64,000 bases of DNA from a virus, in IMG/VR virus record IMGVR_UViG_3300044691_000371, positions 1 through 64,000 of that record; one strand, given 5' to 3'. Numbering within the stretch: position 1 is the first letter of the stretch; the number at the start of each line of letters is the position of its first letter. Of this stretch, positions 1 to 64,000 are shown in pieces. The notes under the pieces are model-generated. The model did not search any database. It had not been told where the DNA came from and saw only the letters and a list, made by a program, of their open reading frames with translations. The translations under genes were made by a program, and so were the position numbers.

Positions 1-472
1 CACTATTAAAGTAAAAACCATTACTATTAGGATCTTGTACTTGAAATGTTGTTGGTGAACTACTTCCTAATAAATTAAAAGTAGTAGTAGTTCCCGCGGT
101 TATGTTTACAATCCTGCTTGTGTTTATAGTTCCATTAATATTATAAATATTATTACCAAATGTGACAATATTCCATGCGCTACCGCTCCATTGGTAATAA
201 GTAGTATTGGAGATGACATAGCAAATCATACCCGTTTCCAAGGTGGTTGAAAAACCACCGCCAGCGCTATTGGTTGAAAGACTATCCCTGCCTGCCGTTG
301 TTGTAACGATATGCCATCCACCGTTTAATAAATTGGCGTAACCTGTTATCGTATTATCGGCGGGATTGTTTTTAATTATTGGTGTAGCAATCTTTATACC
401 TACTGTTTGGGCTTGTAAGTTTACTTTTAAGCCAAAAAGTAAAATAAGCAATAATATTAATTTACTTTTCAT
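1..472 (-). CDS. Partial ORF (runs off the window start): fibre/adhesin-like protein with Sec signal peptide
   Basis: Manual translation from ATG at 472: MKSKLILLLILLFGLKVNLQA-QTVGIKIATP..., open to position 1. T/S/N/G-rich. Absent from the ORF track because it is truncated. Confidence 0.7.
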   Translation of the reverse strand, partial: MKSKLILLLILLFGLKVNLQAQTVGIKIATPIIKNNPADNTITGYANLLNGGWHIVTTTAGRDSLSTNSAGGGFSTTLETGMICYVISNTTYYQWSGSAWNIVTFGNNIYNINGTINTSRIVNITAGTTTTFNLLGSSSPTTFQVQDPNSNGFYFNS

Positions 473-473
473 C

Positions 474-1352
474 TTAATTTGTAGTTATAGCGTAATTTGA
501 ACTTGTAGCGGCATTAAGGGTGTACACAAAGTAATTTTGAACGTATCCCGATGCATTCGTAACACTTACTGTTGTCTGATTAAAAGCACTTGTCACATTA
601 AAGCCATTCACGTCAAAAATATTATTGATAGCGCCCTCACTTGATGGGTAAGCGAAATACGGATAATTACTTCCGCTTGCTGTAATTACTAATCCGGTTT
701 GCGCTTTGCTTGCTGATAACGGATTACTGCCCCCGGCTACCGCTAAAATTATAGTTTGATTGGGTGTTGCTGACGCTGATCGTCCGTAATAAAATTCTGG
801 TAATCTATTATAAGTTGTGCTTGCGGTAGCTATTTTACTGTCTATAGTTGTAACCGTTTCTGTAAACGTTATCGAACCTGTTGCCGGAATTGTTACCGAC
901 TGTGTGCCGCTAATAGTCCCCGGTTGTGATGGTTGGCTACCGAACACATTTAAACTACCCGGATTGATAACTGCGCTGGCTATTGTTGCCGTAGCCGATT
1001 GCCTGCCGTAACTCCAATTTAATGTACCAGATGAACTTGAAGCTGATACTTCTAAGTTCACACCACCACTTAACGAGGCTGTAGGCGGTTGACTTTGATT
1101 AAATAATTGATATATTACACTTTGTGGCGATCCAGTCGTTATTACAAGCCCAATTGTTGGTATACTGGTCACTGTAAACCCATTTATAGTTGAACCACCT
1201 CCTAAATCTGAAAGTCTTACAACATCATTGGGGTTTACCGGTGTTGTTAGTACTTGAGTTTCTTTTTGAAAAATATAAGGTTGACTAATTATAACTTGAG
1301 CATCAACCTTAAAATAAACGATTGCTAATAGCAGAAATATTATTTTTTTCAC
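474..1352 (-). CDS. Beta-rich fibre/decoration-like protein with N-terminal signal peptide
   Basis: MKKIIFLLLAIVYFKVDA-Q; S/T/G-rich; PVNPNDVVRLSDL fibre-type motif; lies downstream of baseplate genes. Confidence 0.6.
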   Translation of the reverse strand: MKKIIFLLLAIVYFKVDAQVIISQPYIFQKETQVLTTPVNPNDVVRLSDLGGGSTINGFTVTSIPTIGLVITTGSPQSVIYQLFNQSQPPTASLSGGVNLEVSASSSSGTLNWSYGRQSATATIASAVINPGSLNVFGSQPSQPGTISGTQSVTIPATGSITFTETVTTIDSKIATASTTYNRLPEFYYGRSASATPNQTIILAVAGGSNPLSASKAQTGLVITASGSNYPYFAYPSSEGAINNIFDVNGFNVTSAFNQTTVSVTNASGYVQNYFVYTLNAATSSNYAITTN

Positions 1353-1398
1353 TTTTCACCCTCACTTTAATCGCAATAAAAATAATACAATTTTTCAA

Positions 1399-1776
1399 TT
1401 AAATAACAATTTCATTTCCTTGTGTATTTATACCTCCAATTTGACCAACCGAAACTGCTATTATTTGTAAAACTGAATTTATGGCATTCCCCGGCGTAGA
1501 TGTTCCTACATCTAAAAACCAATCTAATGTAGTTGTTCCGCCACTTAATACAACATTGAAAGTATCATTCAAATTATAAAAAGCGCCATTTATTTTTAAT
1601 GCTCCTGCTGGATTACTCATTGATAAAGTAATAACTTTAAAAGTAACACTTGCTGTTCCAGTTCCATTTACAACTGTATGCCATGATGCTGTTTGTCCAG
1701 TTGTAGCATATTGCGTATTACTGAAAAAAAATGTATAAATAGATGATGAAAGAGCTTGAAAATATCTTTTTATCAT
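1399..1776 (-). CDS. Tail-associated hypothetical protein
   Basis: Coupled to the upstream gene (TAATG overlap); beta-rich composition. Confidence 0.5.
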   Translation of the reverse strand: MIKRYFQALSSSIYTFFFSNTQYATTGQTASWHTVVNGTGTASVTFKVITLSMSNPAGALKINGAFYNLNDTFNVVLSGGTTTLDWFLDVGTSTPGNAINSVLQIIAVSVGQIGGINTQGNEIVI

Positions 1777-2585
1777 TATGCTGTCTGACTTAATACATAT
1801 GAAACTTCTGGTAACCCTAATTCATTTATTCCTGCATAAATCATCGTTAATAAATTTGTATTATTTTGAGCGTTGCTTAACTGACCACTTTCTTTTAAAA
1901 TTGTTTGTCCTGCTCCTGCTGTAATTGTTAAGGTAATTCCTGATCCAAAAGTAAATTTTAATCTCTGAATAACGCCTGGCACCGCTCCTGCAAAATTAAA
2001 TGTTATCGTACAATTTGATGGTGCTGATGCAAAAAACACGGCTTGATCTTGTGTGAATGTTGCAACATATGATGTACCCATTGATGGAATTTGTACGTTA
2101 TGTAGTGCTGTTGCAGATTGCAATGCTGTGATTTCGGCTTGTTGAGACACAAGCGTAGCTAATAAAGTTTTATTATCAATGCGATATTGATTCATGTTTC
2201 CTGAAAATAACGGAGTATTTCCAGTTGGTGAACCTGATGTTGTAGCATAATTTACATCATAAATATCAGCAACTACAGCATCATTAAAAGTATATGGCAT
2301 TATACCTGTAATATTTGGGGTTAAATATTGTCCCTCATTAAAGTTTGAGGCTATATAATACCACGTTCCATTCAAATAAAAAAATCCTGGTGTATAAAAA
2401 TTTGGCGTTCCTGATGTGTAAACAAGCCCTCCAACTATTGCAAAGTCGGTTGTGCCTAATCCTGCACATGCTGTTATAGCGTCTAATATTTGCTGATTTG
2501 CTGCGGTTATATCCTGAATGTAAAGCGGATTATCTATTAATGCTCTACTTTGTCTTATGAAAGGAAATTGAATCAAACTTGCCAT
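1776..2585 (-). CDS. Putative tail fibre/baseplate-attached protein
   Basis: Position after wedge genes; short coiled coil (LVSQQAEITALQS) followed by a beta-rich C-terminal domain. Confidence 0.55.
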   Translation of the reverse strand: MASLIQFPFIRQSRALIDNPLYIQDITAANQQILDAITACAGLGTTDFAIVGGLVYTSGTPNFYTPGFFYLNGTWYYIASNFNEGQYLTPNITGIMPYTFNDAVVADIYDVNYATTSGSPTGNTPLFSGNMNQYRIDNKTLLATLVSQQAEITALQSATALHNVQIPSMGTSYVATFTQDQAVFFASAPSNCTITFNFAGAVPGVIQRLKFTFGSGITLTITAGAGQTILKESGQLSNAQNNTNLLTMIYAGINELGLPEVSYVLSQTA

Positions 2586-2607
2586 TTTATTTTTTTCTTA
2601 TACCCAT

Positions 2608-3114
2608 TTAGAACGTGATTATAGTGTAGGACAACCCTTCTAATGCCATTTGTGCAACTGTTGCCGTTAATTGTGATAAATTAGCCGAATATGGAACATG
2701 TATTACTGCATTTACAAAAAATTGTGGTTCATTAAAATTCCGTGCAAAAGCTATCGGTAATTCTCCAAAATTTCGTGCAAATAATATCGGTTGTTCATTA
2801 AAATTTCGTGCAACTGTTTGTCCGTTTCCTGCTTGTGTTATAAAAATACGGTTAAGTACATTATCATACAAATAATTCAAAACATTAGTCAATTGACCTA
2901 CTTGGAATTTACTATTTGCTATCAATCCATTTATTACCCGTTCTGCTTCGTATTGCTGTAATGGCCCTACTAAAGGCTGTAATAGGCATGCACAATATTT
3001 GTATAGCCAATTAACTTTACCGGCTGAATTAACGCTGTAATAAGCCCGTAAGGTTTCATAAAGGCATTTGCCTACATCCAAATGACGAAAACGTACAGTA
3101 GGGTTGTTTGCCAT
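2608..3114 (-). CDS. Putative baseplate wedge subunit (P2 gpI-like position)
   Basis: Synteny after the J-like gene; QVGQLTNVLNYLYD...RIFI pattern; internal 12-aa triple repeat. Confidence 0.55.
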   Translation of the reverse strand: MANNPTVRFRHLDVGKCLYETLRAYYSVNSAGKVNWLYKYCACLLQPLVGPLQQYEAERVINGLIANSKFQVGQLTNVLNYLYDNVLNRIFITQAGNGQTVARNFNEQPILFARNFGELPIAFARNFNEPQFFVNAVIHVPYSANLSQLTATVAQMALEGLSYTIITF

Positions 3115-3118
3115 TTTA

Positions 3119-3913
3119 TTACGAAGTTACAGGATTGAAGACTACCCCTGTCAGTACAGCAGGGTCGTAATTAAAATAACCGCTTCCGAGTGCTACAAAA
3201 TCAGAAAAAGGAACGCTATCTAATGTTGTTCCATCTATAAAAAAGCTTCTCATTCCAGGCACGTTGGTTTGCATGTACTGTTCTAAATCTGTTACGTAAA
3301 ATTCCCCGTTCAATGCAAAAGTATTTTGAAACGTTGTCAAAGCGTTTAATACATTGCTTTGTAAAGTTGGTAAATCGAAACTTGAAAGATAAGTTGCTGT
3401 TGATGTGAAAAATAAAACGTTTCCCGGTACTGAAATTATATTTAATGGCAAATCAAGTATTTCAAAGTTCAACATGTAAGCCTGAAAAGCTGTCAATTGT
3501 GGTGCTGTCAAAGGCGCTAAACCTCCGCTTATTCCGGTCGTTGCAACTTTCAAAAAGAATCCTGATTGTTGAAATGCTGCCTGTGAAATTATCTGTTTTG
3601 TCGTGTCAATAACTGGGTAAATCAAGTTTAAATATGGTGCGCCTGTTACTGGATTTATTGCTTCGTTTATAACTAAGTTATCACCATACTGAAAAGCAAG
3701 TGCAACCCCTGTATAATAAAGTGCTTTTCCGTATCCTTGCTGTGAAATTAAAAGGTTTGTAATTATGCTTTCTGAATTGGCTATTTCGGCAATAACGTTA
3801 TCTAAAACCTGACCAATGGCAATGGCAATTTGTTCATCAATAGCGGTAACGCTTAGATTGGTGAACCCAAGTGCGGCCAAATTATTGTTGATTTGTTGTA
3901 TCGATGAAGCCAT
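3119..3913 (-). CDS. Putative baseplate wedge protein (J-like)
   Basis: ALAFQYGD, LKVA...PLT..QL.AF..Y, NGEF....LE and SGYF motifs resemble Bacteroidota myophage wedge proteins; synteny. Confidence 0.65.
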   Translation of the reverse strand: MASSIQQINNNLAALGFTNLSVTAIDEQIAIAIGQVLDNVIAEIANSESIITNLLISQQGYGKALYYTGVALAFQYGDNLVINEAINPVTGAPYLNLIYPVIDTTKQIISQAAFQQSGFFLKVATTGISGGLAPLTAPQLTAFQAYMLNFEILDLPLNIISVPGNVLFFTSTATYLSSFDLPTLQSNVLNALTTFQNTFALNGEFYVTDLEQYMQTNVPGMRSFFIDGTTLDSVPFSDFVALGSGYFNYDPAVLTGVVFNPVTS

Positions 3914-4293
3914 TAGTTATAATTATTGATTACATCCATTCTTATGTTGACTATCCCTGAAAAGTTTCCGCTTGTCCATGTGAAATAAACCGTTCCTCCT
4001 GCTATAAAATATTGTTGTGCTGTGACTATAATAGTATTCGTTATTACAAGGTCGCTTAATATTTCCTGGCCATTTGGTGTAGTTCCTATCCGTAAAGTCG
4101 GTGCTGATGAGATATTCGTTATAGAAATAGTTGTTACCATAACATTTGCGCTTAAATCCTGTGAAAAGTTTTGGTTTGCATCTACATATTTAAACGGTGG
4201 GTTTATCGTTCCGTACAACTCGAAAAACATGCTGTTAAGCGCGTTACGAACGTTGAGTCCACTTTCTAAATTCGCTATGTATTGAAGTCCCAT
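3913..4293 (-). CDS. Virion structural protein, hypothetical
   Basis: N-terminal ESGLNVRNALNSMFFELY fibre-type motif; LRIGTTPNGQEI. Confidence 0.5.
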   Translation of the reverse strand: MGLQYIANLESGLNVRNALNSMFFELYGTINPPFKYVDANQNFSQDLSANVMVTTISITNISSAPTLRIGTTPNGQEILSDLVITNTIIVTAQQYFIAGGTVYFTWTSGNFSGIVNIRMDVINNYN

Positions 4294-4305
4294 CTATTTC
4301 CCTTT

Positions 4306-4980
4306 CTAATTATCAAGCCACCTGTCGGTATCGATCCATTGGCTTGGATCGTCCAGCCAGTAGCCATACCGCAATATCCATAAGTCTGCCCCGCTAAGTT
4401 GTTCAAAAATAGCATTTATTTGTTCATAAATATCCGCAATAGAAAAATTGTTAGCTGGATAGCTGTTTAAGGCTCTGAAATTGTTTAAGTTAAGGTTGGC
4501 TGATGATGGTATTGCAACCTTTTGACCTGCATATAAGGTCGGTGTCCAGTCATTAAAACTATTTGCGTCAAGTATGCTTCCCCAATTTTGAATATCACCT
4601 GTTGAGTTCATTACTACATCTCCAATTGTGGAAAGTGGCGTAACTATAAAATATGTATTTGTATCAATCGTTGGTAAACTTGCAATCGGTGTATCAACTG
4701 GAATGGCATTTTCTAATAGTAAAAATATTGCGTTTATCTGATCGTATATGTCCGGTATTGAATAGTTATTAGCAGGGTATTGAACTAAATCAGCAATGTT
4801 TCCAACGTTGGTATCAGTGCTTACTGGTATCTGTAAAACTTGGCCGTTGTAAAGTGTAGGTGTCCAGTCTGATAAAAAGTTGACGTTAAGGCAATCAGAC
4901 CAGTTTGTCGAGGTAATTAAACCGCAATTGTTGAGTACAAAATCCCCAAATGTTTCCCCAGCACGAATTTGATATTGCAC
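4306..4980 (-). CDS. Tandem LysM/tail-X-like baseplate protein
   Basis: Two ~100-aa internal repeats (Y.I..G.T.GD.V.N...NW...L..N...DWTPTLY.GQ...IP). Confidence 0.6.
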   Translation of the reverse strand: MQYQIRAGETFGDFVLNNCGLITSTNWSDCLNVNFLSDWTPTLYNGQVLQIPVSTDTNVGNIADLVQYPANNYSIPDIYDQINAIFLLLENAIPVDTPIASLPTIDTNTYFIVTPLSTIGDVVMNSTGDIQNWGSILDANSFNDWTPTLYAGQKVAIPSSANLNLNNFRALNSYPANNFSIADIYEQINAIFEQLSGADLWILRYGYWLDDPSQWIDTDRWLDN

Positions 4981-5020
4981 CCTTTATTTTTTTATTGCGT
5001 AAATATAAATAATTAACAAT

Positions 5021-5074
5021 AAAAAAAACAGATAACTAAACCTCGCGTTCTGTTATCTGCTAACCAATTATCTG
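5021..5074 (-). ncRNA. Candidate ~55-nt small RNA (promoter directly followed by terminator, no ORF)
   Basis: Promoter at 5078-5108, then AUCAGAUAAUUGGUUAG, an 8-bp stem CAGAUAAC/GUUAUCUG and U8. Confidence 0.55.
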
Positions 5075-5077
5075 ATG

Positions 5078-5108
5078 TAAAGATAACTATTGTTTTCGTA
5101 TTTGCAAA
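5078..5108 (-). promoter_or_regulatory. Bacteroidota sigma70-type promoter with conserved spacer
   Basis: TTTG-19 nt-TATCTTTA; copy of the repeated AAATAAAGTTTGCAAATAC(A/G)AAAAC element. Confidence 0.75.
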
Positions 5109-5125
5109 CTTTATTTGAAAATAAT

Positions 5126-5449
5126 TTAAAAATATTCTACAGAGGCAGCGAAGTCGAATTGTATGTTTGGTGGATTAGTAACACGATTCCATGAAGCTTG
5201 GCCACCGTCCGCGCCTACCTGTTGCGCCCACCGATTAAGTTGAAAAGCTGCTTGTGCTTCATCTCCACCCTGCACCTGCGAATTAAATCCTATTCCGGCT
5301 GCTGGGTGTAGTATATTCATAGCTCTTGCTTCAAGTAAAATTGTCCCACACTGGGTGCTAATAATACTTTGTGAAGCTGTATTTTCAAAGTCCCCGTTTG
5401 GGGCAAAGATCATATCTCTTTTGATGGGGTCGAAGACTAAAAATGCCAT
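5126..5449 (-). CDS. Putative baseplate gp25/Mu gp46-like protein
   Basis: Size, position after spike gene, D+..(N)GDF and HP..GIG motifs. Confidence 0.55.
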   Translation of the reverse strand: MAFLVFDPIKRDMIFAPNGDFENTASQSIISTQCGTILLEARAMNILHPAAGIGFNSQVQGGDEAQAAFQLNRWAQQVGADGGQASWNRVTNPPNIQFDFAASVEYF

Positions 5450-5457
5450 ATTTTTAT

Positions 5458-6027
5458 TTATTGAGTTATTACCGTTGATTGGATGTCGCTTGCTTTTGTT
5501 ACTGGATTTATCATTCCTGTTTCCTGGCTTACTGTTGCTGCTGCTGTACCTGTACCTGATGATAAAGCAAGTATATGGGTATGGCCGTTATATTGCTGAA
5601 TTAAATTATTAACTAAGTTTTCAAGTGCATTTATTTTTGTTACCAATGGATTGACTAAAACTAAACCGCCATTATTTCCATCGTTAAATTGCGTATTTTT
5701 TGCTGAAATAAAAAGATTGTTAATTGGCTGAATATAATAATCGCTTACTTGGTCGAAGCTGTCTATCTGGGGTAGTCCGCGATGGTTATCCCGCCATTTT
5801 ACAAGGCAATGCGACCCTATTACTGGAATTTCAAAAATAGTCGCTTGTGAGCCTTTTAAAACGCTTGTGGTGACATTTGAATAAGTTACTTCATTGATAG
5901 TTATATCGACCGTAAAATCATTATTAACTGCGGTTACAATTCCATCTATTAATACAGTTGCCCTTAATTTATTTTCTACAAACTTGTTTAATGCTCTTAA
6001 AAAAGAAAATGAAGTCGTACTATCCAT
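5458..6027 (-). CDS. Baseplate spike (gpV-like); start corrected to ATG 6027
   Basis: OB-fold-like N-terminus (IPVIGSHCLV), NDGNNGGLV, and YNGHTH iron-binding HxH motif. The track's longer start runs through a terminator. Confidence 0.75.
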   Translation of the reverse strand: MDSTTSFSFLRALNKFVENKLRATVLIDGIVTAVNNDFTVDITINEVTYSNVTTSVLKGSQATIFEIPVIGSHCLVKWRDNHRGLPQIDSFDQVSDYYIQPINNLFISAKNTQFNDGNNGGLVLVNPLVTKINALENLVNNLIQQYNGHTHILALSSGTGTAAATVSQETGMINPVTKASDIQSTVITQ

Positions 6028-6054
6028 AGTTGTAAAAGTACAAGTTTTTAAAAT

Positions 6055-6082
6055 AAAAAAAGTCCTACATTTCTGTAAGACT
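6055..6082 (-). terminator. Intrinsic terminator after DUF932-like gene
   Basis: AGTCTTACA-GAAA-TGTAGGACT followed by a T run. Confidence 0.75.
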
Positions 6083-6087
6083 AATTT

Positions 6088-6113
6088 ACCCTGAAAACGT
6101 ATCAAGGTGAAAC
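6088..6113 (-). promoter_or_regulatory. 3' UTR hairpin antisense to its own gene's initiation region
   Basis: 6094-6105 is the exact reverse complement of 7054-7065 (12 nt), plus a GAAAC match just after the ATG. Confidence 0.6.
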
Positions 6114-6124
6114 AAGGTTTCTTT

Positions 6125-7051
6125 TTAAACCAATTCCAAAATTGATGAAAGTGCTTTGTTATCTATTCCTAAAGCTGAACCGGTGTACTTACTTTCAATC
6201 CTGGCGTTTTCTTTTTTAGATATTGGCATTTTGTGGGTTGTGTAGTGCGTAACGCCTGAAAACAATCCCCAAAGTGTTTGGCCTTTGCTTTTCATTTCAG
6301 TTGAAATACTGCCTAACAATTCCTGTGAGCGGTTAAGTGCGTAACCTGAATATTTTTCTTTTGCTTCTGCAATTCCCAAATTCATATCAACCCCGGTCAC
6401 TTGGTTTACAATCATTCCGATGTTTGCCTTTTTAACGGATATTTCAGAAAGTGTAATGAACTTTTCAAAAAGGCTTTTTTCCTGTTCGATAATTCCGTTA
6501 ATACTCATTATTGATTGCTCAACTTTAGCGTGGATTGATTGTGTATGACGTGCGCTGTTTTTAAGTTCTTTTTGTGCGTATGCAAATGTGTTACGGCAGC
6601 AAATTGTGAAGTTTACGGCTCCCCATTTTAGTGATGTTGTGCCGTCATGTGAATTAATTCCGGTTACAAACCCTTCAACTGTAGTTCCGTTTTTGCCTAA
6701 ACCTTCTATTGTGTTTCCGGTTTTCAATTGTAAGTAAACTTTACCGCCGTCATTGAACTTGCCGCCTGAATGAAGTTCATAGCCTGTTTTTTCGCAAACT
6801 CTTAAAAGCAGTTCGCCTAATTGATAGTTTTGGAAAGGCTCATAACCGTCTTTACAGGTTGAAAATGTTGTTTGAGTATCATCTCTTACAATGCCGAAAA
6901 ATCCGGTTTCTTTTTGATTAGGTAATAACAAAGGCAGTTTTGATACTTTCCAGTTTAAACCGTAGGTATCTAACATTTCATTGATTAGACTTTCATCACT
7001 AAAGATGTTTGATAAAATTTGATCTGCGAAGTTTGTTTTTGAAGTTTCCAT
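6125..7051 (-). CDS. DUF932 / TIGR03299-like phage-plasmid protein
   Basis: GLNWKV, YEPFQN, G.F..GGKVY, NSHDGTTS, C.NT, TLWGLFSGVTHY..H motifs. Confidence 0.8.
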   Translation of the reverse strand: METSKTNFADQILSNIFSDESLINEMLDTYGLNWKVSKLPLLLPNQKETGFFGIVRDDTQTTFSTCKDGYEPFQNYQLGELLLRVCEKTGYELHSGGKFNDGGKVYLQLKTGNTIEGLGKNGTTVEGFVTGINSHDGTTSLKWGAVNFTICCRNTFAYAQKELKNSARHTQSIHAKVEQSIMSINGIIEQEKSLFEKFITLSEISVKKANIGMIVNQVTGVDMNLGIAEAKEKYSGYALNRSQELLGSISTEMKSKGQTLWGLFSGVTHYTTHKMPISKKENARIESKYTGSALGIDNKALSSILELV

Positions 7052-7091
7052 TTTTGATACGTTTTAAATTTCTTTGTCTGAATTGACGATT

Positions 7092-7122
7092 CAAAGATAT
7101 AAATAGTTTTTACAAATACAAA
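7092..7122 (-). promoter_or_regulatory. Sigma70-type promoter of the DUF932 cassette
   Basis: TTTG-19 nt-TATCTTTG. Confidence 0.8.
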
Positions 7123-7148
7123 CTTTATTTTAAAATAATTTATCAAAC

Positions 7149-7180
7149 AAAAAGCCTTTGATATAATCTCTGGCTTTTTT
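7149..7180. terminator. Probable bidirectional terminator
   Basis: AAAAAGCC-N15-GGCTTTTTT. Confidence 0.55.
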
Positions 7181-7212
7181 GTATTTTTATACCGACGAAA
7201 ATATAAAATACA

Positions 7213-7773
7213 ATGACAAATATAACAGAAAAACCTATCTATGTTAGCCGTGAAGAAAAAAATGGTGTTACACAAGAATTAGTTAAACAGCTTTTTGATT
7301 ATCGAGACGGTTTTTTATACTGGAAAGTATCACGAAGTAATGTTGTAAAAGTTGGCGATAGGTCAAGTTTTATAATGCAAGCATCAAAAAATTCTAAAAT
7401 ATATTATGGTACATCTATTAATAGTGTATTATACAGGTGCGCAAGAATTATATTCTTTTATCATCATGGATACTTTCCAAAATTTGTAGATCATATAAAC
7501 CGTAATACTTTAGATGATCGAATCGAAAATTTGAGAGCTGCTACATATGAAGAAAACATGAGAAACGTTACCCCTAAAAAAAATAAACCATCACAATATT
7601 TAGGCGTTTTTTTAGCAGAAGGTAAATATTGGGTAGCTCAAATACATGTTAATAGAAAAACAATAGGATTAGGATATTTTAAAACTCAAGAATTAGCGGC
7701 TTTAGCTTACAATCGTGCTGCGGTAAAATATTGGGGCGAATTTGCTAATTTGAATATAATACAACCTAAATAA
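7213..7773 (+). CDS. HNH homing endonuclease with C-terminal AP2 domain
   Basis: VDHINRNTLDDRIENLR...EN..N; S.Y.GV...W.A.I...LGYF....AA.AYN.AA....GEFA.LN. Confidence 0.9.
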   Translation: MTNITEKPIYVSREEKNGVTQELVKQLFDYRDGFLYWKVSRSNVVKVGDRSSFIMQASKNSKIYYGTSINSVLYRCARIIFFYHHGYFPKFVDHINRNTLDDRIENLRAATYEENMRNVTPKKNKPSQYLGVFLAEGKYWVAQIHVNRKTIGLGYFKTQELAALAYNRAAVKYWGEFANLNIIQPK

Positions 7774-8925
7774 TTAGGTTTGTACAATTCCACTGCTTTT
7801 AATTGTTTGGCCTTTTAAAAATGAATATTCTGGAACATTAAGCCATGCTACTTGAATTTCACGGTGAAAACCACGTTCCGACAATTCAAAAAATACCCCA
7901 ATAATATAATATTGACCGTTCTTTTCGGGGTAACGACGATCTAAATAATTGACTATGTAAAAAAGATCACATTGGGGATATAAAAGCAATTCTAACTTTC
8001 CATGATAACGATGCTGTTTTGCTTGTAACAAAGCTGCATTCGAAAGAATATCATAAGTATTGCCAACATTATTTACATTATAGAACCAACATTCCTGTTG
8101 TATGCCGGATGAATCTCCGACTTCTACATAGTTTCTCGTTCCATTAGTCGCTTCGAACCAACATTTTAATCTGATTTTTTGAAAAGATGCTAAATTGGTC
8201 TGTAACGAAGATTTTATAACATTCCTGCCAGTATCTAAATTTATTGCGCCGATTGTATTTGAAGCAATATTCACATATAACTGATTGCCAATGAAGCTAA
8301 TATTCAGTCCTAAATTTTTTTTGAAGTATTCGAGAATAGATGCAGGTGACATATTTATGAACGTCAAATTTACCAGCGTCATGTCCAAAGTCGGCAATAC
8401 TAATTCGGCATGTGGCGATGAAGTCCCAAATTTTGCGTTCTGTAAATCTATTTGAGTGTTAGCAAACGCGACTAATTGTTGTAAAAGGTCGGTAAATTGA
8501 ACTGATTTGTAATTAACTCCCGTCCCGCTGTTCTTAATTTTTGTGCCTGCCTTGTTGGTTGTGTGAACCTGTTTATCTCCAAAAATTCCTAAGTTGAAAA
8601 AGTAAATATAATCCAAGCACTTTATTGTTAATGGCATCCCAAGTATGAAATCAAAAACGTAACCTTGAAATATTTGTATTGGTGGATAACCTACGTAATT
8701 AGCTGTTATAGTTATAGGGCTGCCTTGTGGGAAAGTATCGGTTCTTATCGCGGTTAAATATACCTTAGTTGTGTTTGGATCGCTATAGCTGATGTATGAG
8801 TTCAACGGGACAATTATATCAGCCCTTGCACCTATGTTTTGAGCATCGTTAGACGTTTTAACCTCAACTACTGTAGTTAATAGCTGCCCGTTAATAACCA
8901 CTGAAAGCTGAGTGTCGAAATACAT
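7774..8925 (-). CDS. Baseplate hub / late control D-like protein
   Basis: Size and position; G..I.I...Y.GY....F.GYV; C-terminal GQYYI..V......GF.R.I. Confidence 0.7.
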   Translation of the reverse strand: MYFDTQLSVVINGQLLTTVVEVKTSNDAQNIGARADIIVPLNSYISYSDPNTTKVYLTAIRTDTFPQGSPITITANYVGYPPIQIFQGYVFDFILGMPLTIKCLDYIYFFNLGIFGDKQVHTTNKAGTKIKNSGTGVNYKSVQFTDLLQQLVAFANTQIDLQNAKFGTSSPHAELVLPTLDMTLVNLTFINMSPASILEYFKKNLGLNISFIGNQLYVNIASNTIGAINLDTGRNVIKSSLQTNLASFQKIRLKCWFEATNGTRNYVEVGDSSGIQQECWFYNVNNVGNTYDILSNAALLQAKQHRYHGKLELLLYPQCDLFYIVNYLDRRYPEKNGQYYIIGVFFELSERGFHREIQVAWLNVPEYSFLKGQTIKSSGIVQT

Positions 8926-8954
8926 ATTGGCTATAAATATAGCTATTAATCAAT

Positions 8955-8981
8955 AAAAAAAGCCCCTAATAAATTAGAGGC
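8955..8981 (-). terminator. Intrinsic terminator
   Basis: GCCTCTAAT-TT-ATTAGGGGC followed by T7. Confidence 0.75.
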
Positions 8982-8987
8982 CGATTC

Positions 8988-9018
8988 CCGCATTAAACTT
9001 TTGCGAGAAAATATGCAG
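8988..9018 (-). promoter_or_regulatory. 3' UTR hairpin antisense to its own gene's initiation region
   Basis: 8995-9004 is the reverse complement of 10021-10030, and 9008-9012 of 10016-10020; both lie in the loop of stem CTGCAT/ATGCGG. Confidence 0.55.
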
Positions 9019-9024
9019 GTTTTT

Positions 9025-10017
9025 TTAAATATGGCAATCGTAAATGCTCAATAAAGTATCTTCCGGTAATTCATCAATCATTTTATTAAATTCTCCCGAC
9101 CATTCTTTTTGATCTTTTTCGTTTGAAACACAAGCCAACCAACCCATTTCGCCTTTCTCGTACCATTTTCTATCTCTTATAAAAGCAAATGTACTGATTG
9201 TATTATTATAGGCGTTTGTTAAATATTCTTCCCTTGTAATAATAAAATCATCGCAAGAATCAAACATATCAATTATTTTATCTTTTTGAGCTTTTGCCCA
9301 GGCAACTAAACGAGGTTGAGAAAAATAATACGGCCTCGATTTGTCATTGCCGTATCCCATTCTTTCACCGATAGACTTCCACGTTTCATTAACTGGCAAG
9401 TCTTTTAATATTATCATTGCCGTATCGTATTTTTTTGCTGCCTTATCTATGCTTTCATTTCTCATTAAATCAAAATCTATATATTTTTTCAATGATTGAT
9501 CGGCAGTTCCTTTTTTTGCTTCTTTGGTCATTAAGCCTGGTTCACCTCTTTGCCCTAAAACTTCAAGTCCATCTTTAAGTTTAAAAAATCCAGTACAACG
9601 ACCTCCTAATAAATACCAATCCCATTTTGAATTTGGATTTGTCCATGTGCCATATTTGCCCTCTTTTTCATCCCTCGATTTATAACCGCACCATTCTTTC
9701 ATATATTCATCAAAAGTTGAATAAAGTTCTTTTAGTAACATTTCTCTTTGCTCTAAATATTCGGGTACTTTATGAGTATCCGATCCGGTTCCTAAAGTTC
9801 CTTTAATTCTAAATTCATCATCCCATGTATTAAGTATTCTACCATCAGGCATAATTACCTTAGTTGTAGTATCTGTTTCATATTGTGATAAATATTCTTC
9901 TTCATCACTTTCAAAAACCATAAATTCATCAGGACAATCGCCCATGTTATTTTCCTGATAAGGTGCTAATTGTTTTTCTGGGTCATTCCCAATTACTAAT
10001 ACTGTAAAATGTGACAT
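9025..10017 (-). CDS. Acidic phage protein of unknown function; start corrected to ATG 10017 (MSHFTVLVIG)
   Basis: NPNSKWDWYLLGGR, WYEKGEMGW and terminal DCHI motifs; flanked by its own promoter and terminator. Confidence 0.7.
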   Translation of the reverse strand: MSHFTVLVIGNDPEKQLAPYQENNMGDCPDEFMVFESDEEEYLSQYETDTTTKVIMPDGRILNTWDDEFRIKGTLGTGSDTHKVPEYLEQREMLLKELYSTFDEYMKEWCGYKSRDEKEGKYGTWTNPNSKWDWYLLGGRCTGFFKLKDGLEVLGQRGEPGLMTKEAKKGTADQSLKKYIDFDLMRNESIDKAAKKYDTAMIILKDLPVNETWKSIGERMGYGNDKSRPYYFSQPRLVAWAKAQKDKIIDMFDSCDDFIITREEYLTNAYNNTISTFAFIRDRKWYEKGEMGWLACVSNEKDQKEWSGEFNKMIDELPEDTLLSIYDCHI

Positions 10018-10058
10018 TTTGCAAAAGTTTTGATTTGTTAACGACATTGTTAACGCTT

Positions 10059-10090
10059 CAAATGTATAATTATGTTTTTATTTTTGCAAA
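10059..10090 (-). promoter_or_regulatory. Sigma70-type promoter
   Basis: TTTG-20 nt-TACATTTG. Confidence 0.75.
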
Positions 10091-10101
10091 CTTTATTTTA
10101 A

Positions 10102-10761
10102 TTATATTATAATAGTCTGCCCAGGCTGATTTTCCACTACCTTTAGCTTAACAGGAATATTGAGACTTCCTCTTACTGTCGCCGGTTGTATATCCTGAAT
10201 GATTATCGATGATATTTTCAACCCGTTTAAGTAGGTGTTTTGGATGGTTTGAACTGTGTTTACTTCCCAAAGCGTCCACAAGTTATTTAAATTTATTTGC
10301 GGAAAGGGATTATTTATTGCAGGGTTGCCAATTCCTGGCTGTGTCCCGACTGGCCTTATAGTAAAATCAAAGGTTATTTCATACGGCTTTCTACTGATAT
10401 GTTCGAATACTGAAACCCCGTCTATGATATGACTTTCTGCTAAAATCTTTTTCCCATTTAAGGTAATTATCGTGTCTAAAGGTAGTTGAAACCCGTTTAA
10501 GGATTGGATAGTTTGCAATTGAAAACCGTTCGCGCCAGTTCCTTGTGTAGTTATCTGGCCTATAAAAATAAAGGATGGATTATTAGTTAAATCCCTTGGT
10601 ATCGGTACAAAATTAGCCGGTATCTGTGCAGGTGTTTGTCCATTATAGTCTATTGTTGTTGGCACTTGTGGGATAGGTGCAAGCGGTGGTTTCGGTGGTA
10701 TGGTTGTTCCTGCGTATTGTACGGTCGGGTCAACTAATGGTATTCCGTTTATTATTGGCAT
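10102..10761 (-). CDS. Putative tail tube initiator (DUF6046-like)
   Basis: Follows tape measure; K.I....I.G.V.EHIS..PY.I and N.YLN.L.I..I.I patterns. Confidence 0.55.
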   Translation of the reverse strand: MPIINGIPLVDPTVQYAGTTIPPKPPLAPIPQVPTTIDYNGQTPAQIPANFVPIPRDLTNNPSFIFIGQITTQGTGANGFQLQTIQSLNGFQLPLDTIITLNGKKILAESHIIDGVSVFEHISRKPYEITFDFTIRPVGTQPGIGNPAINNPFPQINLNNLWTLWEVNTVQTIQNTYLNGLKISSIIIQDIQPATVRGSLNIPVKLKVVENQPGQTIII

Positions 10762-10770
10762 AGCTTTAAA

Positions 10771-12585
10771 TTATTGAGAATTAGTGCTGTCACTAAAATT
10801 ATTCAACATTTCTGTCATCTTTTCTATTGCTTCATCGGCTTGTGATTTTGATTCTTTTACACCTACATTTTGTTGGAATGGCCCATGAAAATCTATTTTT
10901 ATAATTTTTGCAGAACCTAATCCTCCGCTTGCTCCTGAAAGATTAGATGTATGTGTTGCATCACCTGTAATTCCACTTCCTGGATTGCTATAGCTTAATG
11001 GTTTTATTCCTAATTTTTGCAGTTGCAATTGTTTAGTTTGTAAATCGTGAAGCGTTCTTGTATACCCGCCAATCGTTTTTTGGGTTTCATTTAAAGCCTC
11101 ATTAAGTTTATCGGATGTTTTATTTGCTGCTGATGTTGATGTATAATCCCCCCCGAAACCTCTCGATCCTAAATAATTTAATGATGCTTGTTTTGATGCT
11201 CTATCGTAATCCTGAACCGCCTGCTTTGTTTTAACTAATTGCGGTTGTAATTGTGTTGCTAACTTATCCTGAATTTCTTTTATTTGACTTGAAATATCAG
11301 CATATAAAGCACTTTTTTGACTTTTATCTAAACCGCTTAAATTTGAATAGGCAAGGTCAATTTTATTTTTTGATTCCTGCGATTCCGCAAAAGCATCGCT
11401 GATTTGTTTTATTCCGCTTAATTTTTCTACAGTATCATCTATTTCCTTATTCCATGTTATAAATTTTTCAATCAATAACCCAATGCCTACAACTAATGCG
11501 CCTATCCCAGTTGTTGTTAAAGCTGATCTAAATCCTTCAAATGCAAGCGTACTTCCGTCAGTCATAACAGTAAGTTCGCCCATTGATAAAGCTAAGATTC
11601 CATTTTTTACTGCGACCGCTTCTGTTATTAATGCTACTCCACCCATTACAGCTTTATACCCTATCCAAATTGGAAGTAATTTTATCGCAATAGCAACTAA
11701 GTCTTTTATATGCTCTATGAAAAATTGAATTACCTCTGAATTAAACCCGGTTTTTATAGCGTTAACTATCTTTGTAAATGCAGGTATTAATGATACTTCA
11801 ACCTTTGAAATTACTTCGCCTATTCTGAATTGAAGTTCTTCCCATTGTTTAGAGGCAACTTGTATTTTACCTGCATCTGTTAACGCGAATGCTTGTGCCT
11901 GTCCTCCAAATTCCGTGTTTAATTCCTTTAAAATTATTGCTTGTGCTGCTACTAAATTACCTTGTGCAACATAATTTTTGATACTATCTCTTTGTGTTTG
12001 TGAAAATTCAACCCCCATTCTTTGCAAACGGGTCATACCTTTTAACGGGTCATTTATAGCTTTACCGATCTGTAAGGCTGCATCTGTCATACTTTCTTTA
12101 AAGAACGTAGCGAAGTCGGCGACCGTTTTGGTCGTTTGTGTAAACGTTCCCCCACGTATGTCATGGAATGAAAGTAACATACCTTGCGCATCTAAAATTT
12201 CATCTCTTTTAGCTATAATTACTTTGCTTAATTCTTTGGCTTGGTTCTGGATATCTTCACTGCTAAATCCTGCTGCAAACTTTGTTGACTTTAGAACCGT
12301 ATCGACCCTTGTAACCGCCTTTTCAAGCCCTTCAAACGCTTCTTTTGATTTTTCGATAAACTCCCACCCTTCGAATAATGCAGTTATTCCTAAGCCAGAT
12401 AAAAGCAGTCCTTTGAGGTTTTTGAAGGTCTCCCCCATGCGTTCGCCCATTGCCTCAAAATGTTCTGAAACTTCTTTAGTCGTAACTTTTGCTTTTACGC
12501 CCATTGATTCCAAAGAGGCTTCAACCTCTTTCATTTTGGCAGATACCAAGTTGTTGGCGCTTATGGTGAATCCGTATTCTGGCAT
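10771..12585 (-). CDS. Tape measure protein
   Basis: Long helical A/K/E-rich protein; AALQIGKAINDPLKGMTRLQRMG...QAIILKELNTEFGG; hydrophobic middle segment. Confidence 0.9.
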   Translation of the reverse strand: MPEYGFTISANNLVSAKMKEVEASLESMGVKAKVTTKEVSEHFEAMGERMGETFKNLKGLLLSGLGITALFEGWEFIEKSKEAFEGLEKAVTRVDTVLKSTKFAAGFSSEDIQNQAKELSKVIIAKRDEILDAQGMLLSFHDIRGGTFTQTTKTVADFATFFKESMTDAALQIGKAINDPLKGMTRLQRMGVEFSQTQRDSIKNYVAQGNLVAAQAIILKELNTEFGGQAQAFALTDAGKIQVASKQWEELQFRIGEVISKVEVSLIPAFTKIVNAIKTGFNSEVIQFFIEHIKDLVAIAIKLLPIWIGYKAVMGGVALITEAVAVKNGILALSMGELTVMTDGSTLAFEGFRSALTTTGIGALVVGIGLLIEKFITWNKEIDDTVEKLSGIKQISDAFAESQESKNKIDLAYSNLSGLDKSQKSALYADISSQIKEIQDKLATQLQPQLVKTKQAVQDYDRASKQASLNYLGSRGFGGDYTSTSAANKTSDKLNEALNETQKTIGGYTRTLHDLQTKQLQLQKLGIKPLSYSNPGSGITGDATHTSNLSGASGGLGSAKIIKIDFHGPFQQNVGVKESKSQADEAIEKMTEMLNNFSDSTNSQ

Positions 12586-12589
12586 ATCT

Positions 12590-12830
12590 TTACTCCTTCA
12601 TAAAAGGTGCTTGGAGCAACATTAAATGCTCTGTTAACATTATACTGTAATCTAAATATTCCTGACTAAACGGTGTTATGTCGTTTAGTATACTTTCCGG
12701 TAAAAAAAGGAAAGATCGGAACAATGTTTTCTTATAAAAAACAGCATCCCGATCTATTAATTCTTTTATTGCCTTTTTATGGTCTTCGTAATTGTTGGTT
12801 ATTTCGGAATTAAAACTGCAAAAAAAGGGG
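12590..12830 (-). CDS. -1 frameshift extension of tail assembly chaperone (gpGT-like)
   Basis: Slippery C CCT TTT TTT at 12820-12830. The -1 frame is open to TAA at 12590-12592 (FCSFNSEITNNYEDHKK...LLQAPFMKE), ending 4 nt before the tape measure start. Confidence 0.8.
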
Positions 12831-13188
12831 ATATTTTTTCATTCAAAAGCCACATTCCGAAGATTATAACTGCACCATTATCGTTTAAAAAGTTAATCTT
12901 ATCATTGCCGTTAAAGTTTTCATCAACAACTAAAAGCACGTCAATTGCTTTTTCTGTTATATCGATTAAAGCTTCATGGTCAAGTTGTAATTCGCCTTCG
13001 CCTTTTGATTTAAACACACTCATTAACAATGCCTGTAATTTGCGTTGTTCTTTGTCTGTCCTTGAAAACTCTTTGAATGTTGCGGTTTTTTTTACTTCTT
13101 TTTCGATGTGCATCCCCATTGTTCCGGCGGTTGTATCGAAATAGGCTGGGTCAATGAAAGAAATCTCTTTTTGATAAACTAATGACAT
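12799..13188 (-). CDS. Tail assembly chaperone (gpG-like)
   Basis: Between tube and tape measure; slippery site near the 3' end. Confidence 0.75.
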   Translation of the reverse strand: MSLVYQKEISFIDPAYFDTTAGTMGMHIEKEVKKTATFKEFSRTDKEQRKLQALLMSVFKSKGEGELQLDHEALIDITEKAIDVLLVVDENFNGNDKINFLNDNGAVIIFGMWLLNEKISPFFAVLIPK

Positions 13189-13232
13189 AATTAAAATTTG
13201 GTGCTATTACCCTCACTTTTCACCCTCTTTTG

Positions 13233-13661
13233 TTAAACGCCTAAACCTATTGCAAGCCAATCTAAAGAAACTAAAGTCTCTTTATCTTTCGCTTTTATTG
13301 AACTTGAATCGCTGTTACAATTTACAAACTGATATGACTTAGCAAATCCACCTGTTAAGGCTGCTACGGCCAGTTGTGCGCCCCTTATTTGTATTGATGA
13401 ACTAAATCCACATACAGCAAGTAAAGCGTTTATTTCGCCTAATTGCAGCGATATTTTGCCGTCATATTTATTTTCGTTTGACTGGTTGCCTATCGGGTCT
13501 GCCTGACCTATTGCGTAAATTAATTCACCTGATGATGTATCGTTAAAATCAAAAGTTTGAACAGTTTTTAATGGTACTGCAACAATTCCCGTAGCTGTAG
13601 GTATTGTTATGAAAATACTACAGGTTGCTGAATTTATTACGAGTTGATTAAGATTTGCCAT
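13233..13661 (-). CDS. Tail tube protein
   Basis: 142 aa after sheath; IYAIGQADPIG.Q..ENKYDGKISL pattern. Confidence 0.7.
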   Translation of the reverse strand: MANLNQLVINSATCSIFITIPTATGIVAVPLKTVQTFDFNDTSSGELIYAIGQADPIGNQSNENKYDGKISLQLGEINALLAVCGFSSSIQIRGAQLAVAALTGGFAKSYQFVNCNSDSSSIKAKDKETLVSLDWLAIGLGV

Positions 13662-13662
13662 T

Positions 13663-15051
13663 TTATACTGTTGTGCTAAATGTTACCGTACCTGTTACGT
13701 TTCCTAAAACTGTTGATCTGGTGATTGTCAAAGTGAAAAATACCGCGCCTGTTGCATTGTAAGTTGGCCCTGTTATTACTAACGTTGCCCCTACTATATC
13801 CCCGTTATTTACAAGAGGTACGATGTAGGTTTGATTAAAGGCATTCTGCTGCGTTGCAATCCACGTTGGTAGTAATTGTCCTGTCGATGGCAAAGAAGGC
13901 AATGTAGACCCCTTAAACTGCGTGAAAAAGGCTAATGCGTCTGCGCTCAATGCGTTTGCAACTCGATTGTATTCCTGGCTTGATTCTGCTAAGGCTATCG
14001 ATGTACAAGTTGCCCCGTCATTCCAGTAAAATCCACTTTGTTCAAACTGTGTGCAAAGGAACATGTATTGGCTATTTCCAAGCGTTGTAATCGTTCCGTT
14101 TTGACCTTGTGTTAATGCACCTACTGGTGTCCCACCTGTTACTGCATAACCTCCGTTTGATGTTGTAAATGATGTATGTCCGGCTACACTTGTGAATGTT
14201 TGTCCTGGCTGATAAGTTATACCGTTGTATGTAATCGGTGCAGCTATAACCGTGAAAACATATCCTATTGGTAAGTTTCCACCTGTTCCTGATATAACGT
14301 TTTCTCCAATAAGAACACCATTGGTCAAATATGCCGTTGGGGTTGTTACTGGGCCGTCTGCTACCGCTCCAAATCCATGCCCTACACTAATCCTTGCAAA
14401 ACGACCCAGTGCCAACCCTACACCTCCTACCCCGTTTGGTTGGGTTCCGGTGATACACAAACTTACTGACTGCGCGTTTTGATTCGTCATTGTCGGTAAT
14501 TGTGCAGGAGTTAAGTTAGGGTTCATATTATTACCGTCCAAAATGGCTGACCACTGGAAGTAATTTGTAAACATTGATAATTCTGCTGCTTGTATCGCTG
14601 CTAATGCTGTTAAAACATCAGGTTTAAACGATGTCGATACATTCGGTGTTTGAGGTACTAAATACGCAAAACCGATCATTTTAGCCCTGTTAGCTGGATT
14701 TGATGCGGATGTTGATTGTACTAAACTTGTAAACGTTGTTGACGTTACGTAGGTTGTATAGCCTTGTGTTGGTGCTGTTACCACTAACCAAAGTAACGCC
14801 CCGTCATTTAAACTACCATTGTAAAACTCATTTACGTGGCCGAAAATATAGGTGTTATTCGCTTCATCAAGTGCTTGGCTTATGCCTAATGCTAAACCAT
14901 CGGCTAAACTTGTAAGTAAATAAGCGGTATCAAGTGCTAAAGTGTTTCCGATAGCGTAACCGTGAATAAAAATCATCATTACGCCGTCTGATGAAGCCGG
15001 TATTCCTATTTGATTGTTATTAACGGAAATGTTTATATTGTGGCTTGCCAT
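13663..15051 (-). CDS. Tail sheath protein (DUF2586-like)
   Basis: HVNEFY, VGLALGRFA, G.V.DG, GFYWNDG.T, EYNRVAN motifs; size and synteny. Confidence 0.8.
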   Translation of the reverse strand: MASHNINISVNNNQIGIPASSDGVMMIFIHGYAIGNTLALDTAYLLTSLADGLALGISQALDEANNTYIFGHVNEFYNGSLNDGALLWLVVTAPTQGYTTYVTSTTFTSLVQSTSASNPANRAKMIGFAYLVPQTPNVSTSFKPDVLTALAAIQAAELSMFTNYFQWSAILDGNNMNPNLTPAQLPTMTNQNAQSVSLCITGTQPNGVGGVGLALGRFARISVGHGFGAVADGPVTTPTAYLTNGVLIGENVISGTGGNLPIGYVFTVIAAPITYNGITYQPGQTFTSVAGHTSFTTSNGGYAVTGGTPVGALTQGQNGTITTLGNSQYMFLCTQFEQSGFYWNDGATCTSIALAESSQEYNRVANALSADALAFFTQFKGSTLPSLPSTGQLLPTWIATQQNAFNQTYIVPLVNNGDIVGATLVITGPTYNATGAVFFTLTITRSTVLGNVTGTVTFSTTV

Positions 15052-15054
15052 TTT

Positions 15055-15255
15055 TTAGCTTTTTGATGCTGCTTTGTTGAATCTTGAATAATCTATTTCG
15101 CCGGTTGGTTGATAAACGTCTGATGATTGATTTCGATTAATGCCTTTGACCTGTGTTTCATTTATTGCGGCTCTTTTTAAGTGAGCATTTAATAAATGAT
15201 TTTGGTTTTGGGCATTAATCTTTAATCTCTCTATTTCAGCTAAACTTTTAGGCAT
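15055..15255 (-). CDS. Small head-associated hypothetical protein
   Basis: C-terminal DVYQPTGEIDYSRFNK shared with the upstream neighbour. Confidence 0.55.
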   Translation of the reverse strand: MPKSLAEIERLKINAQNQNHLLNAHLKRAAINETQVKGINRNQSSDVYQPTGEIDYSRFNKAASKS

Positions 15256-15664
15256 TCACTTTATTGAATTTGCTGTAGTCAATTTCACCTGCCGGTTCGT
15301 GAACATCTGCCCTGAAATCAGTTTCACTTTGGCGAATGTTTGTTACGCGTCCGCTTGTTTGATGTACTGATGATTCTTTTACAGCTTCTTCCTGCATTTT
15401 TGATTGCATAAGCATTTGTTTAGCTTGCTCAACCGTCTTTGGCATGTTCGCTTTACTTATTTTAACACGGTACGAGTTTTCTTCATGACCCCTGTTAAAT
15501 TGTTCTGCGTGGTTTTTGCTATGATCTTGCTTTTCTGGCTCCAAAGGATTGAATGTGTAAACCGGAAATATATCGCCGCTTCCATGCAACCAAACTTCTG
15601 GATAACCTGAATTTAAACAATCCCAAATGGTTTGCAAATTGCAGTCGTGAATTTTTAACTTCAT
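15248..15664 (-). CDS. Hypothetical protein after major capsid gene
   Basis: C-terminal DVHEPAGEIDYSKFNK. Confidence 0.6.
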   Translation of the reverse strand: MKLKIHDCNLQTIWDCLNSGYPEVWLHGSGDIFPVYTFNPLEPEKQDHSKNHAEQFNRGHEENSYRVKISKANMPKTVEQAKQMLMQSKMQEEAVKESSVHQTSGRVTNIRQSETDFRADVHEPAGEIDYSKFNKVNA

Positions 15665-15682
15665 TTTTCTTTATTTATTTGA

Positions 15683-18418
15683 TTAAGAAATTATTTCTGG
15701 ACCGTATGCTAAGATCGAAGTCCCGTCACCGTTAGTACGTAAAGGAGTGATACCCATACGAACATCTGCACTCATTTTGTAACCATATGCGGTTGGGTCT
15801 TGAATCATGAACACATCTAAGTTACCGATACCGATACCAACCTGTGATGGTATAAACCCTAAGTTTGCCGATGTTGCAACCGATGGAATGATACCGAAAG
15901 GCGACAATACTTGTGCTGTCTGTGGGTTAAACGCTAACACCCGTGAACGTTGAGTGAAACGTGTATGGGAAAATGCTAACTGATCTTTACCACTATCATC
16001 AACCCAACGAGTTAACAATGATTGGCTTTGGCCTGTTTGTTTTATCAGCGTGTTTGTGGTTGGATCGATAACCAAAATCGGTTTTTCGTTATCCAAATCA
16101 AAGTTTTGTTTGTTGTAAACCAATTCAGGTACTAAAACGTCATTCAAAGTTGGGTTGTTTAACGATCCCTGGAACAATGAGTTATAGTAGAATGAATATG
16201 GGTTATCAACGTTTCCGTTAAGTACAAACTGCTGGGCGGTTGTGTTACCTCCTGTTGGGTTCGGGCTTATACCTGTTGAATATGTAATCGATTTGTGGGG
16301 TACTGATGCGCCTAAAGTGTATAAAAGGAAATCATCAATGTAAGTACCCATTACTGCAAATGATTGCGCCCATCCTGTTGACATTTGATCGTAACGCAAT
16401 TGCGCCATTGTCAACGGTGTCCAAAGTATCGGCTGCATCCAGAACGGTGTTAAGTTAAGGGCAACCGCTGTATCTGTGTATGTGTAGTTAGCAGGGCTAA
16501 CTGGTTGCGTACCCATGTAAATTGTTGGGTTAGCCGCTATGTTTGCCCATATTAAACCGGTGTTATTTTCAGTCGTTTGCGCTCCAAAAATTGGAATATC
16601 GTTTTTCCAGCTTGTGGTTGGGAACAATTTGAATATCGCAAGGTCTAAGAAGTCCATTGCAAACAAATCCGGTGATGCTAAGAAGTTATCAGTTGCTGTA
16701 AGCGTCGATAATGTTTTAGTGCTTCCGTTTTGGAAATTCGTATAGTTGATGTTACCGCCTTGCAAACGTGATATAAGTGCGTCAACCGATTCCCCTGGTT
16801 CGCTTTGGCTATTTCTGCGGAACGATTTGTAGTTCTGCTCTGTAGCGTTCATTACAACACGGGTCTTATCAAATATCGCTTTGTACTTAGGCTCGTTACG
16901 TAAGGCTGAAAGATAAGCTCCTAATTCAACTGCTTCTGTACCCTCTGTATGGCTTTGTACCTTTGCAATCAATTTTTTACCTGAATCATCCGCTTTCAAT
17001 TGTGACATTGTTTTTGGATAACCACCGGTGAATGCGATACGGTTTGAAGGGTTTGGCTTTGCTGCAAGTTTCATTTTATCGGCTGCAACATCCGCTTTTA
17101 ATTCGTCCATTGTTTTGAGTTTAACTTTGCCAGCCGCCAGTTTCGAAGCTAATTCTTCTTTTTCTTTAACCTTTTTCTTAGCTGCTTTCATTTCGGCTGA
17201 ATCATCCATGTCGTCCATATCGGATTCAAGCTGTGAACACATTTCAACAGCGTCTTCAGCTTCTTTTTTAGCCTTTAAAAATTCCTCTTTGTCTTCATCA
17301 GAAGCATCTGCCTTTTCGGCTTTTTCTTTTGCTGCCAATGCTGATGCGGTTAAAGCTGAAGCGTTCATCATTGCGGTTTGCAGTTTTTCTTTAGCTTCCT
17401 GTTTAGCTTTCATCTTTCCAACGCTTTCTTCAAGCTTATTGAAAAGTGCTTTATCAGCTTCCCCGCTATTTTTTACATCATAAAGATTTTTTGCTGGTGG
17501 CGGGTTTAAGGTTGGAGTAGTATCGCCGTAAATAGAATTGTCGCCTGATAATGCAACAACTGCACTCTTAAACATATCTACGATTTGCGAACCTGATCCG
17601 GCTTTTTTCTTTTTGTCGTCTTCCTCTTTTGCTGCTTTAATCACATCTGGAAGTTCGGCGGCTGTTTTCTTTTCAGCGGCTAACTTGGCTGCCTCATCTT
17701 GTTCGGCTTTCAATTTGTCAGCACTTAGTTTATCAGCCTTGGTTTTGTCGGCTGCAAGTTTATCGGCGTTTTCCTTTTTCACTTTGTCTTCCGCGTCTTT
17801 AACCAATTTTTTTGCGGCCTCTAATTCCTGATCTTCCATTGTTTTTAGTTTGCTATTTAAGGTTGTTAACTCTTTTTCTAATGTTTTTAAACTTATCTCA
17901 TCGTAGCATTTTGCGTTTAAAAGTTCCGCGTTTGCTGTTAGATAACTTTGTTTTTGTACCGCATCCATGTTTGATGGAATTGTTACCATGCTTATTTCGT
18001 ATATTTCAAAAGTGGTTGCAACTGCTAAACCGTCTTTGTCTGTCCAAATTTCAGGGGTTTGATTTCCATCTTTATCCCTCGTCATTTTTCCAGTGGTTTT
18101 GAGTTCTTTAAACCCACCTATCGAACAAGCTTTCAAATATCCCGCTTCCCACAATTCGCTTGCTTGGCGGCTTTCTTCTGTGATTTTGTGAAAGACCGGA
18201 ACCCCTGTCCATTCACCATCGTTGAAGTCAATGTCGGTCATGTGACCCAATGGAAGCGATTCCCAATTATGCTGTGATAGAAGTACCGGATTTTTACTAT
18301 ATCTTCCGAAATCTAACACGTCATTTGGGATTCGAAACCCCTGATCGTTTGGGGTGTTTGTGCTAAAAACTATTCTCTTTCCCGACATTTCGGTATAAAA
18401 ATAAATTAAGCGTTTCAT
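15683..18418 (-). CDS. Prohead protease - scaffold - major capsid polyprotein
   Basis: N-terminal HK97-type protease (NPVLLSQH, KACSIGG, YEISMVTIPSN); central K/E/A coiled coil; C-terminal ~340-aa capsid-like domain. Likely start is MSGKRIV (18388). Confidence 0.85.
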   Translation of the reverse strand: MKRLIYFYTEMSGKRIVFSTNTPNDQGFRIPNDVLDFGRYSKNPVLLSQHNWESLPLGHMTDIDFNDGEWTGVPVFHKITEESRQASELWEAGYLKACSIGGFKELKTTGKMTRDKDGNQTPEIWTDKDGLAVATTFEIYEISMVTIPSNMDAVQKQSYLTANAELLNAKCYDEISLKTLEKELTTLNSKLKTMEDQELEAAKKLVKDAEDKVKKENADKLAADKTKADKLSADKLKAEQDEAAKLAAEKKTAAELPDVIKAAKEEDDKKKKAGSGSQIVDMFKSAVVALSGDNSIYGDTTPTLNPPPAKNLYDVKNSGEADKALFNKLEESVGKMKAKQEAKEKLQTAMMNASALTASALAAKEKAEKADASDEDKEEFLKAKKEAEDAVEMCSQLESDMDDMDDSAEMKAAKKKVKEKEELASKLAAGKVKLKTMDELKADVAADKMKLAAKPNPSNRIAFTGGYPKTMSQLKADDSGKKLIAKVQSHTEGTEAVELGAYLSALRNEPKYKAIFDKTRVVMNATEQNYKSFRRNSQSEPGESVDALISRLQGGNINYTNFQNGSTKTLSTLTATDNFLASPDLFAMDFLDLAIFKLFPTTSWKNDIPIFGAQTTENNTGLIWANIAANPTIYMGTQPVSPANYTYTDTAVALNLTPFWMQPILWTPLTMAQLRYDQMSTGWAQSFAVMGTYIDDFLLYTLGASVPHKSITYSTGISPNPTGGNTTAQQFVLNGNVDNPYSFYYNSLFQGSLNNPTLNDVLVPELVYNKQNFDLDNEKPILVIDPTTNTLIKQTGQSQSLLTRWVDDSGKDQLAFSHTRFTQRSRVLAFNPQTAQVLSPFGIIPSVATSANLGFIPSQVGIGIGNLDVFMIQDPTAYGYKMSADVRMGITPLRTNGDGTSILAYGPEIIS

Positions 18419-18448
18419 ATATTAATTTTTATATAATTAACTATATAT

Positions 18449-18676
18449 TTGAAATTAATTATGAATGTTGAACCATACAGAAAAATGAGATCGCGAGAAT
18501 TAAGATTAATGCGTGTCGATTGTAAGATTACACAAGTTCAATTATCTGCTTTATCTGGATTAACACAGTCTACAATTAGTAAAATTGAAAGAGGTATTGT
18601 TTCATGGAGCATTGATAATGAAATCCTTTATTTTGAAACCTTAAAAAAATATATTGATGAAAAAAAAGATAATTGA
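18449..18676 (+). CDS. XRE-family helix-turn-helix regulator
   Basis: LRLMR...ITQVQLSALSGLTQSTISKIERG. TATATTTG box at 18444-18451 suggests a start at ATG 18461. Confidence 0.85.
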   Translation: MKLIMNVEPYRKMRSRELRLMRVDCKITQVQLSALSGLTQSTISKIERGIVSWSIDNEILYFETLKKYIDEKKDN

Positions 18677-20171
18677 CTTTTTAAATTGGATTACATTTAA
18701 AAAACCTATATTTTCAAATGAATTAGAGGCTATTAAAGATTTAAAGTCTTATTATAAGCCTTATGAAAAGATAAATATGTTACAAGGTCAATTCAGTAAT
18801 ACAATTATCAATTATGAAGTTGGGATGTCAAAGCCAAAAACAATTCATAGGTTTTTAGAGAAATTTGGTTATTTTAAAGAAGGCGATGTTTTTATTAAAA
18901 AGTTTTCTGTTTGTAAAAAGAAAAAGCCTATTAAAAAACCTACTAAATTTTAATTAACTAACTATGCAAAAAAGAATCACACACTATTTAATTTCTGTTT
19001 GTTATCTCAAAAACAATCTTGTTAATTTTTACAACTTCATCTTAGAAAAAGATGTTTACCCATCCAGGCGTTCAATTGAAGAATATATTGGAGGTTCTGT
19101 AACAGATTCAAGTAACATTACAGTTTTAGGAATTAGCCCTCAAAATATCGATCAATATGAACAATTCAATGCGTGAAGAAATCAAAAAATGTAATCCGTG
19201 TCAATTCTATGGGTTCTTTTTTCGGGTTGAAGATTTATTCTCTGAAAAAGTAAATGACATTGAAAAAAAGCTTGATAAGGTTATGTATGAAAAAAATACA
19301 ATTGACATTCCTTATGAAGACTTAACTAATCAAAAATTTATTGAAAATGGAAAATAAGATTAAACTTACATGTGTCGGTAATACTTCGCTACTATTCATT
19401 GAAAATGAAAATGGTGAAGTCAATATAACTAAGAATAATTATCAAGATATTGCGGTGTTATCATTAGAAAATATAATTGAATTGCATGATTTCTTAAATA
19501 CCTTTAAAATACTTCAAAATGGAAAATCAATAAGATATTGTAGAACATGCCCTAAATTGTGGAATGGTAAACCTTCTTATCTTTATCTTACAAAACCAAA
19601 ACGTATTGATTAATGTTCATTTTGCAACTAAACCCACAATTGAAAGTGAAAACTCCTTTAGGTTTCGGCTGGACTTTCTTTCTCATAGATTATGGACAGG
19701 ACACAAACCCGGTTTTTGTTGTTCGTCTTGACGTTGACGGTCAAGTTAAAAACTTTGATAGTAATTCAATTCAAATCGAAGGGAATCCTATGATTGGATT
19801 GCCATTTTTAAAATAACACTTTTATTTTTATGGAATACAATACAATTATCCAAATATATGATAGGTTGGTAGACGTTTCTAATCAACTACATGATGAATG
19901 TGATTTAGATTGTACCGGCTTTGATCGTGCGCTATTTACGCTCCGTCATGCTCTTTTACAATATCAACCAATTAATCTTCACCTTTCAAATAAAAGTCTT
20001 ACACATCAATTAGAAATAGCTGAATCAAAGCTTAAAGAATGCTATTGTAAACGAGATGAAATTTTAAGAGTTAATAACGAACTTATTTCTGAAAATGAAA
20101 ATCTTAAATCTGAAATAAATTCTCTCCGTAAACTTTATCAAAAAGCTTCTGCAAACAAAATGTTAAAATAG
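18654..20171 (+). CDS. Cluster of six small hypothetical ORFs (18654, 18964, 19157, 19341, 19613, 19830)
   Basis: Tightly packed or overlapping plus-strand ORFs downstream of the HTH gene, opposite to the structural operon. Confidence 0.6.
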
Positions 20172-20342
20172 TTTGTTGCTTTAATATGAATCATCAAACA
20201 CTTTCTTTAATATTTCTATTCTTTGCTATAGTATTATATTTTGTGATTGGCAGAACGCCGGAGCCAACGTTTTGGGTAATCGTTATATTAGATGCTGCTT
20301 TATGGTGTGCATTTGTTTATTTCGCTTTCTTAAATCATTAAT

Positions 20343-21149
20343 TTATAAGCCTCCATTGCCTTTTTTCTTATCTATGATTGTAGTTAAATCATATAAAATA
20401 GTTCCGCTTCCAGTTACTGTACTTGAAAATTGAATTGTGCTTCCAGCCTTTACTCTTATTAATGCTGTAGGAAAAGAATAATCATCTTTTATGTTATAAG
20501 TAGTTCCAAATGAATCTCCCATAACATAAAATGTTTTTGTTTTTGTCGCTGAATTTGTGTCAATCCATGTATATTGAACTATTATCGAATCATTACCGGT
20601 AATATTATCTATATTCAAATAAGCTCCTATTATAAATGTTCTATCTACTAAATCAGCGTTTAAATATGTTCCAGCATTGCTTAAACTTGTTGTTTCTCCC
20701 GGAAATGTTATCTCATTTGAAAGTAGTATGTCATTTAATCTTACAACATCATAAATATTAGTTGGTTGATTTAAAATTCGTAATGTATCTTGAATAAAAT
20801 TAGTTCTTAATGTTATTGGTACGCCAAATCCTCCACTTCCAGCAAATTTTGAAGTATCAAAAAAAGTAGTTAATGAATATGAAAATTGATGCATCGTTTC
20901 AGAATTAACTGGCTTTAAACTGCTATCTGATATTGAAATAGTAGGGACATTTAAAAAAAGACTATCAACTTGTGATTTTTGATACCAATAAACAAAACCA
21001 CGGTTACTACCCATGTCTGTTCTAAAATTGAATGTATCATTTGATCTTTGCAATGAATTTCCAACATTTTGCCATGATGCAATAACATATGCTCCCCATA
21101 TAATTCCAGGTAAACATAATAGTATTGGCAATAAATATTTCTTTTTCAT
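20343..21149 (-). CDS. Fibre/decoration-like protein with hydrophobic N-terminus
   Basis: MKKKYLLPILLCLPGIIWG; YQKSQVDSL and QPTNIYDVVRLNDI fibre-type motifs. Confidence 0.55.
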   Translation of the reverse strand: MKKKYLLPILLCLPGIIWGAYVIASWQNVGNSLQRSNDTFNFRTDMGSNRGFVYWYQKSQVDSLFLNVPTISISDSSLKPVNSETMHQFSYSLTTFFDTSKFAGSGGFGVPITLRTNFIQDTLRILNQPTNIYDVVRLNDILLSNEITFPGETTSLSNAGTYLNADLVDRTFIIGAYLNIDNITGNDSIIVQYTWIDTNSATKTKTFYVMGDSFGTTYNIKDDYSFPTALIRVKAGSTIQFSSTVTGSGTILYDLTTIIDKKKGNGGL

Positions 21150-22084
21150 GTTACCTTAATCAAAATATTTTGTGGATCATTTGAAGCAAAACCATAAAGC
21201 CTATTTGGACTAAATGTTTGATCGAATTGATCTGTGATTGAAACTTGATTTGATGAAGCATAAATAACGACTAATCCAATTGGTAATGTTAAAGGTAGAT
21301 ACCAACTGCCATTACTATCTTGTAGAAGATTAGTTTCATTGAAAGTAAATGTAATAGCCCCCCCGCTACCATTATTTGGCTGTGTAAACATAACTCCATT
21401 TGATATAATTGTGGTAAATATAATATCATCTTCGTTAAATTGCGTTACTTGGTCAAATGCGGTGCTATCGAAACCTATTTTAAACCCCATTATTAAACCG
21501 TCCTGATCTAAAGCGTCTGCGGCTGTTATTCCGGTTAATGTAAATTGAAACCCGTAGTTATTGAATATCGTAACCATCGCTTGCGTTAACCACGATGTGC
21601 CAACTACGTACCCATTATTTGTTGAAGTAAAATTTATTGCTTCGGCTACGCAAACAAAGAATGTTCCGGCTGTTAGTGGATTGCCGTCATAAACTATCGT
21701 TCCGTTTATGACTTGATATATTACCCCAATCTTTAGCGTGTCGCCTGGCATAGCTACGCCTTTCCCTAAAGCACCTAATGAAAAGTGTTGTCGTATTCTA
21801 TCAATAAAATTCAATAAGTCCGTAGAAAATCCTGATTGATCGTCACCATATGCGTCTGGCTCCCAATTGTATGAACCAAAATCCCATTTCCAATCGCATC
21901 TTGTAAGTCCACCTGGGTACTGCGTTGTATCTGGTGCAGCATCTAATCCTAAAAGTATAAAGTTTCCGTTATTGTCAGGAGTTTTCTTGGGCAAAAAATT
22001 AGTCTTTAATATCACTGTCGCGCCTGTACTACTTAACAAGGCTTGACATTCTTTTAAAACACTGTCTAAGATTTCTCCGATCAT
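21146..22084 (-). CDS. Putative tail terminator/neck protein with extra beta domains
   Basis: Position after the gpG-like gene; carries an insertion similar to one in the sheath. Confidence 0.5.
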   Translation of the reverse strand: MIGEILDSVLKECQALLSSTGATVILKTNFLPKKTPDNNGNFILLGLDAAPDTTQYPGGLTRCDWKWDFGSYNWEPDAYGDDQSGFSTDLLNFIDRIRQHFSLGALGKGVAMPGDTLKIGVIYQVINGTIVYDGNPLTAGTFFVCVAEAINFTSTNNGYVVGTSWLTQAMVTIFNNYGFQFTLTGITAADALDQDGLIMGFKIGFDSTAFDQVTQFNEDDIIFTTIISNGVMFTQPNNGSGGAITFTFNETNLLQDSNGSWYLPLTLPIGLVVIYASSNQVSITDQFDQTFSPNRLYGFASNDPQNILIKVT

Positions 22085-22559
22085 TTAACAAATATAGTAT
22101 TCAAAACTATATTTTTATTTATTTAAAATCGGCAATCTTTTTTAAGATAGTAATTGCCATATCCTTATCGATTTCTACAATAGGGCTTTTAGGATATAAT
22201 TCAAATGAAATGCTATTGTTACGGACTGTGAAATATAATATTTCTTCTTTTGCGTTTAAAGGCTTTTGCTCTTTGTAAATTGTTTTTACAACAACGCCGA
22301 ATTTATTTTTATATAATTTTGGTATTTCAATTTCCATTATAACAAAGTTTTTTTAGGCGAATTACTATTTTCAATCAATGAACTTAACTTCCTTAATGCG
22401 TCCCATATCTTGCCTTGTTCATATAGGCTATTTATCCTGTCTCTATTGAATAAATTTATGAAGTCTGGATACTTACCTGTCTTAATTATTTCAGTTAATT
22501 CTTGGGCAGATAATGACTGTTTTAAATTAAATGAGTTGTGCTGATTCATATTAGTGTTT

Positions 22560-22904
22560 TTAAGGACATAAACTTATTTCGTAAATTTTAAATTCTTTTA
22601 TATTGCCGTTTTCATCACGATCAATAAAACCTCCTGGTTGTGCATTTACTATAAGTCCTTCTTTATGTAAAAGGTTTAAATATTTGCTTTCATCAGTTAG
22701 CTTATGAAAAATAGGCTTAAACATTAGTCCTTTGTGACTTAATTTTACTTCTGTTACTATTCCTATTGATATTTCTTTCCAATTATGATTAAGTAATAAA
22801 ACTGGATTTAAATTAAACTTTTTAAAGTTAAAAGCTGATGGAGATATTACATCAGAACTATCCCATTTTATTTTAGGCAATTCTATTTTAATCTTTTTTT
22901 TCAT
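22560..22904 (-). CDS. Stand-alone paralogue of the prohead protease domain, probably inactive
   Basis: NPVLLLNHNW, P.FHKLTDES, GGF and YEISL align with the polyprotein N-terminus; KACSIGG is replaced by VNAQPGG. Confidence 0.75.
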   Translation of the reverse strand: MKKKIKIELPKIKWDSSDVISPSAFNFKKFNLNPVLLLNHNWKEISIGIVTEVKLSHKGLMFKPIFHKLTDESKYLNLLHKEGLIVNAQPGGFIDRDENGNIKEFKIYEISLCP

Positions 22905-22920
22905 AATTCAAAGTTAAATA

Positions 22921-23547
22921 TTATTTTGAAAATGCCTTCATTGCTTTTTTTGTTTCGAAATCTAATTTACGCTTAATTGCATTTATCATCTTTGGGTTAG
23001 CCCCCTGCGATTTAGTTGGTAAATATTGACGTTTCGGCATTGACCATGAATGTTCGGCAATTGTATTTTTTTGCGCGTAATTTGCTTTTTTTGCTGTGCT
23101 AAACTTCTTATTTTTGTCGAAATGTAAAACGGCTGTTCGTTCTTTTTGATGGATAGTACCACCTTCATTATGCACTTGGGCGTAAGGCACAATTCCCAAA
23201 TCAACCCCTATAAAAACATATCCGCTCGAAACAATAAATTTAATCGAATTAAAAAGGGCTAATGATTGTCTTAAAAGTGGCTTGCTTGCGCTGTAGACTG
23301 AACCTTTATAATTACTATTCCCCCCTTTTCCCCTATTAGCTGTATATGCTTTGTTTGTGGCGTTTTTTCGTTTAGGCCAAGGTGTAACTCCGTTACCTGA
23401 ATCATATCCCGAGAGTAGGAAATTTTGCTTTACAATTTTCACACTTTCTACCCCAATAATATCAGGTGTCTTTTTCATTAAAGCATCCATTGCAGCTCTT
23501 GATTTCTGGAAGTCACGAATTAGCGCGTCTAAACTTTGCATTAACAA
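22921..23547 (-). CDS. Virion morphogenesis protein (Mu gpG / tail-S family)
   Basis: PW..RK, L....L.NSI, VPYAQVHNEGG, MPKRQYL. Confidence 0.85.
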   Translation of the reverse strand: MLMQSLDALIRDFQKSRAAMDALMKKTPDIIGVESVKIVKQNFLLSGYDSGNGVTPWPKRKNATNKAYTANRGKGGNSNYKGSVYSASKPLLRQSLALFNSIKFIVSSGYVFIGVDLGIVPYAQVHNEGGTIHQKERTAVLHFDKNKKFSTAKKANYAQKNTIAEHSWSMPKRQYLPTKSQGANPKMINAIKRKLDFETKKAMKAFSK

Positions 23548-23640
23548 ATATAATTATTTTACTATATTTGAACTGTGTGATTATTACTTAGGTTTTTTAT
23601 TTGAGCGGCTACTATTAGATAAAACTAAAGTAGCCGTTTT

Positions 23641-25236
23641 TTATTTCTTCAAACTTTTATAATAGTTAAATCCCCTATTTAAGTAATAAGGAAAATTAAT
23701 CATAGGATGTATCATTTCGGCTGTAGCATTTTCAATATGTTTAGTCGTTAATTTTTTAGGTTCAATTACCGATACATTATGATCTATGCAATGAATTTTA
23801 ACTCTATTGTAATCTTCAATTGCTGTCATTTTCATTATTCCAAAATGACCTTTAAGTAATCCATGCATACTCATACTTTCATTCAATTAAACTTTCTGGT
23901 CTATCAATATCAACGTTAAAATTTGAGTAGTCGTTTCCCTCTGCGTTTGAAATTCTCATTGGCCTTTTTGCTTTCCTCCAAAAGTCGTCACTCCATTCCT
24001 GTAAGATAACTTTTTCTTCATCTGTTATTAGTTCATCATTGTAGACCTTTAGAAGTATGTGGTTTTGTTGTGGTGTCATTTTTAATCGTTGCTATCAAAG
24101 ATATATTTTTCTGCTATCTCTAAAACAGTTCTTACTTTTTTAAGGTCAAATTGAAATCTTGTGGTAAAACGCTATCATCTTCGCCGGTTATTGTAACATA
24201 ATTTATCATTTGTGCTATTTAAAAAGTGAATTAAATTCTTGAATTGTTTTAACTGTTCCATTCATACGCTTAACAATATCACCAGTTAGGCATATTGTGA
24301 GTTTATCGGCATCCTTCTTACTTATTTCAGCGAACATTGCTTCTTTTATAAAGAGATTTACAATGCTATTATTGCCTAAAACTGTTAAATCTGCGTATGC
24401 TTTTTGTAAAATCCAACCTCTGAACTTTGTTCTTATGTCAGATAGGTAAACTGAAAATTCATGATTTTTACCTATTTTAAATTTGAATGTAGGATTTGGT
24501 AAATCTTTTTTAGGGTCAAAATCCATTACTGTTACTTTCATCTTTTTATTCTTTTTGTATATAAATATCCATTAAACTCTTTCCAATTCTTAAACAAGCT
24601 ACTTTTGAAAAAGTAGATGTATTTTTCACTGAAAATTATACGGTATTTATTCATCTCTTAAACAGCTTGCATAACCTCTATTCGAACACATTGCCTCAAT
24701 AATATCATCCCTCAACCGTGCTTGATATTTTTCGGCTGTTTCGCCCTCACGTTGCTTTAAATCTTCGTTTCTTTCACTTGAAACAACGTGACTATTGAAC
24801 AATTGCAAGACGTAATTTGCACCAATCATGAAGCAATCGTGATCGCTCAATACTTTTCTTTCGTCGTATTGGTGCTTTTCATAAAAATCTCCTATCTGAT
24901 TTTCAGCATTTAGATAGGCGTTCTTTAGGAATTTTTGATTAGTTGTCATTACGCGGCGATTTTAGATTTAATAAAAGTCATTTGATTTTTTGTGAACTTA
25001 TCGCCGAAAAGAAATTGTGCAAGTCCGTTTATACCGTGTTCTTTGCAAAACTTAATAGTATCTAAAACCCTACGTGTTACGGTAGCGGCTTCGCCCTCTA
25101 CATGAAAGGATACGAAGTCAGGGTCATTATCAATGATGTCATAAAGTGCTTGTGTATCGAAGTTGTTATCTATGATAACGTTTTCAGTATAGTTTTTGTA
25201 AGTGATAACTCCGATTTGTGATACTTGATTTTTCAT
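23641..25236 (-). CDS. Cassette of small hypothetical ORFs behind the 25273-25303 promoter (first start ATG 25236)
   Basis: ORFs 24949, 24647, 24215, 23879, 23641 are closely packed. The track's start at 25302 lies inside the promoter. Confidence 0.6.
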
Positions 25237-25272
25237 TTTTTGATACGTTTTAGCTTGTCTTAATTGACATAT

Positions 25273-25303
25273 CAAATATACACATTGTTTTTGTATTTGC
25301 AAA
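25273..25303 (-). promoter_or_regulatory. Sigma70-type promoter
   Basis: TTTG-19 nt-TATATTTG. Confidence 0.8.
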
Positions 25304-25321
25304 CTTTATTTCAAAATAATT

Positions 25322-25687
25322 TCACAGAACAATAACCCCTACTCTGTACTTTGAAATATTTTCGGTTGCAAAGGCATTAGTTACCTCTCCGTTTAATGTG
25401 CTGACTACATAGCCGTCTCTAATATAGTTCCTGTAAACGTCTGTTTGCTTTTTGGGGTCTTTCCAGTACGACCAACACTCTTGAGGATGCATAATAGTAT
25501 CCGGTATTTTTTCGAAGTCTTTGAGGTTGTTTCGTACAGCGTGGAAACTTTTTGAGGTAAATTTTACGTTTGTTAGAAGTTTAGCACATTGAAATATTAT
25601 CGTGCCTTTTATGTCGCTGTGGTATTGGTGTTGCCAAATATGGTACTCTTCGATGAAGTGGTGAAGTTTGTTTTTATTTACGCTCAT
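25322..25687 (-). CDS. Putative PBECR2-type (Barnase/EndoU/ColE5/RelE-like) nuclease domain
   Basis: IPDTIMHPQECW...RNYI...terminal YRVGVIV resembles the I..T+..P.E.W...Y+...R.G.+ pattern of MuF-associated PBECR2. Confidence 0.5.
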   Translation of the reverse strand: MSVNKNKLHHFIEEYHIWQHQYHSDIKGTIIFQCAKLLTNVKFTSKSFHAVRNNLKDFEKIPDTIMHPQECWSYWKDPKKQTDVYRNYIRDGYVVSTLNGEVTNAFATENISKYRVGVIVL

Positions 25688-26244
25688 GGTTTAATTATGT
25701 TTAATTTAGCAAACTCTTTATATAGTTTTAAAGCTTCTTTATTATATGCCAATGCAGCCTCTTTTTCGGTTTTGAAATATCCTATATGTTTGCCTAAAAT
25801 TGATGATTCCCATGTAGGATATTCCTTAGTTATAACAGTTCCATCTTTTAATATCCATTTTGTTTTTTTCTTATTTAAGTGAACTCCTTTATATTCAGAT
25901 GTTGTGTTTTTATTTGCATTTCTATTCCGATTATTTTCGCTCTTTGTTGCTGCTCTTAAATTTTCAATTCGGTCATTTAATGGATTTCTATCAATATGAT
26001 CTACAAACTCTGGCATGTATCCGTGATGATAAAGGAAAATCAATCGAGAAGTTAAATATCTTTTCCCATATATACTAACTCTGTATCTTTTAGCATTGTA
26101 ATAAACACATATACATCCAAGTCTTTTGCCTATTTTAACATATGGATTTATTTTTTTCTTCCAATATAAATATCCGTCTTTATATTCAGTATATTTAAGT
26201 AATACTTGTTGTGTTAATTGAGGTTTTTCTTTTAAATTTGTCAT
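25684..26244 (-). CDS. HNH homing endonuclease with AP2 domain
   Basis: VDHIDRNPLNDRIENLR...ENNRN; clear paralogue of 7213-7773. Confidence 0.9.
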   Translation of the reverse strand: MTNLKEKPQLTQQVLLKYTEYKDGYLYWKKKINPYVKIGKRLGCICVYYNAKRYRVSIYGKRYLTSRLIFLYHHGYMPEFVDHIDRNPLNDRIENLRAATKSENNRNRNANKNTTSEYKGVHLNKKKTKWILKDGTVITKEYPTWESSILGKHIGYFKTEKEAALAYNKEALKLYKEFAKLNIIKP

Positions 26245-26309
26245 ACTTTTTAAATGTTTTGCGACATAAAAGTATGAAAATCCGGCGATTATATCAAAGG
26301 ATTTTTGTT

Positions 26310-27158
26310 TTAATCTATATTAAAAATATCTCCATTCGCTTCATTTGCACTCGATAAAGCCTGAAAATAGCTATGCCCTTGACGTGGTAAAATTCCCTGA
26401 TTTGCACTATTAAACCTGAATTGAGGGTCTACATGCTCTAATGATACTTTTGCTTCTTCGTTTGTTAAAACAGATTTCCCATTGTCTTCAAGGTACTGAT
26501 CGTCCACTTGTTCGCTTCCGCAATCGCAATTAAATCCATTTTTTGGGTGACAATCGTCCCCTTCTGGATCTCCTATTCGATAGATATTACCAACCAATTC
26601 AAGGTGTTCGATTCTCGGATTTGCTGAATTTGTTTCTAAATATATCCAATAAGGGTATAACTCTTTATTTTCACGATATGATATAAATTGTTGACCTGTT
26701 ATTGCTAATCCTATAGCCGTATCGTATTCTATACGAAGCCATGTTTCTTGAAATATATTTACTACTTCTTTACAATCTCTTTTATATTGGCTAAACCCCT
26801 TACGAACGCCGTCTTCATTGAACAACAATTCTTTCATCATTTTATTTTCAGCAACGCTCTTACTCGCTGAAAATTGGGTTGAGTTCAATAAATAACGCTC
26901 ATATAATGAGGTATCACGAAATAAGTCGAAATCTGATTTGATTTTAGTTTCGTCTTTCAGAATATCGAAAAAGGTATTTGCATATTCTTTGAAAGTAGGC
27001 AGGTATATCCCTGTGCCTCCATCAAATACGAATTTGGCTTCGTCATCTGATTTTTCTGAAAGCCTGTCAATTGTATGATCTATTTTGGCCTTTTGTTTCT
27101 TGGTCGGTTTCCTCGGTTTAGAATCAAGGTTGACGTATTCACTACCTAAAAAAATCAG
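26310..27158 (-). CDS. MuF / SPP1 gp7-like head morphogenesis protein, probably reached by frameshift from portal
   Basis: WLRIEYDTA, YPYWIY, R.EH..L.G, P.NGFNCDC, F.FN motifs. The frame stays open 90 codons upstream of the TTG at 26888 with no ATG. Confidence 0.8.
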   Translation of the reverse strand: MIFLGSEYVNLDSKPRKPTKKQKAKIDHTIDRLSEKSDDEAKFVFDGGTGIYLPTFKEYANTFFDILKDETKIKSDFDLFRDTSLYERYLLNSTQFSASKSVAENKMMKELLFNEDGVRKGFSQYKRDCKEVVNIFQETWLRIEYDTAIGLAITGQQFISYRENKELYPYWIYLETNSANPRIEHLELVGNIYRIGDPEGDDCHPKNGFNCDCGSEQVDDQYLEDNGKSVLTNEEAKVSLEHVDPQFRFNSANQGILPRQGHSYFQALSSANEANGDIFNID

Positions 27159-28588
27159 TTTTTTTTTAAAGCCATCTGAAAAGTAGCATCCGGCTTTACC
27201 AATTTATCCTGCGTTGGTTGTGGCATTGGCTCAAAGAAATCGGGCATCATTCCGTTCTGCTCAAAAAACCCTGGAGTTAACCTGTAACCGTTAGCGTTAA
27301 GGGTCGCCCCCATTACTTGAATGTCAGCTATGGTTAACTGTTTTGGCCTGTAAGCAAACCACCATTTATCTGGATTAGGAATGTTTTTATAGAACTTTGC
27401 TATTTTTATTTTAAAGCCTTTTATGTTGTTTAAAGTCGCTAATATGTAAGGCATTAATTCGGCAACCCTATCATCCAGTGTACGTTCTTCGACCTCTCCT
27501 AAAGCTCTATTACCACCTTTACCGCTTGATTGAGTTAATGAACGACCGAAAACCATTTCCTGAATTTCGCCCTTTTGTTCTTGATTAAACTCTTGATAAA
27601 TTTTATGTAAACTTCCTGTCGCGCCTGTCTTTTCAAATTCTAATTCGATTGACTTTTGCATTTGCCCATCATTATCTAAAGTATATGGGTAAACTAATCC
27701 CTCTTTTGGATTAAGGTTTGAAGCTAATGCAACTGCATCATTTTTGTAATTATTCTTTGGTTGACCGTTTGCATCTAAACTTCCGTCATCTTGTGGGTAA
27801 CCGATTGTAAGGAATGGGAACGCTGTTCTCCGGCCTGCTGCAATCCAGTTGTTATTATTTTCGTTCATTTCCACATAGCTATAGGCTATAGCTTGCATCC
27901 ACCCTAAAAAGTCTTCGTAATTATCAGATGGTTGAACGAATAAAAGATTGTCGTTTTCTTCAAACAATGCCCCGTCATAAAAACTGAATGTATTGGCTTT
28001 TAACATCCTATTTATCGGGTCAATCTGCTGCATTGGGTATTTGTAGCATTCTTCATTCACTGGGTCAAAGTTCAAACCGCTGAATCCCCAGAAGTACGAA
28101 TAAAGAATTTCGCGCCTCATTTTTATTTGCCACTGCTTGCTGCAAAGTTCTTCTGAAAGGTCTGGTATTTCTTCTCCGTTTTCATCAACAATGTAGAATG
28201 GTACCCTGTCCATGGCTGCACCAAGCTTTAGAAACAACGATCTTACAAATGGTGACTTCTCATATACCCAACTTGTTAAAGTCGCGTATAATTGAGTATA
28301 ACCCATTTTAACGGCTTGGTCAGATGCTTCTCTCACGCGGGTTGTATCCCAAGCCACATAATATTGACTTGGGTAGACCCATGACCCTACATTTTGACCG
28401 CTTTGTTTTGGAATAAAGAAAGGGTTTACTATTGGCGAACCGCTTGCTGTTCGTGTTCCAGGCTGTACAGTACCAAAGCCACCCCCACCGGGTGCTTTAC
28501 CTGTTACACCAACGCCTGTAGTATTTCCAAATGGCCCGCTGAATGGCCCCTGATTTGCTAATTTTGATGGTCTTCCCCTCTTTGCCAT
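27155..28588 (-). CDS. Portal protein (Mu gp29/DUF935-like)
   Basis: Position between TerL/gp36-like and MuF; YFWGFS, LGW....A, G..LT..G..G.RALGEV.ER. Confidence 0.8.
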   Translation of the reverse strand: MAKRGRPSKLANQGPFSGPFGNTTGVGVTGKAPGGGGFGTVQPGTRTASGSPIVNPFFIPKQSGQNVGSWVYPSQYYVAWDTTRVREASDQAVKMGYTQLYATLTSWVYEKSPFVRSLFLKLGAAMDRVPFYIVDENGEEIPDLSEELCSKQWQIKMRREILYSYFWGFSGLNFDPVNEECYKYPMQQIDPINRMLKANTFSFYDGALFEENDNLLFVQPSDNYEDFLGWMQAIAYSYVEMNENNNNWIAAGRRTAFPFLTIGYPQDDGSLDANGQPKNNYKNDAVALASNLNPKEGLVYPYTLDNDGQMQKSIELEFEKTGATGSLHKIYQEFNQEQKGEIQEMVFGRSLTQSSGKGGNRALGEVEERTLDDRVAELMPYILATLNNIKGFKIKIAKFYKNIPNPDKWWFAYRPKQLTIADIQVMGATLNANGYRLTPGFFEQNGMMPDFFEPMPQPTQDKLVKPDATFQMALKKN

Positions 28589-28938
28589 TATGAATTATCC
28601 GCCTCGCTTTGCTCTTTGTAATCTTTTATTAATTCAATTAAAGCATCATTATGGAATATTATTTTAACCCCATCTTTTGTTTCAATTTGAAAATTTGAAC
28701 CAACTTTTGAAGTCGTTATATCTTCTTTTCTTATGATGATTATTAAGTCCATTAGTAAATATTATCTCTACGATCTTCCCTTAATTCAATACCACAAAAA
28801 TAATCACAACAGTCTTCAATCCAATAAAATGTATTTTTACCTGTAATTATATAAACTGGTATAAATAACGCTACTGATATTAAACATACTGGAATAAAAC
28901 CTAAAGCTGCTAAAACTCTTAATATTCGTATTTTCATT

Positions 28939-29379
28939 TTATCCTATCGTTCTAAAATTCATTGGTACTGTAAAAGCACTCGATTCAACTTTGCAGTTTG
29001 CCTCGTATAATGGCAGATTGAAAGTCCCGTTTTGGGTTCTCATTATAATATCATCTGCCCAAATGTAGTTGTCTTTCGTAACCTCACCTATCCCGGCCAT
29101 ATTGCCTAAAATGTCCCTTATTGCCAGTATTGCGGTTAATTTTACAACTAATTGTTGACGTGGGCCAGAAATCATATTGAACTCTCTTTGCACATCATAT
29201 TTAGTATAAAAATAGCCTATCATTTCTGAATAGGCATTATCCGCGCCTTGTTGTATCTTTTGGTTTGATACTTCCCACTGCTTAATTAGTGTTTGATAAC
29301 TGGCATATTGTGCAAGGTCATACCCCTGCAAGTATCCCAAATTAAGTGCATCGAATTGAGCGTTAGTTAAAGTTGCCAT
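28939..29379 (-). CDS. Head-tail adaptor (Mu gp36/DUF1320-like)
   Basis: A.SE+.GY+..+YD+..EF...R...+V...+...Y..A......G pattern. Confidence 0.65.
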   Translation of the reverse strand: MATLTNAQFDALNLGYLQGYDLAQYASYQTLIKQWEVSNQKIQQGADNAYSEMIGYFYTKYDVQREFNMISGPRQQLVVKLTAILAIRDILGNMAGIGEVTKDNYIWADDIIMRTQNGTFNLPLYEANCKVESSAFTVPMNFRTIG

Positions 29380-29656
29380 TAGTTCGCTGAAATTACTTTT
29401 GAAAATATCTTAAAAATGCCTTTAATGTTTCCATCGTACTCAATCCTATAATTGTTAAGTGCAATTCCTTTTATCCTTATCGGTTGATTTGATGGGGTTA
29501 ATTCTATCATCAATTTGCAATTATATTCGATTTATAACAAAAAACTTTTTTATTGAAACAGTAGTTGAAGTCAACAAATGCATGAAACCATGTAAAATTA
29601 AATTCATTGATGTTCATACACTTTTCCGCTCTCAATTCGATCATTTCAATAATACT

Positions 29657-29676
29657 TTTTTATTGCGCAATAAAAA
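29657..29676. promoter_or_regulatory. Perfect 20-bp palindrome, candidate operator
   Basis: TTTTTATTGCGCAATAAAAA upstream of the head genes. Confidence 0.45.
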
Positions 29677-29707
29677 TAGGTAATATTAATTTAATTTTTC
29701 ATTTAAA

Positions 29708-29735
29708 TAAAAAAGCCTCAATTATTAGAGGCTTT
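29708..29735 (-). terminator. Intrinsic terminator
   Basis: AAAAGCCTC-TAATAATT-GAGGCTTTTTT. Confidence 0.75.
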
Positions 29736-29760
29736 TAATTTATTAAAATTCTGTTCGGTG

Positions 29761-30381
29761 TTATTTTATTTCTTTTGCTTCTTCAACCGCTAATTTAACA
29801 ATTTCACGGCTTTCAAATTCATTAATACCCATTAACATTTCATATATAGCAATTTTTATTTTGACATTATATCCTTTCGCTATCTCTAAAAATAATAATA
29901 AATGAACAAATGTGCTTTTTTGTCCTAAAGTATTTGAAATAACTTCACCGTATTTTTTCTTTAACTCATCAATAAAACATAAATTTTCACTTGTGTTTAA
30001 AGCTATAGGTATCGATGTTTTAAAATTTGAATTGACTTCATTCAAAAGTTTATTTATTGCATTTAACTCTATAAAATAATTTGATTTTATAACTTCAAAT
30101 GTTTTTCCTAATATTTTAAATTTATATGTCAAATTGTTTATTCCTATTGAATAATCAGCTATTAATTTCAAATCATTTTCAGTTAATATAAACCATTCGC
30201 CTGCAATATGAGATTTAAAAAAGCAATTATGAAGTATAGCTTCGCAATCCTTATCAATAATTAATAAAATTTTACAATCACCTTTAATTTGATCTATTTG
30301 TAAAAGTCTTTTATATGGATTTTTTGAACGCCCAATTTTAATTAATCCAGTTCTGTTGTTTTTAATTATGTATGTTTTCAT
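29761..30381 (-). CDS. T5orf172/GIY-YIG-like domain protein with possible KilA-N-like C-terminus
   Basis: TYII...IKIGRS.NP.KRL..I; E..LH..F.....GEWF; TFVHLLLFLEIA. Confidence 0.7.
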   Translation of the reverse strand: MKTYIIKNNRTGLIKIGRSKNPYKRLLQIDQIKGDCKILLIIDKDCEAILHNCFFKSHIAGEWFILTENDLKLIADYSIGINNLTYKFKILGKTFEVIKSNYFIELNAINKLLNEVNSNFKTSIPIALNTSENLCFIDELKKKYGEVISNTLGQKSTFVHLLLFLEIAKGYNVKIKIAIYEMLMGINEFESREIVKLAVEEAKEIK

Positions 30382-30398
30382 TTTACTAAGTTTATTTA

Positions 30399-32840
30399 CT
30401 ATCCAAGTTTTGGTTTTACTCTTTGGGTTTTAGTTGTGCCTCCTGCTTGCGGTAATCCACGTCTGCGTTGTAGAAATTGCGTATATTCATCTTTCAATGC
30501 TGTTGTGATAAAGTAGCGGCTACAGTTATGTACTAAAATTCCATTTGCAAAAAATTCGTGTTCATCTTCAATTTCCAAATCGTAAACGTTTTTTACATTC
30601 TTTTGAGCATGTTTTTGTTGGGGCGTATTTATACACTGTAAATTCATTGTTGCAAATTGCGCATATTCTTTGTGTGTTTTCAAGTCCCAATTTCCGCCTG
30701 TATGCTGATTTGCAATTGTTAGAGCAAAAACGTTGTTCGATTGTTTTTTTTGTAAATTCCTTATTGCATACTTCGCAATTATATTGTCCATATGTAAGAT
30801 GTCCAAACCCGATATTTTTTGCATGTTGTTTACACCTTTCCCTCTCTGCTTCACTTCGTTCTCGTTTAGCTGCTGCTGGAATTGCTTTTTCGAGAAGATT
30901 TTTAAGCATTTTTGCTTTTTGTTCATCAGTCCATTCTTTACTATGGTCTGACATGTGCTGGCTTTTGGTTTTAAGCTCAAAATTGCTTGTTTCGTTATTT
31001 TCAGGATTGTGATCAATGTGGTGAACAACGTACCCTTTAGGTATTTCCCCGACTTCGCATTCGTATTTATAAACATGTAATCTTGTTTTTCTCCAATTTC
31101 CTTTACTGATTTTAACCCATCCTGAATAATATGGTTGGTCTCTTTTAGTTCCTGTGTACTTAATAAATCTAAATCCGTTATAGGTGATAATTTCTTTTCG
31201 CATACTAAATTATTTTCATCTAAAATACAAAAAGTACCGCAAACAATCAAATATATTTCTATAAAATCTTTTTCCTTAGTGTAAAATTTATGTTCTGGTG
31301 TGCATGTTACTTTAACATCACCTATTTGATATTCTTTAACCTGTCTATATCCATTATTCCAAACATTTAAAACTTTTTTATATCCATTTCTTGTCAAAAC
31401 ATTTTCACCTATTTTAATTTCATCAATTCTTTTATTTCCATTATCGGTCATTATAAAAGTTTCCCCGACAAAACAAGATAACATATGTCCGTACTTCTCA
31501 TAAGTTATACCTGTTTGTTTATCGGTTACTTTTTTAATAATGATTCCACCGTCTACATCTTCCGGCACCATTAAATAATCTTCAATCGATTTGTAACAAG
31601 TTTTATTTATAAAAATCTTCCATCCTAAATATTGCGTTTCTAAAATTTCGTTTATAAATGCCCCGCTTTGCGTTATACTTGGTGCTGACTTTCCAACTCT
31701 ATCAACAACTTTAAATCCTGCATTTTCTAAAACTCCTATGAATTTATCAAAAAATGATCTTCCATTATCATCTGTTGTTGATCTTGCGTTTGCAGATGGA
31801 TCGCCAAATACATTTATAATATCGTTATAATCTTCACGATCTAAATATTTAACTAATTCCATTGCTGCTTTTGCTGCTGTATTGTTTGGTGCAATACATG
31901 GTAATTCACCAATTTGTAATAATGCTTTCCCAACTTTATCAATCATCCAAAGTTGAACTGATACGTATGGGCTAACGTTATTGTCACAACTTACACAATA
32001 AGTAAATCCACGCTGTTTTAGCCCCGGTATTAAGTTAAAATCTATTGTGTGAAGGTTTGTATCAAAACATTTATAAAACGGATTTCCAGGCTTTCTAAAC
32101 CCCCAATTCCCAAGCGTAAACACATTGTAGTAATATGCGTTATTTTTTGATGTTCGATAACTCTCATATAATGCAATACGTTCGTCACTACAGTAAGGAT
32201 TATCTTTATACGTGCCATGGGTTGATCTTACCTTAAATTCTATTTTCCCTTTTGGTGTATCAATTTCGCGTACCCATTTAAAGTTTTTTTCTTCTGTATG
32301 TGAAAACCAATCCTGCCATAGCCAAAAATCAGTATAAGTAACGTCACATTCAGGATTAAAACTAAAATATGTTTTTACTTTTCCTTCGTTTGAACGCAAA
32401 GAGGTTAATATTACTATAAAATCATCCGCTGTTATCTGATTTGCTTCTTCTAACCATGCCCATGATGGATTCGCAAATGATTTTATTTTCTGAACGTCAT
32501 CTAATCCCCTGCCATAAAACGCCCCGCCATTGATACATTTAATTTCTAATGGTGAAGTTGTGAATTTAAAAAATTGTTGCAATCCCCAATTTTCAACTAC
32601 AATTTTAATCATCCCAACCATTGATTCAGAAACTGTATTATAGGTTTTCCTTATTAATAGCCCGCGAAATTTAGGATTAGACATACATTCGATTATGCCC
32701 ATTTGTGCTATCTGTCTCGTTTTGCCATTATCCCTGCCTCCCCAGAGGAAGTCAATATCAAAAACTTCTGGGTCATCGATTAAATGGTGGTAACATGGAA
32801 GGAACTTATCGCGACTGACTGTTATGTTTATTTCTGACAT
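30399..32840 (-). CDS. terL: Terminase large subunit containing an intein
   Basis: Walker A GGRDNGKT, Walker B WLEEA, SFNP, TYKDNPY, RNase H-like C-terminal domain. Predicted 496 aa after splicing. Confidence 0.92.
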   Translation of the reverse strand: MSEINITVSRDKFLPCYHHLIDDPEVFDIDFLWGGRDNGKTRQIAQMGIIECMSNPKFRGLLIRKTYNTVSESMVGMIKIVVENWGLQQFFKFTTSPLEIKCINGGAFYGRGLDDVQKIKSFANPSWAWLEEANQITADDFIVILTSLRSNEGKVKTYFSFNPECDVTYTDFWLWQDWFSHTEEKNFKWVREIDTPKGKIEFKVRSTHGTYKDNPYCSDERIALYESYRTSKNNAYYYNVFTLGNWGFRKPGNPFYKCFDTNLHTIDFNLIPGLKQRGFTYCVSCDNNVSPYVSVQLWMIDKVGKALLQIGELPCIAPNNTAAKAAMELVKYLDREDYNDIINVFGDPSANARSTTDDNGRSFFDKFIGVLENAGFKVVDRVGKSAPSITQSGAFINEILETQYLGWKIFINKTCYKSIEDYLMVPEDVDGGIIIKKVTDKQTGITYEKYGHMLSCFVGETFIMTDNGNKRIDEIKIGENVLTRNGYKKVLNVWNNGYRQVKEYQIGDVKVTCTPEHKFYTKEKDFIEIYLIVCGTFCILDENNLVCEKKLSPITDLDLLSTQELKETNHIIQDGLKSVKEIGEKQDYMFINTNAKSGKYLKGTLFTTLITILKITKQAILSLKPKASTCQTIVKNGLMNKKQKCLKIFSKKQFQQQLNENEVKQRGKGVNNMQKISGLDILHMDNIIAKYAIRNLQKKQSNNVFALTIANQHTGGNWDLKTHKEYAQFATMNLQCINTPQQKHAQKNVKNVYDLEIEDEHEFFANGILVHNCSRYFITTALKDEYTQFLQRRRGLPQAGGTTKTQRVKPKLG
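30525..31475 (-). mobile_element. Intein (317 aa, TerL residues 456-772)
   Basis: Block A CFVGETFIMT, block B CTPEHKFYT, blocks F/G VYDLEIEDEHEFFANGILVHN, followed by Cys+1. Confidence 0.95.
30568..31203 (-). CDS. HNH endonuclease with zinc-finger repeats, nested out of frame inside the intein
   Basis: RLHVY.Y....GEIPKGYVVHHIDHNPENN..SNF......H...H; CEVC, FCSNNC, CAIC, TCSKEC. Frame differs from TerL (offset 1637 nt). Confidence 0.9.
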   Translation of the reverse strand: MRKEIITYNGFRFIKYTGTKRDQPYYSGWVKISKGNWRKTRLHVYKYECEVGEIPKGYVVHHIDHNPENNETSNFELKTKSQHMSDHSKEWTDEQKAKMLKNLLEKAIPAAAKRERSEAERERCKQHAKNIGFGHLTYGQYNCEVCNKEFTKKTIEQRFCSNNCKSAYRRKLGLENTQRICAICNNEFTVYKYAPTKTCSKECKKRLRFGN

Positions 32841-32856
32841 AGAAAATCAAAAATAC

Positions 32857-32888
32857 AAAAAAAGGCAATCATTATTATTGACTGCCTT
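32857..32888 (-). terminator. Intrinsic terminator after Ro60 gene
   Basis: AAGGCAGTCA-N6-TGATTGCCTT-type hairpin followed by a T run. Confidence 0.75.
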
Positions 32889-32912
32889 AAAAACTGGTTT
32901 TAGTTTGAACGA

Positions 32913-34364
32913 TTAGAACGTTACCGCCTTTATTTCGTTGATTAACGCTTGTTTGTCGGTCTCTAACATCGCCATGGTTTGGAATATTTTGTCGCTGAAA
33001 CCGGCTAAACAAAATACTTTACTTTCAGGAAATTGCATTGTGCCTAATCCAGCAAGATCAAACGAATATATGAATGGATTTGCGCCAAATTTTTTATTGT
33101 ACTCTGATAATGGCACTTTAGGTGAATAGTAACCAATCCATCCTTGCATATCGCTAAAGATTAAAACACGTTCATATTTTTTATTAGCGTTTTTAAATAT
33201 GGAATGAAAGTTCGTTCCGTGTCCAACTTTGTTTTGACGTGTAAAATTAGCTGCGAAATCCATTGAATGTTGCGATAACTGATAATGAATGTAACGTGCA
33301 AAGTCTCCAAATTCCATTATATCAGCATTAATTGCCTTTGCTAAAACTATCCCAAACAAAGCCCCTAATTCCGATTTTTTCATGTGCTTTGAGTTTGAAA
33401 CTAAGCTATCCATCGACCCGGAATTGTCAACTGCAACTAATGTATTGCCGTCAAAGTTCAGCGTTTTAATGTTATTACAGCTTATATCGACCGCCTCACT
33501 TAATGCCTGTGTTATTTGACGTGCTTCTTTAGTGCCCAATGCTGAAAACTGTTTGTAAGCTATCAAATATTGAAACGGAAATATCAGCGACTTTTTAATG
33601 AACGATTCGCTTGTCAATGATGCCAATGCCTCTGTTAAAACTTCCGGTGCTTGTGTCATGATGTTTGACAGGTTACGAAGCAAAGCCAAATAACCTATTT
33701 TCTTTTCACGTACAAGGTTAATCCAAACTTCTTTTTTGGCGTTCTCAACATTATCACTTTGCCCCGCTGCTGTTAAACCTGATTCCCACGTATCAACTGA
33801 TTTCAGCGTACCGTTTACTAATGCCTTAATTGCTTCGGCGTTTTTTTCAACTGGTGTAGGGTGAACGATATTAACAACGTCAACAAGTTTTATTGCGTTC
33901 TTTTCGCCGCGGTATTTTGCCAGCTGGTATCCATCAAACTTTTCAAACGCCAATGCAAAGCCGCCTTTCATAGCGTTGGTTACTTTCCCGTTGTTGGCTT
34001 TGTGGTACGACAAAATTTCTGTCATATCATCCGGCCTGTAAATAACTGCATTGTAAAAAGCCTTTGCCCAATCATAGCCGCCGACCTGTATAGCTAATTC
34101 AGATGCAGCAACGTGGCTGATCGAACGCATACCGTATTTTGTACGTGCGTAAACGGCGGCTTGTGCAACGAATTTAGGATTGCATTGAGTAATTAAAGTT
34201 TTCAATCTCGTTAATGTATCGTTTGATTTTTCGTAAAATCCATCGCTTACAAATGAAGTAAGCAATATTGATACTAACTCTAATTCGGCAGATTGCTTGT
34301 GTGATTGCCCACCTGCTTTGTTTTCTACAAGTGCTGTAGATTCTGTTTTTGTGTTAAACTTCAT
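32913..34364 (-). CDS. Ro60/Rsr-like TROVE + vWA RNA-binding protein
   Basis: N-terminal N.AGG, YAR...MRS, FD.YQLAKY, TWE..L, YLALLRNL, FPFQY, vWA MIDAS DNSGSM, GT, SDMQ, GFSDK. Confidence 0.92.
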   Translation of the reverse strand: MKFNTKTESTALVENKAGGQSHKQSAELELVSILLTSFVSDGFYEKSNDTLTRLKTLITQCNPKFVAQAAVYARTKYGMRSISHVAASELAIQVGGYDWAKAFYNAVIYRPDDMTEILSYHKANNGKVTNAMKGGFALAFEKFDGYQLAKYRGEKNAIKLVDVVNIVHPTPVEKNAEAIKALVNGTLKSVDTWESGLTAAGQSDNVENAKKEVWINLVREKKIGYLALLRNLSNIMTQAPEVLTEALASLTSESFIKKSLIFPFQYLIAYKQFSALGTKEARQITQALSEAVDISCNNIKTLNFDGNTLVAVDNSGSMDSLVSNSKHMKKSELGALFGIVLAKAINADIMEFGDFARYIHYQLSQHSMDFAANFTRQNKVGHGTNFHSIFKNANKKYERVLIFSDMQGWIGYYSPKVPLSEYNKKFGANPFIYSFDLAGLGTMQFPESKVFCLAGFSDKIFQTMAMLETDKQALINEIKAVTF

Positions 34365-34394
34365 GATTATTTGATTTTAAAATTTGTTTAAAAT

Positions 34395-34430
34395 AAAAAA
34401 GGCAGTCACTTTTTAGATGTACTGCCTTTA
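34395..34430 (-). terminator. Intrinsic terminator between RNA array and Ro60 gene
   Basis: AAAGGCAGT-N14-ACTGCCTTTTTT. Confidence 0.75.
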
Positions 34431-34436
34431 AATGTT

Positions 34437-34520
34437 ATTGACAAAGAAAATTCAAGAGGGTTTACTGGGTTTCCCCACGAGTTAGAAAGTCGATGTAGCC
34501 CACTTATAACTATTGTCAAT
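34437..34520 (-). ncRNA. Y-RNA-like unit D (84 nt)
   Basis: AUUGACAA UAGUUA UAAG UGGGC UACAUCG [insert with GGG-GAAA-CCC hairpin] AA ACCC UCUUG AAUUUUCU UUGUCAAU. Confidence 0.75.
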
Positions 34521-34524
34521 GTCA

Positions 34525-34597
34525 TTCAGGAGAAAATTGCGGCACGGTATTTTTTTGCATTTTCGAAGCGAAGTAACCGTATTGCTAACTACCTGAA
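34525..34597 (-). ncRNA. Y-RNA-like unit C (73 nt)
   Basis: UUCAGG UAGUUA GCAAU ACGGU UACUUCG [12 nt] AAAAAAAU ACCGU GCCGC AAUUUUCU CCUGAA. Confidence 0.78.
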
Positions 34598-34603
34598 ATA
34601 TTT

Positions 34604-34744
34604 ATTGTTGGAGAAAGGCTAAAAGAGTATTTTTTCTGTCCTGGGTACTACCACTATACTATACCCGAATTAATCGGATAAGAAGATTCGAACTCCTGTC
34701 ACAGGTTTGGTATCGAAGTAACTCTAATTATAACTACCAACAAT
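34604..34744 (-). ncRNA. YrlA-like Y RNA (unit B, 141 nt) with circularly permuted tRNA-like domain
   Basis: Same scaffold plus 34640-34705: CCUG UGAC, T arm AGGAG-UUCGAAU-CUUCU, closed acceptor stem UAUCCGA-UUAAU-UCGGGUA, UA, D arm GUAU-AGUGGUA-GUAC, C, CAGG. Confidence 0.85.
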
Positions 34745-34749
34745 GATTC

Positions 34750-34818
34750 TGTAAGGGAAAGTTTTGATCGCGTGTTTTTTCATTTACATCGAAGTAACGC
34801 ATTCAATAGCCACTTACA
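34750..34818 (-). ncRNA. Y-RNA-like unit A (69 nt)
   Basis: UGUAAG UGGCUA UUGA AUGCGU UACUUCG [9 nt] AAAAAAC ACGCG AUCAA AACUUUCC CUUACA. Confidence 0.75.
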
Positions 34819-34860
34819 AATTTTTATATCTTATCAAAGAACTATGCCCTAAATCGTTTT

Positions 34861-34893
34861 CAAATATAAAAACTTTTATCATTACAAAACAAA
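34861..34893 (-). promoter_or_regulatory. Promoter of RNA array / Ro60 operon
   Basis: TTTG-21 nt-TATATTTG, 42 nt upstream of unit A. Confidence 0.65.
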
Positions 34894-34923
34894 TTTATTT
34901 TAAAATATTTTTACTTTTGTTTA

Positions 34924-35493
34924 ATGAATGAGCAAAAGCTATTAATCAATATCTTAATCAGAACAAGTAATAGACCTTTATCCTTTGCAAAATGTTTGCA
35001 ATCAGTGGTAGATCAGGATTATCCTAATATTCGAATAATTATTGGAATAGACAATCAAGGGGCTTTACGTTACATTCCAAAAGGATTAGAAGTTTACCCT
35101 GTAAGTGCTGATAAATCGGTAAAATATTTTTATGATCTGTATATTCCACAACTATTGCAATATGTAGAAGACGGTTACGTGCTAATTTTAGATGATGATG
35201 ATCGGCTTAATCCAAATGTGTTATCTAAATTGCAATTAGAAGGCCCAGGATTAATCGTTCAACTTCAAAGACAAAATACTATCGTTCCAAAAGATTTATT
35301 CTTTAAACGCGGTGGAATTGGCTTTCCTTGCCTTATCTTCCATCATTCATTGAAAAACGAATATCCTATTCATGGTGAAGGTGCAGGAGATTACTATTTT
35401 ATAAAATCCGCCTTATCAGATTTTCCGTTTCCATTTTTCCCTATCATTGTTGTTTATAGCCCATCTAAAGGCAATGGTAAATGTAATGGTTAA
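34924..35493 (+). CDS. GT2-family glycosyltransferase
   Basis: INILIRTSNRP...CLQSVVDQDYPN; ILDDDD; GDYYFI. Confidence 0.8.
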   Translation: MNEQKLLINILIRTSNRPLSFAKCLQSVVDQDYPNIRIIIGIDNQGALRYIPKGLEVYPVSADKSVKYFYDLYIPQLLQYVEDGYVLILDDDDRLNPNVLSKLQLEGPGLIVQLQRQNTIVPKDLFFKRGGIGFPCLIFHHSLKNEYPIHGEGAGDYYFIKSALSDFPFPFFPIIVVYSPSKGNGKCNG

Positions 35494-35665
35494 AATAATT
35501 CTTTAATATTTTCCTTCAACCGTTTTTTATCTTCTAGTTTCAAAGATGTTTCGTCAATTGAGTTTAATAAATTAACTGCTTTTTGAAACTTCTTATTGAA
35601 TTGTTCAGCCTTATAACTTTTATAAGATGGCTGTATTTTATATGAATATCCTTCGTCTAACATCA

Positions 35666-35998
35666 TTAAATCTTTTTCATTATTGATAAATCAAGGTGCC
35701 AATCTGAATATATTGAAAGTGTGTAAGTAATTCGATTGTGAGGTTTTTCTTCTGGGTTCCTAAAATGATGATCTTTCCAAACTGTTTCTCCTATACAATC
35801 AGAAATTGCTCTTACTAATTCTAATTCGGAACAGGCGTTTTCAACCCACGCAACTGCGATTATATCCATGTCGTTTGCCATACTTCCATGCAAGGCTAAT
35901 GTCCATCCTAAATCTAAAGCTACATTTCTGAATTTGGGCCAAAGAACTGTGTAAAATACTGCTTTGCCATTATGCGTGACTTCTGATCTTTCTTTCAT
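35666..35998 (-). CDS. Small nucleotidyltransferase-fold-like phage protein
   Basis: LALHGSMANDMDIIAV (GS...DxD). Confidence 0.5.
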   Translation of the reverse strand: MKERSEVTHNGKAVFYTVLWPKFRNVALDLGWTLALHGSMANDMDIIAVAWVENACSELELVRAISDCIGETVWKDHHFRNPEEKPHNRITYTLSIYSDWHLDLSIMKKI

Positions 35999-36621
35999 AA
36001 AGTCTTTTCAATTTCTAACCATGCTAATTTATCCTGTGCGATTATCTCCTGAAAATTCTTTAGTTTTTGGCAAGTCTGTGAGCCATTATGCCAGTGTTGT
36101 GCTATTAAATTAGCTTTAACAATTGTTCTATAACCGGCTTTTCTTATTTTTGTGTATGCCCATAAATCTCCGAACCACACGAGAATACTTTCTGGAATTG
36201 GGTAAACTAACTTTGCCATTTCTTTATTTAATTGGATGAAGACGCCAGGAGTTCCATTAAAAACTATTTCGTCCTGTTTATGCGTACCGTCACTTGGGAT
36301 TGCACTTATGTTATCTTCCAAATGTTTGCTCCATCCTGCCGTCATAATAAGATCGCTATTCATTATAATTAGTTGATCATAGTGGCTTTTCAAAAAGTAA
36401 TCTATTATTTGATTCCAAGCCGCATTTACGTAGATGTTACGCTCATTCTGAATTACCTTGACGTTTGGATATTCAAACCACATTTGCTTTATAGCTTGCT
36501 TTACATCTATTTCAGAACCGTTGTCAATTATTAACAGGTCAGTCTCTTGTATAACTGATTTGAAGGCTTTTAAACAGGTTTCACCGTTATACAAAACCGG
36601 AATTCCGCAAAGTATTTTCAT
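35995..36621 (-). CDS. GT2-family glycosyltransferase
   Basis: IPVLYN, LIIDNGS, N..VNAAWNQ, IMNSD, WFGD.W, H.HNGSQT. Confidence 0.85.
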   Translation of the reverse strand: MKILCGIPVLYNGETCLKAFKSVIQETDLLIIDNGSEIDVKQAIKQMWFEYPNVKVIQNERNIYVNAAWNQIIDYFLKSHYDQLIIMNSDLIMTAGWSKHLEDNISAIPSDGTHKQDEIVFNGTPGVFIQLNKEMAKLVYPIPESILVWFGDLWAYTKIRKAGYRTIVKANLIAQHWHNGSQTCQKLKNFQEIIAQDKLAWLEIEKTL

Positions 36622-37722
36622 GATTGTGATTTAATATTGGGAAACATTGTTGATAATACATGTAATTGGTGCTTTTCACATATCCAAACTAATGTATTAC
36701 CAAATTGAAATATTTTGCCACCCTTTCTACATCCTTCATAATCACACATATGTCCTATTGCATAAATTGGTTCTCCGTCTTCATTTTTTACGGGTTCTTT
36801 CATTTCATTTACTGACATTCTATTTCATCCATTAAAACTTTAACCATTTCACAAGCCCTTTTATGAATATATTCGAGTTCGTTCTTTTCGGCAAAAAACA
36901 TAAGCCGTACAAACCCCATAAACCGTTGCTTTAATTCGTGTCGGTCTTTGCTGATATAAATTACATCCGGTGGTTCCATGTTTAATAACTTGGTTTATGT
37001 GCGTATTCTCTTTCGGCTATTTGTGGTTCACTTTTTTTAGCTTCATCCCATGCGTATTTTGGCATGTCTGCAATATCTGGTTTTGATTTAACCGAACTCA
37101 TTTTTAAGTTTGCCGCGTTGTCGGTATCGGGTGTTTTGTTGTAGTATTGATCGTAAATATTTTTCAAATCTATTTCCAATTGAGCGATTTGTTTTTCAGT
37201 GCTAATCCTGTTTGAAAAGTTATCGCTTAATCCTTCGATTAGTTTTTATCTTTCGTGGTTAAGCCGTCTTACAAATTCTTTCTTTTCCTGAATTGCGTTT
37301 TCGATTACATTGATTAATTCTTGCATGGTTGTTTTTGATTAATTATTTTGAATTGTATGTGATGAAAATCCGTCTCCTGCGCTTTCTGCATCTAATGCCT
37401 TTTCTAACTTTTCTGTAAAGTCAATTAGTGGCATTAAAACATATCCGGTCGTTTCTGTTATGCACTGCAATAAGTTCAAACTATCAGTTGTTTTCTTTTG
37501 CCATGCTTTTTTGTCGCCGTTATAATCAGCTAATTTTGATTTAAACCTAATTTCATCTCCTGTTTGAATTATGCACGAATACGATGGATTAAGCTTATTT
37601 AAAAACTCACTATATCCCGGCGTATGAAGCACAACCATTGCACCTATGTCATGCTTTGCAAGGATAGCTTTTATTTCTTCCATTGCGGTTTTTAATTTTG
37701 GGCTGTATTGCATTTTGTGTGA

Positions 37723-38226
37723 TTAAATATGTTCATTAATAAATTTATCAATATCAGGACTTAAAAGCAAGTGAACATTTCGCGTTATTCTTTCGTCATC
37801 CCAATCCCACCACGCTATCTCTAAAAGGCTATTTATCTGCTCTGTGTTGAATCTTTTTCTTTTTACAACATTTGCCCCGACTACAATAGAATAAGGCTCT
37901 ACATCCTTTGAAATAAAGCTCATTGCCCCTATTACCGCCCCGTGTCCTATGTTTACCCCGGTTGCTATGTAACTTCTCATTCCGATTGTTACATCTGACC
38001 CAATTATTATATCACCTCTCATTTGATTATACCCTGCATCAATATGTGAAGCACTTGGCCAAAGGTTTTTAAACGGGTATGTAGTAACTAAATAAGGGTC
38101 ATGTGATTGACCGCCATCAAAAACGTTCGCTTCGGCTATGCTTGTAAAATTTCCAATGATAACGTTATTTCCGTTACCGTATTGGTGAACCTCTCCATAG
38201 GTGTATTTGCCTTTAGTTACTGCCAT
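37723..38226 (-). CDS. CatB/Vat-like hexapeptide-repeat O-acetyltransferase
   Basis: IGNFTSIA, TTYPF, GDIIIGSDV.IG, IGHGAVIGA, KDVEPYSIVVG, LLEIAWWDW. Confidence 0.88.
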   Translation of the reverse strand: MAVTKGKYTYGEVHQYGNGNNVIIGNFTSIAEANVFDGGQSHDPYLVTTYPFKNLWPSASHIDAGYNQMRGDIIIGSDVTIGMRSYIATGVNIGHGAVIGAMSFISKDVEPYSIVVGANVVKRKRFNTEQINSLLEIAWWDWDDERITRNVHLLLSPDIDKFINEHI

Positions 38227-38908
38227 TGTTTTTCAGAATGGTTAACCCGTTATTTTCTTGCGTTTCGTAAAACAATGTCCAGTTCGGATTATCTCTTAAA
38301 AAGTTTTCAATTGCAGGATATAATCCTTCCGGCCCATTCATAAAATCAGCTACACCTGGATACCACGGCTCCGACTTCCATCGATAGGCGTATTCGGCTG
38401 TGTCATGCCATAAAATGTATTTATTTACTTTATGAGCGTGTAGTTTTAATTCTGCTGTAGCCTGATTAAATGAATGGTAGCTATCAACGAGTAACATATC
38501 TGTTTGTTCAATATCGGCCTCTAAACAGTTTTGAGTTATAAATTGAAAATTTTGTCCAGCTTCTAAACACAATTGTTCAACCTCGTCAACATCATCCCAA
38601 CGACCTATATCGTAGCTAACAACTCGCTTTGGTTTCGCTGCAAGTAATGCGTATGTGCTTGTTGGTCGCCTTACTCCAAATTCAGTGCAATGATCGCAAA
38701 GTTGGGCAATCTCAAATATTTTTGGTAGTAACAAATTTATATCGCTTTCTTCGTTGCATTTTTCGAGATACTTTTTCATTATCTCGCTAATCTCTGGTTT
38801 TTGTGGTTGTTCTTTCGGTTGCTCCGCTTTTTCAGTAGTTGCATTTTTTGCAACAACTGCCTTTTCAATCTTTGTTTCGGTCTGTACTTTCTTTGGTCTA
38901 CCTGCCAT
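38213..38908 (-). CDS. Class I SAM methyltransferase (Methyltransf_24-like)
   Basis: TEFGVR..TST.ALL, VSYDI, DMLLVDSYH, ILWHDT, NNGLTIL. Confidence 0.8.
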   Translation of the reverse strand: MAGRPKKVQTETKIEKAVVAKNATTEKAEQPKEQPQKPEISEIMKKYLEKCNEESDINLLLPKIFEIAQLCDHCTEFGVRRPTSTYALLAAKPKRVVSYDIGRWDDVDEVEQLCLEAGQNFQFITQNCLEADIEQTDMLLVDSYHSFNQATAELKLHAHKVNKYILWHDTAEYAYRWKSEPWYPGVADFMNGPEGLYPAIENFLRDNPNWTLFYETQENNGLTILKNNGSN

Positions 38909-39467
38909 TTTATTTTATTTTTTAGTGTGTGATTATTATCCTACTTCAAATCCTTTATCCCATGCTTTTGTTAGGGTCAAATCGTTCATTTTATGTGTTT
39001 CAATAGGGCTTAAAACTATATCACCATCTCCCCGTTCAATGTTAACTGAATTGATTGATAGGTAATCATCTGTTGATTCTGTATAAGCCCACATAAAGAC
39101 TTCGCTTTCCTTGTTTGGCACTTGATTAAGCAACTCTATAAGAGTTTTAACGGTCATTACTCTAAATATTTAATGTTTGTGTATGTAAATTCATAATATG
39201 AATCATTATCGCCTTCGCCTTGATACCATTCACCTGAAATATCTACTAATATCCAGCTCCCATTATTGACAGCAATAAATTGATCGTAGTTATTATCGAA
39301 TAAATCTTTTTGAAGTTCTTCAATTAAGTTTGTGTTTAAAACGCCTTCATAAATATGATGAAATCCATTTAACAAAGGCTGAATCATATCATCTTCGTCT
39401 TTTTCAATCCATATTTCAGCTTGAAACTTACAATCGAATTTATTCATTTAGCTTCTTATTTGAATTT

Positions 39468-39500
39468 CAAAGGTAAACAAAAAGTTTTTGTATTTGCAAA
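39468..39500 (-). promoter_or_regulatory. Sigma70-type promoter
   Basis: TTTG-21 nt-TACCTTTG with CAAATACAAAAAC spacer; precedes ORFs 39157-39447 and 38936-39157. Confidence 0.7.
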
Positions 39501-39505
39501 TTAAT

Positions 39506-40060
39506 TTAAAGGTATTGCGTTCTGATAGCGTTACATTCAGATGGTGTAAGCCAAACATCTATGGCGTGAAACCCTATCGTTTGAAGCTGAAAAACGGCCT
39601 CTACGCTGAACTTACTGCAAACTTCTCGTGGTGCTAAGTTCATTCCAAATTCGTGCATGACATTGCAAATATGATGATCTTCGTTTAACGTTCCGTTCCA
39701 GGTTCCTTTGTCAATTATCTGCATCATTGCTTTTGGATTACGTATTGATAGTCCTCCGTTTCCTCCGTGTTCCTGCCATGCCCATGGCGCACCGCAATAG
39801 TCCCACTCTAAAAAGTCCTCTATCCCTGTTCTAAGCAATCCTGAATCGTGTTGGAATATAAGTACTCTCTCCGATAAAATATTTCGCCACAGACGCTTAG
39901 AAAGCATTAAGCGGTTATAATCACCTATTGAATTGATTGGCTCGTTTTTGATGTGATAGATTTCACAGTCTTTCGGCAAATACTTTTCGTGATTTTCGAT
40001 TATTTGTGTTAATCCTGGTATCTCGCGATTTTCAATAATTAATGCCGAAAAACTTTGCAT
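39506..40060 (-). CDS. DUF5672-like (GT-A-related) protein
   Basis: LIFQHD, WDYCGAPW, GNGGLSIR, NED, FSVE, GFH. Confidence 0.8.
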   Translation of the reverse strand: MQSFSALIIENREIPGLTQIIENHEKYLPKDCEIYHIKNEPINSIGDYNRLMLSKRLWRNILSERVLIFQHDSGLLRTGIEDFLEWDYCGAPWAWQEHGGNGGLSIRNPKAMMQIIDKGTWNGTLNEDHHICNVMHEFGMNLAPREVCSKFSVEAVFQLQTIGFHAIDVWLTPSECNAIRTQYL

Positions 40061-40062
40061 AG

Positions 40063-40818
40063 TTAAAATATTACATCTTTTGGATAATTGAAATGTTGGC
40101 GAAGTATTTCTGGTAGTTGTGTTTTGTCAAAATCGGTTGCTTGTGGCCATAAATTATGCGAAACGAGGTGAAGACCAAGCGGTATTTCCATGCCAGGTTG
40201 CCAGCGTTCATATACGTCTGTTAACCAATTAGGACGAATTTCTGACTTATGGCCGTGAATTAATAGCTTGTAACGCATTATTTCCATTCTTTGAGCGCAT
40301 CCAAAATGATAAACAGTTCCATCTACAACGTCCCATCCTTCGCAATCCCTATTATGTAAATTATGAAACCTTATAGGAGTAAATGAATCGTAGCAGGCAT
40401 GATTAAATGATTTCCAAAAATTGATATATCTGGAAAACCCTATATTTCTTTTAGTTGATTGCCAACACTGTTCAATCTGTTCGTCAATATCACCGAAAAC
40501 TTCATCCGCATCGAAAACTAAAATTCCGTCATATTTACCGTCTTCTGCTATCTTGAATATTTTCCCTCTATGAACACCCTCTTGTCCTGCATCAACATTC
40601 ACCCACTTTACTTTATTTGATGCGCTATAAGCTATATTCATTAAATCGCTTTCGCTTTCTGGGCAACTTATATTCGTTCCATGTCCGTGGCTTGGTTTTG
40701 ATGTATAAAGCACTATTATTTCTTCGCAATATCTTGCCGCTGATCTTATCGCACAGTCCAAATATTCCCCACCATAATGTAAAATTAATTCGCCGAGGAC
40801 ACGTTTATTATTTTCCAT
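40063..40818 (-). CDS. Putative GT-A glycosyltransferase
   Basis: YLDCAIRS...IIVLY; ILVFDADE; VYHFG. Confidence 0.7.
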   Translation of the reverse strand: MENNKRVLGELILHYGGEYLDCAIRSAARYCEEIIVLYTSKPSHGHGTNISCPESESDLMNIAYSASNKVKWVNVDAGQEGVHRGKIFKIAEDGKYDGILVFDADEVFGDIDEQIEQCWQSTKRNIGFSRYINFWKSFNHACYDSFTPIRFHNLHNRDCEGWDVVDGTVYHFGCAQRMEIMRYKLLIHGHKSEIRPNWLTDVYERWQPGMEIPLGLHLVSHNLWPQATDFDKTQLPEILRQHFNYPKDVIF

Positions 40819-41133
40819 TACAAATTATATTCTAAAAAATCAATTGCTGTTTGTGCTGAAACGCGCCATGCATTAGCTTGTTTTTCGGTTAATTCGTTAG
40901 TGAAAAACTGATCTGATTTAGGCAAGTCTTCACCTTTAAATGATTTACTCCCAACCGCTACACAATAATCATCATACATTTTGCGGGCCAATTGTTCTTT
41001 TTTGCTTAATGTGCTTGGCATATTATAAAATTTAATATTTGTTTCTTGTGGTTTTATTTCACCGGCGTACAATTCAGTTACATAAGTCCCATTAGTTTCG
41101 ATGGCTAATTGCTTGAATATGATTGCTTCTTTT

Positions 41134-42069
41134 TTAGTTTCCATTGTATTTGTTATAAAGATTCAAAATTTCTTCGCCCATTTTTTCAAATGAAAATTTT
41201 TCTTGTGCTAATTTATGTCCTAAAAATGCAATTTGTTTTCGTTCATTTTCATGTTGTAGGTAATAGTTAATTTTGTTTTTTAAATCATTTAAATCATCAA
41301 AAACATCTAAATGAGTCCCTATTTCAAAATCTTTTTCAATTCCTTTATATCTATGGCTTAAAACCATTATTCCTACTCCAATCATGCGAAATAATCTATC
41401 GCTACTGTATCTATCACTATCAAAATGACTTAAATTGATTCCTATTTTTGCACCTCTGTAAACTGCTGCTTCGCCTCTTTGATCGCTCATGAATTGTCCT
41501 CCGTCTGGTTGACCGCTTCCAAATGCTTTAAACCTTTCGCTATAGGTTCGCTTTAATTCCTTTACCATTTCACGCCTTAAACCTGACAATGGAAATTGAC
41601 TAAATGTATTACCGAAAAAAACTATCTCCGCTAAACTATTTACCGGCCCAATATTGCTATAAATATCTGGACTTATGCCAATTTGAAGAAAATCTGCATC
41701 ATATCCACATTTCCGCATAATGTCAACATCTTCGGTATTGCTAAATGTAGATAAATCAAATCCCCATTTAGCGTAATTAAAATAACATTCCGGTAGGATA
41801 TTTCTCTTATCTCCGCTCCACCCAATTACATATCCACCATTATCTTTTAAAGCTTTAATAGCTTCTGGACTAATCCCTTCTGATTGGATTTGCACCCAAA
41901 TCAAATCCGGATTATACGTATTAGCAACATTAATTATTTGAAAATTCAAATCCAGTGATTGAGATGCTATTTCTCTGTATTCCCAACCTTGTGATTCAAA
42001 TGCTTTCTTTAATCCTAATCCATGATGATCTGGAATGCAACTCATTCCTATATGTAATGCTTTTTTCAT
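41134..42069 (-). CDS. GT-B glycosyltransferase (CgeB / Glyco_trans_1_2-like)
   Basis: IVFFGN, VYRGAKIGINLS, SDRLF, KINYYL.HENER..IA..G. Confidence 0.85.
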   Translation of the reverse strand: MKKALHIGMSCIPDHHGLGLKKAFESQGWEYREIASQSLDLNFQIINVANTYNPDLIWVQIQSEGISPEAIKALKDNGGYVIGWSGDKRNILPECYFNYAKWGFDLSTFSNTEDVDIMRKCGYDADFLQIGISPDIYSNIGPVNSLAEIVFFGNTFSQFPLSGLRREMVKELKRTYSERFKAFGSGQPDGGQFMSDQRGEAAVYRGAKIGINLSHFDSDRYSSDRLFRMIGVGIMVLSHRYKGIEKDFEIGTHLDVFDDLNDLKNKINYYLQHENERKQIAFLGHKLAQEKFSFEKMGEEILNLYNKYNGN

Positions 42070-42833
42070 GCGTAAATTAAAGATGTATAATTTTTATTTT
42101 GACCTCCTAATTGTGCTCTTAAAGCTGAATAGGTTATATCTTTTTTAAATGTATAACTTTCATAAGCGTCTTTTAAGCTATCGTAATAAATGCCATTTTC
42201 AAGATTAATAATCATCTTTTTTAGATGATTTCCTATTTTATGTTTGCACTCTTCTGGCATTATTTTACCAATGTTGCCTTTGCTTATTTTGCTTTTTGTT
42301 TCTTGCGAATGCTTTCTGCCTAACATATAAGTATTACCATTATTTCTAATCAATAATGCTTTTCTTGCTTCATCTGAAAAAACATGTCCCCTTTTACCAT
42401 TGCTTATATTTAATCTCGATTCTTCTGACATTTTATGTCCAGTTTTTGATTGGCTTATTTTTAAACTTGTTTCTTTAGAAACAATTTTTCCTTTATGAGC
42501 TTTGCCTATTTTTTCTCTTGTTTCTTTTGAAGGGCTTCCATTTGCTCCGCCTTCTTGCAAATTTAATCCATGATCTGTATTGAATGTTTTATAAAATGCT
42601 ATCCAATAAATCTCACGTTCGTTTAGTTTTTCTTTACTGCATTCTTCAATGATTTCAAAAATGTGATTATCTGGCCCATATTTTAATAAAGAATTATAAA
42701 TTCTAGATTGACTTTTGCATCTTAATTTAAGATAATCTGAAAATCTTCCAATAATATTAAATGCTTGACCAATATAGATATTCCCGTTTGGACTTGTAAT
42801 CTTGTAAATGCCACAAATTTTCTTTCTTGCCAT
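42066..42833 (-). CDS. GIY-YIG homing endonuclease with NUMOD3 repeats (likely start ATG 42833)
   Basis: CGIYKITSPNGNIYIGQ; repeated S.ET+.KIS...G units. Confidence 0.92.
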   Translation of the reverse strand: MARKKICGIYKITSPNGNIYIGQAFNIIGRFSDYLKLRCKSQSRIYNSLLKYGPDNHIFEIIEECSKEKLNEREIYWIAFYKTFNTDHGLNLQEGGANGSPSKETREKIGKAHKGKIVSKETSLKISQSKTGHKMSEESRLNISNGKRGHVFSDEARKALLIRNNGNTYMLGRKHSQETKSKISKGNIGKIMPEECKHKIGNHLKKMIINLENGIYYDSLKDAYESYTFKKDITYSALRAQLGGQNKNYTSLIYA

Positions 42834-42842
42834 AACAAAATA

Positions 42843-42932
42843 CCCGATCAATACAAAGGCAGTCCAGTCGCACGAAAGTGCTAAGGCAATGTATCAACCG
42901 GGATATTTTTAGTTTTTTCATAACTGAACTGC
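42843..42932 (-). promoter_or_regulatory. Structured 5' leader of the GIY-YIG gene
   Basis: Interleaved helices GCAGUUCAGU/ACUGGACUGC and CCCGGUUGAUACA/UGUAUUGAUCGGG, with inner hairpin GCAC-UUUC-GUGC. Confidence 0.55.
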
Positions 42933-43656
42933 GATACTAAATTAAAGTTTTTATATTAAATAGCAAATATTTGTTTTGATACGTTTTTTAATCACTTCAA
43001 AACAACTTCTTATTGTTATTGAATTTATACCTTCAAAAATTATCGTTCGTTATATCGCTTTAAAATGCGTTAAATAGTGAAAGGCATTTAAACGCTATGT
43101 AAATACCTAAAATTATAAATGTTAGTACTGAGGCTTTTGATTTTCGTTCGTAAACAACTTCAAATATCCCATCTAAATAAGCAAATGCAAAAAACATTAA
43201 AATCAATTTTAATATTTCAATTTCTATTCTCATTTTCTTGTCTTTGAGCTATCCCTAATCTGATTAAAAGACCATCAGCGTAATCAACTGCACAATTTAT
43301 GTCATCTTCCATCGGCCTTTCTGATTTTCCGTTTGCAATTAACGTATTTAAAAACTGTGTTGACAAATTCAATCTCATTTGCGCGATGTTTGCCTGTAAT
43401 TGCTGATTGATTTGATCTTGTGTTGGCTTTGCTTGTGTTGGCCGTCTGTCTGCAAACTGGCTTGCATTAGGTAATTTATTACTCATATTGTTGTTTTATT
43501 TGATTTCTTCCCAAATTGTTAAATCATCTTCTGATGTTGGCTTTGGATTAGCTATTAACTTAAATTTTGTTTTACACCTCTTACACCAAGCTTTTGTAGG
43601 TAATGAAGTTGCATTAAACCTCAAATCATGTGTGAATAGTCTACAAATTATATTTT

Positions 43657-44265
43657 TCATAATGCTATCGGTGGTAAAAAATGATATGGCCGTTGTATTC
43701 TTACACTCCCATCATAGCTTTTCTCCCCGGCGTGTAAATGATAACTTTTTATTGTCAATGATGGATTTGATATTTGGTATCCAACATTCATTAATTCCCA
43801 ATTCTGGCGATTATCACATCCTGGGATGCCGAGCCAATGATCTGTGAACTTTGGTATTCTTATTTTTCCTTTGAATAGCCAGCTATCCGTACAATCCTTT
43901 CGGCCAACAAATGTAATTGGCCCATTTTTACTTACATCATATCGCGTTAATGCCCAACATTCATTCTCTTTTGGAAACATTGTCAATTCGTCAAAGTAAA
44001 TATCTGAATTTGAAACACAATTTATATCTGCATCCCCTGTAATGTTATTTATCGCATTAAAGAAAGTTCTGAATGTCGGCCTTACGGTTACAGGCAACAA
44101 AACTATATTCGTTAATTCTTTAGGAATAAATGTTATGTTTTCCGATTGCTCACCCAAAACAAATATCGTATCAAAAACATTTGAGTTTCTTTTTAAACAC
44201 TCAACCAGTTCGTTTACTCGCTGAATGTTCTTTTCAGGATATAGGGATATGTAAAGATTTATCAT
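43657..44265 (-). CDS. Putative GT-A-like protein
   Basis: R.NEL..CL..N, SNSDIYFD, WALTRYD, DSWLF, GIPGCDNR, NPS..I..YHLH. Confidence 0.6.
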   Translation of the reverse strand: MINLYISLYPEKNIQRVNELVECLKRNSNVFDTIFVLGEQSENITFIPKELTNIVLLPVTVRPTFRTFFNAINNITGDADINCVSNSDIYFDELTMFPKENECWALTRYDVSKNGPITFVGRKDCTDSWLFKGKIRIPKFTDHWLGIPGCDNRQNWELMNVGYQISNPSLTIKSYHLHAGEKSYDGSVRIQRPYHFLPPIAL

Positions 44266-44782
44266 TTCAATAATATTTCTCTTTAAATTCCTTTAATTCA
44301 TCAAATGCTTTTCCGAAATCGTAATTGGGATTCATTATATTATTTAAAGGCTTTTTTAGCTCTTTAAGTATTTTAATGAGTTGGCGTTCATTTTCTGACA
44401 TACAAGAAATAACTAAATCATAATTTGGACTCTCAATAACATCGTCTATTTTTGCCCAATTCAATCCAAACCCCTTTTTACTAAACTTTTTATATTGAGA
44501 TTTAAATATTTGATCTTTTGTTTTCATGAAAGTAGTTCTATTGTATCCCCCAAATCATCTACATTAATAATTTCATCCCCTTCAAAATCGCACACTATTG
44601 CGTTTGGGTCGCAATCTTCTAAAATGTCTATTAACTGTTCAACGGTCATTTTATTTCTTTTAAAATAGGTTCAACAAATCCAGCCCAAACTAATTCAAAT
44701 TCCTTTTTACATTTATCACATTTGAAATCTAAATTCTCCAATTCTATTAAAAACAATTGACAATGTGGGCATACTGGTTTTG

Positions 44783-45103
44783 TCATTCTATTCGAATATT
44801 AATTGTTTGTTTCCCTTCAATTTCGATATCTTGGCGTGGTGCCCCGTATCTTGAATCCATTAAAACTTTATAAGCTTGTGAATCTGATTCCCTCGCTGCT
44901 CTTATTTGGGCTAACGTTATCAAATCTTCTTGAGATAACATTTCTTCAACTCCGCTTAATGGATTCTTTGCCTTTATTTCAACGTCAAGCCACTTTTTAG
45001 CTATCGTTGCCCTGTTCTTTACTCCTGCTGGTCTTCCATTTTTTTCCGGTTGGTTTTCAGGTGTAAATACTTTTCCTACTTTATTACCCTTTTGAAATGG
45101 CAT
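44783..45103 (-). CDS. Terminase small subunit candidate (DUF5681-like)
   Basis: F.KGN...F...QP..NGRP.G..N; D..A...L.D..YG.P.Q.IE. Confidence 0.7.
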   Translation of the reverse strand: MPFQKGNKVGKVFTPENQPEKNGRPAGVKNRATIAKKWLDVEIKAKNPLSGVEEMLSQEDLITLAQIRAARESDSQAYKVLMDSRYGAPRQDIEIEGKQTINIRIE

Positions 45104-46431
45104 GTCGTTACTGTGTCGTTTTGTGTAGCTTCAAAGTTAGTATTTAAATATGCAAACTTGCAATTTTATTTTTGTTTTACTTTTATCGTTTCCTTTGTTG
45201 AAGGCATTCAATTCTATGAATTTTGTCTACTTGTTTAATAAATCTGATATAGGTTGATCTAAATAAAATTCTTATTGTACCTATCGGTATATTATGTGAA
45301 TATGCTGAATGTTTTTGCATTTTAAGTTGCTATCGCTTTTAATATTTGATTGTGATGGGTTCTGTATCTTGCATTTGCTTTTCTTAATTCTTGATGCTGC
45401 CATCTATCTTCGCCTGTAAGTATCTTTAAAGCTATTGTTACGTTGTATTCTTCAACTGAATACCTGCTTCTACAATACCTCCATTCAGGCCCATAAACTA
45501 TATTTGTTTTGGTGTCTATCATCTCTGAATAGCCGTGAACGTTTGTGAATTTAAAACGCTTTCTGAATTTTTTAAGCAATTTAGTTTTCATTTGTTTAAT
45601 TAGTTAGTCTTCCCACGCATATAATTCGTCAAACTCTTTTTCATCCATTTTTGTGTACTCAATCCCTGTAACCTCTTTTCGCGGTATTTCAAGTGATTTC
45701 AATATCCCTTTTATTTCGCCCTCTTGTTTATACTGTTCGGGCGTTAATATCAATGTATTATAATTTAAAAAGGTTATTTTGATTACATCTATTTGATTCA
45801 TAAGCTATTAAATATATATTTCGCCTTTTAGCTTTTTTAAAGTTTAACCCTTTTGTTAGTTGGCATCCATGTTCTTGTGCTATGGTTTTTAAGGAACTTA
45901 TTAAATTCGTTTTCCTTTGCCTGTAATTCTTTATCGTAATCCCAATTTTCGCTTAATTTGTCTTGAAAAAGTTCTGAAATATTTATTTCGCCGAAGCTCG
46001 TTTCTTCACATAAAACTAATCTTAATTGATCGATAGTTATCCAATTATTAGAATTTTCAATATCGCTATTTAAATCTTCTAAATAATCTTCAATTTCGTC
46101 TTGGCTAAAAAAGTATTTATCATCGCTATCGTATAGATGAAGGCAAGCTTTACCGTCCCATTCAACTAATTTAAGCTTTTCGAAATTTTCAGCGTCTTTC
46201 TTATTTTGGCAATCGAAACAATATTTTTGATATGTATAATCTTTCTCAAATTCAATTCCGCAATCAATACAGTCTGCGTGTGTAGCTAATTGATCTTTAC
46301 TTATCCTATCAGCCCAATATGTTATCCCATTAGCTGTAAACGTGTTTTGTTCGCGTTTTTCTTTACCTTCAATAATATCTTTTAGATTTACTTTAGGATT
46401 TGGTTCTTTCAATTGTGAATTTTTCATCTTC

Positions 46432-47001
46432 TTATTCTTTCGGTTTCTTTTTTCCTAACCAACAATTAAACCCCTCTTTTTTAAGTCTTTCGTATAAAAC
46501 TTCTTGGCTTGCAAGGCTATCAAATTCAACTGTTAACAAAATATGTTTCGGATTTGTGGCCTCAAAATTTACGCTTGTTGTTGCCTTTTCTGGTTCAGTT
46601 TCCCATAATCCAAATAACGATATATCGCCCCAATTTTCATTGAGTTGCGTCCAATCCCAATCACCACTATTAACATTATCGCGGATGGAGTACTCTTTTA
46701 GCTTCTCTACTGTCGTTTCGGGTGGCAATACAAAGCATAACACCTCTTTATATTTTAAGTCCTTATACAGCCCCAGACGTTGGTTACCAGCTATCACAAC
46801 ATAGTTATCTTCAAAAGGATAAACTAATAAGCATTTCCATTCGGCTATCTCCGGGCTTTCTACAATTGATTTTCGTAATGCATCTTTTGCGCCGCTCGTT
46901 ATCTTGCGTGGGTTTTTAGGCAATCCAGATATCTGCCCATTATTACCCTTTAGCTTAGATATTTTTATTAATTGTTGCTGCATCTTAATTATAATTTTCA
47001 A
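46432..47001 (-). CDS. ParB/Srx-like nuclease-domain protein
   Basis: KNPRKI...L.KSI, VIAGNQRL, IRDNVNSGDWD. Confidence 0.8.
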   Translation of the reverse strand: MKIIIKMQQQLIKISKLKGNNGQISGLPKNPRKITSGAKDALRKSIVESPEIAEWKCLLVYPFEDNYVVIAGNQRLGLYKDLKYKEVLCFVLPPETTVEKLKEYSIRDNVNSGDWDWTQLNENWGDISLFGLWETEPEKATTSVNFEATNPKHILLTVEFDSLASQEVLYERLKKEGFNCWLGKKKPKE

Positions 47002-47234
47002 TTTTGTTTAAAGGCTTAATTAAAAGCTTATGACGCTCTTTTTTGCCTTGTTTCATGAACTGATATTCGATTGAACCAACACAATAGGCAACCGAAGCAA
47101 ATAAGGTTGTAATTACAAATAACTCTCCTAAATCGGCCTGTTTTCCTATCGCTAAAACTGTAAACATTATCAGCAATGTTTTGCCAATGTACTTTATCGT
47201 AAAAATTATTTTCATTGCTTCAATAGTTTAATTG

Positions 47235-47976
47235 TTAGTTTTTACTTGCTGTTTTTGCTTTGGCCGGTTTAGCCTTTAATTTATTTTCAAAAATGATAGC
47301 TGATTGTTGGTAAATGCTGTCTAATTTATCGCGAAGTATTCCGTCAATATGCAGTTGGTGAAGATTTTGTTGGATAATCAATGAGTTTCGGTAAATGGTT
47401 TTTACCTCATTGGAATCAAATTTAATTGAATCGCGCTTAACCTGGGCTGTTACTGTGAATGTTAAAAGCAGGATAGTAAGTAATAGGATTGTTTTTTTCA
47501 TATTAATAATCGTTTATTTTTATTGTTTTACCTTCTTTTATTAATATACAGGGTTGCACTTCTTTGCCATTTATGGTATAAAATCCATCGATCAAGCTGA
47601 ATGAACCCCACGACGACTGCCAATACGGCGGCGTCATTTTAATAATATCTTTCTTTACTATTGTGATTTTCTTTCGCCAATCCCAATTTGAAGCCTCAAT
47701 ATAAGTTCTCTTTAAACCCTTGCATAGGTGTTTTTTATGACTGCCGATTTCAATCCATACAGAACAATTACATGTTTCTGTAACTATTTTATAAGATGTA
47801 CTGTCTTTGCCATCAAGTGAATAATACTTGGTAGTTGTATCTCGCCATTTTTCATACCCGCAGTATCTCCAATGTTGTTTTTGCCCAAAACAGCATATTG
47901 CCAATATCAGTAAAATGGTTGTTAATATGATTTTTTTCATGTTTAAAAGATTAAGTAAATCAATAAATAAAGGCAA
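47235..47976 (-). CDS. Two small exported proteins with signal peptides (47235-47501; 47503-47940)
   Basis: MKKTILLLTILLLTFTVTA-Q and MKKIILTTILLILAICCFG-Q. Confidence 0.6.
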
Positions 47977-48556
47977 ATAGTTAATAAGCTACCAACTATA
48001 ATAGTTGAGGCCGCACATGTGTAGGGATGTTCCATATCGTTAATAATTATGCGTTATCTGCTTATAAATCGCAATTACTACCAGGGTTATAGCCGCCAGT
48101 ATTAAAAAGTATTTTGGCTTCATTATTTTAATAGATCAATTCCAAAAATCATTTTATCTGGTACATGAAACATTTCTTTCCAGCTTAAAACAACGTCCTT
48201 TTTGTCAGTTTTCTCCTCAATTATCCAGGCAGGTATCCAACTTTTAAAATAAAGCTTTGCGCTTATTCCTGTTGATGTTACCTTGATAACGATCTTTTGC
48301 TGTGGTGTTTTCACTTTTAATATTTATCAAAGTGGATAACTCCGAAATGAGCCATAGTAATTAGTGTAATAATAATTATTATCATGCCAATGATAAATAC
48401 CCTTATTTGGGTCTTGTTGTCTGCGTTTTGTAATTTGTTAATTGTTTTCATGATGTAATATTTTAAAATTGTTGTTTGCTTTTAGAAATAGTACGCTGCA
48501 CTTGCTTTTTATTGCCGGACTTCCGCGTACTATCTTTTATTCTTTGTTTTACGAAT

Positions 48557-48587
48557 CAAATGTATAAATAGTTTTCGTAATTGCAAA
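48557..48587 (-). promoter_or_regulatory. Sigma70-type promoter
   Basis: TTTG-19 nt-TACATTTG. Confidence 0.75.
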
Positions 48588-49654
48588 CTTTATTTTAAAA
48601 TATTATGATTTTTTATTTCCAGATGGAATAATGTTTCGTTTTCACTGAAATTTTGAAGTTTTTTATTTTCACCTGAAAATAGAAAATGATAGGTATTACT
48701 GAATTTAAAGGGGTCTTCCCAATCAAGTTTTAACTTGCTATCAATATATTCGTTGCTCAAAATCCTAACTCCTTTTCATCGATAAATTCAGTGATGATAT
48801 ATCCTTTGTCTGAATCGTTAGCTATAATTAAGTTATTAGAATAGCCTTTTTTTTCGATATTTATTAAGTCTTGCTCCTGAATATCTTCAACGTTTAATTT
48901 AGGTTCTTCCATAATTAATTAAATATAAAAACTTCTTTATTCTGCTGCTTAAACTCTCTTTCGCGTATTCCTGATGCTAATTTTAAATAAACCTGCTTAT
49001 TATCTATTGTCGATGTAAAATATATTTCCTAGGCAATATCTTCAATCTCAAAACATTTTTCAATTGGCTTAGTAGGTTTGTGTTTAATCCTTTTGCCGTC
49101 TTGATATTGGATTAGTCTATTTCTGTGATCTTTCATAGCTTATTTGTGTGCTTCAATAAATTGGTCAAGTTTAAACTTTTTAGGATTCCAAAGTACGTTT
49201 TTATAAATGTACATGCAATCATTTAATGCAGTTGTCATGCAATATGATAAGTCTAAAACCGGCTTTTGTCTCTTTACGCTTTCTTCCCAATTTAGACATG
49301 CTACAAGTTTTTCACCTTTGTATTCTACCCAATTCATTGAAGGGCAATCATCTGGTAACCAATGTGGCGGTTTCCAATTTTCAAAGTTAAGATCAAAATT
49401 TTCTATCTCTTTATTTGTCATCTTGAGGGTGTTTATTTAAACCTGCTGCTTCCATTGCTCTATAAAGTTCAATTATTGCTTTTCTAACACGTTCATGTTT
49501 ATTTGTATTTCCTCCGCTCATAGCAAATCTACAGGCAAGTTTTTTAAACTTTGGTTGACTTTCCATAAGGATAATATACGGATCGCTATTACCGCCCCAT
49601 TCCATCCAAAAATGACAATCAGTTATATCGCAATCATCTGTTAGTAATGCCATT

Positions 49655-50251
49655 TTATTTCCAAGTTAAGTTTAAATATGAATATGCTTTAATTAATTCC
49701 TTATCGGTTAAAAACTCTTTTATCTTCTCAAAGCGATTTAAAGCGATTTGATACACTTTCATTTTTGACCGTGTATTTGCATCTGAATCATATTTATCAT
49801 GGCACTGGCAGCCTCCTAAGAATCCTGCACCCATAAATAAGATATTATCTTCATTCATTGCTATCGATTTGAAATTGCATTTTTCAAGAATATGGGCGCA
49901 GCAGCTTCTCTTCGCAAACTTATTAAATGCTTGTAATGGTTGTCCGCAGTTTTCGCAATTATAAGGCATTCTTAAAGCTATTCGGCTATAAAATTCATCC
50001 AGTTTTTGCTTATCAGTCTTTTCTTTTTCGGTTAAAACTTTAGGCTTACTTGTGATAGTTGAACGTCCCTTATTTACCTGTTTTAAAGCTTCACGTTCAA
50101 TCCAAACAAATTCGTCACCTTTAGTTACATCTCTTGTTTTTTGATAGCATACAAACACACAATCGCCGTTCTGATCGAGTTCTACCCAGACAGGTATTCC
50201 ATTTGCTGAAAGCTCTGTTCCACGTTTATATTTGGTTACTTGTGTTATCAC
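49655..50251 (-). CDS. Zn-binding HNH-like nuclease (NinG/recombination-type)
   Basis: CENCG...CAHIL.K......NEDNI....C.CH..YD. Confidence 0.6.
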   Translation of the reverse strand: MITQVTKYKRGTELSANGIPVWVELDQNGDCVFVCYQKTRDVTKGDEFVWIEREALKQVNKGRSTITSKPKVLTEKEKTDKQKLDEFYSRIALRMPYNCENCGQPLQAFNKFAKRSCCAHILEKCNFKSIAMNEDNILFMGAGFLGGCQCHDKYDSDANTRSKMKVYQIALNRFEKIKEFLTDKELIKAYSYLNLTWK

Positions 50252-50893
50252 CTTGTTAACTTTTTTATAAAATCCTTAATTAAATCGCCGTTAATGAATG
50301 ATTTGCTACCTCCTGCATAATCTTCATCAAAAATCTCATTTGCGTGAAGTTTATCTTTATAATTTTTTATATCTTTTTCAAGCATCAATAAAGCATCTTC
50401 ATATCTTACTCTTTGGTTTTTCATACCTTGTAAACTATTCCTTTCTGGTCAAGTATCCAGCTTTCTATTTCCGCTTGCTTTGTGGCTGGATTGTACCCAA
50501 AAAATGTAGTTTCAGGCACATAAAAAGTTCCTTGATCTTTAATGTGTAAAACCCTTGAATTACCGTACTTTACAGGCTTTTCAAGTAATGTTATCTTAGC
50601 TTTATTGCTCATCAATATCTCCCTTTATAATTAACTGAATCGCCGTATTTAGCTACTAAAATCCCTCTGTTAGCATTCTGGTCGATGCAAACCGGCGTTC
50701 CAAACTTTGCCCAGGCTTCCCAATATTTTGCTTTCTTTTTTGGGTGAAGTTGCTTAAAGGCTATCTTCTCTGTCTGATTGTATGTTTTCATCGTTCATCC
50801 AGTTTGGCTCGCTGTTATCAAAATATGATTTATTAAAACCTTTGCGAATCTGATTCACAAAAAGTATAAGTAAAATGAGTAAGGCTAAATTTA

Positions 50894-51784
50894 TCATGGT
50901 TTTTTATGTTTTTCGTTAATTATCATTGGGGTTGTGTTTACCCATTTTATTGAATGATGTATTCGAGGATGATTGCTGTTCATCATTGATACCTTTACCC
51001 CGGACGGATGCATCATAACAGTTGTAAACGCTTTACAGTATGTTCCAAATCTTAAATACATATCCGTAATGCCTGATTTGTTTGATTGTGTTGCGGTTTG
51101 ATTTAAGGCAACAAAGCAGATATTTAAAAACATATCGCCCCGGCTACCTAATGTTATATAAGTGTTCACATCTTCGTTCATTGCACCGATAAAATTAAAC
51201 GGCCTTTCAGTTGAGCAAAAAAATGAGTTCATACACTTTCTTTTCGGAAATCTGTATAGTTGTTTCCCGTTATCAAATCCGCCTATGAAGTCTCCGTTTT
51301 GAGCAAATGCAATAGATAAAAAGTTGTTTTGTTTGTAATAATCTAACAGTAACTTAAACATTTTATCTAAGTTTTTTATGATAAAAAGGCTATTATTTGT
51401 TTCGACTAATTTATATCTAAAGTCGGTATAGTCGTCGTCTAATTGAACAAAATAAGTAATTCCTAATTCTTTAGCTATTTCAAAACATGCATTTCGTGCG
51501 TGTGTTATAGTTCGGAGTTCATCGAAATTATTTCCTTCGTCAACTTTATCAGCATGATATTTTTTATCGAAAATCTTTACATTTTCAATCCCAAAACTTT
51601 TTATGTATTCATCGACTTTTTTATCTTCATTGTCAACTATGAAAAATATTCTGCCTGTATAACCGCATTTTTTTAAAGTAGGTAAGGTCTTAATATTATG
51701 TGGCCTCCCGTGTGTTAAAATGAAAACTGCAAAGTCGTTATTCTGCTCCATATTCTTCCATGTATTGCGACTTAATATCATCAC
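50894..51784 (-). CDS. GT-A glycosyltransferase of the GREB1-C/TAGT-like phage type, possibly DNA-modifying
   Basis: FILTHGRP, ARN, FVQLDDDY, MNSFFC, NEDV, GITDMY, RIHH..W. Confidence 0.65.
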   Translation of the reverse strand: MMILSRNTWKNMEQNNDFAVFILTHGRPHNIKTLPTLKKCGYTGRIFFIVDNEDKKVDEYIKSFGIENVKIFDKKYHADKVDEGNNFDELRTITHARNACFEIAKELGITYFVQLDDDYTDFRYKLVETNNSLFIIKNLDKMFKLLLDYYKQNNFLSIAFAQNGDFIGGFDNGKQLYRFPKRKCMNSFFCSTERPFNFIGAMNEDVNTYITLGSRGDMFLNICFVALNQTATQSNKSGITDMYLRFGTYCKAFTTVMMHPSGVKVSMMNSNHPRIHHSIKWVNTTPMIINEKHKKP

Positions 51785-52199
51785 ACAATCTTATATATCC
51801 GTATTCGATTGCCTTATTAAAATCAATTATTACAAGTGCTGAACGTTCCATTAAGTGTTGCATTTCTTTACTTGAATGAGCGTAATAATCAGCAATCTTT
51901 TCGTAGTGAAAAACGTTATGCCTTTTTGCCGCTTCTATCAAAAATGTTTTTTCATCTTCGCTAACATTTGAAGTCTGAATTTCCCTGATTATACGCTTTG
52001 TTTTGCTATCTTCTAAAAGTTCTAAAAGATGTGGCTTTACGTTTTTAGGTTCGTAAATCGGTGCTTCAATCTTTGATGAATACTTTTTATCTTCTTCTTT
52101 TTCAAGATGATCGTTACCGAATAAATTAACTTGCTTCATATTTTTATTTAACATATATCGTACTGAACGGCCACGATTCTGTTTTGCCATCTCTTTCAA
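51738..52199 (-). CDS. Partner protein overlapping the glycosyltransferase gene
   Basis: KYSSKIEAPIYEP, AA.RH..F.Y..IADYYAH, ALVIIDF.KAI; likely start MKQVNLF. Confidence 0.6.
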   Translation of the reverse strand: MKEMAKQNRGRSVRYMLNKNMKQVNLFGNDHLEKEEDKKYSSKIEAPIYEPKNVKPHLLELLEDSKTKRIIREIQTSNVSEDEKTFLIEAAKRHNVFHYEKIADYYAHSSKEMQHLMERSALVIIDFNKAIEYGYIRLCDDIKSQYMEEYGAE

Positions 52200-52437
52200 C
52201 TATCACAGAACTTGCTGAATATTTCCCTATGCCAGTTATATCCATTTTAACCTCACCTATTGTCCATGATTTTAAAGTTGCTTCGATCAAAGGTGTGCGG
52301 TAATTTCTTTCGCAATAAACTTGCATCCCATCAAATAGTTCACCGCCATTATGATGAAATATAGCTAATGATTTGAGGTTTTTTCTATCTGGAAAGGTTA
52401 CTTCTTGGTATTCCATTTTCTTTAATTTTTAGTTCTG

Positions 52438-52469
52438 TAAATGTATAGTTTAGTTTTTGTATTTACAAA
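52438..52469 (-). promoter_or_regulatory. Sigma70-type promoter with near-perfect operator copy
   Basis: TTTGTA-AA-TACAAA; TTTG-20 nt-TACATTTA. Confidence 0.65.
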
Positions 52470-52840
52470 CTATTTAATATAATTATTTATGCAACTTGTA
52501 GGTTTTTTTCTTTTTTAAGTTTGTTGATTAGTCCTAAAACTCTTTTTTGATCTGTTTCGTCAAGTTGCAAAACGGCATGTATTATTTCTTCGAGCTTATC
52601 AACTTCGTCGTCTGGCGTTTTTAAATCAACTCCTATTCGTTTCAAATCTACTGCTATGAAATTAATATATTTTGTGACAATGTTACAAGCTTCTGTAGTT
52701 TTTGTCTGTTTGCTTTTTTCTCCTTTTATTCCTAACTCAAATAATTCACTTAACCCAAATGCGTACTCTGAAAATATCTTTCCTGATATATAGGCTCCAG
52801 CACAGTAATGAAACCTTTCCATAAGTTTTTCGTAGTCCAT

Positions 52841-53674
52841 TTATTTCTTTTTGAATAAGTCTAACTGCTTTATAATTCCAGGTTTATCAGGATATAATTG
52901 TTTTTCAGGTTTGATATTTAAGCCACACATTTCTTGGCATGTTGAACATTTTCCAAAATATGTTTTAGGATTAAATTTACTCATTAAAGTGTTTTTACCT
53001 AAAAACTTTGACTTTTTTACGTTAATTATTCCGTTTGTAACAAGTTCATTATGTGGATTAACTCTTAAAACCGTGTCTAACGTAGCTTCGTTTTTAAACA
53101 GTTCTGATTGAACTTTAGCTAACTTATGGCCTATTTCATTATCCATATTAAAATCAGCTGATACAACCCTTAAAACTGACTTACAATAGCTTTTAATCCT
53201 ATTATATTGCTCAATGCTATTTTTCAATAATTCCGGCTTATCAAGTGCTGAAACACTTGTGTTGATACAAACGTTTATTGTACTTAAAAACTGTAAATGT
53301 TCATCAGTTAAGTTGGTCCAGTGCTTTGTTATTATTACAATTTCCTTGTTTGCGTGACAAATTATTTTACAAATATTAATCGTATGCTCCCAGTTTTCTG
53401 ATGGGTCGCCACTACATCCTATCCTAACAAAATCAAGTTTTATTTTACTTATTTGCTGTATAACCTGTCTTTCGTGCCTTTTATTGTCGAAATATCTTAA
53501 TACTGTTTTGCTGAAATCGTACCCGTATAATTTAGCTGATTTTGCTGCGTAACAGTCATTATAACAGCCACCTTTTTCATTTGACATTCCACTTTCACAA
53601 CCAATTGTAGTGTCTAAGCAGTAAACGCCACGGTCATTTTTAGATAAGGCTATTCGACTTGAATAAAGTTTCAT
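52841..53674 (-). CDS. Radical-SAM-like / Fe-S protein
   Basis: GC-x9-GCYNDCYA, RIG.SGDP, IITKHW, C-terminal C..C.EMCG. Confidence 0.6.
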   Translation of the reverse strand: MKLYSSRIALSKNDRGVYCLDTTIGCESGMSNEKGGCYNDCYAAKSAKLYGYDFSKTVLRYFDNKRHERQVIQQISKIKLDFVRIGCSGDPSENWEHTINICKIICHANKEIVIITKHWTNLTDEHLQFLSTINVCINTSVSALDKPELLKNSIEQYNRIKSYCKSVLRVVSADFNMDNEIGHKLAKVQSELFKNEATLDTVLRVNPHNELVTNGIINVKKSKFLGKNTLMSKFNPKTYFGKCSTCQEMCGLNIKPEKQLYPDKPGIIKQLDLFKKK

Positions 53675-55113
53675 AACCTGCCTATTGATGGGTACGACTC
53701 TTTAATTTTAGTCATATCACCTTTATAGGCAACGATTATTTTTTGTTCCTGCTTTGGAAATTTGCGATAATGAAGTGTTTTTTTAGCGTGTGATAATCTG
53801 GTAAATGCCCCCTCAACGTAAACAATTTTATTGTAAACAAATAGCCCGTTGTTTTTAAAAAACAATTCGTGTTCTGATTCGCAACAATAATAAGCCCCAT
53901 CTTTATCGCGGCTATCTCCTGTCATTATAACAAAAAAACAATTATCGTTTAATACCTCAATTGCTTTTTTATAACCGGCAAATAAAGTATCTCTAAACTC
54001 TTCGTAAGTAGGGATTGAATTTAATTCCCCTATGGGCGGTTTGCCGTCATAGTCTAAATATTCCTCAACTTTATAGTAAGGGGGGCATGAAAAAACAAGA
54101 TCGTATTTTTTGTCTGGTTTAAAGGTTGAGCTATCCGATTTAAACCATTTTACATTTTCAAAATCCTGGCATAACGCATTGTTAGCATCGCATTGGTTTT
54201 GCCTTATTTCTGATGAAAGATATTCATATCCGTTTGCTCCGGTAACGAAACCCATTTGAACACCACCGCCAAATGGATTATAAACACTTGTGCCGTTAGT
54301 TGGCATAAAGAAGCGTAATATAACCTCACAGGCAACTGGGTCAAGTACGGAGGCGTTGCCGTTAAACGATTTGCCTTTGTTGTGCTGTACGTTGCCATCT
54401 TCATCAATTGTATGATTGGCTAAAACAACGTTTGACATACCATTTTTACCCTGCCAACATCCATCCCGTGAAGCAAACTTTGGATTTTCAATATTATATT
54501 TTGCCCCGGCTGCTTCTATTTTTTCGTTCCATTCTTTTTTCATTTTCAACCAATCGCCTTTAGTCGAGTTCCATACATTTGTCATTGTTGCATGGGCTAA
54601 CCTTTTCATTCTTACTTGTTCTAATTGGCCGTAAACCATGTAAGAATAACCGCTTAAATTGAGATACTCTTTAAACCCGATGGCAGCAAATACTTTTGGA
54701 TTTTCGAGGTCATGTTTTTGACTTACGGTCATAATCATAGGATAGCCAAAGGTATTTTGCTTTATGATTTCGCCGACCATATCGCTATAAATCGCTTTGT
54801 ATTTTTTGTTTAAATCCATAGCCGATTGAAGCAAGCAAAACTCTTTTGCTTCGTGGTTGATCTGATATGTGAAAAACCCTGAAAAAGCATCATTCAACTT
54901 AAAAATAATAGCTGAATGTATCTGCATGTTTTTACGAGCAGCCCGGTAAGCAACCCCGTCCTCAACTGCTAATTTAGCAACCTGTTCTTCATACCCTGAA
55001 CCTATGACAGATTCTACATTTATAAATTCAATTTTATCGGCGAACATTATCGTTTGCTTTTTATTTATAGGCTCAATAATTATTTCGTCTTCGAAAATTA
55101 GTTGTTGTTTCAT
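53671..55113 (-). CDS. DNA amino-methyltransferase-like protein with extra N-terminal domain
   Basis: SVLDP...E, YNPFGGG (motif I), FSCPPYY (motif IV); N-terminal ~170 aa possibly GNAT-like. Confidence 0.75.
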   Translation of the reverse strand: MKQQLIFEDEIIIEPINKKQTIMFADKIEFINVESVIGSGYEEQVAKLAVEDGVAYRAARKNMQIHSAIIFKLNDAFSGFFTYQINHEAKEFCLLQSAMDLNKKYKAIYSDMVGEIIKQNTFGYPMIMTVSQKHDLENPKVFAAIGFKEYLNLSGYSYMVYGQLEQVRMKRLAHATMTNVWNSTKGDWLKMKKEWNEKIEAAGAKYNIENPKFASRDGCWQGKNGMSNVVLANHTIDEDGNVQHNKGKSFNGNASVLDPVACEVILRFFMPTNGTSVYNPFGGGVQMGFVTGANGYEYLSSEIRQNQCDANNALCQDFENVKWFKSDSSTFKPDKKYDLVFSCPPYYKVEEYLDYDGKPPIGELNSIPTYEEFRDTLFAGYKKAIEVLNDNCFFVIMTGDSRDKDGAYYCCESEHELFFKNNGLFVYNKIVYVEGAFTRLSHAKKTLHYRKFPKQEQKIIVAYKGDMTKIKESYPSIGRL

Positions 55114-55156
55114 TTATTATGATTTGTTTTTTATTTTATGTTTGGTAAAATGTGTC

Positions 55157-55810
55157 TTAACTTTTGAGCAGTTTATTTTGTTCATGAAGTCCCTCTAATC
55201 CCAAAACATTTATCTTGTGTTGGATAGCGTTTTCGATTTCGCTTTTTGCTTCGTTAACTACTATATCCATTGTTTCTTGAAAACATTTAGCGAAAAAAGG
55301 AATGTTACTTGCTACTTCCTGGGTTAACCATTCAACTGTGAAATTAAGTTCTTGTTGATCGGCTTTTGAAAGTGTTTTTTTAGCTGATAAATCTTTTACA
55401 CGCGCTTGCTTTACTTTTAAAGTTTTAGCAAATTCACGCATTCTGTCATCAAATTTACGGTGTATAAATTCCTTTCTGCTTTCTTGCTCTGGCAAATGTT
55501 CAACCATTTTTCTATCAAAAGCCTCAATAGTGCATGGAATGCCATCGCCCCTATTCATTGAGGTTATCATTTCAGCGAATTGATTCGAACTCATTCTTAT
55601 TTGAATAATCGGAGTATGATTTGAAGCAAAATACCTATCACAAGATAAATCTCTCTGTATTTCAGATTGATAAACTTTCATTTGGATATAATTATCCTGT
55701 TTCAGTTCACTGCCGTAAAAGTTTGTTCCTGTAGAATTTATACGGCTAAATCCAATTTGCCCAAAAGATGGGTGTTTATGCCTTTCATCTTCGTTCTGAT
55801 CTAAACTCAT
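55157..55810 (-). CDS. Hypothetical phage protein
   Basis: HPSFGQI.FSR, MS..QFA..I.S.N.G.G.PCT; helical C-terminus. Confidence 0.6.
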   Translation of the reverse strand: MSLDQNEDERHKHPSFGQIGFSRINSTGTNFYGSELKQDNYIQMKVYQSEIQRDLSCDRYFASNHTPIIQIRMSSNQFAEMITSMNRGDGIPCTIEAFDRKMVEHLPEQESRKEFIHRKFDDRMREFAKTLKVKQARVKDLSAKKTLSKADQQELNFTVEWLTQEVASNIPFFAKCFQETMDIVVNEAKSEIENAIQHKINVLGLEGLHEQNKLLKS

Positions 55811-56080
55811 TTTGTGTGTATTTAAAGGTAATTTACTTTTTTTATTTTACAAGTTAACTAACAAAAACTTGATTAGTAGCTTCTTTTGTTTTTCGTCAAG
55901 AAATATTTCATCGGTCAAGTCATCGACTTTAACCTTGATATGCAATCCATCGTAAATAGAGTTCTTAATGGTTATTGTGCTATTTTCTTCGCACACTATA
56001 TTAAATTCGTCGTGTATGTTCATGATTTTGCTTTTTGTATTTGATATAACGCTTGCTGAATTTAAATAGCTTATTTTTTT

Positions 56081-56146
56081 GTGGACGTAACCGGTAACGA
56101 TCCGGCGATCTCCATCTGGACTGGGATCAGCAGCCTCTTTACGCCC
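56081..56146 (-). ncRNA. tRNA-like RNA lacking a D stem, with G3-U70 and A73
   Basis: GGGCGUA/UACGUCC-A acceptor stem; T arm GCCGG-AUCGUUA-CCGGU; central hairpin GAUCCCA-GUCCAGA-UGG(A)GAUC. Confidence 0.6.
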
Positions 56147-56149
56147 TTT

Positions 56150-56331
56150 AAAATAAGCATCCGTTCTGATCGCCGTCCCGGATGCTCAACCTAAACCTAT
56201 CACAATGACCGAATAGAACTTCGATCTACTGCTAAAAGCCAAATCCTTTTGAGAGTTTGGCTTGCGTAGACGGGTTTACGCATTTTTTCCGGTATTAGCA
56301 GACCGTGAACTATCTCACGGAACACGGTGGG
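56150..56331 (-). ncRNA. GC-rich structured 3' UTR / ncRNA
   Basis: Hairpin CCGUGA/UCACGG; three-way junction CUGCUAA/UUAGCAG enclosing UGCGUA/UACGCA and AGCCAAA/UUUGGCU; final hairpin AGCAUCCG/CGGAUGCU. Confidence 0.55.
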
Positions 56332-56550
56332 TTAATTTACTACCGTAGCATCTTCAAAATGAAGTATGCCAGCAATCCAAATTTTAGCGGGTGTTTTAAG
56401 AATGTCGGAATTATCAGCAAAAATAACTTTATAGCCTTTTTCGTAGCCTAATTCATCGGTTTTAATTACCTGTATGTTTTGACCTATATAAAGGTTAGAC
56501 CAGGCATGAACATTTTTGCTTCTTTTGATTGTTACTGTTAGAGTGTTCAT
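56332..56550 (-). CDS. Small hypothetical protein, first gene after the 56591-56621 promoter
   Basis: A-rich leader and AAAATG start. Confidence 0.65.
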   Translation of the reverse strand: MNTLTVTIKRSKNVHAWSNLYIGQNIQVIKTDELGYEKGYKVIFADNSDILKTPAKIWIAGILHFEDATVVN

Positions 56551-56590
56551 TTTGAGATAGTTTAAAATTACTTTGTCGATATTGACAGAA

Positions 56591-56621
56591 CAAATATAAC
56601 TATTGTTTTTGTATTTGCAAA
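56591..56621 (-). promoter_or_regulatory. Sigma70-type promoter
   Basis: TTTG-19 nt-TATATTTG. Confidence 0.8.
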
Positions 56622-56655
56622 CTTTATTTTACTTTTTTGAAATTATTTTTTAAAA

Positions 56656-56688
56656 TAAAAATGCCTTACATTTCTATAAGGCATTTTC
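56656..56688 (-). terminator. Intrinsic terminator
   Basis: AAAATGCCTTATA-GAAA-TGTAAGGCATTTTT. Confidence 0.75.
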
Positions 56689-57963
56689 GAGGTGAGTAAT
56701 CGTTCCGTGCTTCGTCTTTTTTGCGTCTATCGTAGAGGGTTGTTTTTATCAAGCTGCAATAAGCTTTTTATAGCTATTTTTTAAAGTTTCTAAATGACCT
56801 ATGCGGGTATCTATCTTTTTACAGGCGTAGTTAACAAGTTCTTTAAATACATAATCCCTATTTACATGCTTATTACAAAGTGCAAAAAATACTTTTCCAT
56901 CATCGTAAATAACTAATTTTTTTCTGTAAGGTGTATTTAAATAGTAGGACTTATTAAGGGTGATAATTTCATTCGAAAGTTCGATTTTGATTTGGTTTTT
57001 ATCCTCAAAAGGAAATCTGTTCCCAATCTCGTACGAAATTTCAGGTAAACCGGTTTTGCCCGTTTTTAAACTGTATGAAATGTTTTTCCCGATCACAATT
57101 AATTAAATTCATTGTACAAATATACTAAGTATTTTTAAAATCAAAAACTATACCAATTTTATTAGATTAATTGAGCGTGGATAATAATAGCTGGCAAAAT
57201 AGGTGTAACGTCAATAATTACTTTCATAACCGTAGCCTTTAAACCTTTGTGGTAAATCGTGGTGTTTAATTCAGGTGTGAAGCTCAACTTAGTGTTTATT
57301 GGATTAGCCTGGTTGGTTATTTGACCTTCTTTGTTTTGGATGAATATGATTGTTGGATGCATTATTAAAAAGGATTTATTCTTTTAAAATATTTGTAATC
57401 ATTGGTTATTTCGAAATCATAATGATTCTGATTGATATATTCTTTACAAATGTCTGTAAATAATTGAGGGTCACGTTTTCCAGTTAATTCAATTTCAATC
57501 GCGTTACCAGGTTTCATTCGTGCGAAACATTCAAACCAATAATCTAATTGTTCCTGAAAGTTTTTAAAAGTTGTTTGCATCTGATATATTTTTAAGTTGT
57601 TTTTTAAAATCTGAATTTTCAACTCTTAATAATTGTATTATAGTGACTAATTCCCTATTGAATAGCTTTAAGGATTGGTTATAATACATTATTTGGTTTA
57701 ATTGGGTATTTATACCTAAAAGTGTGATAAGTCGTTGCTTAGAGGCTGTAACTCTTGCAGATGGCTTGCTTTTTTCAAATTTTATTATCTGTTCTAACAT
57801 TTCTAACAAATAATGATTTTGTTCATTTAAAAGCTTTGTCGGTTTTAATGTATCTTGAATTTCGCTTTCAAGTAATCCTAATTCAAGGTTTTTAATATCA
57901 AAACCGTCTTCTAATTTTTCAATTTTTTCCTGTAATTCTTTAAAATACTCTTTTGCCATAACT

Positions 57964-58911
57964 TTAAAATAAATCTGTTTCTAAAACTTTAAATCCTTTT
58001 TCATGCTCAAATGCATAATAGTCAAATGGTGCATCAACTTCGTAATATCTGTTTTTTTTCCAATCAAAAAATAGTGTACACATACCTTTATTTGCAACTC
58101 CTTTTGGCTTTGCCTTATCTATAAAAATTTGTACTTCATGTGATTGATATTGTGAACCGCTTTCGCCTACTAAATTAGCCGGTGGTCTCCAAAGTGTTAT
58201 CCATGTCATTGCCTTTCTAAATAAAGCCTGCCCACCTGCTGCCTGACGTGGTAATGGTTTTGGGTAATAAGTAATATTATCTTTTGTAACAGGTATTGAA
58301 CTTGCTGGATGTATTGATAAGAAAAAATGTTTATTTTCTTTTTTACAGCTACGGCGCAAATAACTCATTAAGTTTTCAATATATAAATCCTGGCGTGAAC
58401 CGAATTTTGACATATCGTGTTCTAATTCATTATATGGCTCACCTACAATAATATTAATTTTCTTTTTATTTTCTTTTTCCCATTTTTTAGAATAGTCAAA
58501 AAGATTTTCTATTGAATACGCTCTATCATCTGTATCAACAAAAACAAAGTATTCAGTAAGCCATGCAATCACATCGTAAAATTCTTTATCGGCTAAGGCA
58601 AAGTTTGAATTTTTTAACATTTGTTTCCCGCTGTATTTATGCACTAATTCAGAAACTACCTCTTCAGCCGATCCTGTTTCAGGTGAACAAATTAAACTTC
58701 TTTGTCCATATTTTTTTGCCTGATTCAAAACCATTTCAAAAATAAATTCTGATTTTCCATGGGTTGGCTCTGAATAAACAATTGTGAATGTGCCTAACTT
58801 GATTGAATATAAGCTATCAAGGTTTTTAAAGCCTGTATTTTGGCCCCTTATTATCCCTTCATTTCGCAATTTTTCAATTGCTGGCATCATATCAAGTATA
58901 GTTTTTATCAT
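57964..58911 (-). CDS. SF4/DnaB-like replicative helicase domain
   Basis: TGFKNLDSL, Walker A variant SEPTHGKS, SPE, EPYNEL, IHP, KAKPKG. Confidence 0.8.
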   Translation of the reverse strand: MIKTILDMMPAIEKLRNEGIIRGQNTGFKNLDSLYSIKLGTFTIVYSEPTHGKSEFIFEMVLNQAKKYGQRSLICSPETGSAEEVVSELVHKYSGKQMLKNSNFALADKEFYDVIAWLTEYFVFVDTDDRAYSIENLFDYSKKWEKENKKKINIIVGEPYNELEHDMSKFGSRQDLYIENLMSYLRRSCKKENKHFFLSIHPASSIPVTKDNITYYPKPLPRQAAGGQALFRKAMTWITLWRPPANLVGESGSQYQSHEVQIFIDKAKPKGVANKGMCTLFFDWKKNRYYEVDAPFDYYAFEHEKGFKVLETDLF

Positions 58912-59612
58912 TAGTTACTAACGTTTGAAAAATCCAACTTATAATTATTTTGCTGCTTAAAATCTGTTTTCTTATCCCCTTTATTCCAATTAGATAATCT
59001 TAATGATAAATCCCATGTTTTTTCAAATTCAAATCTCATTTTAGTTTTTGATTGATTAGGCTCAGTCCAATATTTGAAAAAATCATTGAGTAAATCTTTA
59101 TTATATTTTGAAAGAAAAGGAGAAAGGGCATTTTTAAATGCCTCTCTACGATCTTTAATATCTATTTTATTTACTTTATTATTCTTTATAGTATTGCGTT
59201 CGCTTTCTTTTGGTAATGCGAACGCATTTTTATCGTGTGCGTTCGCATTTTTATTTTGTTCATTCGCATGTTTTTCCCATCTAAATATAGCCGATTCTTT
59301 AGCCTTTATTGATTTTGCATTACGTTTATTTAATCTATCATTTATACTATCAGACCAGAAATATTTCCCATCATTTTTAAATAAATCAAAATCATTTATC
59401 AATGATAAAATACAACCTTCTGTTGTTCGTAATGCAAATGCATAATTATCACATTCTGAAAGTAAAAGCTTGCCACCCTGTTCATAAATTATTTCTATTA
59501 AATCCCAAAAAACACTTTTACCTTCATGCCCTAATTTCATTAGGACTTTTTGCAATTTAGGATCATTCCTTGCACCAAAATCATGGCTGAAATAAAAAGA
59601 TTCTTTAGCCAT
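58911..59612 (-). CDS. Replication initiator (DUF4373/Lin1244-like)
   Basis: YFSHD..ARND.K+..+....G.EG...FW.L+E; C-terminal F..YWTE...KM+FE..KTW....RL..W. Confidence 0.8.
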   Translation of the reverse strand: MAKESFYFSHDFGARNDPKLQKVLMKLGHEGKSVFWDLIEIIYEQGGKLLLSECDNYAFALRTTEGCILSLINDFDLFKNDGKYFWSDSINDRLNKRNAKSIKAKESAIFRWEKHANEQNKNANAHDKNAFALPKESERNTIKNNKVNKIDIKDRREAFKNALSPFLSKYNKDLLNDFFKYWTEPNQSKTKMRFEFEKTWDLSLRLSNWNKGDKKTDFKQQNNYKLDFSNVSN

Positions 59613-60277
59613 TATGCAGATATGGGGAATAATGTAAAAGGCTTTTCTAATAATTGATGTTCATTATTAATAAGCAATTCAAATTCTTTTATTATAAGTT
59701 CACTTTTTTTAAACCATTCTCCATTAATCCTTAATGAATTAAATTTAACATGTAAATCCTTTTCTAAAGTACCGAAAGGGTCTTTTATTTTATAAATGAT
59801 TTTACATTTATATGGATTGTGAGTTTGAATACTTTTAAGCCTCGATGATGGATTATTACTAAATCCTATTTTATAAATATCACCGGCTTCTATCAGATAA
59901 ATATAAGTTTGTTTTAATATTTTATTTTTTGTTTTTTTATTTGTTTTATCTGTAAATAATTTAAAATCTTCAATATTTTCTAATCTATAAAATGATTTTG
60001 TTAATGTTTTATCTTTAAAACATTTATTAGTTTTTACTATTATTTTAGGTAATCTGAAAAAATCTGAATCATTATTATTTTCTATTAAAATTTCAGTTAT
60101 TAAATAAGGATAATGCTTTTTTTCAGATAAAATATTATCTCCATCTTTGTATTTAAAGATATAATCTCCTACCTTAAAACCGAGTTTAATTAAATGATTT
60201 TGATATAATAATATCAAATCTTCGTATAGGCAATTTATTTTATCTATACAAATTGAATCAATTTCTTTGATTGTCAT
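59612..60277 (-). CDS. Protein with C-terminal T5orf172/MUG113 GIY-YIG-like domain
   Basis: YIYLI....YKIGFS.NP..RL..IQT.NP; E..LH..F...R+.GEWF. Confidence 0.75.
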   Translation of the reverse strand: MTIKEIDSICIDKINCLYEDLILLYQNHLIKLGFKVGDYIFKYKDGDNILSEKKHYPYLITEILIENNNDSDFFRLPKIIVKTNKCFKDKTLTKSFYRLENIEDFKLFTDKTNKKTKNKILKQTYIYLIEAGDIYKIGFSNNPSSRLKSIQTHNPYKCKIIYKIKDPFGTLEKDLHVKFNSLRINGEWFKKSELIIKEFELLINNEHQLLEKPFTLFPISA

Positions 60278-60328
60278 AGTGTGATTAATTTGGTCAATGT
60301 AACAATATATAAAGCCGACAAAACCGGG

Positions 60329-60499
60329 TTAGTCTAATAAAATTAAAACGCCGCCCATTATTTCAACTGTATTTACTTTTTTTGATTTAACAAGATCGTT
60401 TACACGTTGTCGAATTAAATTATTTCTACGGGCATATTCAGCCTGAGTAATAAGTTTTGTTCTATCGACTTTTAAAGGAGGTAATTGTGAATTTTCCAT
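60329..60499 (-). CDS. Small HTH-like DNA-binding protein (56 aa, below the ORF-track cutoff)
   Basis: Manual translation MENSQLPPLKVDRTKLITQAEYARRNNLIRQRVNDLVKSKKVNTVEIMGGVLILLD. Confidence 0.55.
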   Translation of the reverse strand: MENSQLPPLKVDRTKLITQAEYARRNNLIRQRVNDLVKSKKVNTVEIMGGVLILLD

Positions 60500-60650
60500 T
60501 GCTTCAAATATATGTTACATTGTCCGAATAAACAATATTTTATTTCATAAAATTTCGATTATTCTTTTTAATTCTTTTCACAACTGGTTTCGAGCAGTCA
60601 ATTTTTATTATTTGGAATGTTGTTTGGTTGCAGTAACTCATTTTTTTTGT

Positions 60651-61295
60651 TTAATCTAAATGAAGTGTTTTAATGAACTGATTTAATATTCTATTTCCGC
60701 TTTCATCTAAATGCGGATGCAATGCTCTACTTAATTCAAATATTCTGTTTTGTAAATTTGTAGTTTTGAAATAGTATTTACTAAGCAATGTTGAGGTTTT
60801 ATCGTTTTTTAATTTATGTAAAAAAGGTGCTTTTTTTGTTTCAATTACTTCGTTCCCATCAATATAAAGTAAACCGGCGTAAAATGGCATTTCATCTATT
60901 TTTAATAGATCTTTGGGGCAAGCGTAGTAAAATTTATTGGGTAAACATTTGCAAATATTCTTAAAATAAATAGACGAACTATCCCCTAATCCAAAATTAT
61001 ATGTTTCAGGATTGTAAATCCCACCATTGCGAATATAGGGCCTAAATGGATATTTTTCTAAAATGTATTCTTTTTTGTGATTTGTAAATAAATGATGTTT
61101 ATCTGTTTTTTTAAAATCAGCTAAAAAATCAGAACGACTTATTTTAACCTCAACTTCTACAGCATAATTACTCGTGGAAACGGCAAAAAAATCACATTCC
61201 CAATTATACATGTAAGCATTAAATAACTTATAGTCGTAATTATGAAAGTGCCGCCTTACTGCCTTTAATATGTCAATACTTTTAATTTCTGACAT
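60651..61295 (-). CDS. PD-(D/E)xK nuclease, MmcB-like
   Basis: ECD....EVEVKISRSDFLADFKK; PNKFYYACP; YAGL. Confidence 0.7.
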   Translation of the reverse strand: MSEIKSIDILKAVRRHFHNYDYKLFNAYMYNWECDFFAVSTSNYAVEVEVKISRSDFLADFKKTDKHHLFTNHKKEYILEKYPFRPYIRNGGIYNPETYNFGLGDSSSIYFKNICKCLPNKFYYACPKDLLKIDEMPFYAGLLYIDGNEVIETKKAPFLHKLKNDKTSTLLSKYYFKTTNLQNRIFELSRALHPHLDESGNRILNQFIKTLHLD

Positions 61296-62220
61296 ATTAT
61301 TGAGTTACTTTTTGCTTGCTGTAAAGTTTAGTTAATAGTTCGTCTGCCCATTGAAGTGCTAAATCAGTTCCTTCGCTGCTGTTGTGTAGATTACCTGTAG
61401 GTGCGTTCTGAATTAATCCTTGCATTGCTAACCCGGCTAAATAAAGCCTGTCTTTGTGCCTTTGATCTTCTTTTTCAAAAAGGTTTGTTTCTTTCAAAGG
61501 CATTTTAAACCCATTAGGCGAACGATCTTGTTTGACAGCCTTCAGGTATTCAAGTATTTCGTTCTGCTGTTCTAAAGCCTTAGTGAAGCCATCTAAAGGT
61601 AAGTTTGGTTGCACTGTCTTTTTGCTTCGCTCTAAGATGTAATTCAACACTGTCAATATTAAGTTTTTATCGACCTGGAATGAAAGCCAATGCCACTTTT
61701 TATCTGTTTCAAGGTCAATTATTTTTAGATCGATTAATGCTTTTTTGATATACTTATTGATCTGAAATTCTTTTATCAGTTCATCGATTGTTAGTTCGCA
61801 TCCGTCCGAATTTGTAATAAGTGACTTTAAAAAGTCCTCGTATTTGTCAAGTACTTTCAGCAAAGGTTTTTTCTCGCGTGTCATGTGTGTGATTATTTTA
61901 AATTATTTTATTCGCTTTAATGGCCTTATAGTTTCCTTTATTTGACCTGCTTTTTTCAATATCAAATAATCACTGCAAACTATCATTCCATTTATCTTGT
62001 AGATATTATTTGATCTGCAAATTAGGCAAACTTCTTTTAGTTGAGTAAATAAATGATTGGTCATCGATTCCATTATTCAGCCTCTCTTTTACAATAATGA
62101 CATATTTGATATTCAAAATCTATTTCATCGTATTCTCTACCACAATGAGGGCAAAATTGGTATCCTTCTTCGTCAAAGTCATCAAAGGATGGGTCTTCTG
62201 GTTGATTATTTTTCATAATT

Positions 62221-62697
62221 TTAAAATGCTAATGCTCGTGGTTTAATAAAAGGCTTTATCTGCCATAGGAACGATTCCTTATCCTTAAATGCAAATGATA
62301 TACCGCCTGCTGCTTTAATGTCCTTAATGCGTTTTATTTGTTCATCTGATAGTTCATCTTTCCCGCTTTTTACCTCAAGTTCGGTATGAATCCCGTCATT
62401 TCTAAAACCACTTATATCAAGAATAGTATTTTTTATATTATTCTTTTTATAATTGATATTAACTTCTTCATATTTTATAACTAATGGCTTTCCGGTCGCG
62501 TCAAATGCATTAATTACTATTGGCTTTCGTGTAATCCTTTGAGATGGAAAATTGTTGCTCCTATGGCATATAAATCCGTTTGCATTTAAATAATCAATGC
62601 ATTCAGAAGTCAAATCGGCTGTAACTTTTTTGCTCTTTCTAAGCTTTTCGTTTCGGCTTAATTGCTTTGGTGTTTTAAATAGAGTTGACTGTTCCAT
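62221..62697 (-). CDS. VRR-NUC-like nuclease / resolvase
   Basis: DI.G......ELEVKSGKDELSDEQ........AGG. Confidence 0.75.
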   Translation of the reverse strand: MEQSTLFKTPKQLSRNEKLRKSKKVTADLTSECIDYLNANGFICHRSNNFPSQRITRKPIVINAFDATGKPLVIKYEEVNINYKKNNIKNTILDISGFRNDGIHTELEVKSGKDELSDEQIKRIKDIKAAGGISFAFKDKESFLWQIKPFIKPRALAF

Positions 62698-64000
62698 TCA
62701 TTTTAATTGCTTTAAAAGTTCTTCTATTCCTCTACCTGCTTTAATAGATTTCCCATTGAAATATCCTGTAAACGGATAGATAGTATTTTTTTTGCCTTTG
62801 AAATTGAAAACTATCTTTTTATCAGTCGTTTCTAAAATATCAACGTCCGTCAAGGTTGTTAATCGTTCATGGGCATAAGCCATTCTTTTTGGCTCTAATT
62901 CTTTCTGCCTTTCAATATTTAATCGCATGTTAATTTACTTTTAAAAATCTATTTGTCATGTTATCAATAGTCGCAAAAAGCTTGATTTCTTCTGATTGTA
63001 AATATTCGTTATAATCAGCTTCTAAATCATTTTGATAATCTCTTTGCATTTGTTCATAATGCTTTTTTTCTTCTTCTCTATGGAAATTATCAATAGCATC
63101 GTAAACATTCATTTGATAGGTTATTTCAGCACATTCAATAGGATTGAAACAATCGCGTCCTATTATTCCTCCGCATGATGGGCATGTTCTCATTATCCGT
63201 AAATCTCCTTTATACGTTTTATGATTACTTCTAAATGATGCTTACTTCCTGGTCCTCGTCCGTTTTTAGCCATATCATTAAAGCATTTGTATTCTAAAAA
63301 CATTGATTGTAATTCTGCAAGATCAGGCGGTATAACTTTTTCACGTTCTTTCTGAATAGCCCCTTCAACATACCTGTTTGTTATCATTAAGAAGTTATCG
63401 CAAAGCTTTTCATTAAGAACGTCTTTTAATCCTTCGCAAGCGCCTGAAAACTTTTCGTAATCTGAAAGTTCTTCATAGTCTTTAGTTTTTTTCATTTGAA
63501 AAGGTCATTAAAAATATTAAATCCGTTACCTCTAAAATATTTACAAACTGAACTTAATAGCCTGTCTTTAGGTTCTCCATTTCCACATTTCCAACGGCTA
63601 TATTCGTCGTAAGTGTCCATTATGATTGTGCCTTTAAACCTTACATCAAAAAGAACTGAATACATATAGTCTTTCCCAAAATAGATAGGAAACGTTTTAA
63701 AGGTCATTTTTGCGTACGTTTCGCTATCGATCAAAATATTTTCATCGCTTTCCATGTCCCGGTAGATTTCCAGTACAAACAAATTTGCTTCCGTATCTTT
63801 TTCGCCGATCATTTGAATAAGCCAATTTTTAGCTAATTCATTGTCTTCTAAACTTTCGGAATAGTAAAGTTCTTTTATCTTTTTGAAACTATTAGCTTTC
63901 GCTTGGTCGGTTGTCTTTTCGGCTAATTCCATAAAGTTTAACTGTTAAATAAGTGCATAAAATCAGGATGCGGTATTGGCCTGTGTTTCGGGTAAACAAT

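What the first reader, a model, noticed from the sequence alone, without database searches (positions are those of the whole stretch)
34640..34705. Circularly permuted tRNA mimic inserted in array unit B
Seen: the order is anticodon-stem 3' strand (CCUG), variable loop UGAC, T arm with UUCGAAU, a 7-bp acceptor stem closed by UUAAU, U8-A9, D arm with AGUGGUA, then CAGG. The Y scaffold replaces the anticodon loop and there is no CCA end. Established: this is the YrlA topology. Inference: an unchargeable tRNA elbow with no anticodon loop that could engage elbow-binding proteins. It also supports reading the three sister units as Y RNAs.
Basis: partly seen in the sequence, partly recalled or inferred. 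Interest (0 to 1): 0.75.

Follow-up and report, generated by a model that had tools for sequence, protein, structure and literature searches.

The report
Phage Y RNA with inside-out tRNA
An uncultured soil phage encodes, just upstream of its Ro60-type RNA-binding protein, four small structured RNAs. One carries a tRNA look-alike written in rotated order, a design known since 2014 as YrlA, so this is a real but largely expected element in a diverged form.

Summary
It reads anticodon-stem strand, variable loop, T arm, a 7-bp acceptor stem closed by a loop, UA, D arm, and the partner strand.

It is not chance:
- A strict pattern scan found it once in the 84.8-kb genome and never in 2000 random genomes.
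- A covariance model built without the window hits only this site (E 4.7e-7).
- Related loci keep the fold, with compensatory changes in 13 of 15 pairs.

The module sits inside the second of four tandem Y-RNA-like units, 240 nt upstream of a phage Ro60/Rsr gene on the same strand. That is the published YrlA layout: a Y RNA whose effector end is a circularly permuted tRNA. YrlA is already known from bacteria and phages and has a crystal structure.

Three YrlA features are not met:
- Rfam's YrlA model RF02553 gives no hit.
- The GNCGAA motif is absent; a GUAG...GUUACUUC handle stands in its place.
- The usually conserved D- and T-stem sequences are replaced by other base pairs.

I file it as a diverged variant of a known kind. 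This scan has met similar RNAs on other DNA before. No transcript or binding data could be obtained.

The parts
34640..34705 (-). Circularly permuted tRNA-like module: AC-stem strand, variable loop, T arm, closed 7-bp acceptor hairpin, UA, D arm, AC-stem strand
   Evidence: Direct reading. MFE of the isolated module. Leave-window-out model R2 E 4.7e-7. 0 of 2000 random genomes. Covariation in homologues.
34605..34743 (-). Y-like unit B (139 nt). Closing helix UUGUUGG-U-AG / CU-CCAACAA, stem II AGAGU/ACUCU, handle motif GUUACUUC, and the tRNA-like module as its head.
34749..34819 (-). Y-like unit A (71 nt), same handle, short head
   Evidence: Compensatory GG:CC versus AG:CU against L001.
34524..34598 (-). 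Y-like unit C (75 nt), same handle, short head
34438..34519 (-). Y-like unit D (82 nt), variant motif GCUACAUC, head with a GAAA-loop hairpin
34395..34429 (-). Hairpin followed by a U run, between unit D and the rsr start (terminator- or attenuator-like)
   Evidence: Direct reading. Kept in L001 with two compensatory pairs. Missed by the consensus scan because its loop exceeds 8 nt.
34861..34893 (-). Candidate promoter of Bacteroidota type (TTTG ... TAnnTTTG) ahead of unit A
   Evidence: Direct reading. The consensus comes from my own knowledge, so this is inference only.
32913..34364 (-). Ro60/Rsr ortholog (483 aa, TROVE plus vWA)
   Evidence: Pfam TROVE 1e-16. Best solved relative is Thermus phage phiLo Ro60, 9KOP/9L5Y, E 2.3e-25 over residues 17-476.

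Best explanation
Unit B is a YrlA-type Y RNA of a phage.

Its 5' and 3' ends pair into a bulged helix with a conserved handle (RG-U-AG ... GUUACUUC on the 5' side, UUUCUC on the 3' side). This helix most likely docks the phage's own Ro60/Rsr ring. Its distal end folds into an L-shaped tRNA look-alike with a sealed acceptor stem and no anticodon loop.

The four units are probably made from one promoter as a single precursor and then cut apart. Rsr would bind each handle. The tRNA elbow of unit B would then tether the ring to a host protein that recognises tRNA shape, or to an exoribonuclease such as PNPase. This would redirect RNA decay or RNA quality control during infection.

Shown here: the sequence anatomy, its conservation and covariation, and its linkage to rsr.
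Inferred: transcription, processing, Rsr binding, the L-shape, and the identity of the partner.
For: Context: the module lies about 240-340 nt upstream of a TROVE/vWA Ro60 gene on the same strand, in a phage (terminase and portal; an 84.8-kb virus record).

Conservation: rsr relatives of 33-88% identity in viral contigs and Bacteroidota MAGs carry modules of the same order beside rsr on the same strand.
- 13 of 15 pairs show changes on both sides.
- 97% of cells are paired, against 33-47% when partners are slid.

Link to published YrlAs:
[quoted passage not shown] PMC12135203 names these phages as carrying Y-like RNAs.
- Rfam YrlA RF02553 hits the relatives' modules at E 3e-6 to 5e-4, below gathering.

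Handle: GUUACUUC occurs 1-4 times beside rsr in all 18 viral loci. Closing stems were 9/9 paired in 12 of 20 anchors, against 9.9% of shuffles.

Literature: the YrlA architecture and its tertiary contacts. A phage Ro60 binds two upstream Y-like RNAs and host PNPase in vitro. The crAss001 TROVE gene is transcribed early.
Against: - No transcript data: no RNA run holds the stretch.
- Rfam RF02553 gives nothing in the window or the genome even at E <= 10.
- The GNCGAAN0-1G motif of published YrlAs is absent.
- The D-stem and T-stem sequences that Wang et al. regard as the likely effector site are replaced here. The window has GUAU/GUAC and AGGAG/CUUCU. Most relatives have GCUC/GAGC and NNNGG/CCNNN.
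- Folding energy does not favour the cloverleaf in the full unit.
- About half of the related loci have handles but no detectable tRNA module, so the module is dispensable for the system.
- The phage has no RtcB or RNA ligase, so an RNA-repair role would need host enzymes.
Confidence: 0.85

Rival explanations
1. A decoy or sponge that works without Rsr. The sealed tRNA elbow would soak up a host factor that binds or cuts tRNA, such as a defence nuclease, RNase P or a modification enzyme. The Y scaffold would serve only as a stable carrier.
For: The phage has no tRNA genes of its own. The fold-defining tRNA nucleotides are kept while the stems drift. The 7-bp acceptor stem matches the RNase P substrate precedent of M. 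smegmatis YrlA.
Against: In all related loci the module lies inside a handle-bearing unit beside rsr, which argues for joint action with Rsr. With no anticodon loop it cannot distract anticodon nucleases. No defence or counter-defence gene was linked to it here.
Confidence: 0.08
2. A remnant of tRNA genes: the T arm and 3' acceptor strand of one decayed tRNA abutting the 5' acceptor strand and D arm of the next, or a tRNA-derived phage attachment site.
For: Tandem tRNAs do score with such models (L008 5451-5526 and L020 7081-7158). Chen et al. warn of this artefact.
Against: The two acceptor strands pair 7 of 7, and this hairpin covaries across loci. No anticodon arm lies on either side. ARAGORN finds no tRNA in the genome. 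No tyrosine integrase is present. The module is framed by a paired Y scaffold.
Confidence: 0.02
3. A true permuted tRNA gene that is circularised and re-cut into a working tRNA, as in some algae and archaea.
For: The order of segments is that of a permuted tRNA. Wang et al. raise processing as a possibility for some YrlAs.
Against: There is no anticodon loop. The 4-bp stem opens into a 15-nt/11-nt internal loop and then the Y scaffold. No bacterial enzyme for such processing is known.
Confidence: 0.01

Closest known systems
YrlA (Y RNA-like A) of bacteria and phages. Chen et al. 2014, PMC4201824; structure PDB 6CU1 in Wang et al. 2018, 10.1101/312249; Rfam RF02553.
   Same: - Encoded beside Ro60/Rsr on the same strand.
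- A terminal stem formed by the two RNA ends.
- The head is T arm, closed acceptor stem-loop, UA, D arm, with no anticodon loop and no CCA.
- T-loop and D-loop nucleotides, a pyrimidine at the end of the variable loop, and a possible Levitt pair are all kept.
   Different: - No RF02553 match.
- No GNCGAAN0-1G motif; a GUAG...GUUACUUC handle instead.
- D and T stems have other sequences, with pairing kept.
- It is one of four tandem units rather than one of two.
- The host range is a Bacteroidota-type phage.
Thermus phage phiLo Ro60 with Yrl1 and Yrl2 (PMC12135203; PDB 9KOP, 9L5Y)
   Same: A phage Ro60, and the window's best solved relative (E 2.3e-25), with Y-like RNAs encoded directly upstream. 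These are proposed to recruit host PNPase.
   Different: Yrl1 and Yrl2 were defined by a CGAA motif. The term 'tRNA-like' does not occur in that paper's text. There are two units, not four.
Salmonella YrlB and other short Y RNAs
   Same: Units A, C and D resemble them: a Ro-docking stem with a small head and no full tRNA domain, encoded in tandem with a YrlA-type RNA.
   Different: The conserved motif differs. Binding here is untested.
tRNA-Y chimeras of native tRNA topology, seen here in crAss001 (L022 5672-5815)
   Same: The same GAGUUACUUC motif and the same tRNA core, next to a TROVE gene.
   Different: There the acceptor stem is open at the RNA ends and the motif sits where the anticodon arm would be. 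That is the inverse connectivity of the window's unit B.

Membership tests
YrlA-type Y RNA (Chen 2014 / Wang 2018) | Encoded within 4 kb of a Ro60/Rsr ortholog, on the same strand | tested here: met
   The module at 34705-34640 (-) and rsr at 34364-32913 (-). TROVE 1e-16. phiLo Ro60 E 2.3e-25.
YrlA-type Y RNA (Chen 2014 / Wang 2018) | Order T stem-loop, acceptor-like stem-loop closed by a loop, D stem-loop; no anticodon loop; RNA ends form the Ro-binding stem | tested here: met
   Direct reading and script. MFE of the module. Closing helix 9/9.
YrlA-type Y RNA (Chen 2014 / Wang 2018) | Nucleotides of the tRNA tertiary contacts: T loop UUCRANY, two D-loop guanines, UA between acceptor stem and D arm, pyrimidine at the end of the variable loop, Levitt pair | tested here: met
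   UUCGAAU, AGUGGUA, UA, variable loop UGAC ending in C with G at position 15. The contacts themselves were not probed.
YrlA-type Y RNA (Chen 2014 / Wang 2018) | Strongly conserved D-stem and T-stem sequences | tested here: not met
   The window has GUAU/GUAC and AGGAG/CUUCU. Among 20 distinct related modules, the three variable D-stem pairs each keep the GCUC/GAGC pair in 14-15, and pair 52:62 is G:C in 19. Pairing is kept by double changes.
YrlA-type Y RNA (Chen 2014 / Wang 2018) | GNCGAAN0-1G motif near the 5' end | tested here: not met
   No match anywhere in 34430-34830. The units carry GUAG...GUUACUUC(GA) instead.
YrlA-type Y RNA (Chen 2014 / Wang 2018) | Significant match to a YrlA covariance model | tested here: inconclusive
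   The authors' own models are not held. My model R2, built without the window from relatives plus CcrColossus, gives 31.2 bits, E 4.7e-7, as the only hit. R2 descends from a first model that did include the window.
Rfam RF02553 (YrlA) | Score at or above the gathering cut-off of 69 bits | tested here: not met
   No hit at E <= 10 in 34300-34950 or in the whole genome. Relatives, CcrColossus and Bacillus phage G reach only 30-42 bits, so the curated model is narrow.
YrlA-type Y RNA (Chen 2014 / Wang 2018) | Bound by Rsr; carries tRNA-type modifications (TruB, DusA) | not testable with these tools
   Needs immunoprecipitation and modification mapping. No RNA run holds the locus.
tRNA (Rfam RF00005 / ARAGORN) | Contiguous cloverleaf with an anticodon loop | tested here: not met
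   No tRNA in the window or the genome.

The most novel reading that the evidence does not exclude
The array is a modular display system: one Ro60-docking handle carrying interchangeable heads.

The window's tRNA head would belong to a second, unrecognised class. That class has a G-U-R-U D stem, an ARUGGUA D loop, a short stem directly after the D arm, and then an A run.
- Rfam's YrlA model gave no hit for the two tested, the window's and L037's.
- It co-occurs with the canonical head in two Bacteroidota rsr loci (L025, L037).
- It would dock a different host partner than canonical YrlA.

Units may be reshuffled by recombination at the shared GUUACUUC motif. This could explain why two phages with 88% identical Rsr carry different heads on the same scaffold.
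Probability: 0.15. Interest if true: 0.55.

Novelty: new variant of a known kind. Interest (0 to 1): 0.3.

Why it matters
[quoted passage not shown] A phage version may help narrow what the partner reads.
- It keeps the tRNA core nucleotides but swaps the conserved D- and T-stem sequences.
- It carries a different Ro-docking handle.
- It sits in a four-unit array.

It also shows that the curated Rfam model misses this whole branch, which is found in Bacteroidota and their phages.

The principle itself, a Ro60-tethered and circularly permuted tRNA mimic, is established, including in phages. This scan has met similar RNAs on other genomes. The gain is therefore incremental.

Tried and rejected
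- Rfam at gathering over the window gave nothing. An E-value scan of 34300-34950 gave only noise. RF02553 on the whole genome gave nothing.
- I first concluded that Rfam holds no YrlA family.
- ARAGORN found no tRNA.
- My first loose pattern was too permissive, at 0.27 hits per random genome. I replaced it with a strict one.
- Folding energies are uninformative, with z between -0.35 and -0.71.
- No RNA holder was listed among sequencing runs.
- Model R3, built for the window's D-arm type, found no further members beyond its four training sequences. The 'second class' therefore rests on n = 4.
- The sigma-70 and terminator scan was not informative for this low-GC, Bacteroidota-type DNA.
- Chen 2014's supplements and the 2020 Annual Review were not held.
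- The tandem-tRNA remnant, attachment-site and true permuted-tRNA readings were rejected; see the rival explanations.
- Nearest isolates: blastn against phage records gave only a 15% partial hit. tblastn showed no cultured phage above 31% Rsr identity.

Full report
**What is there.** The minus strand from 34705 to 34640 reads CCUG, UGAC, AGGAG-UUCGAAU-CUUCU, UAUCCGA-UUAAU-UCGGGUA, UA, GUAU-AGUGGUA-GUAC, C, CAGG.
- In tRNA numbering, U8, A14, G18, G19, A21, G53, U54, U55, C56, A58 and C61 are all present.
- The last variable-loop base (C) can form a Levitt pair with G15.
- There is no anticodon loop. The 4-bp stem opens into a 15-nt/11-nt internal loop.
- ARAGORN and Rfam's tRNA model find no tRNA in the window or in the whole 84.8-kb genome.

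**Chance.**
- A loose structural pattern was not specific, at 0.27 hits per random genome.
- A strict pattern copying what is observed gave one hit in the genome and none in 2000 first-order Markov genomes.
- Model R2 was built from 13 modules of other loci, without the window. It hits only this site in the 64-kb window, at 31.2 bits and E 4.7e-7. R2's alignment came from a first model that had included the window, so a slight circularity remains.
- Nearest-neighbour energy is neutral. The isolated 74 nt gives the four-way junction as its MFE, but z is -0.35.
- In the full unit a competing CCUG/CAGG hairpin makes the tRNA-like fold 2 to 3.6 kcal/mol worse than the MFE. These energies do not count tertiary contacts.

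**Surroundings.**
- The window is a phage: a large terminase with an intein, and a Mu-type portal. The record is an 84.8-kb virus, about 90% complete.
- ORF 32913-34364 (-) is a Ro60/Rsr ortholog, with Pfam TROVE 1e-16 and a vWA_Ro60 trace. Its best solved relative is the Ro60 of Thermus phage phiLo, E 2.3e-25 over residues 17-476.
- Upstream on the same strand lie four back-to-back units, spaced 4-6 nt apart: A 34819-34749, B 34743-34605, C 34598-34524, D 34519-34438.
- Each unit closes with a helix of about 7 bp, a bulged U, then AG:CU or GG:CC.
- Each has the motif GUUACUUC (GCUACAUC in D) 10-11 nt after the GURG of the bulged helix, and UUUCUC/UUUCCC on the 3' side. Unit D has UUUUCU there instead.
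- Unit B alone has a long interior, and that interior is the tRNA-like module.
- A hairpin with a U run (34429-34395) separates unit D from the rsr start.
- A Bacteroidota-type promoter consensus lies ahead of unit A. This is my reading only.

**Relatives.**
- Eighteen viral contigs encode Rsr at 44-88% identity. Fifteen genome contigs, mostly Bacteroidota MAGs, encode it at 33-58%.
- GUUACUUC occurs one to four times beside rsr on its strand in all 18 viral loci, and in most MAG loci.
- Among 20 strict anchors, 12 have a perfect 9/9 closing helix of unrelated sequence, against 9.9% in shuffles.
- Permuted tRNA modules start about 15-20 nt after the start of the motif in L001 (two), L002, L004 and L005 (two each), L010, L015, L024, L025, L026, L027, L031, L034 and L037. 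L008 also has one, 171 nt downstream of rsr.
- Across 20 distinct modules, 13 of 15 pairs change on both sides. 97% of cells pair, against 33-47% with slid partners, and no shuffle reaches the covariation score.
- That alignment was fitted to the model and contains one tandem-tRNA false positive (L008 5451). A hand-specified structure on a MAFFT alignment gave the same result.
- About half of the loci have handles but no detectable module.

**Link to the known family.** Chen et al. 2014 describe YrlA as a Y RNA encoded near Ro60 on the same strand. Its centre is a T stem-loop, a variable acceptor-like stem-loop, and a D stem-loop. They found it in 254 bacteria and 22 phages.
- Wang et al. 2018 solved the domain. 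[quoted passage not shown] Those phages are cited as carrying Y-like RNAs.
- Rfam's YrlA model RF02553 hits the relatives' modules and those two phages at 30-42 bits, E down to 3e-6. None reaches the 69-bit cut-off.
- RF02553 gives nothing for the window even at E <= 10.

**How the window's copy differs.**
- Its D stem is GUAU/GUAC and its T stem AGGAG/CUUCU.
- Among the 20 related modules, the three variable D-stem pairs each keep the GCUC/GAGC pair in 14-15, and 19 have G52:C62. Every change is compensated, so pairing is under selection but the sequence is not.
- The GNCGAAN0-1G motif is absent.
- A similar D arm (GUGU or GACU stem, ARUGGUA loop, short stem, then an A run) recurs in L024, L025 and L037. 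In the last two it sits beside a canonical module. A model of this type found no more members.
- The closest relative, L001 (Rsr 88% identical), has five units and two modules. Its unit on the same scaffold carries a quite different head.

**Mechanism.** By analogy with Rsr-Y RNA-PNPase particles and with phiLo Ro60-Yrl-PNPase, I take the handle helix to dock the phage Rsr. I take the tRNA elbow to tether it to a tRNA-shape reader or a nuclease of the host.
- The phage has no RtcB, RNA ligase or integrase.
- A Cytophagales chromosome has rsr, then modules, then an RNA ligase. This echoes the RNA-repair context of Salmonella.
- The 7-bp acceptor stem allows RNase P cleavage, as in M. smegmatis YrlA. 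'No CCA' therefore holds for the gene only.
- No expression data were obtainable.

**Verdict.** The element works like, and is evidently related to, YrlA. It fails three family features: the Rfam cut-off, the GNCGAA motif, and the conserved stem sequences. I call it a diverged variant of a known kind, of modest interest. Earlier notes of this scan report comparable RNAs in other phages.

Noticed in passing
L022 5672-5815 and about 5926-6062 (Bacteroides phage crAss001, MH675552.1, the unannotated gap after TROVE gene gp96): These look like tRNA-like RNAs of native topology. There is an open 7-bp acceptor stem (GGAGGGA/UCCCUCC), UA, and a canonical D arm. An insert of about 70 nt carrying GAGUUACUUC then sits where the anticodon arm should be, followed by a T arm. 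Rfam's tRNA model matches over 144 nt (46.6 bits), and ARAGORN finds nothing. This is the inverse connectivity of the window's unit B. No paper in the held library links crAss001 to Y RNAs.
   Followed up: partly
L001 2419-2922 compared with window 34819-34438: The closest relative has five units and two tRNA-like heads. The window's unit B shares its closing helix with L001 unit B, but its interior aligns better with L001's extra unit. This hints at unit gain or loss, or at recombination at the shared GUUACUUC motif.
   Followed up: partly
L037 2001-5468 (Cytophagales MAG, 1.87-Mb contig): Here rsr is followed by two strong tRNA-like module matches (plus one weak) and then an RNA ligase (PF09414 plus the PHA02142 OB domain). 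This is an rsr, Y RNA, RNA-repair arrangement in Bacteroidota.
   Followed up: partly
L009 2549-2837, L012 2645-2918, L011 4460-4647: Handle-bearing units whose perfect closing helices enclose 150-250 nt with no tRNA module and no Rfam match. Their content is unknown, and the long spans could also be chance pairings.
   Followed up: no
window 34395-34429 (-): A hairpin plus U run lies between the last Y unit and the rsr start codon. It is kept in L001 with two compensatory pairs. If it terminates, rsr needs read-through or its own promoter.
   Followed up: no
L019 2875-3652 (Caulobacter phage CcrColossus): Four module matches lie upstream of Ro60. One (3071-3173) shares its T arm with the annotated tRNA-Gln at 3038-3105.
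   Followed up: no
window 30399-32840 (-): The large terminase carries an intein (Hint and intein-splicing domains). Another report of this scan already covers it.
   Followed up: no
window units A-D, 5' halves: The handle, GUAG followed some bases later by GUUAC, recalls from memory the upper-stem and loop motifs of vertebrate Y RNAs. This is untested. The E <= 10 Rfam scan of the array returned only four unrelated families and no Y-RNA family.
   Followed up: no

What the first reader, a model, noticed from the sequence alone, without database searches (positions are those of the whole stretch)
56303..56562. Self-antisense 3' UTR hairpin (case 3): 72-aa gene
Seen: leader and start read AACUAUCUCA-AAAU-GAACAC. 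The 3' UTR, 6 nt after the stop, reads GUGUUC-CG-UGAGAUAGUU (10+6 nt), with the seed in the loop of CCGUGA-GAUAGU-UCACGG. All three cases are first genes behind the conserved operator-containing promoter and share the 5' leader hairpin. I found no convincing equivalent for Ro60, the 29761 gene or the 56749 gene. Inference: same mechanism as case 1.
Basis: partly seen in the sequence, partly recalled or inferred. Interest (0 to 1): 0.78.

Follow-up and report, generated by a model that had tools for sequence, protein, structure and literature searches.

The report
Phage mRNA tail mirrors its start
A small phage gene carries, just after its stop codon, a hairpin that is the exact mirror image of the sequence around its own start codon. 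The same leader and tail pair surrounds unrelated genes in other phages, so it looks like a reusable RNA frame that lets a message fold back and shut its own translation, though no experiment shows this yet.

Summary
On the minus strand, leader AACUAUCUCA (56562-56553) and GAACAC (56548-56543) flank the AU of the start codon. They are the exact complement of GUGUUC-CG-UGAGAUAGUU (56325-56308), which lies 6 nt after the stop, partly in the loop of hairpin CCGUGA-GAUAGU-UCACGG.

It is not chance:
- Shuffles give p <= 0.0003 for this cassette and about 7e-7 for the three cassettes together.
- The 10-mer occurs only twice in the 84.8-kb phage genome.
- Folding pairs the start region with the tail at P 0.72-0.97 whichever transcript ends I assume.

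New here: the same leader and the same 26-nt tail block flank unrelated ORFs (116 and 139 aa) in two otherwise unrelated contigs, L196 and L151. A second L196 cassette has its own code in the same layout. The cargo genes' homologues in other phages lack the feature. So it belongs to a portable promoter/leader/trailer frame, not to the gene.

Best reading (about 0.5): the pairing masks the start region and limits translation, like icaR. Nothing here tests this: no RNA data were available, L151 has lost the short arm, and cis versus trans action is open.

This scan has already noted the same phenomenon in other Bacteroidota phages.

The parts
56591..56629 (-). Bacteroidota-type promoter of the conserved family. 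AAATAAAGT is followed by TTG (-33; TTTGCAAA is an 8-bp palindrome), a conserved spacer, and TATATTTG (-7 box, 56598-56591).
   Evidence: Seven copies in the 84.8-kb genome. Aligns with the promoters of cassettes F1 and F2, two operons, and two cassettes of L196.
56574..56587 (-). 5'-terminal leader hairpin UGUC-AAUAUC-GACA, at or next to the predicted transcription start.
   Evidence: Sequence. Present in the MFE structure. The homologous position in L196a reads AGC-AAUAAC-GCU, with two pairs changed on both sides.
56553..56562 (-). Leader long arm AACUAUCUCA, at -12 to -3 relative to the A of AUG.
   Evidence: Perfect inverted repeat I10. Occurs once in the genome in the sense orientation. 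Identical in L196a and L151.
56543..56550 (-). Start codon ATG (56550-56548) and short arm GAACAC (56548-56543, +3 to +8). AAAU, which includes the AU of AUG, stays in a 4x2 internal loop.
56332..56550 (-). Cargo ORF of 72 aa. It has no sequence relatives and a predicted small beta fold.
   Evidence: the ORF listing. No Pfam or PHROG hit. Only itself among 5.8 billion protein clusters. The Atlas gives only weak look-alikes among phage hypothetical proteins.
56302..56327 (-). Conserved 26-nt trailer block. It holds short arm GUGUUC (56325-56320), bulge CG, long arm UGAGAUAGUU (56317-56308), and the local hairpin CCGUGA-GAUAGU-UCACGG (56320-56303), which shows 6 nt of the anti-leader in its loop.
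   Evidence: Identical 26 nt in L151, and the same block in L196. Relatives' contigs keep it and then run on into unlike sequence (table 7).
56229..56301 (-). Trailer domain closed by CUGCUAA/UUAGCAG. It holds hairpin UGCGUA..UACGCA and the terminator-like hairpin AGCCAAA..UUUGGCU followed by UUUU.
   Evidence: MFE structure. L196a has the homologous closing stem CUGCCAA/UUGGCGG, with one pair changed on both sides and one U-G wobble on the sense strand. The U-tract is weak, and the simple scan calls no minus-strand terminator.

Best explanation
The 72-aa gene sits in a portable phage expression frame. The frame is a host-type early promoter, a 5'-terminal hairpin, a leader carrying a 10-nt 'code' just upstream of AUG, the cargo ORF, a trailer hairpin that displays the complement of that code, and then a terminator domain.

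Once the 3' end has been transcribed, the trailer (nucleating through its loop GAUAGU) pairs with -12..-3 and +3..+8 of the same mRNA. The AUG then sits in a small internal loop between two helices. Bacteroidota ribosomes do not use Shine-Dalgarno pairing and need an open A-rich start region (my knowledge of the field, not tested here). So this should block new initiation and confine translation to the nascent or young transcript. It may also create a double-stranded target for RNase III.

What is shown: the complementarity, its recurrence with different sequences, its co-conservation around unrelated cargo, and its thermodynamic dominance.
What is inferred: that both elements are on one RNA, that they pair in vivo, and that the effect is repression.
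For: 1. Exact 10+6 nt complement around the AUG, 6 nt after the stop. Shuffle p <= 0.0003.
2. All three monocistronic protein cassettes behind the conserved promoter and 5' hairpin have the same layout with three different codes. F1 is 12+5, F2 is 10+5 or more, F3 is 10+6. Fisher-combined p is about 7e-7.
3. F1 and F3 have homologous leaders (..UCAAAAAUG) and homologous trailer hairpins (UGA-loop-UCA). Their variable 6-7 nt differ, yet each matches its own partner.
4. The F2 and F3 10-mers occur only as leader plus trailer in the whole genome.
5. RNAfold gives pairing probabilities of about 0.99 (F1, F3) and 0.75 (F2). The F3 value is robust to the choice of ends.
6. L196a is a viral contig with no other DNA or protein similarity to this genome. 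It has the same long arm (10/10 on both sides) and a 5/6 short arm around an unrelated 116-aa ORF, with P about 1.0.
7. L196b has a fourth code (9+6) shown in the loop of a trailer hairpin.
8. The G-U pairs in the trailer stems of F1, F2 and L196a lie on the sense strand.
9. Homologues of the cargo genes in other phages lack the feature, so it goes with the frame.
10. Precedent: the icaR 3' UTR pairs with its own ribosome-binding region, blocks initiation and gives an RNase III substrate (PMC3868564). Anti-RBS sequences hundreds of nt away repress in vivo (PMC12697547).
Against: - L151 keeps the leader and the 26-nt block but has no partner for the short arm, and its fold does not close.
- In L151 and L196a the blocks are identical even at unpaired positions. 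That fits recent exchange as well as it fits constraint.
- L196b alone is not significant. A 9-nt match occurs in 2% of mismatched pairs, and its predicted pairing probability is 0.17.
- The 3' end of the F3 transcript is uncertain.
- The set of three cases was chosen by a reader after looking at the sequence, although the promoter class is an independent criterion.
- A ribosome terminating 6 nt upstream of the helix would open it. The net effect could therefore be something other than simple repression.
Confidence: 0.5

Rival explanations
1. The pairing is the same but acts in trans. The trailer hairpin plus terminator is released as a 3'-UTR-derived small RNA that accumulates and shuts off leaders carrying the matching code. 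This would give delayed negative feedback.
For: - The anti-leader sits in a hairpin loop directly upstream of a terminator domain, which is the usual anatomy of loop-seeded antisense RNAs.
- The F1 code is also present next to the start codons of two other operons (25251, 68224) and at 42987. The F1 trailer therefore has several possible targets.
Against: - For F3 and F2 the code is unique to the cassette's own leader. A trans form would have no target other than its parent mRNA.
- No processing site or separate promoter was seen.
- The trailer lies within 6-12 nt of the stop in every case. A free small RNA would not need that.
Confidence: 0.15
2. The pairing is real but is not repressive. It closes the mRNA end to end to protect it from RNases, or it brings the stop codon next to the AUG so that terminating ribosomes re-initiate.
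For: - The helix begins 5-10 nt after the stop in F1, F2, F3 and L196a.
- The AUG stays in an internal loop rather than in a helix in F1 and F3.
- The hbs mRNA of B. subtilis uses a 5'/3' UTR interaction to control RNase access (PMC5737220).
Against: - The helix covers the region a Shine-Dalgarno-less ribosome would need to be open.
- The 5' end already has its own hairpin.
- No precedent for bacterial ribosome recycling through UTR pairing is known to me.
Confidence: 0.12
3. The complementarity has no RNA function. Leader and trailer are conserved boundary modules through which phages swap accessory genes by recombination, like the PeSL cassettes of T4-type phages. The inverted repeat is a by-product.
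For: - The frame is constant and the cargo is variable in the window, L196a, L151 and the relatives' contigs.
- The promoter is repeated seven times in the genome.
- The blocks are identical even at unpaired positions.
- PeSLs are repeated promoter-plus-stem-loop units that mediate shuffling (PMC2839356).
Against: - Recombination needs homology between copies. It does not need complementarity between the two ends of one copy.
- Four different codes each match their own partner and no other.
- The non-complementary middle always falls at the AUG.
- The G-U pairs are on the sense strand only.
- This model explains the mobility of the frame, not the mirror image. The two readings are compatible.
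Confidence: 0.13
4. The inverted repeats are DNA sites. Either they form an invertible gene switch, or they are the terminal inverted repeats of a small mobile cassette.
For: Perfect 10-bp inverted repeats flank the ORF.
Against: - The cargo is in the sense orientation in all four independent DNA contexts. The contigs laid on the region show no joints, but contigs hide rare forms.
- The three cassettes in one genome have unrelated repeat sequences, so one recombinase could not serve all of them.
- Homology between instances lies in and outside the repeats, while the inside differs. That is the opposite of an element bounded by terminal repeats.
- There is no target-site duplication.
Confidence: 0.04

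Closest known systems
icaR mRNA 5'-UTR/3'-UTR pairing, Staphylococcus aureus (PMC3868564)
   Same: A motif in the 3' UTR of an mRNA is complementary to its own translation-initiation region. Pairing is proposed, and for icaR shown, to block initiation and to make a double-stranded RNase III substrate.
   Different: - icaR uses a generic anti-Shine-Dalgarno motif (UCCCCUG) in a long 3' UTR of one chromosomal gene.
- Here there is no Shine-Dalgarno sequence.
- The arms are gene-specific 'codes' of 10-12 nt plus a second arm across the AUG.
- They sit in a hairpin 6-12 nt after the stop.
- They recur as orthogonal pairs in several cassettes of one phage.
- The frame travels between phages with different cargo.
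hok mRNA fold-back inhibition (fbi/tac) of type I toxin-antitoxin systems (my own knowledge, not read here)
   Same: The 3' end of the full-length mRNA pairs with the 5' region and keeps the message translationally inert.
   Different: - The cargo here is not a small hydrophobic toxin.
- No antisense RNA gene or promoter was found.
- There is no evidence of activation by 3' trimming.
PeSL mobile regulatory cassettes of T4-type phages (PMC2839356, PMC4122927)
   Same: Repeated early promoter plus stem-loop units flank small genes without known homologues. Phages differ by replacement of the gene between conserved regulatory modules.
   Different: PeSLs are not described as complementary to the start region of the gene they flank. 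Here the host is Bacteroidota-type and the stem-loop is separate from the terminator.
Long-range anti-RBS folding in Bacillus subtilis mRNAs (PMC12697547)
   Same: Sequences hundreds of nt downstream pair with the ribosome-binding site in vivo and cut translation and mRNA level.
   Different: That work finds such sequences depleted from natural genes. Here they are retained and conserved, which implies they are used rather than avoided.

Membership tests
icaR-type cis 5'-3' UTR pairing | A 3' UTR segment complementary to the translation-initiation region of the same gene | tested here: met
   10+6 nt exact complement. Shuffle p <= 0.0003. MFE and centroid structures both contain it.
icaR-type cis 5'-3' UTR pairing | Both segments lie on one transcript | not testable with these tools
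   The promoter and terminator domain are only predicted. No RNA data were available for this DNA.
icaR-type cis 5'-3' UTR pairing | Pairing lowers translation and/or gives RNase III cleavage | not testable with these tools
   Needs reporter, toeprint or cleavage assays.
hok-type fold-back inhibition (type I toxin-antitoxin) | Small hydrophobic toxin ORF with an overlapping antisense RNA gene | tested here: not met
   The 72-aa product is a soluble-looking beta protein. No plus-strand Bacteroidota-type promoter lies within 56200-56650.
PeSL-like mobile regulatory cassette | Repeated promoter and stem-loop modules flanking variable ORFs, with gene replacement between related phages | tested here: met
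   Seven promoter copies. The same leader and trailer surround 72-, 116- and 139-aa unrelated ORFs. Relatives' contigs keep the trailer and then diverge (table 7).
PeSL-like mobile regulatory cassette | Mini-circle or recombination products between modules | not tested
   Only contigs were available, and they showed no joints.
Invertible DNA switch | Both orientations of the segment between the inverted repeats exist, and the recombinase site is conserved | tested here: not met
   One orientation in four DNA contexts. No joints in contigs. The repeat sequences of the three cassettes are unrelated. Rare inversions cannot be excluded.
Mobile cassette bounded by terminal inverted repeats | Homology between copies lies inside the repeats, flanks differ, and there is a target-site duplication | tested here: not met
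   Homology lies in the repeats and outside them, and the inside is unrelated. No duplication.
Intrinsic terminator | GC-rich hairpin directly followed by a U-run | tested here: not met
   Hairpin 56320-56303 is followed by UCUGCUAAUACC. The terminator-like hairpins lie further downstream.
Any Rfam family | A covariance-model match | tested here: not met
   No match at gathering score in the window. Only chance-level hits at E 2.5 and 8.6 in 55950-56700.

The most novel reading that the evidence does not exclude
Bacteroidota phages share a family of portable paired-UTR expression frames. Each frame has its own 10-12 nt 'address code', written once upstream of the AUG and once, mirrored, in a trailer hairpin next to the stop codon. 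The frames are orthogonal within a genome, are exchanged between otherwise unrelated phages, and accept any cargo ORF. They give each accessory gene a built-in, ribosome-sensitive translational timer: open while the RNA is nascent or while a ribosome is terminating, closed otherwise.
Probability: 0.3. Interest if true: 0.8.

Novelty: new variant of a known kind. Interest (0 to 1): 0.62.

Why it matters
Self-regulation of bacterial mRNAs through 5'-3' UTR pairing is known from a handful of single genes. If the best reading holds, three things follow:
- It would be a designed, repeated and transferable device in phages. A standard frame would give any newly acquired gene a tight, self-limiting burst of expression in hosts that lack Shine-Dalgarno-based initiation.
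- It would explain how phages can safely carry and swap unknown or possibly harmful accessory genes.
- It would offer compact orthogonal leader/trailer pairs as tools for controlling expression in Bacteroidota.

It also shows that anti-start sequences, normally depleted from genes, can be positively selected.

Tried and rejected
RNA families and tRNAs:
- Rfam at gathering threshold on the whole window found nothing. E-value mode on 55950-56700 gave only chance hits.
- ARAGORN found no tRNA or tmRNA.

Similar DNA in cultured phages (INPHARED):
- No match in near mode for 54000-60000.
- No match in distant mode for the cassette.

Relatives of the 72-aa protein:
- None in viral contigs.
- Only itself in the 5.8-billion-cluster search, so orthologue covariation for case 3 could not be done.

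DNA pattern scans:
- The 16-mer of the promoter gave only chance hits.
- The longer promoter pattern gave one chance hit inside a gene.
- The terminator-hairpin pattern found nothing in viral or metagenome contigs.
- The hairpin 17-mer gave 54 metagenome hits. Only L151 is real. L149 and L181 are coding sequences of gut bacteria.
- The leader 18-mer in viral contigs gave L196 again, plus three chance hits in genes.
- In bacterial genomes the hairpin pattern gave 0 hits. The leader pattern gave 120 hits, none with a credible trailer.

Homologues of the cargo of cases 1 and 2 in other phages (L001-L010, L132-L139):
- None shows convincing self-complementarity.
- Only a weak 6-nt CA/TG match was seen in L001-L004, and a low-complexity AT match in L137.

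Sequencing runs:
- No RNA holder was listed.
- All runs laid were contigs. They showed no joints and no molecule ends, so they say nothing about transcripts or about rare inversions.

Other points considered and set aside:
- The 10-nt complement of the start codon region inside the CDS (56354-56363, I11) is part of a local palindromic hairpin, so I do not count it.
- The gene at 60499..60329 scored high in the duplex screen. There the repeat covers the promoter itself, so it is a different thing.

Full report
**Setting.** The window is the first 64 kb of an 84.8-kb virus record. Almost all genes are on the minus strand. Promoters are of the Bacteroidota type, TTG ... TAnnTTTG. One promoter family (AAATAAAGTTTGCAAATAC ... 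TAT.TTTG) occurs seven times. In five copies the predicted transcript starts with a short hairpin whose hexaloop begins AAU. Three of these five head monocistronic protein cassettes:
- F1, DUF932, 7051..6125.
- F2, phrog_10079. The true start is 10017 (MSHFTV, as in its homologues), not the upstream ATG at 10047. The gene ends at 9025.
- F3, the 72-aa gene of this finding, 56550..56332.

The other two (25302 and 68286) head polycistronic operons.

**The observation.** It is exactly as described.
- The leader is AACUAUCUCA-AAAU-GAACAC, at -12..-3 and +3..+8 around the AUG.
- Six nt after the stop comes GUGUUC-CG-UGAGAUAGUU.
- The hairpin CCGUGA-GAUAGU-UCACGG puts six anti-leader bases in its loop.
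- F1 and F2 have the same layout with other sequences. F1 is AAAACGUAUCAA / GAAAC against GUUUC-ACC-UUGAUACGUUUU. F2 is AAACUUUUGC+AAAAU against AUUUU-CUC-GCAAAAGUUU.
- In each case the anti-leader sits in or across the loop of a 6-7 bp hairpin between the stop codon and a terminator-like hairpin.

**Chance.**
- In a screen of all genes, start region against own trailer, F3 reaches -22.3 kcal/mol. Only 0.12% of mismatched pairs match that.
- For the longest exact complement, the three cases are the top three of 149 genes. A match of 10 nt or more has a background rate of 0.67% per pair, or about one gene expected by chance in the genome. So the bare 10-mer screen alone is not decisive.
- Dinucleotide shuffles of either partner give p = 0.001-0.002 (F1), 0.003-0.006 (F2) and <= 0.0003 (F3). 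Fisher combination gives about 7e-7 for the class defined by promoter plus monocistronic layout.
- The F2 and F3 10-mers occur only twice each in the whole genome, once as leader and once as trailer.

**Folding.**
- The full F3 transcript folds with the start region paired to the trailer in both MFE and centroid structures, z = -3.1.
- Pair probabilities are about 0.99 for F1 and F3 and 0.75 for F2, despite 1-kb loops in F1 and F2.
- F3 stays at 0.72-0.97 for five choices of 5' and 3' ends.

**Related DNA.**
- The 72-aa protein has no sequence relatives.
- Contigs from four metagenome runs were laid on 55000-58000. Several keep the trailer region at 90-97% identity and then run on into unlike sequence exactly where the ORF begins. 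One variant reads GUGUGC in the short arm (tables 7 and 8).
- Pattern scans then found two full instances.
  - L151 is a 1.36-kb soil contig. It has the identical 26-nt trailer block and, 400 nt upstream, the leader AAACUAUCUCAAAAUGAA, around an unrelated 139-aa ORF. Its upstream and downstream sequences are different.
  - L196 is a 25-kb viral contig. It has the leader, the trailer and a homologous promoter and 5' hairpin around an unrelated 116-aa ORF. L196 shares with this genome only these two blocks: 43 nt at 86% and 39 nt at 92%. There is no tblastx hit.
- The three cargo proteins are unrelated to each other and match no family.
- In L196a the long arms are 10/10 on both sides and the short arm is 5/6. 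The differences fall outside the arms. Two pairs of the 5' hairpin and one pair of the trailer's closing stem are changed on both sides. The fold closes with P about 1.0.
- A second L196 cassette (Thg1-like, same promoter family) has its own code, AAAUACCAC / GUGGUAUUU plus AAUAUG / CAUAUU. Its anti-leader lies in the loop of a hairpin that spans the stop codon. Alone it is not significant.
- Homologues of the F1 and F2 cargo in other phages do not show the feature. It belongs to the frame, not to the gene.

**Against.**
- L151 has no partner for the short arm and is not predicted to close.
- In L151 the stop codon lies inside the hairpin.
- Identity at unpaired positions in L151 and L196a fits recent exchange as well as it fits constraint.
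- The 3' end of the F3 transcript is uncertain. The U-tract is weak, no minus-strand terminator is called, and about 230 nt of GC-rich structured RNA follows.
- There are no RNA data.

**Interpretation.**
- Complementarity between the two ends of one unit, kept with four different sequences, with the non-complementary gap always at the AUG and with G-U pairs only on the sense strand, is best explained by RNA-RNA pairing.
- A recombination-module model (PeSL-like, PMC2839356) explains why the frame is portable. It does not explain why the frame is a mirror image. Both can be true together.
- DNA inversion and repeat-bounded mobile elements fit poorly. Orientation is constant, the repeat sequences of the three cassettes are unrelated, and homology lies outside rather than inside the repeats.
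- The most likely effect is masking of the start region, as shown for icaR (PMC3868564) and for distant anti-RBS sequences in B. subtilis (PMC12697547).
- Trans action by a 3' fragment is plausible for F1, whose code is also in two other leaders.
- A stabilising or ribosome-recycling closed loop (compare hbs, PMC5737220) remains open.

**Earlier notes of this scan.** Other agents have reported the same kind of paired leader/trailer frames in other Bacteroidota phages. Those notes are unchecked and I do not count them as evidence. My result on this DNA was reached independently and agrees with them.

**Verdict.** The mechanism is plausible and supported by comparison and folding, but it is untested. 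It is a new variant of a known kind (cis 5'-3' UTR pairing), made notable by its modular, orthogonal and portable form.

Noticed in passing
window 56072-56232 (minus strand): Directly downstream of the cassette lie about 160 nt of GC-rich structured RNA, z = -3.0. It includes a tRNA-like unit: a 7-bp acceptor-like stem GGGCGUA/UACGUCC with G3-U70, and a T-arm-like CCGG-AUCGUUA-CCGG. ARAGORN and Rfam find nothing. A relative's contig covers 56180-56247.
   Followed up: partly
window 25251, 42987, 7065 and genome 68224 (minus strand); trailer at 6094: The 12-nt code of cassette F1 (AAAACGTATCAA) also precedes the start codons of the operons at 25236 and 68211, and occurs at 42987. The DUF932 trailer could therefore act on several leaders in trans.
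   Followed up: partly
window 60290-60540 (minus strand): The small gene 60499..60329 is flanked by an inverted repeat that covers its own promoter (GGACAATGTAACATATAT.. against ..ATATATTGTTACATTGACC). This looks like a pair of operator sites rather than an RNA interaction.
   Followed up: no
window 5020-5116 (minus strand): A copy of the conserved promoter drives no ORF. It is followed by a roughly 55-nt hairpin RNA ending in CAGATAAC..GTTATCTG plus U8, a candidate small RNA.
   Followed up: no
window 10017-10047 (minus strand): The mechanical ORF call for the case 2 gene starts at an ATG inside the 5' leader hairpin (10047). Homologues begin MSHFTV, so the real start is 10017.
   Followed up: yes
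L196 11894-12619 (+): A Thg1-like (tRNA-His guanylyltransferase-like, judged by eye) gene sits in a cassette of the same promoter and 5'-hairpin family. It has its own 9+6 nt leader/trailer complement.
   Followed up: partly
window 56263-56282 (+ strand): The hairpin UGCGUA..UACGCA of the trailer domain reads as a terminator-like hairpin plus T6 on the plus strand. The domain may stop transcription from both directions.
   Followed up: no
window 56614-56621 and the other promoter copies: The -33 element of the conserved promoter lies inside an 8-bp palindrome, TTTGCAAA.
   Followed up: no
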